Positions 1 through 64,000 of a stretch of DNA of 64,000 nucleotides are shown piece after piece; the first letter of the stretch is position 1; each line of letters begins with the position of its first letter. The stretch comes from an uncultured Poribacteria bacterium (GTDB lineage: Bacteria > Poribacteria > WGA-4E > WGA-3G): positions 4,064,001 to 4,128,000 of the forward strand of contig CATQHZ020000001.1 in NCBI GenBank assembly GCA_958296135.2, written 5' to 3'. Under the pieces are notes generated by a model that was given only the letters and a program-made list of their open reading frames with translations, was not told the origin of the DNA and made no database searches. A program made the position numbers and the translations under genes.

Positions 1-2
1 AA

Positions 3-437
3 GGGCAGCATCAAGATGCCGGTGCCAAAGTTTACCATTGCGCACCGCACACTACCTCGCAGATTACCTCGAAGTCCATCAGCAAAGATGGCGGACGTTC
101 CAGCTATCGCGGGTGGGTAGATGTTGCGAAAGGCGCGAAGGGATGCAAATCGCACGTCGTCTGTGACGCGCTCATCCTTGACAAGGACTCGCGCTCCGAT
201 ACGTATCCCGTCATCGAAATTGGCGAGAACGATACGAACATCGAGCACGAAGCGCGCGTCAGCAAAATCGGTGAGGAGCAACTCTTCTACCTTATGAGCC
301 GCGGGCTCTCAGAGGAAGAAGCATCAACGATGATTGTCAACGGGTTCATTGAGCCCCTTGTCAAAGAGCTCCCGATGGAATACGCTGTCGAGATGAACCG
401 CCTCATCCAACTCCAGATGGAAGGCTCCGTCGGTTAG
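3..437 (+). CDS. sufB: Fe-S cluster assembly protein SufB, C-terminal part (cut by window edge)
   Basis: Frame from nt 3 reads GQHQDAGAK...[15 protein letters not shown]...[35 protein letters not shown]...EGSVG*, the typical SufB C-terminus; directly upstream of sufD. Confidence 0.95.
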
Positions 438-446
438 GAAGGTGTC

Positions 447-1802
447 ATGCAAACAGGAGAATTTTCAAAAGCGTTTGTTCAGAAACTCGCCGAGGACGAA
501 CCCCGCTGGATGCGCGACAAAAGGCTAGAGGCCTACGCGCGCTACGAGTCGCTGCTCATGCCGCACACCGCCGAAGATGATGTGTGGCGGCGCACCGTAG
601 ATATGCGCACTCAGGACTATTGGCGGCGCACCCGGCGGCACCTCCGCGGGTTCGCCGTTGATACTTATCATCCAAGTATCCCATCGGTAAGCGCACGCGC
701 CAATCGCGCCCATGAGGATGACGAAACCGCCGGCACCCTCGTGCAAGTAGATGGACAAACGCAACAGCACACAGTCTCAGCAGAATTGGCAAAACAAGGT
801 GTCTACTTCGCAGACATCAGCACGGCGTTGAAGGAACGCGAGGAACTGCTCCGCGCCTACTTCATGAACAAGGCGGTTACGCTTGAAACGAAGTTAAAAA
901 GCGGTAATATCGCGCTTCATAACAAATTTGACGCACTCCACGGCGCATTCTGGCACGGCGGATACGTGCTGCATGTCCCAAAAGGGGTACACGTTGAAAT
1001 CCCACTGCGCGTCAGCATCGCTCTGTCGGCAGCGAACCGGGCAGATTTATCGCACGCACTCATCATCGCAGAAGCAAGCAGTCAGGTTGTCCTCTCGGAG
1101 GAAAACTTCTCAACCGATGCAACGGCGAGTGGCATGCACAGCGGCGCAGTGGAAATTTTTGCCGGACAGAATGCCTCTGTCACCTACGTGCAAGCACAAC
1201 GGTGGAATCACCACGTCTGGAATTTTGCATCACATCGCGCCATCGCTGAACGCGATGCGCAACTCTGCTGGGTTACCGCAACGTTCGGCGGACGTTTAAA
1301 CAAACTAAACCAGGTCTCCGTGCTCGAAGGACCCGGCTGTGACGTGAAAATGCTCGGACTCTCTTTTACAGACCGGCGGCAGCACTTAGATGTCAGCACG
1401 GCGCAAGAGCATGTCGCACCGCATACGTCCAGCGATCTGCTCTACCGAACCGTCATGAAAGACCGGGCGCAAACAGCGTGGGGCGGCAACATTTACGTCT
1501 ATCCGGAGGCAAACTACACGGACGCGTACCAGAAAAACGACAACCTCGTTCTCAGCGAACGCGCACATGCAGATACGTTGCCAGGGTTAGAGATTCAGGC
1601 ACACGAGGTGCGCTGCACACACGGCGCAACCGCCGGGAAAATAGATCCGGAGCAAGTCTTTTACCTGATGAGCCGCGGCGTGCCTTACCCACAGGCGGAA
1701 AAACTGATTGTCGATGGGTTCTTTGAACCCGTCCTAGCACGGATTCCCCTGGAACCCGTCCGGGAAGAACTGAGCGCATCCATTAACCGAAAGTTAGGTT
1801 AA
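447..1802 (+). CDS. sufD: Fe-S cluster assembly protein SufD
   Basis: SufBD beta-helix motifs (AYQKNDNLVLS, PGLEI..HEVRCTHGAT, FYLMSRG); follows sufB. Confidence 0.93.
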   Translation: MQTGEFSKAFVQKLAEDEPRWMRDKRLEAYARYESLLMPHTAEDDVWRRTVDMRTQDYWRRTRRHLRGFAVDTYHPSIPSVSARANRAHEDDETAGTLVQVDGQTQQHTVSAELAKQGVYFADISTALKEREELLRAYFMNKAVTLETKLKSGNIALHNKFDALHGAFWHGGYVLHVPKGVHVEIPLRVSIALSAANRADLSHALIIAEASSQVVLSEENFSTDATASGMHSGAVEIFAGQNASVTYVQAQRWNHHVWNFASHRAIAERDAQLCWVTATFGGRLNKLNQVSVLEGPGCDVKMLGLSFTDRRQHLDVSTAQEHVAPHTSSDLLYRTVMKDRAQTAWGGNIYVYPEANYTDAYQKNDNLVLSERAHADTLPGLEIQAHEVRCTHGATAGKIDPEQVFYLMSRGVPYPQAEKLIVDGFFEPVLARIPLEPVREELSASINRKLG

Positions 1803-1824
1803 TCTAGACGAACCTATATCAAAA

Positions 1825-1880
1825 GGCGAGGGACAGTAGGAGAGACCTCCCGGTCTCGACACCTGCCCCCTCGTCCTACG
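1825..1880. repeat. Nested REP-like palindromes
   Basis: GGCGAGGGACA[GTAGGAGAGACCTCCCGGTCTCGA]..CTGCCCCCTCGTCCTACG; both component motifs recur elsewhere in the window. Confidence 0.7.
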
Positions 1881-1977
1881 CAAAATATAACGGCGAGGGA
1901 TAGGTTTCCCCCGCCCAACGGATAAGTAGCGCGCTTTCTAAGCGCACCACACAATCTCTATAGAGGAGAAACTCACA

Positions 1978-2319
1978 ATGAGTCAACCTAAAATCATTGC
2001 TTACATGAAACCAGTCTGTGGCTGGAGCAACGGCGTCCGCGCCATCTTCGCCAAATATGGACTGGCATACGAAGACCGGGATATTATCAACAACGCGGAC
2101 AACTACCGGGAAATGGTTCAGAAGACGCGGCAACCGTATCAGCCGTGTGTCCAAATCGACGATGTCGTACTCGCCGATGTCAGCGGAGACGAAGTTGAGC
2201 AATACCTCGTCGACGAGGGGATTGTCATGTCTAGCGCCACGGCGACAGATGTCCCCACCGACCAGGCCTGCGAAGACCACGGCCCCGCCGCTGTCAACAT
2301 CGGTTTTGCAGGACGGTAG
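1978..2319 (+). CDS. Monothiol glutaredoxin-like protein
   Basis: KPVCGWS active-site-like motif, cis-Pro region YQPCV; GAGGAG RBS; inside suf cluster. Confidence 0.8.
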   Translation: MSQPKIIAYMKPVCGWSNGVRAIFAKYGLAYEDRDIINNADNYREMVQKTRQPYQPCVQIDDVVLADVSGDEVEQYLVDEGIVMSSATATDVPTDQACEDHGPAAVNIGFAGR

Positions 2320-2380
2320 CGCGGTTCACAGCCCCCTTTCATAAGGACGGAGGGCGTTCATATTCGGCCTCATGGCCGCC

Positions 2381-2409
2381 GGTAGGCGCGATTTGAAATC
2401 GCGCCTACC
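2381..2409. repeat. GTAG-type REP-like palindrome (family C)
   Basis: GGTAGGCGCGATTTGAAATCGCGCCTACC near-perfect inverted repeat; related copies near 31856, 45366, 46215, 48276, 59938. Confidence 0.85.
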
Positions 2410-2430
2410 GGGCCCGTTTGAGGATAAAAA

Positions 2431-3681
2431 ATGCACACTGCCAATTTTCACCCTCTTGACGTGGAAGCTATCCGCCAAGATTTTCCGATCTTCGCGGGGG
2501 AACAGCCGCTCGCGTTCCTGGATAGTGCGGCATCCGCTCAGACACCGCAACCGGTTGTCGCAGCGATGGACACGTATTACGATACCTATCGTTCCAACAT
2601 CCATCGCGGTGTCTATCGCATCTCCGAGGAGGCAACAGCGCAATATGAGCGGGCCCGTGAGAAGGTTGCAAAGTTAATCAACGCACCGAACGCACGTCAG
2701 ATTGTCTTCACGCGAAACACAACGGAGGCCATCAATCTCGTCGCATACAGCTGGGGAAGCGCAACTATCGGGAAAGACGATGAAATCGTCCTCACCGTGA
2801 TGGAGCACCACAGCAACCTCGTCCCATGGCAGATCCTCGCGCAGCGCACCGGAGCAACGCTCCGCTTCGTTGAGATAACCGATGAAGGCTTGCTCAACTT
2901 TGCGCACCTCCGTGAACTGCTGACTGAAAAAACCAAACTCGTAGCAGTAACGCACGTCTCCAATGTACTCGGCACAGTCAATCCACTCCAGTCGATTATC
3001 GATGCCGCGCACGCCGTCGGCGCAAAGGTAGTCGTGGATGCCGCGCAATCGGTGCCACATTTTCGGGTGGACGTGCAACAACTCAATTGCGATTTTCTCG
3101 CCTTCTCCGGACATAAAATGTGCGGACCCACCGGCATCGGCGTGCTCTACGGAAAATTGCCGTTGTTGGAAGAGATGCCACCGTTCCTCGGAGGCGGCTC
3201 CATGATTCGCACCGTGGAACGCGACGTCTCCACTTATGCCGATGTTCCCGCGAAGTTTGAAGCAGGTACGCCTAGCATCGCCGAGGCAATCGGGCTCGGG
3301 CACGCCGCGGATTACATCACACAAGCAGGGTTAGAGGCAATCCACGTGCACACACAACAACTCCTGCAACACGCGCATCATCGCCTCAAGGAGACTCAAG
3401 GCATTACCCTCTACGGCCCCGAACCGCATCAGAAAGCCGGGGTACTCTCATTCAACGTAGCTGGTATCCATCCGCACGACATCGCCGGCATTTTGGATAT
3501 GCACGGCATCGCAATCCGCGCAGGACATCACTGCGCGCAACCGCTCATGCAGAAATTGGATGTCATCGCCACAGCGCGCGCCAGCTTTTACCTCTACAAC
3601 ACGCTGGAAGATGTAGAACGTTTATACGACGGCCTGCGCAAAGCACAGAAACTGATGCACAGGAGAAGTCACAGCCGGTAA
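2431..3681 (+). CDS. sufS: Cysteine desulfurase SufS
   Basis: LDSAASAQ, MEHHSN, FSGHKMCGPTG (PLP lysine), RAGHHCAQP (catalytic Cys). Confidence 0.97.
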   Translation: MHTANFHPLDVEAIRQDFPIFAGEQPLAFLDSAASAQTPQPVVAAMDTYYDTYRSNIHRGVYRISEEATAQYERAREKVAKLINAPNARQIVFTRNTTEAINLVAYSWGSATIGKDDEIVLTVMEHHSNLVPWQILAQRTGATLRFVEITDEGLLNFAHLRELLTEKTKLVAVTHVSNVLGTVNPLQSIIDAAHAVGAKVVVDAAQSVPHFRVDVQQLNCDFLAFSGHKMCGPTGIGVLYGKLPLLEEMPPFLGGGSMIRTVERDVSTYADVPAKFEAGTPSIAEAIGLGHAADYITQAGLEAIHVHTQQLLQHAHHRLKETQGITLYGPEPHQKAGVLSFNVAGIHPHDIAGILDMHGIAIRAGHHCAQPLMQKLDVIATARASFYLYNTLEDVERLYDGLRKAQKLMHRRSHSR

Positions 3682-3788
3682 GAACGACTGCCGCATCGCA
3701 ACAAGGAAATGCAAGGCACAAAACCCTCGTCCCCTACGGCAGGAAGTCGCGCACGGTTAAATGATTTGATCACCCCTCGGAGAAACCG

Positions 3789-4181
3789 ATGAACATCTAT
3801 CAGGAAGAACTACTAGATCACTACGAAAACCCGAGTAACTACGGCACACTGCCAAATCCGGATATCTCTCACGAAGAAGACAATCCGTTGTGTGGCGACA
3901 GAATTCGGCTCGATCTGGTTGTTGAAGACGACACTATCAAGGAGGTGCGGTTCTCTGGGCACGGATGCACCATCAGTCAAGCCGCCGCCTCGATGTTGAC
4001 AGAAGAGATTGAGGGGAAAACCCTCGCCGAAGTCAAACAATTCTCGCGAGATGACATCTTGGACATGATTGGCATTCCGTTAGGACCGGTTCGCCTAAAG
4101 TGTGCATTGTTGCCCCTCAAAGTCCTGAAAGCCGGCGCATATGGCATCACAGGATGGCCAGGCGAAGAGGATTTTTCCTAG
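3789..4181 (+). CDS. sufU: SUF system NifU-type protein SufU
   Basis: NPLCGD, GCTISQAAAS, RLKCALL motifs. Confidence 0.93.
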   Translation: MNIYQEELLDHYENPSNYGTLPNPDISHEEDNPLCGDRIRLDLVVEDDTIKEVRFSGHGCTISQAAASMLTEEIEGKTLAEVKQFSRDDILDMIGIPLGPVRLKCALLPLKVLKAGAYGITGWPGEEDFS

Positions 4182-4309
4182 CACCGAAAAGCGTTTCATT
4201 ACAATGATTCGCGCAACGACGTTTGTCCGCGTAACCCGTCATTACAGGCGGCAGTTGAACTGACGAAACAACTCGCCTGTCTTGTGATGACAACGTTTTT
4301 AGGAAAACT

Positions 4310-4621
4310 ATGCCAGAATTTTACAAAGTTGCCAAAGTGAATGAAGTGCCACCGGGCACCAAAAAAATAGTCGAAGTGGATTTCGTCCCAGTGCTACTTT
4401 TCAACGTCAAGGGCGAATTTTACGCGATAGAAGACGTTTGCACGCACGATGGCGGGCCCCTCGGCGAAGGATGGTTCAACGGCGACGAAATCGAGTGCCC
4501 ACGCCACGGCGCACGGTTCTGCGTCAAAACCGGCGAACCCCTCTGCATGCCCGCCGTCGAGGCAGTGGAATGCTATCCAATCAAAGTTGAGGACGATGAT
4601 ATCCTCATCAGCGTGGATTAA
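4310..4621 (+). CDS. Rieske [2Fe-2S] ferredoxin
   Basis: CTHDGGPL...ECPRHGARF Rieske ligands. Confidence 0.93.
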   Translation: MPEFYKVAKVNEVPPGTKKIVEVDFVPVLLFNVKGEFYAIEDVCTHDGGPLGEGWFNGDEIECPRHGARFCVKTGEPLCMPAVEAVECYPIKVEDDDILISVD

Positions 4622-4726
4622 CACCCCAACTTACCTGGAGGACGAGGACTTGTCCCTCGCCGCGCATAGGCGTGGCGATGAACACCCTAACTTACTTACC
4701 CGGAGGACGAGGACTTGTCCCTCGCC
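4620..4726 (+). repeat. Tandem ~45-bp direct repeat carrying a degenerate REP-like unit
   Basis: AACACCC(C/T)AACTTAC...GGAGGACGAGGACTTGTCCCTCGCC at ~4620 and ~4681. Confidence 0.85.
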
Positions 4727-4747
4727 TTGCCATTAGGAGAAAATAAA

Positions 4748-5047
4748 ATGGTATCCGAAGAATCCGTATTCGAGGCAATCAAACAGATTATCGACCCGGA
4801 AATTGGCATCAACATCGTCGACATGGGGCTTATCTACGGCGTTGACATCAATGACACGACTGTCGATATTACGATGACCTTGACGAGCCCCGGCTGCCCC
4901 GCCGGCGGGCAAATTATCAACGGCACACAGCACGTCACGCAGCAAATGGACGACGTTGACGAAGTGAACGTGAATGTCGTCTGGACACCGCGCTGGAGCA
5001 TGGAAATGATGAGCGAGGACGCAAAGGACGAACTCGGCATCTTCTAG
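4748..5047 (+). CDS. SufT/PaaD-like (DUF59) metal-sulfur cluster biosynthesis protein
   Basis: DPEIGINIVDMGLIY, TLTSPGCP, VWTPRWS; AGGAG RBS before ATG 4748. Confidence 0.92.
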   Translation: MVSEESVFEAIKQIIDPEIGINIVDMGLIYGVDINDTTVDITMTLTSPGCPAGGQIINGTQHVTQQMDDVDEVNVNVVWTPRWSMEMMSEDAKDELGIF

Positions 5048-5163
5048 GTTTCTCGTCTCAGCACCAGGCGTTCGGACACGCCTCCTGTGCAATCACATTT
5101 CCATACCAGTTCCGCAGGCACCGTTGTTGCATGCCGCGTTCCTAGGACTCAGTTTTTTGGCCG

Positions 5164-5535
5164 ATGCAATCGAGTAAACAACCCAAAACCCTCAAAAAGC
5201 ACGACACCGCCTTCCAGATCGAGTGGAAGGACGCGCACGTCAGCCGGTATCCGTATCCTTACCTCCGGCAGATGTGCCCGTGCGCCGAATGCGCCATCAT
5301 CAGGCACAAGGGACAGGACATCCACTCCCTCTTCTCACCGCAAGGTGACGGCGATGTGACGCTGATTGAGGTGACACCGGATATTCAGCCGCTGGACATC
5401 CAACTCGTGGGCCGCTACGCGCTCCAATTCAGTTGGAACGATGGACATGGGTTCGGCATTTATCCGTTTGACGTGCTGCGCGAGATTTGTCCCTGTCCAG
5501 ACTGCGCACAACAAGCATCATCAAACTCATCGTAG
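5164..5535 (+). CDS. DUF971 / GBBH-like N-terminal domain protein
   Basis: W.D.H.S.Y...YLRQMCPCAEC ... VGRYAL.F.W.DGH..GIY. Confidence 0.85.
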   Translation: MQSSKQPKTLKKHDTAFQIEWKDAHVSRYPYPYLRQMCPCAECAIIRHKGQDIHSLFSPQGDGDVTLIEVTPDIQPLDIQLVGRYALQFSWNDGHGFGIYPFDVLREICPCPDCAQQASSNSS

Positions 5536-5579
5536 GGCGGGGGACAGGCCCCCGCCATGCCTAAGGAAAACCCCGATAC

Positions 5580-5912
5580 ATGCAAACACCACAGTTACCC
5601 GAAATTTCACCACGTGCCCTCAAACAGCAACTTGACGCAAACAAAACAGTGCTGTTACTGGATGTGCGCGAACCGCACGAATATGACATCGTGCACCTTG
5701 ACGGCGCACGCCTCATCCCCCTCAACGAACTGCCGCAAAATGTGGACAGCCTTGACCCGGGGCAGGACACCGTCGTCTACTGCCACCACGGCACGCGCAG
5801 CCTGTATGCAACCGCTTTTTTGCTACAGAACGGATTTGACAACGTTAAAAACCTAGATGGCGGCATCGACCGGTGGGCAGCTGAGATTGATTCAACCCTG
5901 AACAGATACTAA
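5580..5912 (+). CDS. Rhodanese-like sulfurtransferase
   Basis: LLDVREPHEY, YCHHGTRS, NLDGGIDRW. Confidence 0.92.
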   Translation: MQTPQLPEISPRALKQQLDANKTVLLLDVREPHEYDIVHLDGARLIPLNELPQNVDSLDPGQDTVVYCHHGTRSLYATAFLLQNGFDNVKNLDGGIDRWAAEIDSTLNRY

Positions 5913-6023
5913 AAATCGCAAGGGCGGATTGTAGGCGAGTCCTCCCAGTCTCGATTTCTCTCAATGCCGCGCCTTAGCATTGTAGGAACGGATGGCTATA
6001 TCCACTCCCTCCTGAGAGGTAAT

Positions 6024-6197
6024 ATGATTGTTGAATTTGAAAACCGCTCCGGCGAATTAGAGCAAGCGGACATGGAAATTGACGAACCGTGCCCCATCTG
6101 CTGCGGCATGCTCTTCCCCATCGTGGAGTCCCAGCCCGAAAGTGGGTATCGGTGCAGCAGCTGCGGGCTTGTCTTTGAACCTGTTGAAGAAGAGTAG
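6024..6197 (+). CDS. Small Zn-ribbon protein
   Basis: CPICCG...CSSCG; GAGG RBS before ATG 6024. Confidence 0.65.
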   Translation: MIVEFENRSGELEQADMEIDEPCPICCGMLFPIVESQPESGYRCSSCGLVFEPVEEE

Positions 6198-6237
6198 ACA
6201 GAACTCGCGCAGACCTTGGAAGCGCGCTACGGATAGG

Positions 6238-6468
6238 GTGGGCTTCCATGGCGCAACTACGGCAAGCCTTAAGACGAGGATAAGGCCTTGATTCACAAGT
6301 ATAACACATCTTCGTCTGAGCTGTAATCAGATCCGACTACAGATTTTTTGATGGCGCAGCAGATACCCGCTTCGGCGGGAGTTAGCCCAGGGGACGGCTT
6401 AAGTCCCCACCTAACAGATGGAGGAAGAAGCCCGCTGAGGTTCCCGCCACGTCTAAAGACTTGGGATT
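6238..6468. ncRNA. Candidate ~200-nt structured RNA/ssDNA element followed by an IS200/IS605-end-like hairpin
   Basis: Terminal stem GGGCTTC/GAAGCCC encloses several helices including a C(UUCG)G hairpin; no credible ORF. Confidence 0.4.
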
Positions 6469-6489
6469 CTCTTGCTTCTTTGTTGAACC

Positions 6490-7473
6490 ATGATAAAATG
6501 CGCACTTATCAGCGGCAGAGGCATGGGACTCATGCACGGTGGAAATTTCCACGCCCATCCCGACGCAGAAGTTGTCGCCGTTTGCGACATGGATGCCGAA
6601 CTCCTCGCAACAGCTGAGGAAAAATTTGGCGCGCCCGGGTACCCGACGATTCAGGAACTCCTAGCCAATTGTGACGCAGAACTCGTACTCATGATTGTCA
6701 ACGAAACCCGGCGCATACCACCCCTACGACAACTACTCGCCGCCGGACAGAACGTCTTCACCGAAAAACCGCTGTGCGGGTTAGAGGGACAATCTCGGCT
6801 ACGCGAGGCAGACCTCGGGATAGCAGCACCCGCCATCAAAGAATGGCGAACCTCCCAACTCAAATTCGGCATCGATTTCAACTACCGATTTATGCACCAC
6901 TTCCGCAAACTGCATGACGATGTAGCGGAAGGAAGATTGGGCGAAATCCGGACCGTCCGCGCCCGAGCCCATTTCAACTGCTGGTCCCACGTCATCGATC
7001 AGGTGCTTTGGACGATGGGACTGCCAGAATGGGTAAGCGTTATCGGCGACCCGAGCGAAGCCGGCGGCTGGCAGCGACTCATCCATATCGGATGGGCAAA
7101 CGGAGCCATCGGCTCGCTGGATGGCACAAACCTGTGGGGTTACGATGACCATCCGCTACGCGTCATGATCGTCGGCGATAAATCCTACGCCGAAGCGCGC
7201 GGACTTGATGGCTGGTACCGCCGCCGAGCATCGAACAGTTCCGAAGAGGAAGAACTCTGGGAAAGCGAGGAAGGCAAACCGGAGATGCCCGAATCTTTCC
7301 GCAGGATGGCTGACGGTGTCATCAAAGCGATGCATGCCGATACCGCATTCCCCGCAGACGGTGAAGCAGCGTGGAATGAGCTGCTGTTTGAGGCAGCGGT
7401 GCATCGCTCCGCCTTACAAAACGGTGCTCGGGTCTGCCTCGCAGACGTGGAAACCGCCGCAATGGCCCTATAA
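6490..7473 (+). CDS. Gfo/Idh/MocA family oxidoreductase
   Basis: N-terminal Rossmann fold, VFTEKP, FNYRF, GRLGEI. Confidence 0.88.
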   Translation: MIKCALISGRGMGLMHGGNFHAHPDAEVVAVCDMDAELLATAEEKFGAPGYPTIQELLANCDAELVLMIVNETRRIPPLRQLLAAGQNVFTEKPLCGLEGQSRLREADLGIAAPAIKEWRTSQLKFGIDFNYRFMHHFRKLHDDVAEGRLGEIRTVRARAHFNCWSHVIDQVLWTMGLPEWVSVIGDPSEAGGWQRLIHIGWANGAIGSLDGTNLWGYDDHPLRVMIVGDKSYAEARGLDGWYRRRASNSSEEEELWESEEGKPEMPESFRRMADGVIKAMHADTAFPADGEAAWNELLFEAAVHRSALQNGARVCLADVETAAMAL

Positions 7474-7615
7474 TACCAAACTCGCTCATTTGTAAGGGCG
7501 GACGCTATATCCGCCCGACACATTACCGCACCCCCAAGCGTCTCACCAGACGATTCAACTTCATTGGGTATAAAACCGTTGAGAGGTTAATGCCTATAGG
7601 AGGAAACGTTCCATC

Positions 7616-10600
7616 ATGAAAACACGTCACTTACGTTTAACGAGTCTCATGGCGTTCGCGCTGTTGCTGACACTCGCGATGCAAGTTACCGCCGCCGAAC
7701 GCCTCCACTTCGACCGGGATATTCGCCCAATTCTATCGGATAAATGCTACGCCTGCCACGGGCCAGACCCGGCGCAACGCCAAGCCGAACTCCGACTCGA
7801 CACCAAAGAAGGCGCATTCTCCGCGCCTAGCGGTTATCCCATCATCGTGCCGGGCGAACCTGAAAACAGCGAACTCGTCGCACGCATCACGCACGCAGAT
7901 GTAGAACAGCGGATGCCACCGCAGGCATCGAATCGCCAACCAACGCAAAAACAGATTGATACCCTCATCCGATGGATCGCCGAAGGAGCAGAATGGGAAG
8001 AACACTGGGTATACAATCTGTCAGAACGCGTCGAACCACCAACAGTTCAAAACAGCGACCGGGGCCGCAATCCTATCGACCGGTTCATCCTCGGCAGATT
8101 GGACGCAGAAGGGCTCAAACCCGCCGATGCAGCAGACAAACGCACGCTCATCCGCCGACTGAACTTTGACCTGACCGGGTTATTGCCAAAACCTGCTGAG
8201 GTAGAGCAGTTCTTAAGAGATGAACGCCCCAGTGCTTACGAGGAACTCGTCAACCGCCTCCTGTCTAAACCGCAATATGGCGAACGCATGGCGATTTATT
8301 GGCTCGATCTGGTGCGATACGCCGACACAAGCGGCTACCACTCCGACGAATCCGTCAGCGTCTGGCCCTATCGCGACTACGTCATTCGCGCTTTTAATGA
8401 CAACATGCCGTTTGACCAGTTCACGCTAGAAAACCTCGCCGGCGACCTGCTGCCCAACGCAACGCGCGAGCAAAAAGTCGCATCCGGATACAACCGACTC
8501 AACCAGACAACCGCTGAAGGCGGCGCACAAGCGAAGGAGTACCTCGCTATCTATGCCGCTGACCGGGTGCGCACCACCGCATCCGTCTGGCTCGGCGCAA
8601 CACTCGGATGCGCACAATGCCACGACCACAAATTCGACCCCTATACGGCGAAAGACTTTTACAGCTTCGCAGCCTTCTTCGCTGACATCGAAGGACCCGG
8701 CGTATACGGCGGTGGCAGCAAATGGGCACCCGTTGTAATGCTCCCTACCGCCGAGCAGCAAACAGCATTGCAGGAAATTGACGACGAACTGACGAAATTG
8801 CGAGAAGTTTTTAACGCATCATCACCTGCCCTAGAAGCCGAACAGGCACGGTGGGAAGCAGAGATTCTCTCCCTGCTCCCTTCAACAGAACCCGCCGATT
8901 TCGCATGGGTAGATGACGCGCAGCACAACGGCGGCAGAACCGATGGTGTGTGGGAATTCGTCGGCAAAAATGAGGCACCCGTTTTCAGCAAACTGCGTTC
9001 GCGCCGACAGACAGCGAAACCAGAACAGACAATTCAGCACAGTTTCAGAGGGGCCAACCGGAAGTTTACACTGGACGAAGAAGACCGGCTCTTCGCCTAC
9101 GTCTGGCTCGACCCGGGTGCACCGCCAGAAACCCTCATGCTCCAATGGAACGACGGAAATTGGGAACACCGCGCCTTCTGGGGTGAAGATAAAATTAAAT
9201 TTGGGGGACTCGGCAAGGATACACCTGCGCACAAACCGATGGGGCCCTTGCCTGAAACCGGCGAATGGGTGCGGCTCGAAGTCACGCCGGCCGATGTGGG
9301 ATTGGAGCCGGGGAGCGTCCTCAACGGAATGGCGTTCGTCCAGCACGGCGGCACAGCCTATTGGGATGTCGCAGGCATTGCAACTACGCGCGGCTCGGAA
9401 GTGAAACACACCCACACCGAACCGGTCATCAAAGCAATTCAGGTGGACACCTTCGTCAGAACAACCAGCCAGAAAAAACAGATCGCCGCTGAGTATCGCC
9501 GCATCGCACCCGCACTTGACGGAATCCGCAATCAGATCGCAGCATTAGCGCAGCAGAAAACCGATATTGAAGCGGAGATGCCCTATTCACTGACAACCGC
9601 CTCGGGGCAACCCCGCACTACCCGTGTGTTGCCGAGAGGAAATTGGATGGACGATTCCGGTGCAATAGTCGAACCCGCAATACCCGAATTCCTCGGAGAC
9701 CTCGGCATCAAAAACCGCCGTTCCACCCGGCTCGAACTCGCACAGTGGGTGGTGTCAAAGGACAATCCGCTGACAGCACGCGCTTTTGTGAATCGCCTCT
9801 GGGCACTCTTCTTCGGAACAGGGCTATCTCGCGTCCTCGATGACCTGGGTGCGCAAGGAGAACCGCCCGTGCATCCAGAATTGCTCGACTGGCTCGCGCT
9901 GGAATTCATGGACAGCGGATGGAATGTCAAGCATATCGTGAAACTCATCGTCACCTCGAATACCTATCGGCAGTCTTCAAAACCGACGGAGGTGTTGCGC
10001 GAACGGGATGCTTACAATCGCCTGCTGGCCCGACAGTCACGGTGGCGGCTTGATGCCGAAGTTGTCCGAGACACTGCCTTGCAGCTGAGCGGCCTGCTTA
10101 TCCCCGACATCGGCGGACCGAGTGTGAGACCGTATCAGCCGAAGGGGTATTACGCGAACCTCAACTTTCCAAAGCGGACGTATGTCCACGACACCGGGGA
10201 ACGTCAGTACCGTCGCGGGCTGTATACGCACTGGCAACGCACCTTCTTGCATCCGAGCCTGATGGCGTTCGATGCACCAAGTCGACAGGAATGCACAGCG
10301 GAACGCGCCACTTCCAACACGCCGATGCAGGCGTTGACGCTCCTCAACGATCCGACTTACGTGGAGGCAGCGCGTGTGTTTGCATCCCGCATCCTCAACG
10401 AAGGTGGAGAAACGCCGACAGAACGCATCAACTGGGCATACCAATGGGCATTGTCTCGTCCCCCGCAACCGAAAGAATTGGAAATCATGACAGCGGTTTA
10501 TGAAAAACACCGCGGCGAATTCACCGCCGATAGTGACGCTGCCGAAGCGTTAGTCGCAACCGGCGACGCGCCCGCAATAGACGGAGTTGAAATCAATGAA

Positions 10601-10666
10601 CTCGCCGCGTGGACTTCCGTGGCGCGCGTCATCTTGAACTTACATGAGACAATTACGCGGTATTAG
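7616..10666 (+). CDS. PSD1 / planctomycete cytochrome c domain protein (DUF1549/DUF1553)
   Basis: Signal peptide, CYACHGPD, WLDLVRYADT, CAQCHDHKFDP, NTPMQALTLLN. Confidence 0.93.
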   Translation: MKTRHLRLTSLMAFALLLTLAMQVTAAERLHFDRDIRPILSDKCYACHGPDPAQRQAELRLDTKEGAFSAPSGYPIIVPGEPENSELVARITHADVEQRMPPQASNRQPTQKQIDTLIRWIAEGAEWEEHWVYNLSERVEPPTVQNSDRGRNPIDRFILGRLDAEGLKPADAADKRTLIRRLNFDLTGLLPKPAEVEQFLRDERPSAYEELVNRLLSKPQYGERMAIYWLDLVRYADTSGYHSDESVSVWPYRDYVIRAFNDNMPFDQFTLENLAGDLLPNATREQKVASGYNRLNQTTAEGGAQAKEYLAIYAADRVRTTASVWLGATLGCAQCHDHKFDPYTAKDFYSFAAFFADIEGPGVYGGGSKWAPVVMLPTAEQQTALQEIDDELTKLREVFNASSPALEAEQARWEAEILSLLPSTEPADFAWVDDAQHNGGRTDGVWEFVGKNEAPVFSKLRSRRQTAKPEQTIQHSFRGANRKFTLDEEDRLFAYVWLDPGAPPETLMLQWNDGNWEHRAFWGEDKIKFGGLGKDTPAHKPMGPLPETGEWVRLEVTPADVGLEPGSVLNGMAFVQHGGTAYWDVAGIATTRGSEVKHTHTEPVIKAIQVDTFVRTTSQKKQIAAEYRRIAPALDGIRNQIAALAQQKTDIEAEMPYSLTTASGQPRTTRVLPRGNWMDDSGAIVEPAIPEFLGDLGIKNRRSTRLELAQWVVSKDNPLTARAFVNRLWALFFGTGLSRVLDDLGAQGEPPVHPELLDWLALEFMDSGWNVKHIVKLIVTSNTYRQSSKPTEVLRERDAYNRLLARQSRWRLDAEVVRDTALQLSGLLIPDIGGPSVRPYQPKGYYANLNFPKRTYVHDTGERQYRRGLYTHWQRTFLHPSLMAFDAPSRQECTAERATSNTPMQALTLLNDPTYVEAARVFASRILNEGGETPTERINWAYQWALSRPPQPKELEIMTAVYEKHRGEFTADSDAAEALVATGDAPAIDGVEINELAAWTSVARVILNLHETITRY

Positions 10667-10739
10667 GATGAAACTGGTGGAAAAAGCCTCATCCCGATAA
10701 AGGACCGCTCAGATCTTAATCGCTATAGGAGGATAAGGA

Positions 10740-12173
10740 ATGGCTACGGATATTCACGAAGAAACCAACCTTCGCCTCACAAGGCGCACGTTTTTAGGGA
10801 AAACGGCGCGGAGCGTCGGTTCACTCGCACTCGGCTCCCTGCTGATGCCATCGCTACTCAACGCAGCACCGAAGATTGAACGATGGCCCGGCATCATCAC
10901 GGAACCGCATGTGCCGCCGAAGGCAAAGCGGGTTATCCACCTCTGCATGGCAGGCGGCCCCTCGCATCTGGAAACGTTGGACTACAAACCCAAACTCGCG
11001 GAGATGCACGGCAAGCCGATGCCGGAATCGTTCACTAAAGGGCAGCCGATCGCGCAGCTCCAGAATCAGGAGCTCAAATGCCTCGGGCCGACACACGCAT
11101 TCCAAAGGTATGGGAAATCGGGACAGCAGATCAGCGCGGCGTTTCCGCACATCGGAAGCCTTGCCGATGACATCTGCATTGTCCGCTCCCTGCAAACCGA
11201 GCAGATCAATCACGATCCGGCGCATACCTTTATGAATACCGGCACGGTGATTTCCGGACGGCCCAGCATGGGCTCGTGGCTGCTCTACGGACTCGGCAGT
11301 GAAAATGATAACCTGCCGGGTTACGTCGTCCTTATCTCCTCGGGTGGTGGGCAGGACCAGCCGATTGCGACGCGGCAGTGGCACAGCGGGTTTTTGCCGG
11401 GGCAGTTCCAAGGCGTACAGTTCCATGCCACCGGCGACCCGGTCCACTACGTCACAAACCCTAGCGGCGTGAACACGGAACAGCAGCGCGACGTTGTCGA
11501 TGCCGTGCAGACGTTGAACAGCATGCTTGACGAAACAGTCGATGACCCGGCCATTGCAACGCGTATCAGCCAATATGAGATGGCGTTCCGAATGCAGACA
11601 AGTGTGCCGGAGCTCACCGACATTTCCAAAGAACCGCAGCATGTCTTGGACATGTATGGCGCGGTGCCAGGCGACGGGTCCTACGCTTCAAACTGCCTGC
11701 TTGCACGGCGGCTGGCGGAACGCGACGTGCGGTTTATTCAACTCTACCACCGCGGCTGGGACCATCACGGCGGCATCCAAGACGCGATTAAAACGACAGC
11801 CGGCTATGTAGATAAGGCCACGGCAGCTCTCGTCACAGATTTGAAACAGCGCGGCATGTTGGACGAAACCTTAGTGATATGGGGCGGCGAATTCGGGCGG
11901 ACCCCGATGGCACAAGGCACCGGGCGCGACCATCACATTCGTGGGTTCTCAATGTGGATGGCAGGCGGCGGCACCAAAGGCGGCATCAGTTACGGTAATA
12001 CCGATGACTTGGGGTATTACGCCGTCGAGAACATCGTGCATGTCCACGACTTCCACGCAACGCTGCTGCATCTCCTCGGGATCGACCACGAGAAACTCAC
12101 CTACCGCTTCCAGGGCCGGGACTTCCGTTTGACAGATGTGCATGGGCACGTCGTGCGGGACATTTTGGCGTAG
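10740..12173 (+). CDS. DUF1501 domain protein (Tat-like leader)
   Basis: TRRTFL leader, GGPSHLET, GWDHH, EFGRTP, GRDHH; usual partner of PSD1. Confidence 0.93.
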   Translation: MATDIHEETNLRLTRRTFLGKTARSVGSLALGSLLMPSLLNAAPKIERWPGIITEPHVPPKAKRVIHLCMAGGPSHLETLDYKPKLAEMHGKPMPESFTKGQPIAQLQNQELKCLGPTHAFQRYGKSGQQISAAFPHIGSLADDICIVRSLQTEQINHDPAHTFMNTGTVISGRPSMGSWLLYGLGSENDNLPGYVVLISSGGGQDQPIATRQWHSGFLPGQFQGVQFHATGDPVHYVTNPSGVNTEQQRDVVDAVQTLNSMLDETVDDPAIATRISQYEMAFRMQTSVPELTDISKEPQHVLDMYGAVPGDGSYASNCLLARRLAERDVRFIQLYHRGWDHHGGIQDAIKTTAGYVDKATAALVTDLKQRGMLDETLVIWGGEFGRTPMAQGTGRDHHIRGFSMWMAGGGTKGGISYGNTDDLGYYAVENIVHVHDFHATLLHLLGIDHEKLTYRFQGRDFRLTDVHGHVVRDILA

Positions 12174-12265
12174 CATGCCACGCAGCTGCTTTGCAGGGCG
12201 AGCTCGCCTGAGCTCGCCCTACAAATGCGATACAATTCAGATGAACGGAAGGCAAAGGAGAAATC

Positions 12266-15199
12266 ATGAGACACCAACCTGAAAACATTATCACGGCAGA
12301 ATTAGTCGGCCTCCTTAACAAAATGAGCGCAAACTGGACGCTGGAGCAACATCAGCGTCCCTTTCGGGATAGCCAGAAAAACCCCGACGTGTTGATGACG
12401 AAGGCGGGACATGAACCCGTCGTGATTGAAGCAAAATACGCTGACACACCCAACGAAAAACGTCTGTTAGAACAAGCCACAAAACACATCGGGCGCGAAC
12501 TGAAGCAGGAGTATAACCTATTAACCAATGTCCTGCACAGCGTCATGGCAATTCGCTACCCAGTCTGGCTCAGAGATGTAGCCGGCAGGGATGTTGCACA
12601 GCAACTTCGCAATACCGATGAACTCCTGTATCTGCTCATCGGGCAGAGTGGCGGCGAGCGTTACCAATTCCCCCGCACCGGATGGGCGAAAGGCACCGTC
12701 GCCGACATTGCCAACGCACTGCATGTCGGCGCTATACCGAGAGAACGCATTGATAAAGCCGCCGAGCAAATGGAACACGACATTGGAGTCGCCGCGGGAT
12801 GGCTTGAAGCCGCGATTAAAGAACGTCCCATCATCGGCAAGCGAATCGAGGATATCCTGCACCAAGAAGCTGGCGAGCAGACTTACCGAATGGCAATGCT
12901 CATTGTCACCGACGCGTTCCTGTTTCAGTCCTCACTCGCCGGAAAGCAGGGAATGGAGAAAGTCCAATCCCTGAAAAACCACCTGCAGCACCCAGAATTC
13001 TCCGCTGTCGTTCAGGACTGGGACGCGATTCTGAGCGTGAACTACATCCCTATCTTTGAAGATGCAAAGCGGATTATAGCAGTCGTCGCCACAGATGACC
13101 GGCTGATTGATAGACTCCTAGCCCGCCTCTGCGCAGCCGCAGCCAACCTTGTTGAGACGGGCCTCGCCCAAATACACGAACTGGCAGGCGAAGTCTTCCA
13201 AAAACTCATCGTGGACCGGAAATACATTAAGGCGAATTACACGCTGCCGACATCGGCAGCACTCCTCGCAACGCTAGTATGTCCAGAATTACCTGAAGGG
13301 AAACTGCCGAAAGTTGCAGACTTTGCTTGCGGCACCGGCTCGCTGCTAAATAGCGTTTACAAGCGCGTGCAACGGCTTTATGAACAAGACGGCGGTAACT
13401 GCGCGGACATCCACCAAGAAATGTTAGAGAATAAAATCGGCGGCAGTGATGTCATGCCGAACGCCACACATATCACCTTTGCGTCTCTCGCAAGCGCGCA
13501 ACCCGGCATCCCGCTCGGTGCAACCCGCATCATCACCGCACCCTACGGAAAACAAGACGGTGAACTGTACGCCCTCGGTTCGCTGGAACTGCTGGACAGC
13601 CAGGAATTGTTCGATCCGATGGAACTCAAAGCCGAACAGGTAAACGGCAATGGAAATATCCACGTCGTTATGAAGCGCGAGTTCCCCGACAGCGAAATGG
13701 ACATCGTCATCCAAAATCCACCGTTTATCCGGCCCGGGTCTGACGTGGGAAGAGGGATACCGAAGACAACGTTCCAGGGAACGCAGCGGCCTGAAGAAGA
13801 ACAGAAGGCAATGCAAGCAGCTTTGGGACAGAAACAGACACGTGTCGCGCATGGGCAAGCCGGATTTGTCTCCTACTTCATCGAGCTCGCCGATAAAAAA
13901 TTGGCGGAAGACGGTACCATGGGGTTCATCCTCCCTGTGACAGTGCTCAACTCGCCGGCATCGCAAAAATTGCGGGATATGCTGGCAACGGAATACGACG
14001 ACGTAGGAGTAATCACCATCGCCGCCGCGAAGGGGCGCGACTGCTCTTTTTCTGCAGATACAGATATGGCGGAGTGCATAATCGTCGCAAAAAAAGGAAA
14101 GGCAGAGACAACAGGACGCGGGAAATTCATCTGTCTGAACGAGCGGCCGCAGAGCGACTTGGAAGCAATTGCAATTGCGAATTACATGGCAAACACCGAG
14201 GCCCCGCGTGCCTTAGAAGACGCGCCAAGCGGCGGGAATATCCTCCGCCTCGGAGACGAACAGGCAGGACAGATGCTCCGATGCCCACTGCCGGTTGGGC
14301 AACCTTGGGTGGCAGTACGGATTAAATCGATGGCCCTGCTTCAATCCTTTAATCAACTCGCCAATGAGAAAACGTTGTGGGTGCCGACACATGTAGAAAC
14401 CGTGCAGATGCCGGTGTGCCGGGTTGATGAGATAGCCACCCCTGGCTACACCGATTTTAGGGGCGTGTTTGAGATGGTGAAGGGCAATAGCGGCGACGGG
14501 TATCCCTGCCTGTGGAACACAAACAGCGAGGCGCAACGGGCGATGGTTGTGCTCCCAGACTCACGCGGCATCCCGATACCCGGTGCGGAGAACAAAGTGA
14601 AACGGCGCGCGCGGCTCAACAGCAGAACGCATTACAATCTCATTTTGGGCATGGCATCTAGTTCGGTTGTGGCTCTCTTTACAGAGGAGACGGCTATCGG
14701 TGTAAAGCATATCCCAAACGTCTGGTTTGAAAACCCGCGACATGAGATTCCCTTTACGCTCTGGTGCAACTCAACGCTCGGTTTTTTATCTCACTGGGGA
14801 CATTGCAGCAAGCAACAATCGGCGCGCGGCAGGTTATCTGTTGAAGCGTTACGCAGCCTCCCAACGCTGGATGTGCGTGCCTTGAGCGATGCCCAACTCT
14901 CGGCAGCCGAGACAGTGTTCGCCGCCCTAAAGTATGAGCGGATGCTCCCGTTCAACGAGTGTTGGGATGACGATGTCCGAAAATCGCTGGACGAGCGGTT
15001 ACTCACCGAAGTGCTCGGCATCACCGACCCGGGTGTCCACGCGGCGATGCAGACGCTGCGGGATATGCTCAGCGCAGAACCGAGTGTCAATGGCGCAAAG
15101 AAATCTCGGTGCAACCTCCTGAAGGAATTGAAGCACCTGACAGTGCAGGGCATCGTGCTACCGGGGATGACATTGGCGGCGCAAACTGCTTTATGCTAA
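12266..15199 (+). CDS. Fused restriction endonuclease/N6-adenine methyltransferase (type IIG/IIL-like)
   Basis: N-terminal PD..(x)..IEAK nuclease motif, MTase motif I DFACGTGSLL, motif IV NPPF, C-terminal TRD-like region. Confidence 0.82.
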   Translation: MRHQPENIITAELVGLLNKMSANWTLEQHQRPFRDSQKNPDVLMTKAGHEPVVIEAKYADTPNEKRLLEQATKHIGRELKQEYNLLTNVLHSVMAIRYPVWLRDVAGRDVAQQLRNTDELLYLLIGQSGGERYQFPRTGWAKGTVADIANALHVGAIPRERIDKAAEQMEHDIGVAAGWLEAAIKERPIIGKRIEDILHQEAGEQTYRMAMLIVTDAFLFQSSLAGKQGMEKVQSLKNHLQHPEFSAVVQDWDAILSVNYIPIFEDAKRIIAVVATDDRLIDRLLARLCAAAANLVETGLAQIHELAGEVFQKLIVDRKYIKANYTLPTSAALLATLVCPELPEGKLPKVADFACGTGSLLNSVYKRVQRLYEQDGGNCADIHQEMLENKIGGSDVMPNATHITFASLASAQPGIPLGATRIITAPYGKQDGELYALGSLELLDSQELFDPMELKAEQVNGNGNIHVVMKREFPDSEMDIVIQNPPFIRPGSDVGRGIPKTTFQGTQRPEEEQKAMQAALGQKQTRVAHGQAGFVSYFIELADKKLAEDGTMGFILPVTVLNSPASQKLRDMLATEYDDVGVITIAAAKGRDCSFSADTDMAECIIVAKKGKAETTGRGKFICLNERPQSDLEAIAIANYMANTEAPRALEDAPSGGNILRLGDEQAGQMLRCPLPVGQPWVAVRIKSMALLQSFNQLANEKTLWVPTHVETVQMPVCRVDEIATPGYTDFRGVFEMVKGNSGDGYPCLWNTNSEAQRAMVVLPDSRGIPIPGAENKVKRRARLNSRTHYNLILGMASSSVVALFTEETAIGVKHIPNVWFENPRHEIPFTLWCNSTLGFLSHWGHCSKQQSARGRLSVEALRSLPTLDVRALSDAQLSAAETVFAALKYERMLPFNECWDDDVRKSLDERLLTEVLGITDPGVHAAMQTLRDMLSAEPSVNGAKKSRCNLLKELKHLTVQGIVLPGMTLAAQTALC

Positions 15200-15259
15200 A
15201 TTAAATCTGGGACATCGCGAAGGACAGGCTCGCGCCCTACGCGCCACGGACAGCCCCTT

Positions 15260-16345
15260 CTAAGCCCGAAAATCCGGCACCGCCACCGGCACCCCACCCT
15301 TCGCAATCGACTCCTCCGAAACCAACCCCGGCACCGTGAAATCCATCGCCGTGTAGACATCTAGCGGTGGCACGGTGTCGTTGAGGATACTGTCCACGAA
15401 ATCGCGCACTTTAAAATACTCGCCTAAATCGCCTGCATGCTCCGCTTCGGCAGGCGGGTTCTTCCACCGTTCTGGCAAGAAATCCGCCTCAAATGCCGAA
15501 AGTGCTCTCCACGTTTCACCGGCATCCATATCGGATAACCAAACCTTGGATGCCGCACCAAACCCGCGCGAACTCTCATAACACCCTTTCGTCCCCTGAA
15601 GACTGAAATAGGAATTCGCCGGACGGTTGGAGAGCATGTCAATCCGAATCTTAATCAAACCGCCGCTCCCCGTTTTGCAGAGCATCATCACCGTATCCTC
15701 CATCGCATGCTCCGAGTCCGTGTGAACGCCTGTCCCCAGACAACAGACACTGCTCACGCGCTCATCGAACCACTGCAACACCGGTCCGAGGCTGTGCGTC
15801 GCATAATTGCACCGATTAATGCCGACTTGCCAATAGTAACGCCACGTCGGATTCCCGGTCGCGTCGTGATGGAGCGATTTGACGTTGTGAACGTATTCCC
15901 CCTCGCCAAAGTAAACCTCGCCGAATAACCCTTGCGCCACCATATTGCGGATGAGCACATTAGAACGGGAATAGCAGGTATTTTCCGCCATCGTATATTT
16001 GGCGGATGCCTTCCGCACAGCGTTCACCAATTCATAGCACTCGTCTAACTTAACCGCCGCTGTCACCTCGCTAATGACGTGTTTCCCTGCCTCCAACGCC
16101 TCAATCGCCTGCGGCACGTGCAGGTTCTCTGGTGTCGCGAGGACAACCATATCTACCGCATTCAGCATCTCCGAATAATCCGTGAACCGCTGCCGAATAC
16201 CGAACCGTTCCGCAACGCTATGAAGGGCGGCTTCGTTGATGTCACACACCGCTGTGATGTTGGTTTCGGCTATCGCCGTGAAAGGTTGCACGTAAGAACT
16301 TCCCCGGTGCGCGCCGACAATTCCGACTTTCAGTTGATTCGCCAT
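15260..16345 (-). CDS. Gfo/Idh/MocA family oxidoreductase
   Basis: KVGIVG, GKHVISEV, GEGEYVH; GAGGAG RBS before ATG 16345. Confidence 0.9.
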   Translation of the reverse strand: MANQLKVGIVGAHRGSSYVQPFTAIAETNITAVCDINEAALHSVAERFGIRQRFTDYSEMLNAVDMVVLATPENLHVPQAIEALEAGKHVISEVTAAVKLDECYELVNAVRKASAKYTMAENTCYSRSNVLIRNMVAQGLFGEVYFGEGEYVHNVKSLHHDATGNPTWRYYWQVGINRCNYATHSLGPVLQWFDERVSSVCCLGTGVHTDSEHAMEDTVMMLCKTGSGGLIKIRIDMLSNRPANSYFSLQGTKGCYESSRGFGAASKVWLSDMDAGETWRALSAFEADFLPERWKNPPAEAEHAGDLGEYFKVRDFVDSILNDTVPPLDVYTAMDFTVPGLVSEESIAKGGVPVAVPDFRA

Positions 16346-16448
16346 ATCTATCTCCTCCCGTGAGTGAGGGGCAGTATAGCAACGTGTCCGGAATTTATCC
16401 ACTGATTTCCTGCTCTTCACGGAAAAATCATTTTTTTTCATTTTTTAT

Positions 16449-16476
16449 GGTACCTTTTGCCAGAAATCAACGTCTA
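16449..16476 (+). promoter_or_regulatory. ECF-type promoter-like motif upstream of the sigma factor gene
   Basis: GGTACC-N16-CGTCTA in an AT-rich intergenic region. Confidence 0.45.
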
Positions 16477-16611
16477 TGTGTTTAAAAGCAGGTATGTTAT
16501 CCATCGCATTTGGCAAGGGAACCTTCTTCCTCCCGGTGCCCCAGGCATAATGAGAGAAGTTCAGAAAAAGTTGGGTCATTTGTCAAAAGATGCCCCACAA
16601 AGGAGCAAATC

Positions 16612-17403
16612 ATGCACACGAGACTTGATAACCCATCGGCCGACGAACTTTTTGCGAACACTGAGCGTGCCATTGCGTCTACTCCGCTCCTCAGCACTGA
16701 GGAGGAGCAGGCGTGCGTGAGAGAGGGGACTGAGGAAGCACGCATACGGCTTATTGAATCTTACATGCCGCTCGTGAAATCGATCGCCTTTGGTTACAAC
16801 GGCTGCGGCGTTGATGTCAAAGACCTTTTCCAACAAGGCATGATGGGGCTCTGCAAAGCCGTAGATAAATATCAGCCGGGCCGCGGCAGACTCGGTGCCT
16901 TCGCCCGGCATTTTATCTCTGGCGAGATACGCTGTTATCTCAATAAGGAGCAAACGCTGCTCCACCTCCCGAGCCCACTGCGCCGCTCAGTGAATAAGTT
17001 TCGCCGCGTGTGCAGGCAACTGGGCGAAGGCACAACAGACGAGGCTATCGCAGCGGCGATGGGATGCGATGTTGAGCACGTGCCCTGTTTTCGCGACTGC
17101 GCGGAACATCGCTTTGAAAGCCTCGATGCACCTGTGGGCGACGGGGACGATGCGGAAACGCTAGGGGAGACAATTGGAGAACTTGACCCGGGCTTCGCTG
17201 AAGTTGACGCGAAACTGACCGTGGAACAGCTGCTGTCCAAACTCTCTCCGACAGCGCGCGATGTGATACGCCTGCGGTATGGATTTGAAGGCGAACCGAT
17301 GAGTCTCCGGGAGGTAGGCACGCATGTTAACCGCTCCCATGAATGGGCGGCGAAAGTAGAGCGCGCGGCGATAGCGAAACTCCGCGAACACGCACAACGA
17401 TAA
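16612..17403 (+). CDS. Sigma-70 family RNA polymerase sigma factor (divergent, group 3-like)
   Basis: Region 2 DLFQQGMMGLCKAVDKY, region 3 SLDAPVG, region 4 VIRLRYG..MSLREVG; AAGGAG RBS. Confidence 0.9.
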   Translation: MHTRLDNPSADELFANTERAIASTPLLSTEEEQACVREGTEEARIRLIESYMPLVKSIAFGYNGCGVDVKDLFQQGMMGLCKAVDKYQPGRGRLGAFARHFISGEIRCYLNKEQTLLHLPSPLRRSVNKFRRVCRQLGEGTTDEAIAAAMGCDVEHVPCFRDCAEHRFESLDAPVGDGDDAETLGETIGELDPGFAEVDAKLTVEQLLSKLSPTARDVIRLRYGFEGEPMSLREVGTHVNRSHEWAAKVERAAIAKLREHAQR

Positions 17404-17462
17404 AAAAAAGCGCGGATGTTGCGAAATGTTCATTTTTTCTGTCATTTTTCTCATTTTTCCTG

Positions 17463-17571
17463 CAGAAAAAGTTGACAGTTTGGAATTTTCAGCACATATT
17501 AAGGGTATGGAGCCTGACATTTTCATTTTCCGGTCGGCTTCTTCCGTTTTTCTACAGAAAAAGTTGACAGT
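17463..17571 (+). repeat. 17-bp direct repeat containing TTGACA (possible tandem promoters)
   Basis: CAGAAAAAGTTGACAGT at 17463 and 17555. Confidence 0.7.
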
Positions 17572-17748
17572 CGGTGGGACACTCTGTGGTACCCGAGTTT
17601 ATACGAGAACTACATACGTCTACCCGGCTGAACACTATATTTTGTTGTCGGATAACACGATTTTTCACGTAGATCACGGCGACACGTGGGTGAGTTTTCC
17701 ACGAGAGTTCCGGGTTAAGACCGCGACGAAAAGAACGCGCGCGGAATT

Positions 17749-18102
17749 TTGAACACCGAAAACATGGACGACGATGAAATCGCAGCAGCGACATATCATC
17801 AACTCCTTGAGCAGTTCGGCGATATGCCGGAGGTTCATACCTATCATGAATTGAGCCGGAAATTTGTATCCGGACTCACCCTAGAAGAGAATATCGCCTT
17901 CGTTGAAGCCGCGCAATTCTTGTTTCCTAATGAGACGAACCGGAAAACTCTTGTGTGGTTAAAGTGGCGCCAAGCCAAAGAGATAGACTTACCCGCAGGG
18001 GCCATAGCCGAACCCACAGAAGAAGATCTGGCGTATCTCTATAGTCACGGAATTCAAGTGATGCGCACGCCAACGAGTCTGACTATCTATACGGGGCCCT
18101 AA
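17749..18102 (+). pseudogene. N-terminally truncated/frameshifted paralog of 21825..22511
   Basis: Shares QL.E.FGD.PEVH.Y...EE.IAF.EA.QFLFPNE..RKT with 21825..22511 but lacks its N-terminal TM segment; upstream frame stops at 17752. Confidence 0.55.
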
Positions 18103-18344
18103 AGAAACCCCAGCGTTTACGCACATTCCCTACGCTGGCATTGGGCACCCACTTTGTAGTGAGACAGAGTCTGATGCCGGTATAGGGCGCGACGGCACGC
18201 GAGAACCGGCACTCGCCCTATAGGAACAGGAGAATTTCGCGCTTGCAAAATTCCCCTTTTTCCTATAGAATTAAAAGCACACGAGGGACAGCCCCTCGCA
18301 CTACGTTTTGCTACGGTTTAAGGAAAAACGCCGATTCCCAGAAA

Positions 18345-19937
18345 ATGTCCAACAAAACGCTTAATCACCTGCTCATGGCCCTCACCATCCTGTTCGACTT
18401 CTGTTTCGTTGCAACCGCCATTCTCGTCGCTTATTGGCTGCGGTTCATATCCGGATGGTTCGAGGCAATCGCTTTGCACAAAGGCGGCACGCCACCGCTA
18501 GCAGAGTATTTCCGCCTCATTCCTATCATGGCGGGGATATGGTTACTCACGTTGAAAGCGTTGAAACTCTATCAACCCGAGAGCAACGCCACCACCGACG
18601 CATTTTGGCAACTCTGCAAAGCCGCCCTCATCGCACTAATTGCAACCTTAGGCGCGCTCTTCTTTATCTACCACCACGATGCCTATTCGCGCTGGGTTAT
18701 GCTCATCGCAACCGGATTGAGTCTGATGTGGCTGTTCCTCGGCCGCCTTGTGCTAACCCGCTTCCGACAAACTATCTATGCGCAAGGAGTCGGCGTGAAC
18801 CGCATCGCCATCGTCGGTTACGATGAACGCGTCCAAAAATTTATCAACGCCCTCTGGGCCAAAGCCGACAGCGGTTATCAGTTGATAGGCATCATCGACA
18901 CAGTAGGAGAGCCCCCCCAGTCTCCCGACCCCGTAGGAGAGACCTCAGAGCTCAACACTCCCGCCCCCGTAGGAGAGACCTCCCGGTCTCGATTTCCCAT
19001 AGGAGAACCCTCAGGTCTCGATTATCCCCCGGTAGGAGAGCCCCCCCAGTCTCCCGACCCCGTAGGAGAAACCTCCCGGTCTCGATTTCCCATAGGAGAG
19101 CCTCTCCAGCCTCAACTTGAACACCTTGGACACAACGCGGAGGCACATCACATCGTTCAAAAGCACCGACTTGACATCCTCTTCATCGCATCGCCGACGG
19201 TGCAAAATGAGACTATCCTCCAAATTCTTCGCGACTGCGAAGGCGTGCCGGTGCAGATTAACATGTTCCCAGAACTCTCCGAATTTATCACGGGCGGCAC
19301 CGGAGTCAGTTACGTTGAGGGGACACCCGTTATTCAGTTACGGGATACGCCCATGCAGGGTATGCGAGGCATCGTCAAGCGCGCGATAGACATCATCTTC
19401 AGCGCGGCGGCGTTAATCGTGTTGAGCCCCCTCATGTTAGCAATTGCAATGGCCATCCGCCTTACCTCCCCCGGCAAAGCGATTTTTCGGCAGGAACGCA
19501 CCGGCAGAGCCGGCAAGCGGTTCCAGATTTACAAATTCCGTTCCATGCGCGCAGACGCAGAGGAAAACGTCGGGCATATCTGGGCAAAACCGGACGACGC
19601 GCGACAGACATCCCTCGGCAAGTTCCTACGACGCTGGAGCCTAGATGAACTCCCCCAGTTTTTCAACGTCCTCAAAGGCGACATGAGTCTCGTCGGACCG
19701 CGGCCAGAGATGTCTGGGCTCATCCCAACGTTTCGCGACTCCATCCCGCACTACCTCGCACGGCAGCGCGTGAAGGCTGGCATGACAGGATGGGCACAAG
19801 TCAACGGACTGCGCGGCAACACCTCGCTAGAAGAACGCATCTGCTACGATAGAGACTACATTGAAAACTGGTCCCTCGGCTTGGACATGAAAATTATTTT
19901 CAAGACGCTGTGGGCAATCAAAAAAGGCCCGCGGTAA
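18345..19937 (+). CDS. Undecaprenyl-phosphate glucose phosphotransferase (WcaJ/CpsE family) with in-frame repeat insertion
   Basis: N-terminal TM helices, KRAIDI, YKFRSM, LDELPQFFNVLKGDMSLVGPRP, GMTGWAQVNG. Confidence 0.93.
   Translation: MSNKTLNHLLMALTILFDFCFVATAILVAYWLRFISGWFEAIALHKGGTPPLAEYFRLIPIMAGIWLLTLKALKLYQPESNATTDAFWQLCKAALIALIATLGALFFIYHHDAYSRWVMLIATGLSLMWLFLGRLVLTRFRQTIYAQGVGVNRIAIVGYDERVQKFINALWAKADSGYQLIGIIDTVGEPPQSPDPVGETSELNTPAPVGETSRSRFPIGEPSGLDYPPVGEPPQSPDPVGETSRSRFPIGEPLQPQLEHLGHNAEAHHIVQKHRLDILFIASPTVQNETILQILRDCEGVPVQINMFPELSEFITGGTGVSYVEGTPVIQLRDTPMQGMRGIVKRAIDIIFSAAALIVLSPLMLAIAMAIRLTSPGKAIFRQERTGRAGKRFQIYKFRSMRADAEENVGHIWAKPDDARQTSLGKFLRRWSLDELPQFFNVLKGDMSLVGPRPEMSGLIPTFRDSIPHYLARQRVKAGMTGWAQVNGLRGNTSLEERICYDRDYIENWSLGLDMKIIFKTLWAIKKGPR
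18903..19113 (+). repeat. Seven tandem REP-like units inside the WcaJ-family CDS
   Basis: (G/A)TAGGAGA units start at 18903, 18933, 18969, 18999, 19032, 19062, 19092; all spacings are multiples of 3. Confidence 0.92.
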
Positions 19938-19946
19938 TTGCGGAAT

Positions 19947-20987
19947 TCATCCAAAATACCGGCGCACAAAGGGCCACGCACCCGCCTTGTAATACCGATG
20001 CCCACCCTCGCCGATGTAAAGTTCACACCGCTCCGGCACGCCTGCCACCGAGTAAATCGCCCTCAGCCGTTCATACGCCAACTCAACCTGAGCGATGGGG
20101 AAAATGCCATCATCGCGCCCAGCAATCGCACAGAACGGACGCGGCGCGATTAAACCGGCGACATCATACATCTCACCTAACCGCATCAACCCCGGCACAT
20201 AGTTGCAATCGCAGTGGTGAATAGTGCCGATGCTCCCCTCAAACGTGCAGAAATAGCAACTCGGCACAGCGACAGCAATGCGGGTTTCACACGCAGCAGC
20301 GAAGAGCGAGACGGTGCCGCCGCCCGAATTGCCGGTAATCGCGACGCGCTCCGCATCTACCGGCAGGTTCGCAATCGCCCAATCGATAAGACGCGACATG
20401 TCCCACACCCGCTCGCCGATAGGTGTCCTGCCGACGAGCATGCTATGCACCAGTTCCTCGCGGCAGGAGTTTGTCCGGTTGGCGCGCTTCGCCGCTTCCG
20501 TGCGAGTCTCGCCGAACGCGCGCGTCGTCGGCGCAATGGCGATGTACCCCTCCTCAACAGCCGCTTGCCGGGCGATATCGCGTTCACCTGCCAGCATCTC
20601 CTCCTCCTCTTTCTCGTTGTGCGCAATGCCAGCGTAGAGATGCGGATGGTTATGTCCGTGCGGCGCGAGAACTAACGGCAGGTTTCCCGCAATCGTCTTC
20701 GGCAGCAGCAAATAAAACGGCAGCGGCACCGACGGTTCTACCCACAGATGCCAACTTTCGCGGACATGGTTGCCCATGTCCAACGATTCGGTGCGTTCCG
20801 CTCTCGGCACGTAACCTGCCAAATCAGATTCCATGTTATCCAAACCGAGTGCTTCACGCAGTTTCGGGCGAAAAGCGGCTTGCCATGCCTGCAAGCCCTC
20901 CCGGGAAGTCACCCGAAATTCGTAGTCCCTCGGCACAGAGGCGTATAAAGATTCAAAGTGTTGCGCGGCATTATAGGTGGTTTCCAT
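19947..20987 (-). CDS. Alpha/beta hydrolase (dienelactone hydrolase/acetylxylan esterase-like)
   Basis: PHGH, GNSGGG nucleophile elbow, GRDD, GGHRY. Confidence 0.85.
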   Translation of the reverse strand: METTYNAAQHFESLYASVPRDYEFRVTSREGLQAWQAAFRPKLREALGLDNMESDLAGYVPRAERTESLDMGNHVRESWHLWVEPSVPLPFYLLLPKTIAGNLPLVLAPHGHNHPHLYAGIAHNEKEEEEMLAGERDIARQAAVEEGYIAIAPTTRAFGETRTEAAKRANRTNSCREELVHSMLVGRTPIGERVWDMSRLIDWAIANLPVDAERVAITGNSGGGTVSLFAAACETRIAVAVPSCYFCTFEGSIGTIHHCDCNYVPGLMRLGEMYDVAGLIAPRPFCAIAGRDDGIFPIAQVELAYERLRAIYSVAGVPERCELYIGEGGHRYYKAGAWPFVRRYFG

Positions 20988-21104
20988 GATGCGACTCTCC
21001 TCAAAATTTGGTTTTTTCTTGACAACGTTCACAATTTTGTGATAATCTATGGATATGCAGTATACACGAACTCTCAATATAGGGCAACTTACGCGTAAAA
21101 TGAA

Positions 21105-21207
21105 AAAAATCGGACACTTTGAAGATTTTGGTCGACATTGAAGATATGCACGCTTTTTTAATCAAAAATCGGGCGTTTTTCACGTTTTGGTCGACCTTAA
21201 AAATAGA
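21105..21207 (+). promoter_or_regulatory. Tandem ~44-bp imperfect direct repeat (59-bp period), promoter/operator-like
   Basis: AAAAATCGG...TTTTGGTCGAC.TT.AA.ATA at 21105 and 21164. Confidence 0.6.
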
Positions 21208-21219
21208 ATCGTGAGTTTC

Positions 21220-21738
21220 CTGCAAGGCGCGAAATCCTTCGGACGCGGCGCGATTTTCCGGAGACTTCTAATTGTCCATGACAAGCTACGTCCAGCGGAA
21301 TGTAGTTGACACCCTTGAGGCCTGTGAAGATTGCCGCGGGCCTCAATACTAGCACAAATAGAGAACCACGAAACGGTCAATGGCCTAGTTAACAAGGCGC
21401 GTCAACGCGCCTGTCTTTGGCATGGCGCACGATGCAAAACAGGAAGAGCATAGACAGCTCTCGGCCGCCTTAATCAGGGCTACCTAATATAGGCAGTCAA
21501 ACTGAGAGGATGAGCGGAATAAGCGGCGCGTAGCCAAAAGCGGATATGAACACTATCCGCCTTAACCTCCGAAGGGCGCAGCTAGAAGCGCGTCTACGGA
21601 CGGCTGGTAGCGCGCACTGTGCCATGCGAGCCTGCACAGTGACGCACTACAAACTATCTTACGAAGATACCCGTCCAGACGGTTTATGAGATGACTTCCG
21701 GAGCCATTTAGTTTTCGGTTTCGTCGCGGAGCATTGCG
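21220..21738 (+). ncRNA. Candidate large structured non-coding RNA
   Basis: No credible ORF; about ten helices with G-U pairs plus nested long-range 5'/3' pairings. Confidence 0.5.
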
Positions 21739-21824
21739 CGCACCAATTGCCGTAGTGCAGGAGCACCTGCTCCCGCACTACGGGGTGGGAAAGTTAAATG
21801 GCTCTGTGACAATCGAGGTGCATT

Positions 21825-22511
21825 ATGCGGAAACTTGCGTTTGCTGCTATCATCGTGCTGCTCGCCGCCGGCATCATCTTCATCTATGCCGAATGGGAGA
21901 AAAAGCACTTCACCGAGAATCTCCCGAAACCCCCGGCAAACATGGAGTCACCCGATACATCGTCAGAGGAGGAGCCGTCGTCTACCCTTGAGGTACCTCC
22001 TGCGTCGCAGCACCAAGGCACACCGGAACAACTAGAGCAGGATAGCGAGACAACTTCCGGACAACTTACCACGGAAGAAGACGATTGGCCAACCGTGCCC
22101 CATCCTTATCGCCACGGCCACGCACGGACACCTGATCCGGGGAGAAACGAGAACACTGCCACCCAGGAAACATCTGAAGCCATGAGTGACGACGAACTTT
22201 GGGACCGGGACCTGAACCAACTCATCGAACGGTTCGGAGATATCCCCGAAGTTCATGCCTATCTGGAATACGACCGGCGGGTCAGAACCGGACAGCACAT
22301 CACGCTCGAAGAGGATATCGCTTTTCTTGAAGCGATGCAGTTTCTGTTCCCTAATGAGGCGACTCGCAAAACAATCCTCCTCAAAAAATGGGAATTGAAA
22401 AATGGTTTCATCTTGCCAACGGCAGCGGATTTGGAGTACTTCAAGAGTGAGGGCATCACGGTGCTCTACCATGAGGACGGCTCTCTCAAGAAAATCACTA
22501 CGAAGTATTAA
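21825..22511 (+). CDS. Membrane-anchored hypothetical protein (FGDxPEVH family)
   Basis: GAGG RBS, N-terminal TM, acidic linker, conserved C-terminal domain shared with 17749..18102. Confidence 0.8.
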   Translation: MRKLAFAAIIVLLAAGIIFIYAEWEKKHFTENLPKPPANMESPDTSSEEEPSSTLEVPPASQHQGTPEQLEQDSETTSGQLTTEEDDWPTVPHPYRHGHARTPDPGRNENTATQETSEAMSDDELWDRDLNQLIERFGDIPEVHAYLEYDRRVRTGQHITLEEDIAFLEAMQFLFPNEATRKTILLKKWELKNGFILPTAADLEYFKSEGITVLYHEDGSLKKITTKY

Positions 22512-22525
22512 CGGGCCTGATAAGA

Positions 22526-22569
22526 CCGCGGTTCCAAATCGCAGTGCTATTGGAGCCGCGGCTTTTTTT
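22526..22569 (+). terminator. Rho-independent terminator
   Basis: CCGCGGTTCCAA/TTGGAGCCGCGG stem followed by T7 just after the stop codon. Confidence 0.75.
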
Positions 22570-22723
22570 CGTGAACACGGCATTCTCCCCGGTACGAGAG
22601 ACATCCCTGTCTCGACGCAGGCAGGACCCCCCGGTCCCGATACTTCTGGGATTTCGTTCTATCCATTTGATTTTATCTCCGTTTTATGCTATGCTATGCT
22701 ATTCCTAAGGAGGCGAAAACACT

Positions 22724-23605
22724 ATGAAAGTATTGATAACCGGTGCAAGCGGCAAACTCGGAACCTTTGTCATCAAGGAATTGGCCGAACAGCATACACT
22801 GACGCTTATGTCGCGCCGGCAACCGCCGGACGAATTCTCACATCTCCCGTTTATTCAGGGAGATCTGAACAATTTCGAGGATTGCCAGCGCGCCGTCGAA
22901 GGCGTAGACGCAATCCAACACCTCGGCGCGCAACCGGGGCCCGTAGATCATCCCGATATGCGGGCGAACGCAGCGGCGCAAGGCATCCCTTTCGATGCAA
23001 CCTTCAAAACCAACATGCTCGGCACCTATTACCTCATGCAGGCGGCTATCGAAGCAGGCGTGCAAACGGTGGTAATGTCCGGCAGCAATTGCGCGTTAGG
23101 GCACGGCTTCCGCATCAGCAAAACCGACATCCCGATAGATTACCTGCCTTTAGACGAAGAACATCCGTGCTACCCGGAAGATTCCTATAGTTTCTCCAAA
23201 CGGCACGGCGAAGCACTGCTGGAGAGTTACACCCGCGCCTACGGTATCCGAACCTACGTCACACGCCCGGCTGGTATCTGCCCTGAAGACCGGCGGCAGC
23301 AAATGGCAGAAAATGCGAAGCCGACTACCGGCTGGACACCGTGGCTGTGGTGTTGGGTAGGCAGTGAAGATGTCGCCAGCGCACACCGATTGCTCATGGA
23401 AAAGGCGGAGACGCTACCACCGCACGATGTCTACTTCCTCAACGCAGACGACACATCGGCGCTAGAACCCTCGCAAGAGTTAGTAGAACGGTTTAAACCG
23501 GAACTGCTTTCCAAAGTGAGAATGCTCCACCGGCACCAATCGTTTATCAACTGCGACAAACTGAAGCGTGCCATCGGTTGGCAGCACACCACATCGTGGA
23601 GATGA
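22724..23605 (+). CDS. NAD-dependent epimerase/dehydratase
   Basis: TGASGKLG, YSFSK. Confidence 0.9.
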   Translation: MKVLITGASGKLGTFVIKELAEQHTLTLMSRRQPPDEFSHLPFIQGDLNNFEDCQRAVEGVDAIQHLGAQPGPVDHPDMRANAAAQGIPFDATFKTNMLGTYYLMQAAIEAGVQTVVMSGSNCALGHGFRISKTDIPIDYLPLDEEHPCYPEDSYSFSKRHGEALLESYTRAYGIRTYVTRPAGICPEDRRQQMAENAKPTTGWTPWLWCWVGSEDVASAHRLLMEKAETLPPHDVYFLNADDTSALEPSQELVERFKPELLSKVRMLHRHQSFINCDKLKRAIGWQHTTSWR

Positions 23606-23687
23606 CGGAAAACTGTCTACAGCCCATAGCGCGAGGGCCCGTCCCTCGCATGCCTTCCCTTCATGAAAAACTATTTCGGAGGAAAAA

Positions 23688-24758
23688 ATGAGCGACAGAG
23701 TTCGCATCGGAATCGTCGGCGTGGGAAGCATCTCCGTACGCGGAATCCTCCCGCACCTCACACAAGACGATGTCCAAGACAGACTACAAGTCACCGCCGT
23801 CTGCGACCCGGTTCCCGGCAGAGCGCAAGCCGCATCCGAGAAGTTTAACGTGCCGCACGCGTACGAAACCTACGAAGCGTTGTTGGCGGACGGACATGTG
23901 GATGCCGTGAGCATCGCATCGCCGATCGGGTTGCATTATGAACAAGGAAAACTCGCCATTGAACACGGCGTGCATGCACACTTCAACAAGACAATGACAA
24001 CTACCGTCGAGGAAGCAGATAATCTGATTGCCTCAGCGGCAGAAAAACGTGTCAAATTAGTGGCTTCGCCCGGCCAGATGCTGCGGCCAATCAATCAGGA
24101 AATTCGCCGGCTCGTCAATGACGGCGCGCTAGGAACGCTGACGTGGGCAGCCACCGGCTCAGCCTTCGGCAGATACCACGAAAACGAATCAGTCCGCCAC
24201 GGCGATGATCTCCTATCCAATATTAACCCCGCGTGGTATTTCCGCAAACCGGGCGGCGGCCCGCTTTACGACATGACTGTTTACGGCCTGCACACGCTAA
24301 CCGGCATTCTCGGCCCAGCGAAGCGGGTAACAGCGTTCTCCGGCGTGCGCATCAAGAAACGCGAATTCCGTGGCGAAATGCTCCCGTGCGACATGGACGA
24401 TAACACCTTCATTTTGCTGGACTTCGGCGAGGCCTTTTTCGCGTTTGTCTACGGGGCCGCCGCCGGATCCCAGGTCAGAGGCGGATTAGCAATTCACGGC
24501 ACAACCGGCACAATTGAAGGCGGTTCCTTCAACGGCAAACCGATTCCGGACATGGAACTTCCGCACGTGGTAGGAACGCATCGGAATATTCAGGAAGCGC
24601 ATGTCTATGAGGATATCATGCAGTTAGTGGACTGGATCCGTGAGGACAAACCGACTCTCGTCACGGCGGAGCATGCGCGGCATGTAATAGAAATTTTTGA
24701 CGCAGGCTACCGGTCTGCGCAAACCGGGCACGCGCAAACCTTGCGAACCCGCTTTTAA
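23688..24758 (+). CDS. Gfo/Idh/MocA family oxidoreductase
   Basis: IGIVGVGSI, GGGPLYDMTVY. Confidence 0.9.
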   Translation: MSDRVRIGIVGVGSISVRGILPHLTQDDVQDRLQVTAVCDPVPGRAQAASEKFNVPHAYETYEALLADGHVDAVSIASPIGLHYEQGKLAIEHGVHAHFNKTMTTTVEEADNLIASAAEKRVKLVASPGQMLRPINQEIRRLVNDGALGTLTWAATGSAFGRYHENESVRHGDDLLSNINPAWYFRKPGGGPLYDMTVYGLHTLTGILGPAKRVTAFSGVRIKKREFRGEMLPCDMDDNTFILLDFGEAFFAFVYGAAAGSQVRGGLAIHGTTGTIEGGSFNGKPIPDMELPHVVGTHRNIQEAHVYEDIMQLVDWIREDKPTLVTAEHARHVIEIFDAGYRSAQTGHAQTLRTRF

Positions 24759-24827
24759 TCGGCCCGCAGCCCGTAGGGCGCGGGAAACCTGTCCCTCGCC
24801 ATGCTTGTTTCAAAAGGAAATAACCTT

Positions 24828-25778
24828 ATGCCAAACGCTTTATGTATCGGTGAGCTCCTCATCGATTTTGTATCCACCACCCCGGATGTGACGCTCGCCG
24901 ATGCACCGGGGTTCGTCAAAGCCCCTGGCGGCGCGCCTGCGAATGTCGCCGTCGGATTAGCAAAACTCGGCATTGATGCCGGGTTTATCGGCAAAGTCGG
25001 CGCAGATGCGTTCGGCGATTTCCTGCGCGAGACGCTCGCACAGCACAGCGTCAATACTGACTACCTCATCGCCGATGATACATCTCGCACAACGCTAGCC
25101 TTCGTCGCAACGCGCTCTGACGGAATGAAGGACATCACCTTCTATCGGCACCCTGGGGCGGACACCCAACTCTCGCCTAACGAAATTGACGAAGAATACA
25201 TTCAATCGGCGGAACTGTTCCACTACGGCTCTGTCAGCCTGAGCCATTCGCCCAGCCGAGAGGCTACGCTGAAAGCCATCCACTGTGCGAAAGCAGGCGG
25301 CGCGCTCCTCTCCTATGATGTGAATCTGCGGTTGATGCTCTGGGATAACGCAAACGATGCCAAACGGCGGATCTGGGAGGTAATGCCACACGCCGATATC
25401 GTCAAAATATCCGAAGAAGAATGGGATTTCATCATGGGCGATGTCAACTTTGCAAGTGGGGCGCAACGCCTTATCGCGCAGGGCGCAACCCTTGTCGTCG
25501 TCACGTTAGGCGAAAAGGGGTGTTACTACACCAACGGCAGGGCCGCAGGCACGGTTGACGGAATCGCTGTCAACGTGGCGGATACCCTTGGCGCAGGCGA
25601 CGCGTTCGTCGCGGCGATGCTGTCCCAACTGATACAGCATGAACATCTCAAGGCACTTGACACCGAACAACTCGACGCGATAATGCGCTACGCGAACGCA
25701 GCGGGAGCATTAGCGACGCAGAAGGTGGGGGTAATCCCTGCATTGCCTACAGCCGCGGAAATTGAGGCGTTTCCGTAG
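24828..25778 (+). CDS. PfkB family carbohydrate kinase (fructokinase-like)
   Basis: GELLID, GGAPANVA, DTLGAGDAF. Confidence 0.93.
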   Translation: MPNALCIGELLIDFVSTTPDVTLADAPGFVKAPGGAPANVAVGLAKLGIDAGFIGKVGADAFGDFLRETLAQHSVNTDYLIADDTSRTTLAFVATRSDGMKDITFYRHPGADTQLSPNEIDEEYIQSAELFHYGSVSLSHSPSREATLKAIHCAKAGGALLSYDVNLRLMLWDNANDAKRRIWEVMPHADIVKISEEEWDFIMGDVNFASGAQRLIAQGATLVVVTLGEKGCYYTNGRAAGTVDGIAVNVADTLGAGDAFVAAMLSQLIQHEHLKALDTEQLDAIMRYANAAGALATQKVGVIPALPTAAEIEAFP

Positions 25779-25823
25779 AAGCGAACACGAAATCGTGATG
25801 CTACCGCTCCATACATTTTTCGC

Positions 25824-25852
25824 TTGACATCCGGTAGTTTTTGTGGTATCCT
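25824..25852 (+). promoter_or_regulatory. Sigma-70 promoter
   Basis: TTGACA-N17-TATCCT with TG extension. Confidence 0.55.
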
Positions 25853-25957
25853 TTAATGAAGGTTTATGTGAAATACGACAATTTACCGCCGAAAGGGCAC
25901 GAGGGACAGGCCCTCGGGCTACGTGCCACGGAAGAGCTTCAGAATAAGGAGTGAAAC

Positions 25958-26371
25958 GTGAAACATACAACCCGAATAGAACTCGCGAATCTAGCCGATA
26001 TTCATTTGCTCAAGCGAGGATTCATCAACCCGGAAGAGGTGCGGCAGGTTACCGTCAAAAAGGCAGTTGTTGATTCCGGGGCAAGTTGGTTATGCCTACC
26101 GAAAGGGCTCACTGAGCACCTCGGTTTGACAGCCGTCAGAAGCAGACCTGCCCTAACCACGAACGGTGTCGTAGAGCGGACTGTTTATTCGCCTGTTCAA
26201 TTTACGATATTGGAACGCACGTCAACGATAGAGGTTATTGAAGTGCCGGATGGGGTGCCAGTCCTCGTTGGCCACATCGTTTTGGAGATGCTCGACCTCA
26301 ACCTTGACATCAAGGAGGGGCTCATCTATAATCCTGAGCACAACGGCGAATGGATTATTGAGTTGCTCTAA
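25958..26371 (+). CDS. Clan AA (retropepsin-like) aspartyl protease
   Basis: AVVDSGA and VLVG..VLE motifs; AGGAG RBS. Confidence 0.85.
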   Translation: MKHTTRIELANLADIHLLKRGFINPEEVRQVTVKKAVVDSGASWLCLPKGLTEHLGLTAVRSRPALTTNGVVERTVYSPVQFTILERTSTIEVIEVPDGVPVLVGHIVLEMLDLNLDIKEGLIYNPEHNGEWIIELL

Positions 26372-26372
26372 C

Positions 26373-27149
26373 TCAACACCGCCGCGCTTTAACCGCATAC
26401 ATCGGCCACGAAAAATAGAAATCCTCACCCACTGGACGGACGGTGTAGTGCGCCTTCGCCTCATCCGGAGAGAGCTGCGCAAAGGCATCGCGGATCTCAC
26501 GCACCACTGCCGGCGGGTTCTTCTCTGGCCGCACCCACCATAAAAACGACATCTGCGCATTTCGTGCATGCGCAAACCGCTCTATTGTAAAGCCAGCCGC
26601 CGTAATCATCGCATCCCATTGAGATGGCGGATAACCATACACATGCGAATCATCTCGCAACGTCTCCACCCGATTCTGCCACCTGATAAGTTCCTCCGAT
26701 TCCGGCGAGACTGAATCCACCATGCAGAACAACCCATTCTGCCGTAAAACCCGATGCACTTCGCTTAAAAATGCCGGCACATCTTGAAAGTGATGCGGCG
26801 CGAGACGACATGTCACCAAATCATAAGAGGCACTAGCGAACGGCAGTGCCTCCGCAGCGGCGAGAGAAAAAGCAACGTTCGGTATCGCTTGTTCCTGGGC
26901 CAATTCAGCCGCCTTGACGAGCATCTCCGCTGTCAAATCTGTCGCGATGACATTCGCGACGTTGGGTGCAAACGCGAACGCCGTGAATCCTGTCCCGGTG
27001 GCGATGTCTAGCACCTGTTCCGTGCCTTTCGGTTCGGCAAATTCAAGGATGACATCAAGAGTATCGCCTTTGGCATGCGCCGTGCTTTGCGCGTAGTACT
27101 CGGCATGTTGGCTGAACTGTGCTTTGACAGTGTTGTGAATAGATTTCAT
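26373..27149 (-). CDS. Class I SAM-dependent methyltransferase
   Basis: VLDIATGTGF, LPF....DLVTCRLAPHHF. Confidence 0.9.
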   Translation of the reverse strand: MKSIHNTVKAQFSQHAEYYAQSTAHAKGDTLDVILEFAEPKGTEQVLDIATGTGFTAFAFAPNVANVIATDLTAEMLVKAAELAQEQAIPNVAFSLAAAEALPFASASYDLVTCRLAPHHFQDVPAFLSEVHRVLRQNGLFCMVDSVSPESEELIRWQNRVETLRDDSHVYGYPPSQWDAMITAAGFTIERFAHARNAQMSFLWWVRPEKNPPAVVREIRDAFAQLSPDEAKAHYTVRPVGEDFYFSWPMYAVKARRC

Positions 27150-27150
27150 T

Positions 27151-27519
27151 TTATGCCACGTTCTCCACGTGCACTTCTTCCGTTTCGGGTGCAACTGCAA
27201 CCGCGGGCATCGCCTCGGCCAACGGAGCGATCGTCAGCCGGCAACCGAGGGCCTTGAGGATAAGGGCGAAGGTGTCTAGCGGCGGTGCTTCATTGCCGGA
27301 AAGCAGCTGCTCCAATGCCTTCGGTTCAAGTTGTGTTTGCTGTGCAAATTTGGCAACGCCACCTTGTCCCGCGACAACGATTTCAACCGCGTCCAAGAAT
27401 ATGGCAGTTTCCCCATCAACCTGGTATTCTTCTAGTGCTAATTGGAGGTAGTCAATCGCTTCCTCCCGGTTCGCAAAGTCTTCAAGTAAAACTTCGCGTA
27501 ATGTTCTGAATTTTCTCAT
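27151..27519 (-). CDS. Addiction-module antidote (HTH antitoxin)
   Basis: YLQLALEE...[12 protein letters not shown]...P.LDT..LILKALG; ATGA overlap with toxin stop. Confidence 0.85.
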
Positions 27520-27857
27520 CGTTGGGCACCTTTGTATTCCTGCCAATAAGTTTGCGCACGCTGAATGTCCCGAGCTTGCGATGATTTGTCCCCACCACAC
27601 AGAACCAGGATAATTGTGTTCCCGACTTCGCGAAAATAGATACGATAGCCGGGCCCAAAGTCCAGACGCAACTCAGAAACTCCGCCGCCAACAGGACCAC
27701 AATCCCCAAAATTACCGCCTTCAAGCCGCGCAAGGCGTTTACGAATGCGGTTGCGTGTCCGCAGCTCTGGCACTTTTTCTTTTACCCATTCATTGTAAGG
27801 TTCTCGTCCATTGGCAGTCTGGAAGAACCGTATCTCTCGTGGATGCGCGTTACGCAT
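27516..27857 (-). CDS. RelE/HigB-like addiction-module toxin
   Basis: [25 protein letters not shown]...[12 protein letters not shown]. Confidence 0.92.
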
Positions 27858-27939
27858 GCGGTCTGCTCATTAATGTTTCTCAGTAAGGACAACTTGCAAC
27901 CGCGCCCTACGGCACTGCTGCCCTTGGTGCCAAATAGAA

Positions 27940-28509
27940 CTAAGCGACGTTTTCGACGTGCACTTCTTCCGTTTCGGGTGCAACTGCAACCGCAGGCATC
28001 GCCTCGGCCAACGGGGCAATCGTCAGCCGGCAGCCGAGCACTTTCAGGATAAGAGCGAAGGTGTCTAGCGACGGTGCTTCATTGCCGGAAAGCAGCTGCG
28101 CCAGTGCCGCCGGTTCCAGCTGCGTCTGTTTCGCCAACTTGGCAACGCCACCCTGTGATGCAACGAAGGTCTGGAGCGACATGAGAAATAGTCGCGTGTC
28201 GCCATCATTTTGATATTCTTCTACAGACAGTTGGAGGTAACCAATCGCTTCCTCCCTATCTTTAGCGAGCCTTTCAATGAGGACTTCCCGCCATTTTCTC
28301 ATTTGTCTCATCGGTGTATCTCCCAGTTGCGTTTGCTGTGCCAATTTGGCAACGCCACCCTGCGAGGCTACGACGAGCTCCAGCGCGGATAGAACAGTAG
28401 CAATATTCCCAAAGCGTTGATATTCTTCCATTACCGCTTTGAGAAAGCCTACTGCTTCCTCCGGGTCTCCAGCAAAGTCTTCAATGAAGACTTCCCGCAA
28501 CGTTCTCAT
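27940..28509 (-). CDS. Addiction-module antitoxin with duplicated N-terminal unit (internal restart at 28311)
   Basis: Two successive ...ASQGGVAKLA units; C-terminus near-identical to 27151..27519. Confidence 0.75.
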   Translation of the reverse strand: MRTLREVFIEDFAGDPEEAVGFLKAVMEEYQRFGNIATVLSALELVVASQGGVAKLAQQTQLGDTPMRQMRKWREVLIERLAKDREEAIGYLQLSVEEYQNDGDTRLFLMSLQTFVASQGGVAKLAKQTQLEPAALAQLLSGNEAPSLDTFALILKVLGCRLTIAPLAEAMPAVAVAPETEEVHVENVA

Positions 28510-28514
28510 TTTCC

Positions 28515-28730
28515 TCAGCCGGGCCCAAAGTCCAGACGCAGCTCAGAAACTCCGCCGCCAACAGGACCGCAATCCCCAAAATTGCCGACTTCAAGCCGGT
28601 CAAGTCGTTTCTGAATGCGGTTGCGTGTTTCCTTGTCCTGAATTGAATCAAGCCACTCATTGAAAGGTTCGCGTCCAGTTTGGGTACGGAATACCTCAAG
28701 TTCTCGCAGGTGTGCATCACGCATGGACAC
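28515..28730 (-). pseudogene. Truncated RelE/HigB-like toxin
   Basis: Paralog of 27516..27857 that stops after RLDFGPG and lacks YRIYF...GGDK. Confidence 0.8.
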
Positions 28731-28816
28731 TCTCTCGTCTTTGGCTTGACAAAAACCATGAACTATTATATCCTAAGTCCAGTTTTGCGCAACGGAAAAT
28801 CGCGCGATGCCCGAGT

Positions 28817-29920
28817 CTAATCAAAAACGATAACCCCCCGCGCGTTTTCGCCTGCCTCCATATCCGCGAACGCCTCGTTGATTTGCTCAAGCCGATAGTG
28901 ACGCGTGATGAGTTCATCCAACTTCAACTTGCCCTCCTCATAAAGCGAGAGCAACTTCGGCATATCTACCCGCGGGCGGCACGAACCGTAGAAGGAACCG
29001 ATTAACTGTCTTTCTGTTGATACGAGATGTTGCGCCGGAAGGCTCACTTCCGCCTCATGATGCGCCATCCCAACGATAACCGCAGTGCCAGCAGCTCGCA
29101 CCATCCGATACGCCTGCACGATTGTCTTCGGATTGCCGATTACCTCAAAGGCGTAATCCACGCCGAGGCCGGCTGTCACTTCGCGAACAGCCTCAATCGG
29201 ATCGGACGCGCCAGCGTTCACCACATCCGTTGCTCCGAAACGTTTGGCGAGATCCAGTTTCTTCGCCGCGATATCAACAGCGATAATCCGTTCCGCTCGC
29301 GCCAACACCGCGCCTTGAATAACGTTCAATCCAACGCCGCCCGCGCCGATAACCGCCACCGTGCTCCCTGGTTCCACCCTCGCTGTGTTGAGCACGGCAC
29401 CCACACCCGTCGTCACACCACAGCCAACGAGCGCGGCCTTCTCTAACGGATAGTGCGGCGCGATTTTAACGAGGTTTTGTTCCGGGACTACCATGTACTC
29501 GGACATCGTGGCGATGCGAGCCATCTGGTAAATCGGCTTGCCCGATTTGTTGTAGAGGCGATAAGTACCGTCTAATTGAAACCCACGCGGCACATCGTAA
29601 CTCTCGCAGAGGCATACCTTGTCCATCAGGCACATCCGACACGTGCCACAATAAGTGACAAACGAAAGGATAACCCGGTCGCCGGGACAAAAGTCTGTCA
29701 CCCCATCACCGACGCGCTCAATCGTGCCAGCACCTTCATGTCCAAGCGCGACAGCATCATTGTAGTAGATGGCACCGGTGACGACAGATAAATCGGAATG
29801 GCAAACGCCACTCGCGCCGGTGCGGATAAGCACCTCGTTGGATTTCGGTTCTTCCAACTCCAATTCCTCAACGACGACAGGTTCGTTGTGTTCATAAACA
29901 ACGGCAGCACGCGTTTTCAT
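28817..29920 (-). CDS. Zn-dependent alcohol dehydrogenase
   Basis: GVCHSD, LGHEGAG, CGTCRMC...C, GCGVTTG, GAGGVG. Confidence 0.95.
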
Positions 29921-30065
29921 AGGTGTCGTCCTCCGTTCTAACGGGCAGCCATAGACATCCGCCCTGATGTGCAAGACACGGCAAGGGACAGGCACGCGCC
30001 CTACAAGAAACAGCGAAAACCATAGAGACCCGCCCCTACAGTCTCTTGCAAAGGATAAGCCGCAA

Positions 30066-30866
30066 CTACAAGAGTGATTCCAGATAGTTCCTCGCCTTGC
30101 GCATCGACTCAATCGGATCGGACTCGCCTTCATAGACGACAGAGAGGCAACCGTTATAGCCAACGCCGCGCAAAATGTCTAACACGCGGGGATAGTCCAG
30201 CCATTCCTCCACGCCGCTATCGAGCTGGTAAAACTTAGTGCGGACATAGACAGCGTGCGGTGCCGTCTGTTCGATGCTGGCGTAGCAGTCGTAGCCCGGA
30301 TGCGCCGAGCCGCGATGCCCACTCGCACCGGGGGAACCAGCATATTGCCCCGTGTCCAAGATATGCGTGAAATAGGGATGGTTTGTCGCCTTCAACGCGC
30401 GTAAAACAGCATCGCCATCGCGCGTAACGTTATTGTGGTTGTGGTTCTGCAACCCGACGAGGATACCGGCGTGATACCCGTATTCCGCCACCTCTTGGAA
30501 CCCCGCTATCATCGGCGGCCATAAGGTTTCCTCATCTTCACAATCATCGGGGACATAAGCGGCGAAGACGCGAACGAGGGGGCAACTCATGTAGGCCGCC
30601 ACATCGATCCACCGCTTAATCAAGTTAATCTGTTCGTGGTGTTCAGCAGCCGGGCGGCCGAAATTGTTGCTGACCCCGATGTAGCCGAGCGGCAAGCCTT
30701 TGCGCATCAGATCCTTCTTTAACTCGCGCATATAGGCGGCATCGGTGGACTCAAACGCGCTAGAATGCAACTCAATCACGTCAAACCCCAAATCATAGAC
30801 GATTTGCGCGAAAGCGGTAGCGGTGGTATTCTTGACATTCAGGGACATTGTGCCGAGTTTGATCAT
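30066..30866 (-). CDS. Sugar phosphate isomerase/epimerase (TIM barrel)
   Basis: GFDVIEL, LQNH, LDTG, LSVVYEG. Confidence 0.85.
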   Translation of the reverse strand: MIKLGTMSLNVKNTTATAFAQIVYDLGFDVIELHSSAFESTDAAYMRELKKDLMRKGLPLGYIGVSNNFGRPAAEHHEQINLIKRWIDVAAYMSCPLVRVFAAYVPDDCEDEETLWPPMIAGFQEVAEYGYHAGILVGLQNHNHNNVTRDGDAVLRALKATNHPYFTHILDTGQYAGSPGASGHRGSAHPGYDCYASIEQTAPHAVYVRTKFYQLDSGVEEWLDYPRVLDILRGVGYNGCLSVVYEGESDPIESMRKARNYLESLL

Positions 30867-30961
30867 GGGACGGTTCTCCTCTCGATTTTTGTTACGATTG
30901 CGGTACGGCGAGGGACAGCCCCTCGCCCTCCGGGGCCTACTTCAATCCAAAGCGCGTTTTG

Positions 30962-31822
30962 CTACGGGCCAAGAGGCGGTTCTTTTATCAAAATCGCTGT
31001 CTGCTGATTCAACACTTGTAGGAACGTTTGCAAAGTCCGTTGCAGTTCCTGGATGTGCTGCAGGTCTGCCTCAAGCAGCGTGACACGTTCGTCAAGGGTT
31101 TCTAACCGGTTCAGATGTTCCAGAATCTCCTGCACCATGTCGCGCACTTTCCGGTGGTGCTGCCGGTCTTCTTCCAACTGCTGCACTTTCTCTACCGTTA
31201 ATGCGAGGGTTCTCTGCGTTTCTGTCAAATCCCGTTGTAAACTTTGCGTAAAAGTGATTAATTTCTCCAGCGTATTCGTGGTTTTGTAAGGCGGTTTCTC
31301 CGTTTCCACGTGAGTATTTCCTGGCGGCGCATAAAAATGAGAGGCCGCGGGCTCTTCCTGTCGGCGTGCCTCGCCCGGGAGATGCTCGCTGACTTGGGGG
31401 ACTTCAAGTTCCGGGCCAAAAATACCGAGCAACTTGATGTGATACAGAAACGGAGTATAGTGGCCCTTCCGTTCAGTGTAAGTGATTTGCACCCGGATCT
31501 CCTCGTCAACCTTCAACGTATTCAGCCGACTATGAATATTCCGAATGACTACCTCGTTATACCCGAATGCGTCATTCGACTTCGGATTTAACTGCCGGAG
31601 GTAGCGAACGAGCTCAATGCTATCGGCACTCTCCCGCAGCGTGCCCTCTGGCGTTAAAACACCGACGATACCTTCGTCCGGCGTATCCGAACCGGGTGAC
31701 GATTGCGGCTCCGGGAGCACAATGTCCAACGGCACTTCGCCATGAACCGCTCTCATACCGAGGTTCCAACTGGTGAGAGAGCGTCTGCTACAGAACGCGA
31801 TGAAGTCGTACTGAATTGCCAT
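30962..31822 (-). CDS. Hypothetical protein with C-terminal coiled coil
   Basis: Long ORF in operon-like context; heptad-rich C-terminus. Confidence 0.7.
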   Translation of the reverse strand: MAIQYDFIAFCSRRSLTSWNLGMRAVHGEVPLDIVLPEPQSSPGSDTPDEGIVGVLTPEGTLRESADSIELVRYLRQLNPKSNDAFGYNEVVIRNIHSRLNTLKVDEEIRVQITYTERKGHYTPFLYHIKLLGIFGPELEVPQVSEHLPGEARRQEEPAASHFYAPPGNTHVETEKPPYKTTNTLEKLITFTQSLQRDLTETQRTLALTVEKVQQLEEDRQHHRKVRDMVQEILEHLNRLETLDERVTLLEADLQHIQELQRTLQTFLQVLNQQTAILIKEPPLGP

Positions 31823-31893
31823 ATTTTCTTCTCTCCCGGTAGACACGGCCCCTGTGCGCGCTGACGAAGCGCGCCTACCGGCGAATTATCGGA

Positions 31894-32748
31894 TTATTTC
31901 CTTAACCGCGACCTCACCTGCGTGAGTGTCGGAATACGGGAGGTGCCGACACCTTCCACGGCAAACGATGCCACACAGTGCGCGAAATTGAGGGCCTCGG
32001 GTGCCGAACGCGTCTGATAGTAGTTGATTAAAAAGGCCGTCGCGAACACATCGCCGGCACCCGTCGGATCCACCTCGGTAATCGGATATGCAGGCGAATT
32101 GAGGACGCTCCCGTTTCGGAAAAGTTTCGCGTCCCGCGAACCGCGCGTCAACACGACAATAGGTACCAATTCAATATACTTCTCCAATGCATCGGGGTAA
32201 GTCCCCAAATCCTCGTCGCTGAGGATGAGAATGTCGGTGTACGGCAAAATCTCGTGTGCATTCTCCCACTGCTGCGGAAACACACGCCCGCTGTCATCCC
32301 ACTGCCGCATCCAGCCTTGCGGCGTTATGCCGATTAAGGGCTCATCGCCAAAACTGTGAACGAGCGCCGCCTCCACCTCGCCCGCGATAGGACAGAGATA
32401 GACAATATCGGGGCTCCGCCACTCAGCAGGAACATGGCGTGAGCCCAAGCTCTGGGCTACAGCCGAGAGAAACTGCTGCCGGTTGCCGTGCGCGTCATAG
32501 CGGTTATCAAAAATCGTCGTCTCCGGCGATTCGTGATACGCCGTCTCAATACCAGCCAACAGCGGATTCCCCCGGTCGAAATTTGCGCCGACTGCCGTGA
32601 CTGCACGGACAGGACAGCCGAGGCCACGCGCTGTCAATGCGGCATACGCGGCGGAACCGCCGAGGATATACCCATCAGGTGCCACATCATAGCAAAAATG
32701 TCCCACAGAGAGAAACGTTGGCGGCATTGCGTTATCCTTAGAGTTCAA
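31894..32748 (-). CDS. PfkB family carbohydrate kinase
   Basis: GGSAAYA, DPTGAGDVF. Confidence 0.9.
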   Translation of the reverse strand: MNSKDNAMPPTFLSVGHFCYDVAPDGYILGGSAAYAALTARGLGCPVRAVTAVGANFDRGNPLLAGIETAYHESPETTIFDNRYDAHGNRQQFLSAVAQSLGSRHVPAEWRSPDIVYLCPIAGEVEAALVHSFGDEPLIGITPQGWMRQWDDSGRVFPQQWENAHEILPYTDILILSDEDLGTYPDALEKYIELVPIVVLTRGSRDAKLFRNGSVLNSPAYPITEVDPTGAGDVFATAFLINYYQTRSAPEALNFAHCVASFAVEGVGTSRIPTLTQVRSRLRK

Positions 32749-33070
32749 AGACAGGCTCCATGCGGGCCCACCATTCGCCCGGCTGCGCCGCCGCGACCGG
32801 CTCTTGGAAGGCGCGCATTAATGCATCCCACTCCCGGCACCGCGGGTGCTGTTCAAGGTAGCGCGGAAAGTCACGTTCAATATCAAACGCATCCACAGTC
32901 TCCATCGCCATGAAGAGCTGGCGGCCCAGAAGATAGATATCCATCCGGGTGATGCCAACCGCTTTCAACGCGGCGACGACTTCGGGCCATGCATCGCGGT
33001 GATAGGCTTTATATGCCTCAATAAGGCCCGGGGCGTTTTTCAGGTTCAATGTTAAACCGAAGTGTTTCAT
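32738..33070 (-). CDS. L-rhamnose mutarotase family protein
   Basis: YKAYH..AWPEV, EWDALM, W..MEPVFEL. Confidence 0.88.
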   Translation of the reverse strand: MKHFGLTLNLKNAPGLIEAYKAYHRDAWPEVVAALKAVGITRMDIYLLGRQLFMAMETVDAFDIERDFPRYLEQHPRCREWDALMRAFQEPVAAAQPGEWWARMEPVFEL

Positions 33071-33254
33071 ATAAAAGTTTTACTCAAACAAATTATCAAC
33101 AGCACTTACGCCCCTTCTGGTAGGCTTGGTTCAAGACCGCGCTGACGCGAAGCATTTCTGCGTAAGTTCCAACCCATTAACTGCTATCCTACTAAATTTT
33201 GACATATTTGTCAATATTTTTTTCAAAAAACATTTTGCAACGGCGAATCTGCAC

Positions 33255-33284
33255 TTGACATCACCGAACATCTTATGCTATAAT
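33255..33284 (+). promoter_or_regulatory. Sigma-70 promoter
   Basis: TTGACA-N18-TATAAT with TG extension. Confidence 0.7.
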
Positions 33285-33380
33285 AAAAACAAAAAACAAT
33301 CTATAGACTTTAATGCGCTAACGCACGCTATCGGAATCAAGCCTTTTGCTACCTCACCACAACGCGCAGAGAAAATTGCT

Positions 33381-34451
33381 ATGAAACGCCTCCTTCGGAA
33401 AACCATTCCAAACGCCTTGATTCTGTCCATCGGGCTGCATCTCCTCTTGTTTCTGACGCTTGGGACGTTGTATCGCCAAAAATCAGTGCAACCCTTGGAG
33501 CCGTCTACGGAACTCGCGCTGGCGAAGATTCGGCCGCGAACCCCGTTGCGCCCCTTGAAACGTCCGCCGCACGTCCCGATAGAATCTACAACGGTGCTAC
33601 AGAAAATGCAACCGACGAAAGTAGTAAAAGTCCAGCCAACGTTGTTGCAACCCGCTGCGCCAGCCGTATTGCACCGGGAGACGACAATTCGTCTTCAAAC
33701 ACCCGGGCTCCCCACACCGGCAGCGGTGGGATATACTGGCGGCAGTGCCTCGCCGGTGCCAGGGTTGGACGGCAGCATAGGCAACGGAGTCGGCTCAGGC
33801 GTTCCTGTCGGCAGGAGCCGGACCGGCGGCGGGGCGAAGCGGTTTCTTCAAAGTCCAAATGAAGAAACCCTAGATGGCATCGCGGAACTGACGCTGCCAG
33901 CACTGGCACTCACCAAAATCGGCCGGCACATTGTCGCCAACCGCACCGTAGACAGGGTTGACATCGTCTTCGTGATTGACGGCAGCGGGAGCATGAAAAA
34001 CGACATTAACGCCGTGCGAGAACATCTCAGCCACATGACAGAACTGCTTGACGCAGCGGATATCGATTTCACCATCGGCATTGTCGCCTTCCGAACCGGC
34101 ACAGGGTATACCCTCCTCGGCATGGATTTTGAGGTTATCCCGCAAACGCGTTCCATTGCTCAGATTAAAAAGATATTAGGACAATTGCGATGCAGCGGCG
34201 ATGAAAAGGCACTGGACGCGCTCGTGCGTGCAGCCGATGAAGTCCGTCTCCGACGCGACACCGATGTCCATTTCATCCTCGTCACAGACGAATATGTGAG
34301 CGGCGCGTACTCTTCCATAGACGTGCTAACGAAGATGAAAATGGCGAAAATCAAAGTCGATGTTATCGGACGCGATGAACCCTCTCAAAAGTTTCTTGCG
34401 AAAAGCACCGGCGGATTGTGGCTGCCGATTTCGAGTCTCGCGGTGCATTAA
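33381..34451 (+). CDS. Membrane-anchored vWA domain protein
   Basis: SIGLHLLL TM segment, Pro/Gly linker, MIDAS DIVFVIDGSGSM, LVTDE. Confidence 0.88.
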   Translation: MKRLLRKTIPNALILSIGLHLLLFLTLGTLYRQKSVQPLEPSTELALAKIRPRTPLRPLKRPPHVPIESTTVLQKMQPTKVVKVQPTLLQPAAPAVLHRETTIRLQTPGLPTPAAVGYTGGSASPVPGLDGSIGNGVGSGVPVGRSRTGGGAKRFLQSPNEETLDGIAELTLPALALTKIGRHIVANRTVDRVDIVFVIDGSGSMKNDINAVREHLSHMTELLDAADIDFTIGIVAFRTGTGYTLLGMDFEVIPQTRSIAQIKKILGQLRCSGDEKALDALVRAADEVRLRRDTDVHFILVTDEYVSGAYSSIDVLTKMKMAKIKVDVIGRDEPSQKFLAKSTGGLWLPISSLAVH

Positions 34452-34529
34452 AAAAGTGATGCATGGGAACTGGATGACTTTTCTTCACCCTTAATACCGA
34501 GAATTTCAAAAATTTCACAGCATCGTGTG

Positions 34530-35891
34530 TCACGGGTTTATCTTCTTCTCGATGAGTGCCATGCGGGTAAACCGCGTGATAACACTTTCGGCGTTAACAG
34601 CATACCACTTTCCCTCTTCAATTGTCATGACAGCGGTGTTGCGCTCGCTAGCATCAAGGGTTTCGGAAAAGAAATCGGCCGGTAACCAGTTTTCATAGGT
34701 GACAGGTTCACCATCACTCCATTGCCATTCCGCTGCTGTGCGGCTGAACCCTATCCAATAAAAGTCGCCGCCAAAAACCGCTGATACCCACTGTTGTTCC
34801 TCTTCATCGTTAAAAGTGACAAGGTGTGCATCTTCGGCAGCGGCGAGGGCGAGTGCCTCGTCGCGCGTTTCGCAGCGGATACGTTTGTAGGCGTGCGAAT
34901 TCGCAGGATTCACTAGCCATACGTCGTTAGAACCCAACTTCGGTTGCGGTTTGGGTGCAGATGCGTCTGGCACGGCAGGTGCAGCTTTCACCTGCACTTC
35001 CGGTTCAGGAGAGAGCGGCTTGCTGTCAAACGTTAACACCAAATTGTCGTAACGTTCCCCCGGTTTGAGGAGCACCGGCTCAGCCTCGGCTTCAAGTCCC
35101 CTGTATATCGCTACCAGCGTGTAGAATGCATCGTCGTCCTTTTCTTTTAGATAGTGGACAAAGTAGCCTTCGGCATCCGTCCAGGGAGTGCTGCTCGAGC
35201 CGCCCGCGCCGCTTCCATCCGCCTGTCGGGAGCGGACGCTTATGTTAATTCGCGCGTTGGAAAGCGGTGTCCCGTCTTGAAAAAGGAGCTGTCCCCGCAT
35301 CCGCATCCGAGGTTGCACCGTGACGACAGCGTCTTCAACGTGCATCCCCGGTCTGATTCCAAATACGATTTCCTCATAATCTTCGCGAGGAGAGAAGACT
35401 ATCCCGCGTATTCGGAGGGCTCTCACTTCAACATCGGGTTCAAAATCGGCATGCTCCATCCCAAAACTGCTGGCGACGAGTGCCTCCAAACTGTGAGTCT
35501 CAAGGGCATCCATGAAGAGTGCTGTTATCCCTTCCGCGTTTATTTCCTTCAGACGGTTGGGAAGGCGTGAGTCTATATCAGGAGGCAGCGCACCGAAGTA
35601 AGCAGGACCGGACGGGATACCTGTAATGGAAAACCGTCCATCTGCATCGGTGCGTGCACGCCGCAGGCGTGGATAGTCCTCCGGGAAAAAGGCATACAAG
35701 GGCATATCCAGCGCGTCCTCCATTTCGGCAGGCCCTACAAATATTGGTAAATCGGCAATAGGATTACCTGCCACATCGACAACGCGCCCTGCAAAAGTGC
35801 CAGTCTCTGCTTGTGCGAGGCCCCCGTCTAAAGCAAGGCACAAGAAAAGCGCGAGAAATGCAAGCGTTCCAGTGAAGTTTGCGCGGTTCAT
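34530..35891 (-). CDS. Secreted carboxypeptidase-regulatory-like + C-type lectin-like protein (type B')
   Basis: Signal peptide, GRVVD..G.P, TDADGRFSI, NSHAYK..C...LVT.ND.EEQ..YWIG..WQWSDGEPVTYENW. Confidence 0.85.
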   Translation of the reverse strand: MNRANFTGTLAFLALFLCLALDGGLAQAETGTFAGRVVDVAGNPIADLPIFVGPAEMEDALDMPLYAFFPEDYPRLRRARTDADGRFSITGIPSGPAYFGALPPDIDSRLPNRLKEINAEGITALFMDALETHSLEALVASSFGMEHADFEPDVEVRALRIRGIVFSPREDYEEIVFGIRPGMHVEDAVVTVQPRMRMRGQLLFQDGTPLSNARINISVRSRQADGSGAGGSSSTPWTDAEGYFVHYLKEKDDDAFYTLVAIYRGLEAEAEPVLLKPGERYDNLVLTFDSKPLSPEPEVQVKAAPAVPDASAPKPQPKLGSNDVWLVNPANSHAYKRIRCETRDEALALAAAEDAHLVTFNDEEEQQWVSAVFGGDFYWIGFSRTAAEWQWSDGEPVTYENWLPADFFSETLDASERNTAVMTIEEGKWYAVNAESVITRFTRMALIEKKINP

Positions 35892-37114
35892 CAGTCTCCC
35901 TCCTTCTCAATGAGCGCGGTTCGTAGGATTTGCCAAGGTACCTGTTCAGGGCCGATGTCCTCCCACTTGTGGCGCCAGATGACGTAATCCTCATCCCCTC
36001 TGTCGGTGTCGTGCGGCTCATGCCGTGCCCAGTTGGTGTAGGTAACAGGTTCGCCACTGTGCCATCGCCACTCTCCCTCCTTTGCGACATCGTTGAGCCC
36101 AATGAGCATTTGATACGGGGGGAAAACGCGTTCCAGCCACTTTTGCTCAGCCTCGTCGTTAATGGAGACAAGATAGGCTCCCTCTCCGCTGGCCTGGAAG
36201 ATGGCATCCTCCGGGCCGCTACACTGGATTTTTTTATAGGCGTGTCCATTGCCCGGGTTGATAATCCACACGCCGTGCGGGTCCAGCCCAGGAGAGACAG
36301 ACGCGCTCGCACGGTGCCGACGGGAAGCATTGCCAGACAGCGGTGGCATCAACGGCATCGTGAACTTCAAAACCGGGGAGAACGATAATGCATCAGGTTT
36401 CAGCAAAATCGGCTTCGCCTTGGCACGCTGGCCCTGATATGTCGCCGACACCGTGTAATAAGCAGGCGCATGCGTTGTCCATCGAGACACCAGCTGCACA
36501 AATTCTCCCTTGACATCCGTCTGTATTGTCCAGCTCCTGTTACTTTTGCTTCCATCGTCTAAACTCAGGAGTTGTAAACGGAGTTTGATGTCAGCACTGA
36601 CAAGCGGTTTCCCATCCACGCGGCGCACTTTCCCTTGTATCCGTAGCATTTGCCGCACCGTAATTTCAACGTTTTCGATACGTTCGCCCGGCTCCGGGAC
36701 AAAGACGATGCCGCGGTCTCCCGGAAGTCCGCTCGCATAGAGGATGAAGCCGCGTATGTCAACGTGCAAAACATCGGCCGGCGGTTCATAAAGCGGGAGG
36801 AGCCCTAATAGGACGGGCCCCGGTTCAAAGTCGGTGATGGAGAAATTCCCATCGGCATCGGTAACCGCAGCGAACGCCCTCGGGTCATCGGCCCAGTGGC
36901 TATTTTCATGGACTGGCGCAGTGAACCACGCCCCATCGCCATCTTCCACCGGCATCAGTGCTATCCTGATGCCGGTAAGCGGTTTTCCCTCTTCATCAAC
37001 GACGCGGCCAGAAAACAGCGAGCGTTCCTGTGTCCTGCTGTCTGAACATATTGCGAGAAGCAGTCCTACAATGCCGATGAGAACTGCCAAAGTTCTGGGA
37101 TGTTGACGAATCAT
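35891..37114 (-). CDS. Secreted carboxypeptidase-regulatory-like + C-type lectin protein (type A')
   Basis: IGLNDVAKEGEWRWHSGEPVTYTNWARHEP...EDY...W.D. Confidence 0.87.
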   Translation of the reverse strand: MIRQHPRTLAVLIGIVGLLLAICSDSRTQERSLFSGRVVDEEGKPLTGIRIALMPVEDGDGAWFTAPVHENSHWADDPRAFAAVTDADGNFSITDFEPGPVLLGLLPLYEPPADVLHVDIRGFILYASGLPGDRGIVFVPEPGERIENVEITVRQMLRIQGKVRRVDGKPLVSADIKLRLQLLSLDDGSKSNRSWTIQTDVKGEFVQLVSRWTTHAPAYYTVSATYQGQRAKAKPILLKPDALSFSPVLKFTMPLMPPLSGNASRRHRASASVSPGLDPHGVWIINPGNGHAYKKIQCSGPEDAIFQASGEGAYLVSINDEAEQKWLERVFPPYQMLIGLNDVAKEGEWRWHSGEPVTYTNWARHEPHDTDRGDEDYVIWRHKWEDIGPEQVPWQILRTALIEKEGD

Positions 37115-38556
37115 GGGTTTATCTCCTTCTCGATGAGTGCCATCCGCGTGAGGCGCAAGACAATACTGTCAGTACCAACAGCATACCATTTTCCATCAGA
37201 AAACGTCATGATAGCGGCAAGCCTTTCGCTGGCATCCACGGATTCATCAAAGAAATCGTCCGGGAGCCAATTTTCATAGGTGAGCGGTTCACCGCTGTCC
37301 CACTGCCATTCGGTAGAGTTTTGCGCGCGGCGGAGGCCAATCCAATAGCATTCGCTGCCAAACACCGCCGCTATCCACTGCTGCTCCGCCTCGTCGTTAA
37401 GGGTGAGGAGGTATGCGTTTTCCGCGGTGGCTTGGGCAAGTGCCTCATCGCGCGTTTCGCAATAAATTTTTTTGTAGGCGTGCCCGTTTGCCGGGTTGCC
37501 TATCCAGACTTCTCTTGATTCATGTGTCGATGGGGGCGGAGGCGTGGAAGAAGCATCGCTGCTTTCGCCTGCATCCGATGCATCCGTAAGCGGAGTTTGT
37601 GATTCTATTGGCATGTCAAAAATTTCCGCCCACCTTTGACTCGGCGACGGTTCGGGAGCAGTCGGTTCGCTGTCAAACCTCAACACGAGTCCATCATAGC
37701 GTCCGCCCGGTTCAAGTAGCACCGGTTCACCTACCGCTTCAAGCCCCTGGTATGCTACCGATAGTGTGTAGAAGGCGGCATCATCTCTCTCGTCCAGATA
37801 GTAGACAAAGTGGCCATCGCTGTCTGTCAAAGGTTCTCTGCCTGAACTGCCGCTGCCCTTGCCACTTGCAAGGGTGTACCGGAGCGGCAGCGAAACCCGC
37901 GCGTTGACAAGCGGCGTGCCATCCTTGAATACAATTCTTCCCCGAATGCGCATCCGGGGCTGCACCGTGACGATGACGTTTTCGACGTGGCCCCCCGGTT
38001 GGAGCCCAAACGCAATTGTCAGCCTATCTTTATCAAAATCGTCACGCGGATAGAAGGTGAACCCGTGCATCTGAATCGAGACGACTTCAACATCGGGCTC
38101 AAAATCATCTGGCTGCATCCGCGGAAGACGCTCCATGACTTCCCCTATAGTCCCTCGTTCTTGTTCCGATGTTGTAATTGCCGCCATCATCAAGGACATG
38201 AGTCTCTCTACAGCATCACTGGGGAAGCGTGCCTCTATATTGCCCGGAAGTGCCCTGAAATATGCAGGTTCAGGGGGGATGCCGGTGATGGAAAACCGCC
38301 CCGCTGCATCCGTTCGCGCGCGACGCAAAAGCAGGTAGTCCGTCGCACCCCACAGCCCGTTAGGGCCCAGCATTGAACGCATTTCAACAGGCCCTATGCA
38401 TACCGGCAAATCGGGAACGGGATTCCCCGCCACATCCACAACGCGCCCAGTGAAAGTAGCAGGTGTCTCCTGCGCCAGGCTGTCTGAAGCAAAGCAGAAG
38501 AGAAATACCACAATTGCCGTTAGAAATGCAGCTGCCGTAACGTCTAAGCGTTTCAT
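37111..38556 (-). CDS. Secreted carboxypeptidase-regulatory-like + C-type lectin-like protein (type B)
   Basis: Paralog of 34530..35891 along its whole length. Confidence 0.85.
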   Translation of the reverse strand: MKRLDVTAAAFLTAIVVFLFCFASDSLAQETPATFTGRVVDVAGNPVPDLPVCIGPVEMRSMLGPNGLWGATDYLLLRRARTDAAGRFSITGIPPEPAYFRALPGNIEARFPSDAVERLMSLMMAAITTSEQERGTIGEVMERLPRMQPDDFEPDVEVVSIQMHGFTFYPRDDFDKDRLTIAFGLQPGGHVENVIVTVQPRMRIRGRIVFKDGTPLVNARVSLPLRYTLASGKGSGSSGREPLTDSDGHFVYYLDERDDAAFYTLSVAYQGLEAVGEPVLLEPGGRYDGLVLRFDSEPTAPEPSPSQRWAEIFDMPIESQTPLTDASDAGESSDASSTPPPPSTHESREVWIGNPANGHAYKKIYCETRDEALAQATAENAYLLTLNDEAEQQWIAAVFGSECYWIGLRRAQNSTEWQWDSGEPLTYENWLPDDFFDESVDASERLAAIMTFSDGKWYAVGTDSIVLRLTRMALIEKEINP

Positions 38557-38559
38557 CGT

Positions 38560-39870
38560 TTAATCCTCCACGGAACGCACTTCCCTTTCAAGGAGTGCTG
38601 TCCGTAACAATCGCCAGGGTACCTGCTCAGGCCCAATATCCTCCCACTTCCCATTCTGCCAGATGACGTAATCCTCATCCCCTCTGTCGGTATCGTGCGG
38701 CTCATGCCGAGCCCAGTTAGTATAGGTGACAGGTTCGCCACTGTGCCATCGCCATTCGCCTTCTTTCGCGACATCGTTGAGCCCAATGAGCATGGAGTGC
38801 GGTGGGAAAACACGTTCTAGCCACCACTGCTCAGCCGCATCATTAATGGAGACAAGATAGGCACCTTCCGAACTAGCCTGGAAGATGGCATCCTCTGGGC
38901 TACTACACCGAATTTTGATGTAGGCGTGTCCATTTGCCGGGTTGACAACCCACACGCCTTCCGCTTTGAGCCCCGAAGATGTTGAAGCACTCGCACTCGC
39001 TTCCTGCCGACGCGCGCCGGTGACAGGGGGACGCGGCGGCAGCGAGACGGTGTAGGCAAACGTCAACTCAGGCATGCGTTCACCCGGTTCAAGGATAAAC
39101 GGCTTCGCTTGGGCGCGCTGCCCCTGATACTTAACAGCCACAATGTAGTTCATTGACGGCTCTTGAACCTCACGCGCAGGCATTGGAACGGGAAATTGCG
39201 GGAACCACGCGGGCCATATCTCCGCAGGTTCCCCCGCATCGTCCGCTAGGTATTTGACAAAGACTCCCGCCGCATCCGTCTTTAAACCACCATAAGAGCC
39301 GCTGCTGCTTGCCGAGCCATTTAGAGCCTCTGTCCGGATTTCAAGTCTGATGTCAGCCTCAGCGAGAGGCGTTCCATCCATCTGCAGCACTTTGCCTCGG
39401 ATTGCCGGCAAACGCCGCACCGTCACCTCTACGTTATTGATGCGAGTCCCTTTCTCAGCAGCAAATACGATGCCGCGGGTTTCATCTTGTTTGGTTGGAT
39501 AGAGGCTCACACCGCCGAGGTCCACTTTGAATAAACCCTGTCCCTTCGGTTCATGATAAGGAAGTAGCCCGAATAACAGCGGACCGGGGATAAAGTCGGT
39601 GATGGCGAACTGCCCTTGGGCATCAGTTTCGGCGGAGAACGCCCACGGGTCTTCCGGCCAGCCACCTATTGGAAACCACGCCCCATCGCCATCTTCCACC
39701 GGCATGAGGGCAACGGTAACGCCAACAACCGGCGCGCCTGTCTTATCAACAACGCGACCGGCGAAAGTAGAGGGAGCGTCCTGCGCGATACCGTAGTGCG
39801 ATGCGATGAGGCAACATACCAAAATGCTAGTGAGAAAGGTGGGAAGGTTTCCGAGGTATAAGCGGTTCAT
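38560..39870 (-). CDS. Secreted carboxypeptidase-regulatory-like + C-type lectin protein (type A)
   Basis: Paralog of 35891..37114 (shared LMPVEDGDGAWF and lectin domain). Confidence 0.87.
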   Translation of the reverse strand: MNRLYLGNLPTFLTSILVCCLIASHYGIAQDAPSTFAGRVVDKTGAPVVGVTVALMPVEDGDGAWFPIGGWPEDPWAFSAETDAQGQFAITDFIPGPLLFGLLPYHEPKGQGLFKVDLGGVSLYPTKQDETRGIVFAAEKGTRINNVEVTVRRLPAIRGKVLQMDGTPLAEADIRLEIRTEALNGSASSSGSYGGLKTDAAGVFVKYLADDAGEPAEIWPAWFPQFPVPMPAREVQEPSMNYIVAVKYQGQRAQAKPFILEPGERMPELTFAYTVSLPPRPPVTGARRQEASASASTSSGLKAEGVWVVNPANGHAYIKIRCSSPEDAIFQASSEGAYLVSINDAAEQWWLERVFPPHSMLIGLNDVAKEGEWRWHSGEPVTYTNWARHEPHDTDRGDEDYVIWQNGKWEDIGPEQVPWRLLRTALLEREVRSVED

Positions 39871-39986
39871 AATCAAATTCTCCTCTAAAATCGGATAAAA
39901 AGTTAGAGAACCGAACGCATTGAGAACATTTTAACATCTCTTTATGGCATTGTCAAGCAAAACGAATTTAATTTTCGGAGAAGAAA

Positions 39987-41006
39987 CTATCGCTCTCCTA
40001 CCTCCGTCCGATAGTGAATCGTCAGCAACGGACGCAGCAGTTCATCGGGATGCTCTTTGGAAGCAAACACAACCTCACCCTCGCCATCCTGCAGGGCGAA
40101 AAGGTAACCGTAGTTGTAATCCGGGTTCGCCACCCAAAACCGCACTGCCTCGGTGATATGTTCACCTGTCCAAGTGTATCGTTTGCCGCCCTCCGTAATC
40201 TCAGCCGTGCTATCCACGCGATGCGCCACATCTTCGGAACCGTTGTAATCACTCTCCTTGTCCCCGTTTATCCCCGCCAGCATCGCTTGCGCGGGCGGTT
40301 TATTCCACGGCAGGTTGCGGTGCAGCGCGCTGTTGTAGGTGAGTTCGTTTTCCGCTGCCGGCGACGAAGTGCCTCTTCCTTCGCGCCACGGCAGCAGCAC
40401 GCGTCGGAGCACCACGGTCGCCGCGTCTTCACACCGCTGTGCATGGAGACTTAACGTCGCTCCCAAAACTTGCGCCGGCCGTTCAATGCCCATATCCGCG
40501 AACGCCTCAAACAACTCAAAGGCGACGAAGAAGACACCGCCTGTTGCGGTGCAGCGCAAATTCAGTTCCGCACCTGAATTATAGTTGCGCGTCTCTCTGT
40601 CTTTCGTCACGATGAGGCTGGTATCCTGCAGCGTCGAAAATGTGACAGCTTCGCCTGCGCCGAAAGTTATCTCGTTCTCCACCGGAAGTGTGACAACTAT
40701 TCCTGCTAACCCCGCCCCTTTTTGCAAAAGGGTATACGCTTTTCCCACTTCCAACGGCGTGGTGAACAGCATCACGCGAGTCCCGCGTGTATCTAGCAGG
40801 GCACTTTCTACCTGGATACCCGGCGCAATCTGATAATTAGCAACGTTTTCCGCGGTTTCTGCTTCAAGTTGGCCATCAAATTGTAACTGAATTGCGGTTC
40901 GAGAGAGCGGTGCCGCCTTCAAGAATTTTGGTATTTCTGCCCAATTGTCTGCCAAGAAAAGCAGGAAGCATAGAACGGCCGCGCCCACACCTTTAAAAAC
41001 CTTCAA
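39987..41006 (-). CDS. Secreted Ig-like + DNRLRE-like domain protein
   Basis: Signal peptide; DT......N....ATLSL...PWREG...ITEAV..W..NP..NYG...FASKE....RPLL pattern. Confidence 0.7.
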   Translation of the reverse strand: MKVFKGVGAAVLCFLLFLADNWAEIPKFLKAAPLSRTAIQLQFDGQLEAETAENVANYQIAPGIQVESALLDTRGTRVMLFTTPLEVGKAYTLLQKGAGLAGIVVTLPVENEITFGAGEAVTFSTLQDTSLIVTKDRETRNYNSGAELNLRCTATGGVFFVAFELFEAFADMGIERPAQVLGATLSLHAQRCEDAATVVLRRVLLPWREGRGTSSPAAENELTYNSALHRNLPWNKPPAQAMLAGINGDKESDYNGSEDVAHRVDSTAEITEGGKRYTWTGEHITEAVRFWVANPDYNYGYLFALQDGEGEVVFASKEHPDELLRPLLTIHYRTEVGER

Positions 41007-41077
41007 AATACGCCTCCAAAACGGGCAGATATAGCCATCCGCCCTTACCTGACGAAATGCACGCTAGCAAAGCATGC

Positions 41078-42403
41078 CTACCGGTGTTCTACATCCATCG
41101 TGATAAAAACGGCATTCAACACCTCCCGCTCACGCCGGCCAGAAGGTTTGTTGACAACGTCATCGTTAACGAAAAAGGTGCTAGACGAACCGCCATCAAG
41201 ATTAATCGCCTCGGTCGCGCCGAGTTCCAGCAAGATGCCGGCCAGCTCGTGGAGCGTCAATCCAGTACTATACCGCGGCTGCCGCCCATCGGCGACGACT
41301 AAAAACAGCGTATCCGCGTTGTAACCGAGGGCGGTGCGCGGCTCATGACTCAGATTGAGCACCGATGTCCGCCTACCGGGACGATGCTCCTTTTCGGCCC
41401 GGTGCATCTCCACAAGCGTCGGATGTATCTGGCCGCTCTTGAGGAGTCGGAGCCGGCCGCCAATCGCATGGCGCGCTTGATGCCACACCGGCGGCGAGAG
41501 CGTGAACGTCATCGTGCATGCCACACCCGCCCCGAATTCGGAGACAGGCGGTGTCTGCACACGTGAACTTACCCAGAGAACCGCTCCATCTCGCGGAATC
41601 GCGCTGTCCCCATCTCTCGTCACGCCGCTCACACGATAAGGATAAGGCTCGCGCGGCACAGGCCCTCGCGCGACATGCCATGGGCCGGTTAAAGATTGAG
41701 CAGCACCGGTAAGAATCACCTCTTGCCCACGGCGACGGTTGGTGCGCGTCGATGCTCCCATCCGCGGCGTGTAAAGCGTCACCTCGCACCCATCTAGTCG
41801 CCGCTGGTTGATGCATCCGAGCGGCAATGTGTGCGTGCCTATCATCACACTAGCTCGCATCTCAACGGGGCCACTGAGAAATTCGCCGGAGTCGGTTACA
41901 CCAAAACAGGCATCGGCATCCGTCGGCTGCGTCATGAGCTCGCCATCTTGGATGTGTAAATTCTCTAATACGCCGCCGTACCCGCGCATGTCGCCGAGCA
42001 CGCCGAAGCCACCGTTAACCGCAACAAGGACACGCCTATCCCCGCGTCGCATGCGACGCTTTGCCATTGCGCGAACCGTCTCTTTCCCCAAAATCTGTGA
42101 ATTTGCAAGAGATACCTCAAAATGCAACAGCGGTTGATGCCGAGACATCTCCGCCACGTATAGCACGCACGTCTCAGCATCCCAGTCATAACGATAGAGC
42201 CGGAGCCCAGGCGACAATTCGGCCGGAAATAACGCCGTTTTCTTCCCACCGGCTTGCACGAAGACCGCGGGCAAGAGTAGGAAGCAAAGGAGGCACCCTA
42301 TCAAGTTTTTTGTATGCCGCAATGCATTCGGATAGGCATTCGGATAGGCATTCTGTGATGAGAACACGGCTTTACGTCCTCCATCATTACTCTGACAAAG
42401 CAT
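41078..42403 (-). CDS. Phosphodiester glycosidase (NAGPA) family protein
   Basis: AVNGGF, PRTALG, VADGRQ, AINLDGGSSS; true start probably downstream of 42403. Confidence 0.88.
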   Translation of the reverse strand: MLCQSNDGGRKAVFSSQNAYPNAYPNALRHTKNLIGCLLCFLLLPAVFVQAGGKKTALFPAELSPGLRLYRYDWDAETCVLYVAEMSRHQPLLHFEVSLANSQILGKETVRAMAKRRMRRGDRRVLVAVNGGFGVLGDMRGYGGVLENLHIQDGELMTQPTDADACFGVTDSGEFLSGPVEMRASVMIGTHTLPLGCINQRRLDGCEVTLYTPRMGASTRTNRRRGQEVILTGAAQSLTGPWHVARGPVPREPYPYRVSGVTRDGDSAIPRDGAVLWVSSRVQTPPVSEFGAGVACTMTFTLSPPVWHQARHAIGGRLRLLKSGQIHPTLVEMHRAEKEHRPGRRTSVLNLSHEPRTALGYNADTLFLVVADGRQPRYSTGLTLHELAGILLELGATEAINLDGGSSSTFFVNDDVVNKPSGRREREVLNAVFITMDVEHR

Positions 42404-42438
42404 CTCGCCTGTCTTGATAGGCGTGCCCTTGACGATGA

Positions 42439-42816
42439 CTACGTCTCTTGAGATATTTCGCCTTTTGTCCGCCGAATTTGAACGGCGAAATAGGCAATCG
42501 GATGTTCTACCGGTGGATGAAGTTTCTTGACGGTGAGCACCACTTCATCCACCGCGAACTGTGCCAGAATAGCCATCGCTATCGTCTCAGCGAGTGCCTC
42601 AACGAGTTGAAACGACTGACGCGTGCCGATATTGACGATGAGTGCCACCACCTCAGCATAGTCAATCGTTTCAGTAAGCGCGTCGGTTTGGCAGGCTGCC
42701 TCAAGCGAACAGCCTAACGTTGCGTTGATTTCATAATGCCCACCCACCTGCCGTTCCGCTTTGGGAACACCGTGGTGGCCGTGAAATCGGATGCCTTTGA
42801 GGATAATTTTGTCCAT
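42439..42816 (-). CDS. folB: Dihydroneopterin aldolase
   Basis: FHGHHGV..ER, TIDYAEV, LVEALAE, VKK. Confidence 0.93.
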   Translation of the reverse strand: MDKIILKGIRFHGHHGVPKAERQVGGHYEINATLGCSLEAACQTDALTETIDYAEVVALIVNIGTRQSFQLVEALAETIAMAILAQFAVDEVVLTVKKLHPPVEHPIAYFAVQIRRTKGEISQET

Positions 42817-42880
42817 TGAAAACAAGAACCTTGGGCAGCGCAAGCGGCTATGTATTCACGACATCCGCCTTGAAGAAAGG

Positions 42881-43498
42881 CTACTCTTCAGCAATCTCAC
42901 CGACGGTATGGCCGGGCTCAACCAGGTCGCGAATCTGTTTTCCATTCTTGCCACCGGTGTAATCAATAGCACGGATTTTCCAGCTCTTGTCCTGTTTTCT
43001 CAGCGTGGAAATGAGATTGCCCTGCTGATTGCCCCACGCGTACTCGCCGCGCAAAACGGCATCCTTCCCGCGGCCATCAATAGCGATGAAGGTGATGTCC
43101 ACGTTCATCTTCCCGCCGCGCAGCCGGAAAATACCGTCCCACGCTTTCTGCACCGCATTCCAACCGTCATTTCTCTCAAAAGTGCCGGCCCAAAAGGTCC
43201 ACGCGGTAAAAACTTCGTCCTCCTGCTTCTCGCTTTTGAACCACGTGTCGCCTAGCGTGTCAACATCCTGGTCGCCGTGGGCGATGGCGTAGACTTCGTA
43301 AAGCGCGCGAATCGCATCCTCCTCAACAGCGAAGTCAATATTCCTTTCAATAGTCCCAGCCGGTTCCGAAGATTGCGACGGAGTTGCCGTTGGAGTTTGC
43401 GTTTGCGGTGCTTCCGTCTCCGCATCGTCGCCGCCACACGCCATCAGCCCAGCAGCAAGCAAGACGATCAGGAAATAACAAATCGCTTTCGGTTTCAT
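42881..43498 (-). CDS. Lipoprotein with NTF2-like domain
   Basis: Lipobox LMAC; NTF2-like pattern ending WKIR. Confidence 0.7.
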   Translation of the reverse strand: MKPKAICYFLIVLLAAGLMACGGDDAETEAPQTQTPTATPSQSSEPAGTIERNIDFAVEEDAIRALYEVYAIAHGDQDVDTLGDTWFKSEKQEDEVFTAWTFWAGTFERNDGWNAVQKAWDGIFRLRGGKMNVDITFIAIDGRGKDAVLRGEYAWGNQQGNLISTLRKQDKSWKIRAIDYTGGKNGKQIRDLVEPGHTVGEIAEE

Positions 43499-43613
43499 AC
43501 GTATCTCCTCCGTTCAAGGTAATAAACTAGCACTATTTTAGCAGGTAGCGCGATAAAAGTCAAGGGGAAATTTTAATGTCGCTCGTCTTAAAAACGATTT
43601 TGTGGTATAATCA

Positions 43614-43772
43614 TTGCAAAAGGCATCGCGACCGGATAAGGATTAAGAACATAATCGGGTAATTTTTGACCGGCGGGCGGCCAGAGACATCCGCGGCTCC
43701 ACCGCGGCCCGCTCCGGAACATTGCCCGATGAAATCCTGAAACTTCACGAAGTCGCGCCTACCTACTTGCAA
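43614..43772 (+). ncRNA. Candidate rod-shaped RNA (6S-like, or structured moaDE leader)
   Basis: Follows TGTGGTATAAT (43601-43611); nested stems separated by bubbles. Confidence 0.4.
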
Positions 43773-43784
43773 AGGAGTACCGGA

Positions 43785-44039
43785 ATGAACGTTACAGTCA
43801 AATACTTCGCTGTCTGCCACGAGATGCTAGACAGAACCGAGGAAGAGATGCACCTCCCCGAAGGTGCCACCGTCAAAACCATTTTGAAACGGCTTGAGGA
43901 AGAATGGCCGGAAATCGCCGAGTTTTACGAGGTGATGCAGATGTCTGTCAACTGGGAATATGCCACCGAGAATACGGAACTCGCCGATGGCGATGAAGTC
44001 GCGCTAATTCCACCAGTGACAGGAGGCACTGATGTTTAA
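43785..44039 (+). CDS. moaD: Molybdopterin synthase sulfur carrier subunit
   Basis: VTVKYFA, SVNWEY, GDEVALIPPVTGG followed by a TDV tail; AGGAG RBS. Confidence 0.9.
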   Translation: MNVTVKYFAVCHEMLDRTEEEMHLPEGATVKTILKRLEEEWPEIAEFYEVMQMSVNWEYATENTELADGDEVALIPPVTGGTDV

Positions 44040-44478
44040 GATAACCACCGAAGTCATTACCGGAACGGAAGTTCGAGAAGCGGTAGAGGGCCCTGATGCC
44101 GGCGCAATCGTCGTGTTCCTCGGCACCGTGCGGAATAACACCGATGGCAGACCGGTGACTTGCCTCGAATACGAGGCTTATCCGCCGATGGCGGAGAAAA
44201 AAATGGCGGAAATCGCCCAAGAAATCGCGCAAAAATGGGGCGAATGCCTTCGCGTCGCCATGATTCACCGCACCGGAAAATTGGAAATCGGCGAGGTGAG
44301 CGTCGCTGTCGCTGTCGCTTCGCCGCACCGAAAAGACGGGTTCAAAGCATGCCAATACGCCATGAATCGCCTCAAGCAGATTGTGCCTATCTGGAAGCGC
44401 GAAGTGTGGGCCGATGGGGAAGCGGAATGGGTGAAGCCGGACGCGGTTTTCTTTGACGCACCCCAGCCGCGCGCCTAA
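44032..44478 (+). CDS. moaE: Molybdopterin synthase catalytic subunit
   Basis: GAIVVFLGTVR, YEAY, HRTG, SPHR, PIWKRE. Confidence 0.95.
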   Translation: MFKITTEVITGTEVREAVEGPDAGAIVVFLGTVRNNTDGRPVTCLEYEAYPPMAEKKMAEIAQEIAQKWGECLRVAMIHRTGKLEIGEVSVAVAVASPHRKDGFKACQYAMNRLKQIVPIWKREVWADGEAEWVKPDAVFFDAPQPRA

Positions 44479-44590
44479 TCCCAGGGGAATGCGGAATAAC
44501 AGACCCGAGACAAATCAAATTAATTTGGTACCCGCAAAGAGCGCGCTTGCCAAGCGCGCCGCACGGGGTTTGTTGTGCTAACACGCACGC

Positions 44591-45343
44591 TTATGAGGTT
44601 TGTTCTGCGACGCAGCGTCTAATGTAAGGGACATCGTCTGCCCACAAACCTTCAATTTGTGCAGACAGTGCCCATTTGACATCCCGCGGCGTGAGGATAA
44701 ACCCGGCTTCCACGGCGATGCCTTTCGCTTTGAGTTGCGCCATCTTGCACCGAATGGAACCGGTGAAGGGTTTAAAGTGATTCACTTGCATCCACCCCAA
44801 GACGATGCGGTTTGCGTCAATCGCGGTTGCTGCCTTGAGGAAATCCGCCATTGGGTTGATGAGAATCGCGCTCGTCTGAAGTTTCGGTTCTAACTTTTTT
44901 GCCCGAACGAGCAGCTGCTTCCGAAAGTAGAAAGTGAGGATGCCCACCAGATCGACTACCTCAAAGCGTCGGATGCGTTCCACGATGATATTGAGCAGTT
45001 CGTCTGAATCGGATTTCGGTTCAATGAAGCACGGGAATTGGTGTTCGCGTGTCAACCGAAGCGCGTCGTCGAGGTGAGCAATCGGTTCGTCCGAATCCTC
45101 CACAGTCAACTGCTGCACCTCTTTCCAGCTGAGCGCGCTGAGCGGCGTTGTACCCCCGACGGCTTTCTGAATGCTGTCCTTGTTGAAATCGACGTGAATG
45201 AGGACCGGCTCCTTGTCTCTCGTGAGGCAGACATCGCATTCATAGCCATCCGCGCCATCGGCAAGGGCTTGTTTAAAGGCGGCGAGGGTGTTTTCGGGCG
45301 CGCGGCCCATTCCGCCGCGATGCGCTAGTAATTGCATCTTCAT
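44591..45343 (-). CDS. Glycerophosphodiester phosphodiesterase family
   Basis: AHRG..APENTLAAF, ECDV.LTRD...H. Confidence 0.9.
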   Translation of the reverse strand: MKMQLLAHRGGMGRAPENTLAAFKQALADGADGYECDVCLTRDKEPVLIHVDFNKDSIQKAVGGTTPLSALSWKEVQQLTVEDSDEPIAHLDDALRLTREHQFPCFIEPKSDSDELLNIIVERIRRFEVVDLVGILTFYFRKQLLVRAKKLEPKLQTSAILINPMADFLKAATAIDANRIVLGWMQVNHFKPFTGSIRCKMAQLKAKGIAVEAGFILTPRDVKWALSAQIEGLWADDVPYIRRCVAEQTS

Positions 45344-45404
45344 GGCTTGGTTGTCACACAACTCTGGCGCGCTTTGGAAGCGCGCCTACCGGATTAGGAC
45401 TGTG

Positions 45405-46130
45405 TCACGCCTTCTTGTGCCACATCCGCTCAAAATTATCCTGCGGGGTGAACCCTAAGACGCGCTTCGTCTTGAGGTTGGAGAACTGCTGATGCGGCAG
45501 ATCGGCGAAGATGTTGAAAATTTCGCAGCGCGAGGGCAATTCCGCCAAATCGATTTCCAATCCCAACCGAAACGCTTCGCCGGCATCACGCCAACTCACG
45601 GAAAACGGATTGAGATCGGTGCCTTCCGCCGCGTCGTCATCCTCTCGGAAACTGAGGAAGAGGTAGCAAAGCACGTAAATATCGTAATGTTCGGTGAAGA
45701 CTTTGCAGATTTCCTGTCCGAGCCCCTTCGTCAACGGGTAGAGCCCGGTGCTAGTGTGCGGCGGGACATCCGGGTTAATCTCGTAGTCGTAATGGGTATA
45801 GTCGTCGCCCTGAATTGTGAAGTGAGGGCCGGTGTTAATGACGCGGCGGATGCCGTGCTCAACGGCGGCGCGCATTGTGTTATAACATCCGCGCGTGCTG
45901 ACATCGAACGCTAGCTGCCGGTCAGCGCGGAGGACGGAGCAGTTCAGAATTGCGTCCATTCCCTCCGCGGCACGCATCACGTCGTCCAACGAACTAACAT
46001 CAATGTGCATCGATTCATGTGGTGTATCAATGTCGTTGATGTCCGTGACGCGCAGGGTGTAGTAAGGCTCTAACGCCTTGACGACGTGCGGTCCGAGGTA
46101 GCCGTTGCCGCCTAAAATAAGAACCTTCAT
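45405..46130 (-). CDS. NAD-dependent epimerase/dehydratase (uronate dehydrogenase-like)
   Basis: GGNGYLG, YPLTK. Confidence 0.85.
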   Translation of the reverse strand: MKVLILGGNGYLGPHVVKALEPYYTLRVTDINDIDTPHESMHIDVSSLDDVMRAAEGMDAILNCSVLRADRQLAFDVSTRGCYNTMRAAVEHGIRRVINTGPHFTIQGDDYTHYDYEINPDVPPHTSTGLYPLTKGLGQEICKVFTEHYDIYVLCYLFLSFREDDDAAEGTDLNPFSVSWRDAGEAFRLGLEIDLAELPSRCEIFNIFADLPHQQFSNLKTKRVLGFTPQDNFERMWHKKA

Positions 46131-46246
46131 GATGAATTGCCTCCTATTGTCAGCATTGATGCAAATTCCTGTTCTCTAGTCAGCGCGCTGAGACTGGAAC
46201 CGTTGCTGTTTCAAACCGCGCCTACCGAGCCAAGTCTGCATTGATG

Positions 46247-46960
46247 CTATTGTGCTGGAACGAATTGCGGCTTGAACTTGAGATGTCCCTTCGCTTTGTC
46301 GCTCGAAAAACGGGAGCCGGGGAACTCGGATTGAATATGAAAGATGCCCCATTGCGATGGGGATGCCAGCGCGCCTTGGATAGCGGAGATGGCATCGTTC
46401 ATCTCAAGCCATAGGGAATCAAACCCAATAGACGCGTTCGCTGCGTTAACGAGATTGCCGAGTCGCAGGCAGGTGACGCTGAGTTTCCGTTCCCGCGCGA
46501 ATTCCCTGCAGGTGAATTCACCGAGGTGCTTGGAAAGCACAAAACCGTCCACGGATGGCCGGGGCCGCCAACTCTCCGTAACAGTCCAGTCTTCGCCGTG
46601 TTGCTCAAAGAGACGCAGGGTGCTGACGTAAATGACGTGCTTCACGCCTTCCGCCGCTGCCGCCATGAGGAGGTTGTAGGTGCAGCGCGTCTGATAGTCA
46701 ATAGCGTAGTTCTCCGGCTGCGCTGCTTTTGCCAAAAGTGCCGCGGGGATTTCGGCGATGTGGACGATGGCATCCATGCCGCGCACCAATTCGTTCGTGG
46801 ATGCGTCATGTCCCAATTCGCTTTCCACAAACTCCGAATCCGGTGGAAAGGCAGTTTCAACCGCATGCAACTCTGTTAAACGGAGCGTGTGTGATTCGGC
46901 GAGGGATGCTGCCAATCGGCGCGCCAATTCAGAACCTGCCGAGGTAATCAATATGTTCAT
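46247..46960 (-). CDS. NAD-dependent epimerase/dehydratase-like, degenerate motifs
   Basis: SDR-like fold, but TSAGSELA and FVLSK replace GxxGxxG and YxxxK. Confidence 0.75.
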   Translation of the reverse strand: MNILITSAGSELARRLAASLAESHTLRLTELHAVETAFPPDSEFVESELGHDASTNELVRGMDAIVHIAEIPAALLAKAAQPENYAIDYQTRCTYNLLMAAAAEGVKHVIYVSTLRLFEQHGEDWTVTESWRPRPSVDGFVLSKHLGEFTCREFARERKLSVTCLRLGNLVNAANASIGFDSLWLEMNDAISAIQGALASPSQWGIFHIQSEFPGSRFSSDKAKGHLKFKPQFVPAQ

Positions 46961-46966
46961 GGCTTC

Positions 46967-47404
46967 TCAAGCCTCCTGGGCCGCTCGAATTTTCGCCGCG
47001 ACGTTACCGATCTCTTCCAAATCGCCTTCACTGGGCTGCCACGGGAGTCGCAGCGGGTCCGCGGCCCAGCGCGGGATAAGATGCAGATGGAAATGGAAAA
47101 TGGTCTGGAACGCTGCAGGCTCGTTTGACTGAAAGAGGTTCAGCCCGTCTGGGTTTAATGCCTTCCGCACCGCTGTAGCGAGTGGGATGGCAGCTTCCAT
47201 AATTTTTCCGCCGACTTCCGGCGGCATATCAAAAATGTTTCGGTAATGTTGCTTCGGGATGACGAGAGTATGTCCTGGGTTGGCGGGCGCGATGTCCATA
47301 AACGCCAAGACGTGCTCGTCTTCATAGACTTTGGTTGCGGGGATTTTCCCTGCAACAATCGCACAAAAGATACAATCCATCGGTTTATTTCCTTCTATAG
47401 TCAT
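46967..47404 (-). CDS. HIT family hydrolase
   Basis: DCIFC, GHTLVIPK, FHFHLHLIPR. Confidence 0.95.
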   Translation of the reverse strand: MTIEGNKPMDCIFCAIVAGKIPATKVYEDEHVLAFMDIAPANPGHTLVIPKQHYRNIFDMPPEVGGKIMEAAIPLATAVRKALNPDGLNLFQSNEPAAFQTIFHFHLHLIPRWAADPLRLPWQPSEGDLEEIGNVAAKIRAAQEA

Positions 47405-47556
47405 TTCTCAAATGTATTTTAGCAAATTTGGAAGAGAAAATCAATGTTAAAAAGATTTGCGTTTTTCATAGGATTTGTGATAAAATATATTACGCTTGTA
47501 GTTCGCCGATGGCACGCGCGTATGTCACAAAGCGGCGCGTTAACTCTACTGTAACT

Positions 47557-48895
<1,339 letters not shown>

Positions 48896-48993
48896 CCATT
48901 CCTTGAGTGCGGGAGACAGGCCCCGCGCTACGTTCCAGGAGCACATCAGGCTGTAGGGAAACCAGCTCGCCCGATACGGACCTGTTTCGGACA

Positions 48994-50712
48994 TCATTTC
49001 ACAATGAGCATCTTCCGCGTTGCCGCGAAATCCCCCGCCTGCAGCGTATAGAAATACACCCCGCTTGCAACCCGCTCGCCGACTTCATTCCTGCCATCCC
49101 AATACGCCGCACGGCTCCGACTGTCATAACTCCCTGCACGCTGATGTCCGAGGGCCAACGTCCGTACCACCGCACCGTTCGCCGCGTAAATTGTCACCGT
49201 CACCTCGGCAGGGGTTGCCAACTGATAGGGTATCCACGTTTCTGGGTTGAACGGATTCGGGTAATTGGACAAAAGTGCAGTTGCTTTCGGCGTAAGCGCG
49301 GCCAAAATATGTTGCAGGAAGCGGATGCCCCGCTGTGATGCTGGAGCTATCAGAGCCACCTGTTGAGCTTGCGTCACCCACCGCTGCACGTCTGCCGCGG
49401 CGAGTGTCTCAAGAGCACTTCCAGGGATGGCGGGCGCACCCGCGCTAGCCCCTATTGCACTTGCTACCAAAACAAGATCTGCGATATCAACAATACCGTC
49501 ATCGTTGACATCCGCATGCTCATCCTGCTGTCCAAATAGCGAGGCAATCATCACGAGATCTTGAATATTCACAACGCTATCCCTATTCACATCGCCCGCA
49601 ACTGCGGGTCCTGCAGGTCCCGAAGGTACTACCTCTCCATTCTTAATACGCGTGAACGTCCGGTGCCCTTCCGCATTAATCAGGATGATTGGCGAGATTT
49701 CCAATACAGATGCTTCCCGATGGAGAACAAGGAAAGTTAAGGCTGCAAGCGTGCCATCCCCGCTACTTGCTCCACCAAGGGATGTCGCTGCAATCGTCAC
49801 TTCATCGGTATTCCATTCAACGTTTTCAGCGATACTCGGCGGGACAATGAAAGCATCTGGCAGAAAATCGCCTGGCTCACTCCTCAGAAAGTGGAGGATA
49901 CGATAATTAAACCGTATTGTTGCTTCATAGCCGACAATCTCTCTCGCCTCTGCAATCTGCAAATTCAACGTCAAGGATTCGCCCACGTTGGGAAGTTCCA
50001 CTGGTGATGGCAACAGAGAAACTAACGCCGCCGTGTCTAGCTCCTCGCTTATCCCCTCAGCAGTTACATCTCCCTCAACACCAACATACACAGTCCAATG
50101 CCCATAGGTATTATTCACTTTTACGAGCAAGAGATTGTCACCTGCCACCAGATTAATCGGGAAGGTTTCTTGAAAATCGGTCGCTCCCCGAAATGCCGGA
50201 TTGTTATGAACAACGGTGCCATTGAGCCAGATCTTAACCATATCATCGCTGCCCACATGCATAAGAGCAGCCCGCGCGGTGTCAGATCGCAGCGTGATTA
50301 AGCCATAAAAAGCGTGGTTGTCTGTCAGCACGGCATAGGACGGATCGCCAGCCAAGTGCGCCCTCGTCACACCTGATTGTTTAACGAGTTTATTGATGTT
50401 ATTCCCCAAACTCCCCGTATGACTATCATCAACAAGGACGCCCGGCTGCCATGCATAGTTGCCGACAACATCGCCGGGTTCAGCCCCATTCACCGCCACA
50501 TCAGCTTCTGTCACGGCACCACCGCTCGCAACAGCGAGCGAATCAATGTTCGTTATCCGCTCAAACTCCTGACCTTCATGCCACATTTCATTAGTGGGAG
50601 CAATGATCCAGAGCCACGGCCCCGTAATTTTCTCTGGTGTTTGGGCGTGTGCCAGCGGTGTTAACGCTAACACGATGAACGCGAGCCCTATCAAAAACAG
50701 TTTCTTGGACAT
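48994..50712 (-). CDS. Secreted cohesin + dockerin + FlgD-Ig/T9SS-like C-terminal domain protein
   Basis: Signal peptide, GSDD..KIWLNG domain, cohesin-like segment, GDVNRD..NIQDL/DVNDDG..DIADL, NYPNPFNPETWIPY tail. Confidence 0.85.
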   Translation of the reverse strand: MSKKLFLIGLAFIVLALTPLAHAQTPEKITGPWLWIIAPTNEMWHEGQEFERITNIDSLAVASGGAVTEADVAVNGAEPGDVVGNYAWQPGVLVDDSHTGSLGNNINKLVKQSGVTRAHLAGDPSYAVLTDNHAFYGLITLRSDTARAALMHVGSDDMVKIWLNGTVVHNNPAFRGATDFQETFPINLVAGDNLLLVKVNNTYGHWTVYVGVEGDVTAEGISEELDTAALVSLLPSPVELPNVGESLTLNLQIAEAREIVGYEATIRFNYRILHFLRSEPGDFLPDAFIVPPSIAENVEWNTDEVTIAATSLGGASSGDGTLAALTFLVLHREASVLEISPIILINAEGHRTFTRIKNGEVVPSGPAGPAVAGDVNRDSVVNIQDLVMIASLFGQQDEHADVNDDGIVDIADLVLVASAIGASAGAPAIPGSALETLAAADVQRWVTQAQQVALIAPASQRGIRFLQHILAALTPKATALLSNYPNPFNPETWIPYQLATPAEVTVTIYAANGAVVRTLALGHQRAGSYDSRSRAAYWDGRNEVGERVASGVYFYTLQAGDFAATRKMLIVK

Positions 50713-50819
50713 AAAACTCTCCTTATGTTATCAAAGTTATTTCGTTTCTCCGATGCACCGCTTTTCGCAGGGCCCGACACTCGGCGAGGGACGGGCCCTC
50801 GCCCTACAGTCGTCATCAG

Positions 50820-52676
50820 CTACTTCCGGATGAGCATCTTCCGCGTTGCCGCGAAATCGCCCGTTGTGAGGGTATAAAAATAAACCCCGCTTGCGACAGG
50901 TTCGCCGACTGCATTTTTGCCATCCCAATACGCCGCACGGTGACGGCCTTCAAAGATACCCGCAGGCTGTTGCCCTAATGCCAATGTGCGGACCCACTTC
51001 CCATCAGCGGCGTGGATAGAGACAGTGACTTTCGCCGGGTTTGCCAACCGATACGGTATCCATGTTTCCGGATTGAACGGATTCGGGTAGTTGGCAAGCA
51101 GGACTGTCTCTGTCGGGGTTAACGCCGCCAAGAGTTGCTGCAGGTAGCGCATCCCGGGCTGATACTTGGCATCGGTAAGGGAGAATTGTTCCGCCTGCGT
51201 TAACCAATGCCGCACGTCCGCAGCGGAGAGTGTACCAACGGCACGTCCGGAGATGGCAGGCGCGCCTGCGCCACCGCCTATTGCACTTGCCACCAAAACA
51301 AGATCTGCGATATCAACGATACCATCACCGTTGACATCCGCATACTCATTCTGCCGCCCAAATAGCGAGGCTACAAGAACGAGATCTTGGATATTGACGA
51401 CACCATCACGATTTGCATCACCTGTGACTACCGAACGCACTACTTGCGCATCCTGAACGCGCGCAAAAGTCCGGTTCCCATCTGGATCAACCAAAATGAT
51501 TGGCCATAATCTTAAGATGGAGGTTTCCGTGCGGATAACCAAGAAGGTTAAGGTTGCAAGCGTCCCAGAACCTTTTCCCGGATTCACAAGGGATGTCCCC
51601 GCAACCGTAACACTGTCAATATCCGTGCCGGAATTTTCATTCAGCACCGGCGGCACCGTAAAGGCTCCTGTAGGCAGAAAATCCCCGGGCTCGCTGCTTA
51701 AAAAACGGAGGTTTCGAGAGTGATACGAAATGGTGGCTTGATAGCCCATAATCTCGCTCGCCTCGGCAACCTCCAAATTCACTGTCAGAGACTCGCCTAC
51801 GTCAGGCAGTTCCACCGGCGAAGGAGCCAGCGAAACCAATACCTTTGTTGCTGTCGTCAGCGGTGCAAGTTCATCAAAGAAACTCTGCTGATCCGTTGCC
51901 TCCTTCGGATAGATTGTGACAGCGTCGTGTGTCGCAGCGTCAAAGTGCAAGTTCATGTAACCATCACCACCCCATTCGCTACACCGAAAAACAAGAACAT
52001 TCGCACCCCTCCGTAACCGAATGGCCACGTTGAAGTTCACCTGGGTCGCGCTCCCCGTTACCCAGTGAGAGTTGTTATACCATTTTTCGCCGTTGAGCCA
52101 GATTTGCGCGTGGTCATCGTGCGCCGGTGACATCACCGCTGTCATCGCGCGCGGCGCATCAATCACGATAACACCGTAAGTCTCAATGTAATCTCTGGGA
52201 CCGCCTCTACCCATATTGTGCGCATCCGCCGAATCAATTTCAAAGACGCTCCACCCGCGCGTCCCGCCATGGTCGGCTCCCCATTCCACATCAGTTGTCT
52301 GTGTGAGAAACAAACCTTCAAGCGTTGAAAGGGAAGCATCGGTAATTGCGCCGTCTGTACCTTCGACCATGAGATCTTGGATGGCAGCGGCTCCTTCATA
52401 GCGAAGCCCTGGCAAGGTAGAGTCTGAGAACCCACCGTTGTTTTCGTAGTTGCCATCAGGTCCGTACCACTTGGTAATCCACGTTTCCACTCGTGAATGG
52501 TCTTCGCTCAATGGGGTACCTATTGGGTCTACTAAGAGCTTGTCTTCAGTTAGAGGACCGCCAGCAATATTTACAACAACTTGGGCTGGTTCCCCTATAA
52601 TCTGAGGCGTTTGCGAGTGCGCGCTTTGCATCAGCACACACCATGCAAGTGCCATTAAAAACAGTTTTTTGCACAC
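50820..52676 (-). CDS. Secreted cohesin + dockerin + FlgD-Ig/T9SS-like C-terminal domain protein
   Basis: Same C-terminal architecture as 48994..50712, different N-terminus; GTG start with AGGAG RBS. Confidence 0.85.
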   Translation of the reverse strand: MCKKLFLMALAWCVLMQSAHSQTPQIIGEPAQVVVNIAGGPLTEDKLLVDPIGTPLSEDHSRVETWITKWYGPDGNYENNGGFSDSTLPGLRYEGAAAIQDLMVEGTDGAITDASLSTLEGLFLTQTTDVEWGADHGGTRGWSVFEIDSADAHNMGRGGPRDYIETYGVIVIDAPRAMTAVMSPAHDDHAQIWLNGEKWYNNSHWVTGSATQVNFNVAIRLRRGANVLVFRCSEWGGDGYMNLHFDAATHDAVTIYPKEATDQQSFFDELAPLTTATKVLVSLAPSPVELPDVGESLTVNLEVAEASEIMGYQATISYHSRNLRFLSSEPGDFLPTGAFTVPPVLNENSGTDIDSVTVAGTSLVNPGKGSGTLATLTFLVIRTETSILRLWPIILVDPDGNRTFARVQDAQVVRSVVTGDANRDGVVNIQDLVLVASLFGRQNEYADVNGDGIVDIADLVLVASAIGGGAGAPAISGRAVGTLSAADVRHWLTQAEQFSLTDAKYQPGMRYLQQLLAALTPTETVLLANYPNPFNPETWIPYRLANPAKVTVSIHAADGKWVRTLALGQQPAGIFEGRHRAAYWDGKNAVGEPVASGVYFYTLTTGDFAATRKMLIRK

Positions 52677-53067
52677 GGAAAATCTCCTTTTTTCGTTTAA
52701 ATGCTAATCTTAACAGGGGAAAATCAAGTTCAAAATGCACTCCAATGCAACCCAAATAGCCCGCGACGCGAGCAGCGCGTGCGGGAATGAAGACAAAACG
52801 GCACCGAAGGATTTCAATGCTAGATTGTGCTGTAGGATGATTAACGAATATGAAGGGAGAGGTAAATCGTAACTGCTCGTCAACGCAAACGGAAACGTGT
52901 GACAGCGCGACGAAGGGGCCAGACGCACACAAGGCGTGCTGCGCCTCGCGGGGCCCGGGCAGGTCTACGGCGACCTGTTTGGAAATGGCATTGAAAATTC
53001 GCTGGTTCACTGGTGTCGTTCCTCGTCCGGTTACGTTTGCAGTCCTTCACGTTTTGAATTTGCATCA

Positions 53068-53194
53068 ATTATCGCGAAAAACGCAAAAAATGTCAAGTTT
53101 TTGCATTTTTCGCGAATACGTTTAAACTGGTGCGAAAACATTGCCGACAATTTCAAAACTGATTCAATTTTAGCAAATTTTGCATTTTTGTCAA
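53068..53194 (-). promoter_or_regulatory. Tandem sigma-70 promoters
   Basis: Minus strand TTGACA-N16-TAAAAT (53194-53167) and TTGACA-N17-GATAAT (53096-53068). Confidence 0.65.
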
Positions 53195-53256
53195 GTTTTT
53201 TCTGGAAAAACAGAACGATTCAGTTGTCTGTAAATCCGCGATTCAGACAGCAGAAA

Positions 53257-54186
53257 TCACCCGACCAAATACTGAAACACCGCCGACAAATTATCATCGG
53301 GCGAATAAAGTTGCGATACTTCCAAGTCGTGTTCGACGAGCAGCTGCGGGAGACGCGCATAAAACGCATCCGGCTTCGCTGTCTCGATGATGACATCGCC
53401 ATTGATACCGCCGAAGGTGACGCTCAGAATGTCGTCAAAGGGGAGGCAGACCGCGGCCAAGCGACGCGGTTCGGCGGCATTCAAGTAGACCTTGTGCGGG
53501 TGCCCGTCGATGAGTTCGCGGATATCGGAGATGGTGCCCTCCGCCAAAATACGTCCCTGATGGATAAGCAAGATTGTCTCTGTTATCGCCTCTATCTCGT
53601 AGAGGATATGGCTTGAGACTACCATGCTGATGCCTTGTTCGGCGAGTTCGGCGAGAAGATTGAGGATGTGCCGCCTACCAATCGGATCCAACCCGGTCAA
53701 CGGTTCGTCAAGGAAAAGGAGTTCGGGTTCATGCAGGAGTGCCTGCGCGAGTTTGATGCGCTGCCGCATCCCCTTGCTGTATGAACCAATCGGTCTGTCC
53801 TTCGCTGAAAACATGTCAACGGTTTCAAGGGCGCGCAGACTTCGTTCTGCCCCCTCCGTTTTATCATAACCACTCAACGTGGCGAAGAAGGCGATGAACT
53901 CAAAGCCGCTCATAAATTGGTAGGCGAGTTCTATATCTGGACAGTAGCCCACCTGCCGTGTGAGCCCTGGGTTGTTCCAAACAGGTTGCTCTAGCACGGT
54001 GACGGTGCCTTGGTTCGGCTTGAGTTGTCCGGTCATCACTTTGATGAGGCTTGTTTTTCCTGCACCATTCGGGCCGAGTAAGCCGGTTATCCCCGGATAC
54101 ATCGTCAACGTCACATCGTTGACACCCATCACCTCGCCATACCATTTGGAGAGGTTTTCTGTGCGGACAATTGCTTCGTTATTCAT
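53257..54186 (-). CDS. ABC transporter ATP-binding protein
   Basis: GPNGAGKT, YSKGMRQR, LDEP, SSH. Confidence 0.95.
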   Translation of the reverse strand: MNNEAIVRTENLSKWYGEVMGVNDVTLTMYPGITGLLGPNGAGKTSLIKVMTGQLKPNQGTVTVLEQPVWNNPGLTRQVGYCPDIELAYQFMSGFEFIAFFATLSGYDKTEGAERSLRALETVDMFSAKDRPIGSYSKGMRQRIKLAQALLHEPELLFLDEPLTGLDPIGRRHILNLLAELAEQGISMVVSSHILYEIEAITETILLIHQGRILAEGTISDIRELIDGHPHKVYLNAAEPRRLAAVCLPFDDILSVTFGGINGDVIIETAKPDAFYARLPQLLVEHDLEVSQLYSPDDNLSAVFQYLVG

Positions 54187-55240
54187 CGGACCCTCCGTGT
54201 ACCGTAGGGCGCGGGCCTGTCCCTCGCCGTGCTGCAGTTTGCCCAAAACTGTCCATGTTTTCGCGAATTTCCAAGGTCGCCTCCAGATTCTGGATGCCTG
54301 CCGTGGTGCCGATGGCGGTGACGCAGGCGGCACCGGTTGCAGCGGCGAGTTCCGCTGTCGCCTTCAAATCCCATCCCATTACCGTTCCTGCGAGAAATCC
54401 TGCAACGTAGGCATCGCCTGCACCCGTCGTATCCACGACGTTGACGGGATATGCAGGCACGAAAATCTCTTCCGAAGGATGTTGAGAGCGGGAGGGCTCT
54501 CCTACCGGCCCCCTGCAGACGTAGCTGCCTTGTGTGCCCATTTTAATGCCGACGGTGTGGATGCCGTAGGCTCTGAAAAATTGGGAGATTTCACGCAACG
54601 GCGGCGATTCGCGCCCCGAGGCATCCCCTACCAAGTGTTGGGCTTCTACCAAACTTGGGAGGAAAATGTCAACGTAAGGCAGGCACGGTTCCAAGGTTTC
54701 TAACCATTTTCCGGTTGCATCCCAGGCGGTATCAAGCGAGGTGGTTATTCCGAGTGCCTTCGCTTTTCGGAGGACGTTTGCCATCGGTTCACCATCAAAG
54801 TTTGGCATGACGAGTGAGCCGCCGATGTGTAGAATCTTCGCGGTTTTGATGATGTCCCAATTGAGTTCTGCCTCGCGGAGTTCGCCGTTGGCACCGAGGT
54901 AATGGCAAAAACTCCGTTCACCATCGGAGGCGACAGCAACGAAGGTGAAGGAAGTGCTCACATCGGTTTCGGAAGCATCCGCTGTCACCATGCCGGTGGT
55001 GTCCACGGCGTTTTCCGTGAGCGTTTGCAAGACGAGATTGCCGAACGCGTCGTTGCCAACTTTGCCCATCGCGCCGACAGATATGCCCAACCGCGCCAGC
55101 GCGATGGCGGTGTTATTTGCACAGCCGCCGCTGTGGATTTCCATTTCGTCAAAAAGTGCGAGTGTGCCCTTGTCGGGGAACCGGTCTATCGGCCGGCCAA
55201 GCACGTCTACGACAAAAATTCCGAGCGATAGCACATCCAT
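54179..55240 (-). CDS. PfkB family sugar kinase with REP-derived insertions
   Basis: GGCANNTA, DTTGAGDAYVAGF. Confidence 0.92.
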   Translation of the reverse strand: MDVLSLGIFVVDVLGRPIDRFPDKGTLALFDEMEIHSGGCANNTAIALARLGISVGAMGKVGNDAFGNLVLQTLTENAVDTTGMVTADASETDVSTSFTFVAVASDGERSFCHYLGANGELREAELNWDIIKTAKILHIGGSLVMPNFDGEPMANVLRKAKALGITTSLDTAWDATGKWLETLEPCLPYVDIFLPSLVEAQHLVGDASGRESPPLREISQFFRAYGIHTVGIKMGTQGSYVCRGPVGEPSRSQHPSEEIFVPAYPVNVVDTTGAGDAYVAGFLAGTVMGWDLKATAELAAATGAACVTAIGTTAGIQNLEATLEIRENMDSFGQTAARRGTGPRPTVHGGSDE

Positions 55241-55286
55241 TTGTTTACCTCTGCGAACGAAGCATGGCGAGGGCCAGACCTTCGCC

Positions 55287-57341
55287 CTACGGGGCTGTGG
55301 GCCGTTTTGACGCAAACATTATCACTAACGTTTCGTCAGTAGCCTGCTGAACTTCCGCCGTGTTCCTGACCGGGCGCGATGTCCACCCAATCTGCATCGC
55401 GTTCTCTGAATTCAAAAGATATTGTAACACACCTTCGCGCTGTAGGATTTGCGCGAACGCCTTTCGGGGGCCGTCAAGTCCCTCGTCGGGTGGCACTCTT
55501 TTTCGGGTTGTGTCTACTCGGGTCAGGTGCGCTGAATCTATAGACGCTTTATCCCACGAGAAAAATACCTCTTCTACATAAGTCCGCGGATGCCACGGTT
55601 CCACGACTGCTGCACGCACTTGAAATGCAGTGCCTTGGAGGGCTGTTCCTAACCCGCTGCCGGCTGCGCGCTCCACCGGCTCTAACGGACGAATAAAGGT
55701 GCTTTGCGGCAGGTTCATTAATGTTTCTTCACGCGCTGCTGCCCGAAGCGCGACGTAACGCTGTAAATGCGCGCGGTTCCGTTCCGGATAGAGAGATACA
55801 ATGCCGACGCGGTCTGCAGCGATGCGGTTCGGCAAAACCGTTCTCGCGATGCCGAGCGCGCTGATGGACACGAGGACAAGTAACGCGCCGCCTATCCAAT
55901 AGCTGCGTGGCGGCCGCCCGCCCGATGCCCGCGCCCTACGGGGACGCGGCGGCTTTTTACGACGCGCGCGTTGCTTAAAGATGAAGAGCACACCGCCGAA
56001 ACTGAACAGATACACCGGGAACGCAATCGCGAGGAGTTTAATGAGCGGCACCTGTGTCGGCATTTTTTTTAGGAACTGTGCGGCAATCTTCTCCTCGTGG
56101 CTGCGGTGCGGCGCATACCGGTCTGCGAGGTGCCGGGCCGATTTGCCGTGTGTTTCAAGCAGCCTGCGCCAGAAGGTTTCACCTGTCTCTTGTTCTGCCG
56201 AGAGATTGCGGGGGACAGGCCCCCGCACTACGGTAAATGGACGTTTTTCATTCTGCATGCCATAGGATGTCCGCCCGCCTGTGTCCCTCGCCATGCCACG
56301 CGCATTAAAAAGCGCGTCATAGTCAAACGCAAAACAGAGAATCTGACCTTCCCCAAAGTTCCGCTTCGCTATGGAGATGTCTTCGTCAGTGCCTAGCACC
56401 ACTTGGCAGCCATTTTTCGGTTTGAAGACAATGCGTTCGTGTCTTCCGGGCGGAGTCGCGACCGGGAGGGCGCGCCTACCGGTTTGGGATGTCTCAGCAG
56501 TTTCCACGCCGATTAACTGGACCGGGAGGAAGGGTTCAATGAAACTGCCTTGCAGATAGCGGAAATTGCTCCCGCCGGAGACGACGAGGGTGCCGCCGTG
56601 CTGCACCCAATCTAACAACGCAGTTTGCTGTGCTTTGGTGACGTTTCTCGCCGTGAGTGCAACCTCCCGAATGACGAGGATATCGACAGCGTCATATCCT
56701 ATCCACTGCGTGGGGAGCGCGCGTGAATTCGGCAGATACCTGACGTGCGCCTGCGCGTCCTCCCCCACTTGTTGTTTGTCCAGAAATTGCTTGAGTTTGT
56801 CCCCGCTCGGTGCCAACGCTAGCACGAAATAGTCCTTGAGTTGTATCGGTGTCGGCGGTGACATTTCTGTCGCATTAACAATACCGTAGGGCGAGTGCCT
56901 GTCCCCCGCCGCTGTTTTGTTACCAGCACCGTCCGTCTTGACAGCGTCAAGACGGCCTGGTAAACGTGGTTTCTGTCCCGGACGCTGTTGAGCAACGCCT
57001 TGCGAACAACAAAAAACTTGAATTACCAATTTTGTGGCGATTTTCGGACAGTAGATGTAGAACCGTTTCAACTGCTGTTCGGTTGCGCCGAGTTTCAGCG
57101 GCGTGGCATACCGCTGGATGAGCGCGTCTGAAAAGAAATTGCGCACCTCAATGACGAGTTCGCCGATAAACGGTTCGTGCTGACGCTGCACCGTGACATC
57201 CACTGGTGCCCATTTCCCTGTTTTGTAACCGCCGTTGAATCCGAACGTGACATTCTCCACATCCACCGCGCCGGAGGAAACCGAAGTTGTGAGCATCAAG
57301 AGGAACAGGCTTATGAGATAAGGCGTGCGGGATTGATACAT
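55287..57341 (-). CDS. Membrane protein with GATase-like domain and multiple REP-derived insertions
   Basis: Signal peptide, K.GKWAPV, YDAVD...QTALLDWV..GG.LVVSGG, two TM helices. Confidence 0.75.
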   Translation of the reverse strand: MYQSRTPYLISLFLLMLTTSVSSGAVDVENVTFGFNGGYKTGKWAPVDVTVQRQHEPFIGELVIEVRNFFSDALIQRYATPLKLGATEQQLKRFYIYCPKIATKLVIQVFCCSQGVAQQRPGQKPRLPGRLDAVKTDGAGNKTAAGDRHSPYGIVNATEMSPPTPIQLKDYFVLALAPSGDKLKQFLDKQQVGEDAQAHVRYLPNSRALPTQWIGYDAVDILVIREVALTARNVTKAQQTALLDWVQHGGTLVVSGGSNFRYLQGSFIEPFLPVQLIGVETAETSQTGRRALPVATPPGRHERIVFKPKNGCQVVLGTDEDISIAKRNFGEGQILCFAFDYDALFNARGMARDTGGRTSYGMQNEKRPFTVVRGPVPRNLSAEQETGETFWRRLLETHGKSARHLADRYAPHRSHEEKIAAQFLKKMPTQVPLIKLLAIAFPVYLFSFGGVLFIFKQRARRKKPPRPRRARASGGRPPRSYWIGGALLVLVSISALGIARTVLPNRIAADRVGIVSLYPERNRAHLQRYVALRAAAREETLMNLPQSTFIRPLEPVERAAGSGLGTALQGTAFQVRAAVVEPWHPRTYVEEVFFSWDKASIDSAHLTRVDTTRKRVPPDEGLDGPRKAFAQILQREGVLQYLLNSENAMQIGWTSRPVRNTAEVQQATDETLVIMFASKRPTAP

Positions 57342-58210
57342 AGTTGCGTCTCCACTGCGCCGTCAAAGGCGTGCGTGCTAAAAACGCCGTTGCCTAACAT
57401 AATCATTGATGCGATGCCGCCGTTTGCTTCAATCTGCGCGATTGTCTCAATAACGCGCGCATCGCTGAGCAGGCCGCTCTCCACGGAAAACTGCTTGGAT
57501 ACCTCAAAACAGGCGGTGAGGCGCTCGGAGCTCGGTTCAGTGCGCGAGAGAGTTCTCAAGACAGCCAACGCCGTGTCAGCCGCCCGATTGATACGCGCTG
57601 TCTGTTCAGGATTGCCTAGCACCGCGCTCGTCTGAATTGGGCCGAAGTACCGATAATAGATGGGTTGTTCGGCAATGGGCAATCTGTCGGCGACGAGCGG
57701 CGCGCCTTCCTGCAGTTTGACGAGGAAGCCGCCGTGATATTGCGAACAGACATCGCCCAACCCGGTCCGATTCTCCACTTCAGCGACATGCGCTATCATG
57801 GCGAGTGCCTCGGACGTTTTGCCGATGCCGAGTTGTTCGTTGAGCGCGTATGCAGTTGCGAGTGCAGCGGCACCGCTTAACCCGAAGCCACATCCTAACG
57901 GCAGTGCTGAATAAATGGACACCTTGGTTCGCGAAGGATAGCCTATCTCGCTACGGGCAACGTTTCCATCTGTGAGTTTATCCACAACGGCTTGCACTGT
58001 CGGAAAACCGATCGCCGCGCCATTAAAGCAGATTTCTGTCTCATGATGTGGGGACACGGTGACGGTGACACCCTCTTTCACGGTAAACCCCATGCCGAGG
58101 GAGTGCATCCGGGTTGCGTCGGCGTGTGGAATAATTTTGAAGATACAAGAGATGTTGCCGGGGGCAAATGCGCCGGTCATGTTTTTTGTATGTCGCAATG
58201 CGTTGTTCAT
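57311..58210 (-). CDS. Pantoate kinase (archaeal-type PoK, GHMP family)
   Basis: AFAPGNIS..F, SLG.G, PLGCGFGLSGA, AHVAEV..TGLGDV..Q.GG, SMIMLG.GVF. Confidence 0.8.
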   Translation of the reverse strand: MNNALRHTKNMTGAFAPGNISCIFKIIPHADATRMHSLGMGFTVKEGVTVTVSPHHETEICFNGAAIGFPTVQAVVDKLTDGNVARSEIGYPSRTKVSIYSALPLGCGFGLSGAAALATAYALNEQLGIGKTSEALAMIAHVAEVENRTGLGDVCSQYHGGFLVKLQEGAPLVADRLPIAEQPIYYRYFGPIQTSAVLGNPEQTARINRAADTALAVLRTLSRTEPSSERLTACFEVSKQFSVESGLLSDARVIETIAQIEANGGIASMIMLGNGVFSTHAFDGAVETQLCINPARLIS

Positions 58211-58324
58211 CTGCCGCTAGGATAAGAACATTTGCCTTAGCAGGCCGTCTTCACGGTAATCAGTCAAGTTTACACCGCCGCTCGCCTGTCTTGAGAGACA
58301 GGACCGGTGTCAAGACTTGCATAC

Positions 58325-58753
58325 CTAACTCAGCAGATTCAGATCTGCTATCTCAAAGTGCCGGTCGAACCCGAAAACATCAGCGATTTCGTATTCCTTA
58401 CAAATGACGAAACTGGTGCAATCTGTGAAGGCCAATCGGGCAGTGTTGTATTGACGAAAAAGTTCTTCAGCTTTCTTAAACCTGTCTGCATCAATTCTTC
58501 TCAGGGTTAAATCACCCTTTTCGACAGCACCATGAATGAAGTCGAGGAACTGAACGGCGGCAAAGTGGCTCGCGTCATATCTGATGCGTGTAACTGCCTC
58601 ATCAATGACGTAGTCTGTAGTGAACATTTGGACTCGCTGCTGTCGCAGCCGGTCGTGAATTGCCGTGGCCTGCGCGTGATACCCATCTCGGCGGTTTGCA
58701 CGTGCAATCCACGCGCCAGCATCGACAAAAACCTTCTCAGGTATCCAATTCAT
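58325..58753 (-). CDS. PIN-domain VapC-like toxin
   Basis: VFVDAGAW, TTDYVIDE, FTDCTSF, FGFDRHF. Confidence 0.92.
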   Translation of the reverse strand: MNWIPEKVFVDAGAWIARANRRDGYHAQATAIHDRLRQQRVQMFTTDYVIDEAVTRIRYDASHFAAVQFLDFIHGAVEKGDLTLRRIDADRFKKAEELFRQYNTARLAFTDCTSFVICKEYEIADVFGFDRHFEIADLNLLS

Positions 58754-58799
58754 AGATGACACCATGGTTGATAGAACCGTTACGCCTATACTTTGAATC

Positions 58800-59873
58800 T
58801 CAGATTTCCCGAGTCTTCCCTTTTTCCGTAGTCTCCTCGGATGCCGATGCCGCTGTGAGTGCTGCTATCTCATCAAGCCGCGCGATGGATTCGGCGTATC
58901 CTCTGTCCATGCGTACATACCGCTCTTCAAGGGTTTCCTCGCTGATATAGCGGCACTCCACACCCATCGTGAAATATCGGACGAGGCTCACGGATTGCCG
59001 AAGGATGCCCGTGAACACCGTCTGAACACTCCGGCCATCGAAGCCGAAACTATTGGCAATCTGTCGGTAGTTGCACGCCTTGCGCTGCGCCGCGCTGCCG
59101 TACTTCAACTGCTGCAATTCACGCAGAAAATGGCCGTATTTGCCAAGTTTCTCGCCACGATAGCGCAAGATATCCGTGAAACAAGCGAGATTGTCTTTCC
59201 CTTCCAACGCCTGCCGTTGCGCATCCGGCACCGTCTTTTTTAAAGCCTTGATGTTCAAGGAATCAATACAGAGCGTGTAAAGGCTTGATACGAGCGCGTC
59301 AAAATCGCGCTGTTCGTCCGGTGCTGGCACTGTCAAGTCGGCGATGTAGGGTTCCTCGCCCGCCGCCAGCAGCAACTGCCAGCCGAGGTATTCGTAACAC
59401 TTTGAGCGCAGCTCGTAATACGCTTCCCGAAACCGATGCCGGGGTTGTTCGGCATCCCTAAAGGGGATATGTTTGATGTAAGTCTCATAATACCCCTCAC
59501 TCACGCCACCATTTGGCGCGATGTTGTGCGTGCGCCAGTGCTGTTGCTCCTCATACGGTAGCCTGCTGAGGCACGGCAATAGGACACTGACCTTCTCGCC
59601 ACCGTAGTTGTCAATAGGGATGCTCCAATGCTCGTCTAGACAGACGAGGCGCATGTCCCAGACAAAATAGTCATCAGGCTTTTCTCGATATTTGTCTAAC
59701 ACCCGCGTGTCAAAATCGACAAAGATGGGGTTGTTCGTCATCCCGCGTGTCAGTGGGAAGAACACGTTTTTTGTTAAGTTCGCTGCACGCGTCAGTTCCT
59801 GCCCATTTTCGTCAACACCGATGATAAATGCAACGGGGGATTTTTGGTTCGTGCCAGTCTGTTTAGATTTCAT
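58800..59873 (-). CDS. Uncharacterized protein
   Basis: 357-aa ORF with AAGGAG RBS and its own promoter-like TTGCCA-N17-TATCAT. Confidence 0.75.
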   Translation of the reverse strand: MKSKQTGTNQKSPVAFIIGVDENGQELTRAANLTKNVFFPLTRGMTNNPIFVDFDTRVLDKYREKPDDYFVWDMRLVCLDEHWSIPIDNYGGEKVSVLLPCLSRLPYEEQQHWRTHNIAPNGGVSEGYYETYIKHIPFRDAEQPRHRFREAYYELRSKCYEYLGWQLLLAAGEEPYIADLTVPAPDEQRDFDALVSSLYTLCIDSLNIKALKKTVPDAQRQALEGKDNLACFTDILRYRGEKLGKYGHFLRELQQLKYGSAAQRKACNYRQIANSFGFDGRSVQTVFTGILRQSVSLVRYFTMGVECRYISEETLEERYVRMDRGYAESIARLDEIAALTAASASEETTEKGKTREI

Positions 59874-60047
59874 TGTTGAAATATCTCCTTTGCGCTAGGG
59901 GATTTCAAATCATTAGGACTTACGCAGAAAAGACTTCGGTAGGCGCGCGTTGTAAGCGCGCCACCGCGCCTACCGGACAGAAGATATAGATTTGCGGACT
60001 TCCTATTATGATAACATATTTCAAATCGTTTGGCAAGTTTTTGTCCG

Positions 60048-60211
60048 TCGCAAGGCGTTCGGTGAGCCTCTCTTATGCAGTGAAGGGAGTCTTCCCAGGT
60101 CATCTTGACGTTGTCAAGACTTGCAGTCTTTGGCTGCAAGAAAAGACAACGTCTTTTCGGCCTGGTAAGGGGCCGTGCTCATTGAATTCGCGGCCAAGGA
60201 ACGGATTGCGA
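60048..60211. other. Closed multi-hairpin element (candidate ncRNA or MITE-like repeat)
   Basis: Three adjacent hairpins inside CCAGG/CCTGG; outer stem TCGCAA..CGTTC/GAACG..TTGCGA. Confidence 0.5.
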
Positions 60212-60239
60212 AGCAGGAATAATTGGGCCTGTGGGAGGG

Positions 60240-61643
60240 TTACACAGCCCGCCGGGGCGGCGCGTATCTCGGATGGAAAGCACCTTCGCTGCCCTGGTCC
60301 GCTTCGATTTTCGCCGCTTGCCCACCGCCGGTGACAGAACATCTAGCACCGTCTAATTCGGGGAGGACATACCGATTAAACCACGCGCCCATCTGTTGGC
60401 GCATGTGGGTGATGCGCGCCTGCTGCGACTTCTCATCGCTCAGGTTTTTCCGTTCGCCCGGGTCATTGACTAAATCGTAGAGTTCGTGCGGGCCGTAGGG
60501 ATAGCGGTGGACATATTTCCACTCCTGCGTGCGAATCATGCGGACGGGGCCGTATTCGTCAAAGATGACGATTTCGTCTTTCGCGTCGTTCGTTTCGCCG
60601 GAAAGTGCCGGAACAAAACTTCGCCCGGGGCTCATCTCATCGTTCGGAGCTGGAAGGCCGAGGTAGTCCAGCAGCGTCGGCATGAAATCGTATTGGCTCA
60701 CCATCGCCTCGCTGATGCGCCCTTCAGGGATGCGCCCCGGATGACTGACGATGAACGGGACTTTCACCGAGTTTTCATACATATTCAGCGGGAAGGTGCC
60801 GTTGCCTTTATGCCAAAAGCCGTGATGCCCACACGAATAACCGTTATCACTGCTGAAAACGATGAGCGTGTTCTCGCGAATGCCGAGTTGCGCGAGCCGC
60901 TCTAAAATTCTGCCGACGTTTAAATCGAGTGCTGTTATCGCCGCGAAATAGCCTTTCAACGATTCGCGATTGCCCATGTGGACAGCGGCACCCTGCACCG
61001 CCCACGGATGCAACGCCTCCTGCGGACACGTCTTGAACGGACAGTCATCGTAGGAATCAACAATATCCTGCGGATGCCCGGTAAACGGCGTGTGCGGCGC
61101 GTTGTAGTTCACGCTCAGGTAGAAGGGGCCCCCCTTATTCTCAGAGATGAAATCCAGCGCGTCATCGGTGATGACATCGGTGAGGTAGCCGCGGTGCATT
61201 TCTACCTGCCCATTACGAATCATGTCCGCGTCGTTATATTTGCTGCCGCCGGTGGGCAAAGCGAACCAGTGACTGAACCCGTGCTGCGGTGTCAAGCTAT
61301 CGCCGAGGTGCCACTTGCCGCTGAGCCCGACAGTATAGTTACTGTCGGCGAGGACATCGGTGTAACAGGTGAGCCCATCTAAATACCGGGCCGGATTCGG
61401 CGGCATGTTTCCATCGCGAATCCAGTCATGCACGCCGTGTGCGGAGGGAATGCGACCGGTCATCAGGCTGGCGCGTGCCGGTGAGCAGACGGGGCTGGTG
61501 CAGAAGAAATTCGGGAAGCGGGTGCCTTCTGAAGCGAGCCTATTGAGAGAGGGGGTGCGCACTTCATCGTTGCCGCAGCAGCCGGCTGCCCACGGGCCCT
61601 GGTCATCGGTTAAAATGAAAATGACGTTGGGTTGGGTTTGCAT
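60240..61643 (-). CDS. Sulfatase
   Basis: PNVIFILTDD, CSPARASLMTG, GKWHLG, SDNG. Confidence 0.95.
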   Translation of the reverse strand: MQTQPNVIFILTDDQGPWAAGCCGNDEVRTPSLNRLASEGTRFPNFFCTSPVCSPARASLMTGRIPSAHGVHDWIRDGNMPPNPARYLDGLTCYTDVLADSNYTVGLSGKWHLGDSLTPQHGFSHWFALPTGGSKYNDADMIRNGQVEMHRGYLTDVITDDALDFISENKGGPFYLSVNYNAPHTPFTGHPQDIVDSYDDCPFKTCPQEALHPWAVQGAAVHMGNRESLKGYFAAITALDLNVGRILERLAQLGIRENTLIVFSSDNGYSCGHHGFWHKGNGTFPLNMYENSVKVPFIVSHPGRIPEGRISEAMVSQYDFMPTLLDYLGLPAPNDEMSPGRSFVPALSGETNDAKDEIVIFDEYGPVRMIRTQEWKYVHRYPYGPHELYDLVNDPGERKNLSDEKSQQARITHMRQQMGAWFNRYVLPELDGARCSVTGGGQAAKIEADQGSEGAFHPRYAPPRRAV

Positions 61644-61737
61644 TGTGAATCCTCTATAGATATTCGTCCTTTGTTCCCGTAGGGCGAGGGGCTGTCCCTC
61701 GCCGTGCCTCAACGCGAGTCTCGGGATAGACATCCGG

Positions 61738-62589
61738 CTATGCCACCGGAAATCCATCGCCGACAAGCGGTTCGCCATCCGCCACCTCAATCGCAGGGAC
61801 GAGGATGTGGCCGGGGGATTGCGCGTTGTTATAGCAGACTCCTTGCGCCATGAAAATCATCACAAACGCACGCCGTTGCCATTCGGTGACGTTCGGCGGG
61901 GTACCGTGAAAGTTTAAGCAGTGATGGAACATGCACTCGCCTGCTTTCAATTCGACTGGGATACCGTGACTAATGTCCATGTTTTGCCGTTCATTCCACT
62001 GATTCGGTGGCAGTTCGCGGCCTTCTTCCCGCGCTTTGGCGGCGGCTGCGTTCGCCCTGGCTCTCGCAGCGACAGAGAAGCGTTCATCTTTGTGGCTCTT
62101 CGGCATGACATGCATGCAGCCGCTGTCCACGGTTGCATCGTCTAGTGCGAGCCAGCAGCTGACGATATTCGGAGGGCTGAGCGGCCAAAAGAAAAAGTCG
62201 TGGTGGAAGCCGAAGTGCCCATTGTCGTGCGGCGGCTTGGAAATCACCTGGTCGTGCCATAAGCGCGCATCTGGCGTATCCAAAAGGGCCCGCACTGTCC
62301 CTGCGATGAGCGGATGGTGGATGGCACGTTCATAGTGGCCATCGCGCTTCCACATATTCACGTATTGGTGAATAGCGCGGGGGTGGCCGCTCCCTCGATT
62401 GAGCCGATTCTCACCCCGGTCGTGTCCATATTTGAATTCGGGGGACGAATCGTCGCCTGCGCCGAGTTCTAATTCAATAACGGCATCCAACCCGGCGCGC
62501 ATTGCCTCAACTTCTGCGCTATCTAAAACCTTGCCGAATTTGAGGTAGCCGTTCTCCTGAAAGAAATCGATCTGTTGTTGTGTTACCAT
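61738..62589 (-). CDS. Phytanoyl-CoA dioxygenase (PhyH) family protein
   Basis: HHD, WLALDDA..GCM, FHH...HG. Confidence 0.92.
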   Translation of the reverse strand: MVTQQQIDFFQENGYLKFGKVLDSAEVEAMRAGLDAVIELELGAGDDSSPEFKYGHDRGENRLNRGSGHPRAIHQYVNMWKRDGHYERAIHHPLIAGTVRALLDTPDARLWHDQVISKPPHDNGHFGFHHDFFFWPLSPPNIVSCWLALDDATVDSGCMHVMPKSHKDERFSVAARARANAAAAKAREEGRELPPNQWNERQNMDISHGIPVELKAGECMFHHCLNFHGTPPNVTEWQRRAFVMIFMAQGVCYNNAQSPGHILVPAIEVADGEPLVGDGFPVA

Positions 62590-62639
62590 GCTATTTCTCC
62601 TATGATGAAGGCTTAGCAAAGCCATCATTTTCAGTCTGA

Positions 62640-63398
62640 TTATATCGGAAATTGATGATTTCCCGCTGTTAATCCGCCATCAATAACGAAAACAGCACCT
62701 GTGGCAAAATTGGCTTCATCGGAGGCGAGGAAAAGCGCGGCGTTGGCGATGTCTATCGGTTGCCCAATGCGTCCGAGCGGATACCACGGCGTGATTTCCG
62801 CCAAAATCTTCGGGTTGCGTTCAAGCATCGGTTCCCACACCTCTGTCTGGATAGTTCCGGGGCAGATGCAATTGATGCGAATGTTATGTTTGCCGTGTGC
62901 TACGGCCATGGAGCGGGTTAACGCAATCACGCCGCCTTTCGCCGCAGAATAGGCATGGATGCCTTGCAATCCAATGAGGCCGTTGACAGAAGCGATATTG
63001 ACGATGCTGCCTCCGCCACCTTGTTGCATCACCGGGAGAACCGCTTCGGTGCAGTTGCTGGTGCCACGAAGAGCGACTGCCAAATTCGCCTCCCAATTGT
63101 TGTTTAAAACGTCTGCCGTTGCACAGATAGCGTTGTTTACCAATATGTCAACTTTTCCATAAGCGTCACCTGCCGCCGCGATGAGGCGTTCTGCTGCGTC
63201 GGCATCGGCAACATCGGCGTTAATGAATATCGCTTTTCTGCCTGCATCCGTGATGGCGGAAACGGTTGCCGTACCGAGGGTGTCATTTACGTCATCAACG
63301 ACGACGGTGGCCCCTTCTTGTGCGAAGCGGATGGCGATGGCTTTGCCGATGCCGCGCCCAGCTCCTGTGACGATGGCGATTTTATTTTTGAGACGCAT
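62640..63398 (-). CDS. Short-chain dehydrogenase/reductase
   Basis: TGAGRGIG, NNA, YSAAK. Confidence 0.95.
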   Translation of the reverse strand: MRLKNKIAIVTGAGRGIGKAIAIRFAQEGATVVVDDVNDTLGTATVSAITDAGRKAIFINADVADADAAERLIAAAGDAYGKVDILVNNAICATADVLNNNWEANLAVALRGTSNCTEAVLPVMQQGGGGSIVNIASVNGLIGLQGIHAYSAAKGGVIALTRSMAVAHGKHNIRINCICPGTIQTEVWEPMLERNPKILAEITPWYPLGRIGQPIDIANAALFLASDEANFATGAVFVIDGGLTAGNHQFPI

Positions 63399-63525
63399 CT
63401 TGTTTTTTCTCTGGTTATGCCGACTATTTCAAGACGTTTTTTACCTTGTTTTTTTCTGCGTTGAGTGGTAGAATAGTGACATCCACATTAAAGTGCATTC
63501 TTAAACGCGTAAGGAGAATCAAGAC

Positions 63526-63858
63526 ATGACAGCTGCTGGCATACGTTGGACAGTCCGTGACCGGCGTGGAAACGAGATTTATCTCACACAGGAGCGGTGG
63601 CAACATGTCATAGACCCAATTAACCATCCCGCAATGGAAAACCACGAGGCAGACCTGAAGGATACAATCCGGTACGGCATCCGAAGGCAAGAGGCGTTGG
63701 ATCCGCGGAAGTACCGGTACGTCAGAGGTTTTAATGATCCGACAGGCTGCAATACGCATATTACCGCTATTGTCCTTTTTGGGTTTCGCGATAACTCAGT
63801 TGGAGAACCTATCGCGAATAATTACATTGTCACAGCTTACCAAACGGAGATTGGGTAA
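63526..63858 (+). CDS. Putative BECR/DUF4258-like toxin
   Basis: LTQERWQHV...HP.M...IVTAY pattern; upstream of a DUF2283-like gene. Confidence 0.6.
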   Translation: MTAAGIRWTVRDRRGNEIYLTQERWQHVIDPINHPAMENHEADLKDTIRYGIRRQEALDPRKYRYVRGFNDPTGCNTHITAIVLFGFRDNSVGEPIANNYIVTAYQTEIG

Positions 63859-63914
63859 GCACAAATGGGGTGAAGCCGCGCAACGCGCTTTCACTCAATA
63901 CCCTACAAACAACC

Positions 63915-64000
63915 ATGAAGCAACCAATTTTCAACTACGACGAAATGAGCGATACGCTCTATGTCTCGTTTGCACCCGGCGAAAAAGCCACCGGTATTGA
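63915..64000 (+). CDS. DUF2283-like protein (partial, cut by window edge)
   Basis: MKQPIFNYDEMSDTLYVSF (YD..D.LY motif). Confidence 0.7.
   Translation, partial: MKQPIFNYDEMSDTLYVSFAPGEKATGI

Follow-up and report, generated by a model that had tools for sequence, protein, structure and literature searches.

A hairpin-rich intergenic region of a Poribacteria genome is probably a lineage-specific mosaic carried as a long 5′ untranslated region

Introduction

Several large ornate RNAs of bacteria are held in Rfam (OLE, GOLLD, ROOL, HEARO, and raiA), and a region of about 500 nucleotides (nt) in the genome of an uncultured Poribacteria bacterium is like them in its length, its many helices, and its intergenic position. 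Does this region encode another such RNA, or do its hairpins have some other origin? It lies at positions 21220 to 21738 of a stretch of 64,000 nt, here called the window, which is G000:C1:4064001-4128000 of a 5.19-Mb genome in 4 contigs; the record titles of the relatives name Candidatus or uncultured Poribacteria metagenome-assembled genomes (MAGs). The region sits in an 837-nt gap flanked by two divergent genes. The upstream gene (19947-20987, minus strand) has weak alpha/beta-hydrolase/esterase matches, and the downstream gene (21825-22511, plus strand) encodes a protein of 228 amino acids (aa) with a hydrophobic segment at its N terminus and no Pfam match; together with its ribosome-binding site, GAGGTG, this gene spans 21813-22511.

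A sequence-only reading of the window had proposed that the region is an undescribed large structured RNA, closed end to end by nested helices, or a very long regulatory leader for the 228-aa gene. The long-leader option fits better than the undescribed large structured RNA. We consider it likely that 21145-21811 is a lineage-specific non-coding mosaic, probably a passive long 5′ untranslated region (UTR) of the 228-aa gene, whose hairpins are the palindrome-rich DNA typical of this genome. Unlike the ornate RNAs, the region has no Rfam match, no cross-species conservation, no strand bias, and no adjoining IscB/TnpB gene.

Results

The sole syntenic genome in our comparison, that of the sister species G002 in the same genus, aligns with 20000-21144 at 86% and with 21812-21935 at 87% nucleotide identity, and between these conserved flanks its DNA is unrelated over ∼1.4 kb and includes an open reading frame (ORF) of 262 aa. 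G001, which represents the third species in the genus at 86% completeness, yielded only paralogs of at most 33% identity and no ortholog of the locus. Two more distant orthologs (L026 and L027) are preceded by upstream regions of 170 to 540 nt. None of the regions upstream of the L026, L027, and G002 orthologs shows similarity to 21206-21698. We infer an origin by insertion, in which DNA would have entered this lineage between two promoter-like motifs (D1, described below) and the ribosome-binding site, with different DNA at this place in G002. The 262-aa ORF of G002 (L006 3257-4045) itself has an N-terminal hydrophobic segment, and relatives of it at 32 to 64% identity lie elsewhere in the genome that carries the window.

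By BLAST, the region is single copy in the own genome, and a BLAST search with 21145-21824 found no homolog in the 111 other genomes of the family (112 including self). Pieces of at most 53 nt matched in 17 non-self genomes and were accounted for by a 70-nt element (G002 only), a repeat arm, and a REP core, and nhmmer against all loci compared likewise recovered nothing beyond the 70-nt element and the repeats. Covariance models were built from the single sequence for two parts, R1 (21562-21680, 36 bp) and R2 (21280-21392, 33 bp), and each matched 1 of the 112 family genomes, self only; a search across more than 40 genomes applies stricter filters, with which weak matches may be lost. Plasmid and phage collections held no match to the region, and a scan of metagenome contigs with the 228-aa protein gave 117 pattern matches and no relatives. 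The homolog search by which the sequence-only reading would have had its candidate followed up thus yielded none in the family genomes beyond the repeat and 70-nt pieces, and with no homolog no covariation is computable for the region. Among the sequencing runs listed as containing the region there was no RNA run. Contigs from four DNA-type runs of one sample, which may be the source of the assembly, were identical across the region and contained neither variants nor joints.

Rfam 15, in which the lack of a hit would speak for novelty according to the sequence-only reading, gave no match at gathering thresholds across the whole window. At an E value of ≤10, 20900-21900 matched only mir-3179 (16.6 bits, gathering score 90) and Afu_514 (14.2 bits, gathering score 39), both rejected as chance matches to eukaryotic families far below their gathering scores. 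The faint likeness to HEARO/omegaRNA that had been suggested fell away, with no Rfam match and with flanking genes that are neither IscB nor TnpB.

Several parts of the segment could be assigned individually. A ∼70-nt element on the plus strand (21373-21442), composed of the hairpin AGGCGCGT-caac-GCGCCT and a 3′ tail, is common to G002, with 91% identity over 53 nt. G002 has the element twice, at duplicated loci, each time directly 3′ of the stop codon of a sigma-70-family gene, and here it would represent the displaced flank of such a gene. A remnant of the G002 sigma gene on the 5′ side of the element was considered and rejected, the similarity ending within about 16 to 30 nt.

At 21540-21560 lies the hairpin GCGGATA-N7-TATCCGC, present at 11 sites in the own genome, itself included (at most 3 mismatches in 20, with a chance expectation of ∼0.3 sites); GGGCGGATATGAACGACATCCGCCC is the sequence of the other copies, and an extended consensus is common to the copies. 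REP/BIME sequences, known from enterobacteria and pseudomonads, are repetitive extragenic palindromes, and the 21540-21560 hairpin, a short palindrome with many dispersed copies, is of the REP type. A second, REP-like hairpin at 21750-21783 (CCGTAGTGCAGGAGCA / TGCTCCCGCACTACGG, 16-nt arms, 94% complementary) has similar hairpins elsewhere in G002 and raised 20-mer counts at 21764-21772. Both hairpins share with REP/BIME the form of short imperfect palindromes with dispersed intergenic copies, single or arrayed; they differ in that the sequences are specific to Poribacteria, and most of 21220-21738 is not repeat.

The 21750-21783 hairpin forms the core of a larger palindromic element of 108 nt at 21699-21806, whose inverted terminal arms are multicopy. 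The 16-nt arms (21701-21716 and 21789-21804) are 88% complementary and belong to an inverted repeat of 16 to 18 bp. Taken alone, the 113 nt at 21696-21808 form a self-fold of −57.6 kcal/mol (z = −5.5), which persists when 21150-21840 is folded whole. With up to 4 mismatches in 20 allowed, the own genome has 57 sites for the left arm (∼4 expected by chance), only 7 of them with a recognisable partner within 400 nt, and a further 16 genomes of the family contain matches to the arm. The element is absent upstream of the G002 ortholog and ends 6 nt before the ribosome-binding site, where homology with G002 resumes (21812). With terminal inverted repeats and multiple copies, 21699-21806 resembles a miniature inverted-repeat transposable element (MITE), and its small size, its arms at 57 sites, and its absence at the orthologous G002 site agree with this; it differs from MITEs in that no target-site duplication was identified in the flanks by eye, and only its termini are common with a 146-nt family described below.

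Roughly 400 nt (21206-21372, 21443-21539, and 21561-21698) are single copy and match no repeat family. A 20-mer scan allowing at most 5 mismatches gave raised counts at 21236-21248, 21388-21420, 21540-21544, and 21696-21726 and background counts in the rest; the first of these was rejected as a repeat, being a chance or coding-like match. This single-copy remainder holds strong hairpins, including a perfect 8-bp stem (21284-21307) and a 12-bp stem (21315-21346), neither of which has another copy in the own genome or the 111 other family genomes, and a single-copy domain closed by GGACGG/CCGTCC (21598-21676) with two hairpins inside. Folding of subregions gave a z of −3.8 for 21280-21412 and −4.3 for 21536-21680. 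The single-copy hairpins, above all those at 21315-21346 and 21607-21650, are explained only by the general palindrome richness of the genome. Resolution of the region into decayed REP copies, named in the sequence-only reading as one outcome that would undo its candidate, is therefore partial: one part resolves into repeats and the remainder does not. In composition, the segment 21145-21811 is a mosaic of a duplicated promoter-like motif, the 70-nt element known from the sigma-gene flank in G002, the REP hairpin, the 108-nt palindrome, and ∼400 nt of unique, hairpin-rich DNA.

The plus strand upstream of this DNA carries a sigma-70-like promoter candidate at 21019-21046 (TTGACA, a 16-nt spacer, TG, and GATAAT, with 11 of 12 consensus matches), inside the 20000-21144 block conserved in G002 (86% identity). 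D1 is a 42-nt direct repeat on the same strand in which an A-rich tract is followed by a promoter-like motif (..GGACAC..TTTTGGTCGACATTGAAGATA); copy a occupies 21105-21146, and copy b, a tandem copy 76% identical to it, occupies 21164-21205, 59 nt downstream. The exact word TTTTGGTCGAC is found in the own genome at both D1 sites and at one other site only. In G002, the D1 motif lies upstream of the 262-aa gene and of a 217-aa paralog, and in L027, a more distant ortholog, a D1-related motif closely precedes the ribosome-binding site. From its layout (an A tract, a TGGACA-like box, 17 to 18 nt, and a CATTAA-like box), we infer that D1 is the putative promoter of the 228-aa gene family. A reading of TGGCATGGCGCACGATGCA as a sigma-54 promoter was rejected; its GG-to-GC spacing, counted by eye, of 13 nt (12 nt in G002) differs from the 10 of the sigma-54 consensus.

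A consensus scan found no plus-strand terminator between 21100 and 21824, and with none between the motifs and the gene, the segment is probably carried as a long 5′ UTR. It would most likely be transcribed passively in front of the downstream gene, and an effect on mRNA stability or translation, if any, would be a by-product. A weak terminator might be formed by the 21395-21412 hairpin, a point against such read-through. Of the leader proposed in the sequence-only reading, the position thus stands, with promoter-like motifs upstream and no terminator in between, and the regulatory role is conjectural.

That role deserves a fuller account. A cis-regulatory leader would act through the structured 5′ UTR, especially 21699-21806, to control how the 228-aa mRNA is translated or how stable it is. 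The position fits, and in the predicted folds, read in dot-bracket form, ACUUC (∼21691-21695) pairs with GAGGU of the ribosome-binding site as an extension of the palindrome stem, a pairing that nevertheless comes to only 5 bp. The leaders of the orthologs are unrelated, with another gene in between in G002 and 170 to 540 nt of dissimilar sequence in L026 and L027, and no riboswitch or leader family matches the region. In favor of regulation is also the company that the gene family keeps, since its members are recurrently paired with sigma-70-family genes, and a leader might respond to the neighboring sigma-factor system. Weighing the dissimilar ortholog leaders and the short pairing against these points, we regard a regulatory leader as unlikely.

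The pairing with sigma factors was seen at several loci. Paralogs of the 228-aa membrane-protein gene recurrently follow sigma-70-family genes, as at 16510-17403 with ∼17704-18063 in the window, at G000:C1:2504643-2502491, and at the G002 loci L003 and L006, and in G002 the sigma-family gene and the paralog are separated by DNA with the D1 promoter-like motif. In these pairs, a sigma factor may be matched with a gene family that is dedicated to it as target or partner and lacks Pfam annotation. By eye, we also noted a promoter-like direct repeat (..CAGAAAAAGTTGACAGT..) at 17455-17580, 3′ of the sigma-family gene in the window, in 2 copies ∼90 nt apart.

We then come to the fold itself, on which the case for a structured RNA was built. 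All 12 string pairs listed as helices in the sequence-only reading are present at about the positions given there and can pair when G-U pairs are allowed (GCGCGAAATC starts at 21227, versus 21228 as given). The plus strand of 21220-21738 folds at −192.8 kcal/mol (z = −4.16), a minimum free energy (MFE) that none of 100 shuffles equaled, and a repeat with 30 shuffles gave a z of −4.0. Stems of at least 8 bp number 5, against 1.1 ± 1.3 in dinucleotide shuffles (5 of 300 shuffles reach 5), and stems of at least 7 bp number 9, against 3.8 ± 2.5 (19 of 300 reach 9). The simple hairpin content is real and modestly above chance.

Such a fold (z of −4.2) is the first point in favor of a young, species-specific structured noncoding RNA (ncRNA) that is transcribed from D1 and acts on its own, either as an ornate RNA of ∼500 nt or as a small RNA (sRNA) of ∼200 to 270 nt running from D1 to the hairpin at 21395-21412. 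The end-to-end closure proposed for it is not upheld, because its 3′ partners (21696-21727) belong to the left arm of the self-folding inverted repeat 21701-21716/21789-21804; the closing helices overlap this repeat element, and the interval, in ending at 21738, cuts the palindromic element in half. The C(UUCG)G string at about 21235, reported as a loop near 21237, lacks a stable stem, the fold of 21222-21262 having a z of +1.39 and being equaled by 190 of 200 shuffles.

The strand on which the structure lies is a further point. G-U pairs had been taken as a sign of selection on the plus strand, but the minus strand folds equally well, at −194.3 kcal/mol (z = −3.97), and G-U pairs make up 12 of 154 pairs in the plus-strand MFE structure and 17 of 166 in that of the minus strand. 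Among 12 local segments, some of them nested, 5 fold better on the plus strand, 5 on the minus strand, and 2 equally. Three local hairpins clearly favor the plus strand, and the single-copy hairpins at 21284-21346 and 21574-21595 speak for a young RNA in this respect: the 8-bp stem at 21284-21307 reaches −7.6 kcal/mol on the plus strand versus −4.0 kcal/mol on the minus strand, and the 12-bp stem at 21315-21346 reaches −20.5 versus −13.3 kcal/mol. The 21598-21676 domain gives −37.3 kcal/mol on the minus strand versus −33.0 kcal/mol on the plus strand. Overall, the structure is without strand preference, which argues against an RNA acting on its own.

We also compared the fold with that of other long gaps of the genome. 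Once every ORF of 100 aa or longer on contig 1 had been marked, 125 gaps of 500 nt or more remained uncovered, of which 49 were sampled in random order, and the central 519 nt of each were folded along with 15 dinucleotide shuffles. The median z was −2.4, with 19 of the 49 gaps at or below −3, 9 at or below −4, and the strongest at −8.7. The fold of the region is therefore ordinary for this genome, because its z is matched by these 9 other long gaps. Three tRNA genes lie in one of the 9, and no match to any other Rfam family was found in this set. When 5 of them were examined for repeats, 4 proved to be arrays of REP-type palindromes (G000:C1:3049263-3049864, 398965-399636, 134370-134926, and 1691804-1692401, corresponding to L034, L035, L036, and L038, with z of −6 to −9), among whose palindromes are CGAGACCGGGAGGTCTCTCCTAC and GGCGAGGGCCTGTCCCTCGCCCTACGG. 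L035 also has a tandem array of 23-nt period, for which 17 overlapping copies were reported. REP-like palindromes are likewise found directly upstream of paralogs of the 228-aa gene.

A young RNA could further claim the promoter-like motifs directly upstream, the terminator-like character of the 21395-21412 hairpin, which follows a gene stop codon in G002, and the lack of an Rfam match, by which it would be new. It is missing, however, from the only syntenic relative despite flanks that are 86 to 87% identical, and it has no homolog in sequence or structure in the 111 other family genomes. We hold such an RNA to be very unlikely. The same low standing applies to its narrower form, in which the core at ∼21210-21700 would be a recent species-specific RNA from D1, either an sRNA ending at 21395-21412 or a sensor leader for the 228-aa gene, and for which we see only a slim chance. 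The undescribed large structured RNA of the sequence-only reading does not survive these comparisons, being without a homolog, absent in the syntenic relative, without strand preference, in part repeat DNA, and ordinary in its z.

A decayed gene can be dismissed: with the 262-, 234-, 284-, and 217-aa proteins of G002 and the own 228-aa protein as tblastn queries, all matches in 21000-21830 had E values above 0.2, and when 21100-21824 was translated in six frames and compared with the own genome, no match fell below an E value of 0.03.

Discussion

With the ornate-RNA candidate not upheld, the direct importance of the region is small. The mosaic reading has a wider bearing in that the long gaps of Poribacteria are full of REP- and MITE-like palindromes, which produce strong fold z scores and apparent nested helices on both strands. 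In such palindrome-rich gaps, the density of hairpins alone is no evidence for a structured RNA. None of the Poribacteria papers listed by full-text search appeared to deal with REP, MITE, or ncRNA. Were the young-RNA reading true in spite of the points above, it would be a case of a new structured RNA arising from palindromic repeat debris. The D1 motifs, for their part, accompany pairs of sigma-factor and membrane-protein genes in the relatives.

A near-identical coding stretch was seen in at least 7 copies in the genome (G000:C1:1522157, 1931487, 3036599, 3386925, and 4547963 on the plus strand and 4516949 and 961079 on the minus strand), and its translation is presumably similar to the N terminus of TnpB proteins of the IS605 family. 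No copy adjoins 21220-21738.

The 146-nt inverted-repeat family may merit separate study. It is dispersed, has arms in inverted orientation at its termini (CAGAGCCATTTAGTTTTC...), and contains several hairpins internally; examples are G000:C1:4741514-4741655, 3074188-3074336, and 2524386-2524530, together with 21699-21806 (termini only) and 48952-48987 (partial) in the window. A profile built from 7 full copies gave 130 nhmmer matches in the own genome, 27 of them near full length, and 21699-21806 matches this profile at both termini only, its core being unmatched. Eight copies had no Rfam match at an E value of ≤1. The element may be a MITE, or it may represent a family of structured RNAs. 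Its ends are conserved across genera of the family, and in a 12-copy alignment the internal hairpins, judged by eye, seem to vary on both sides.
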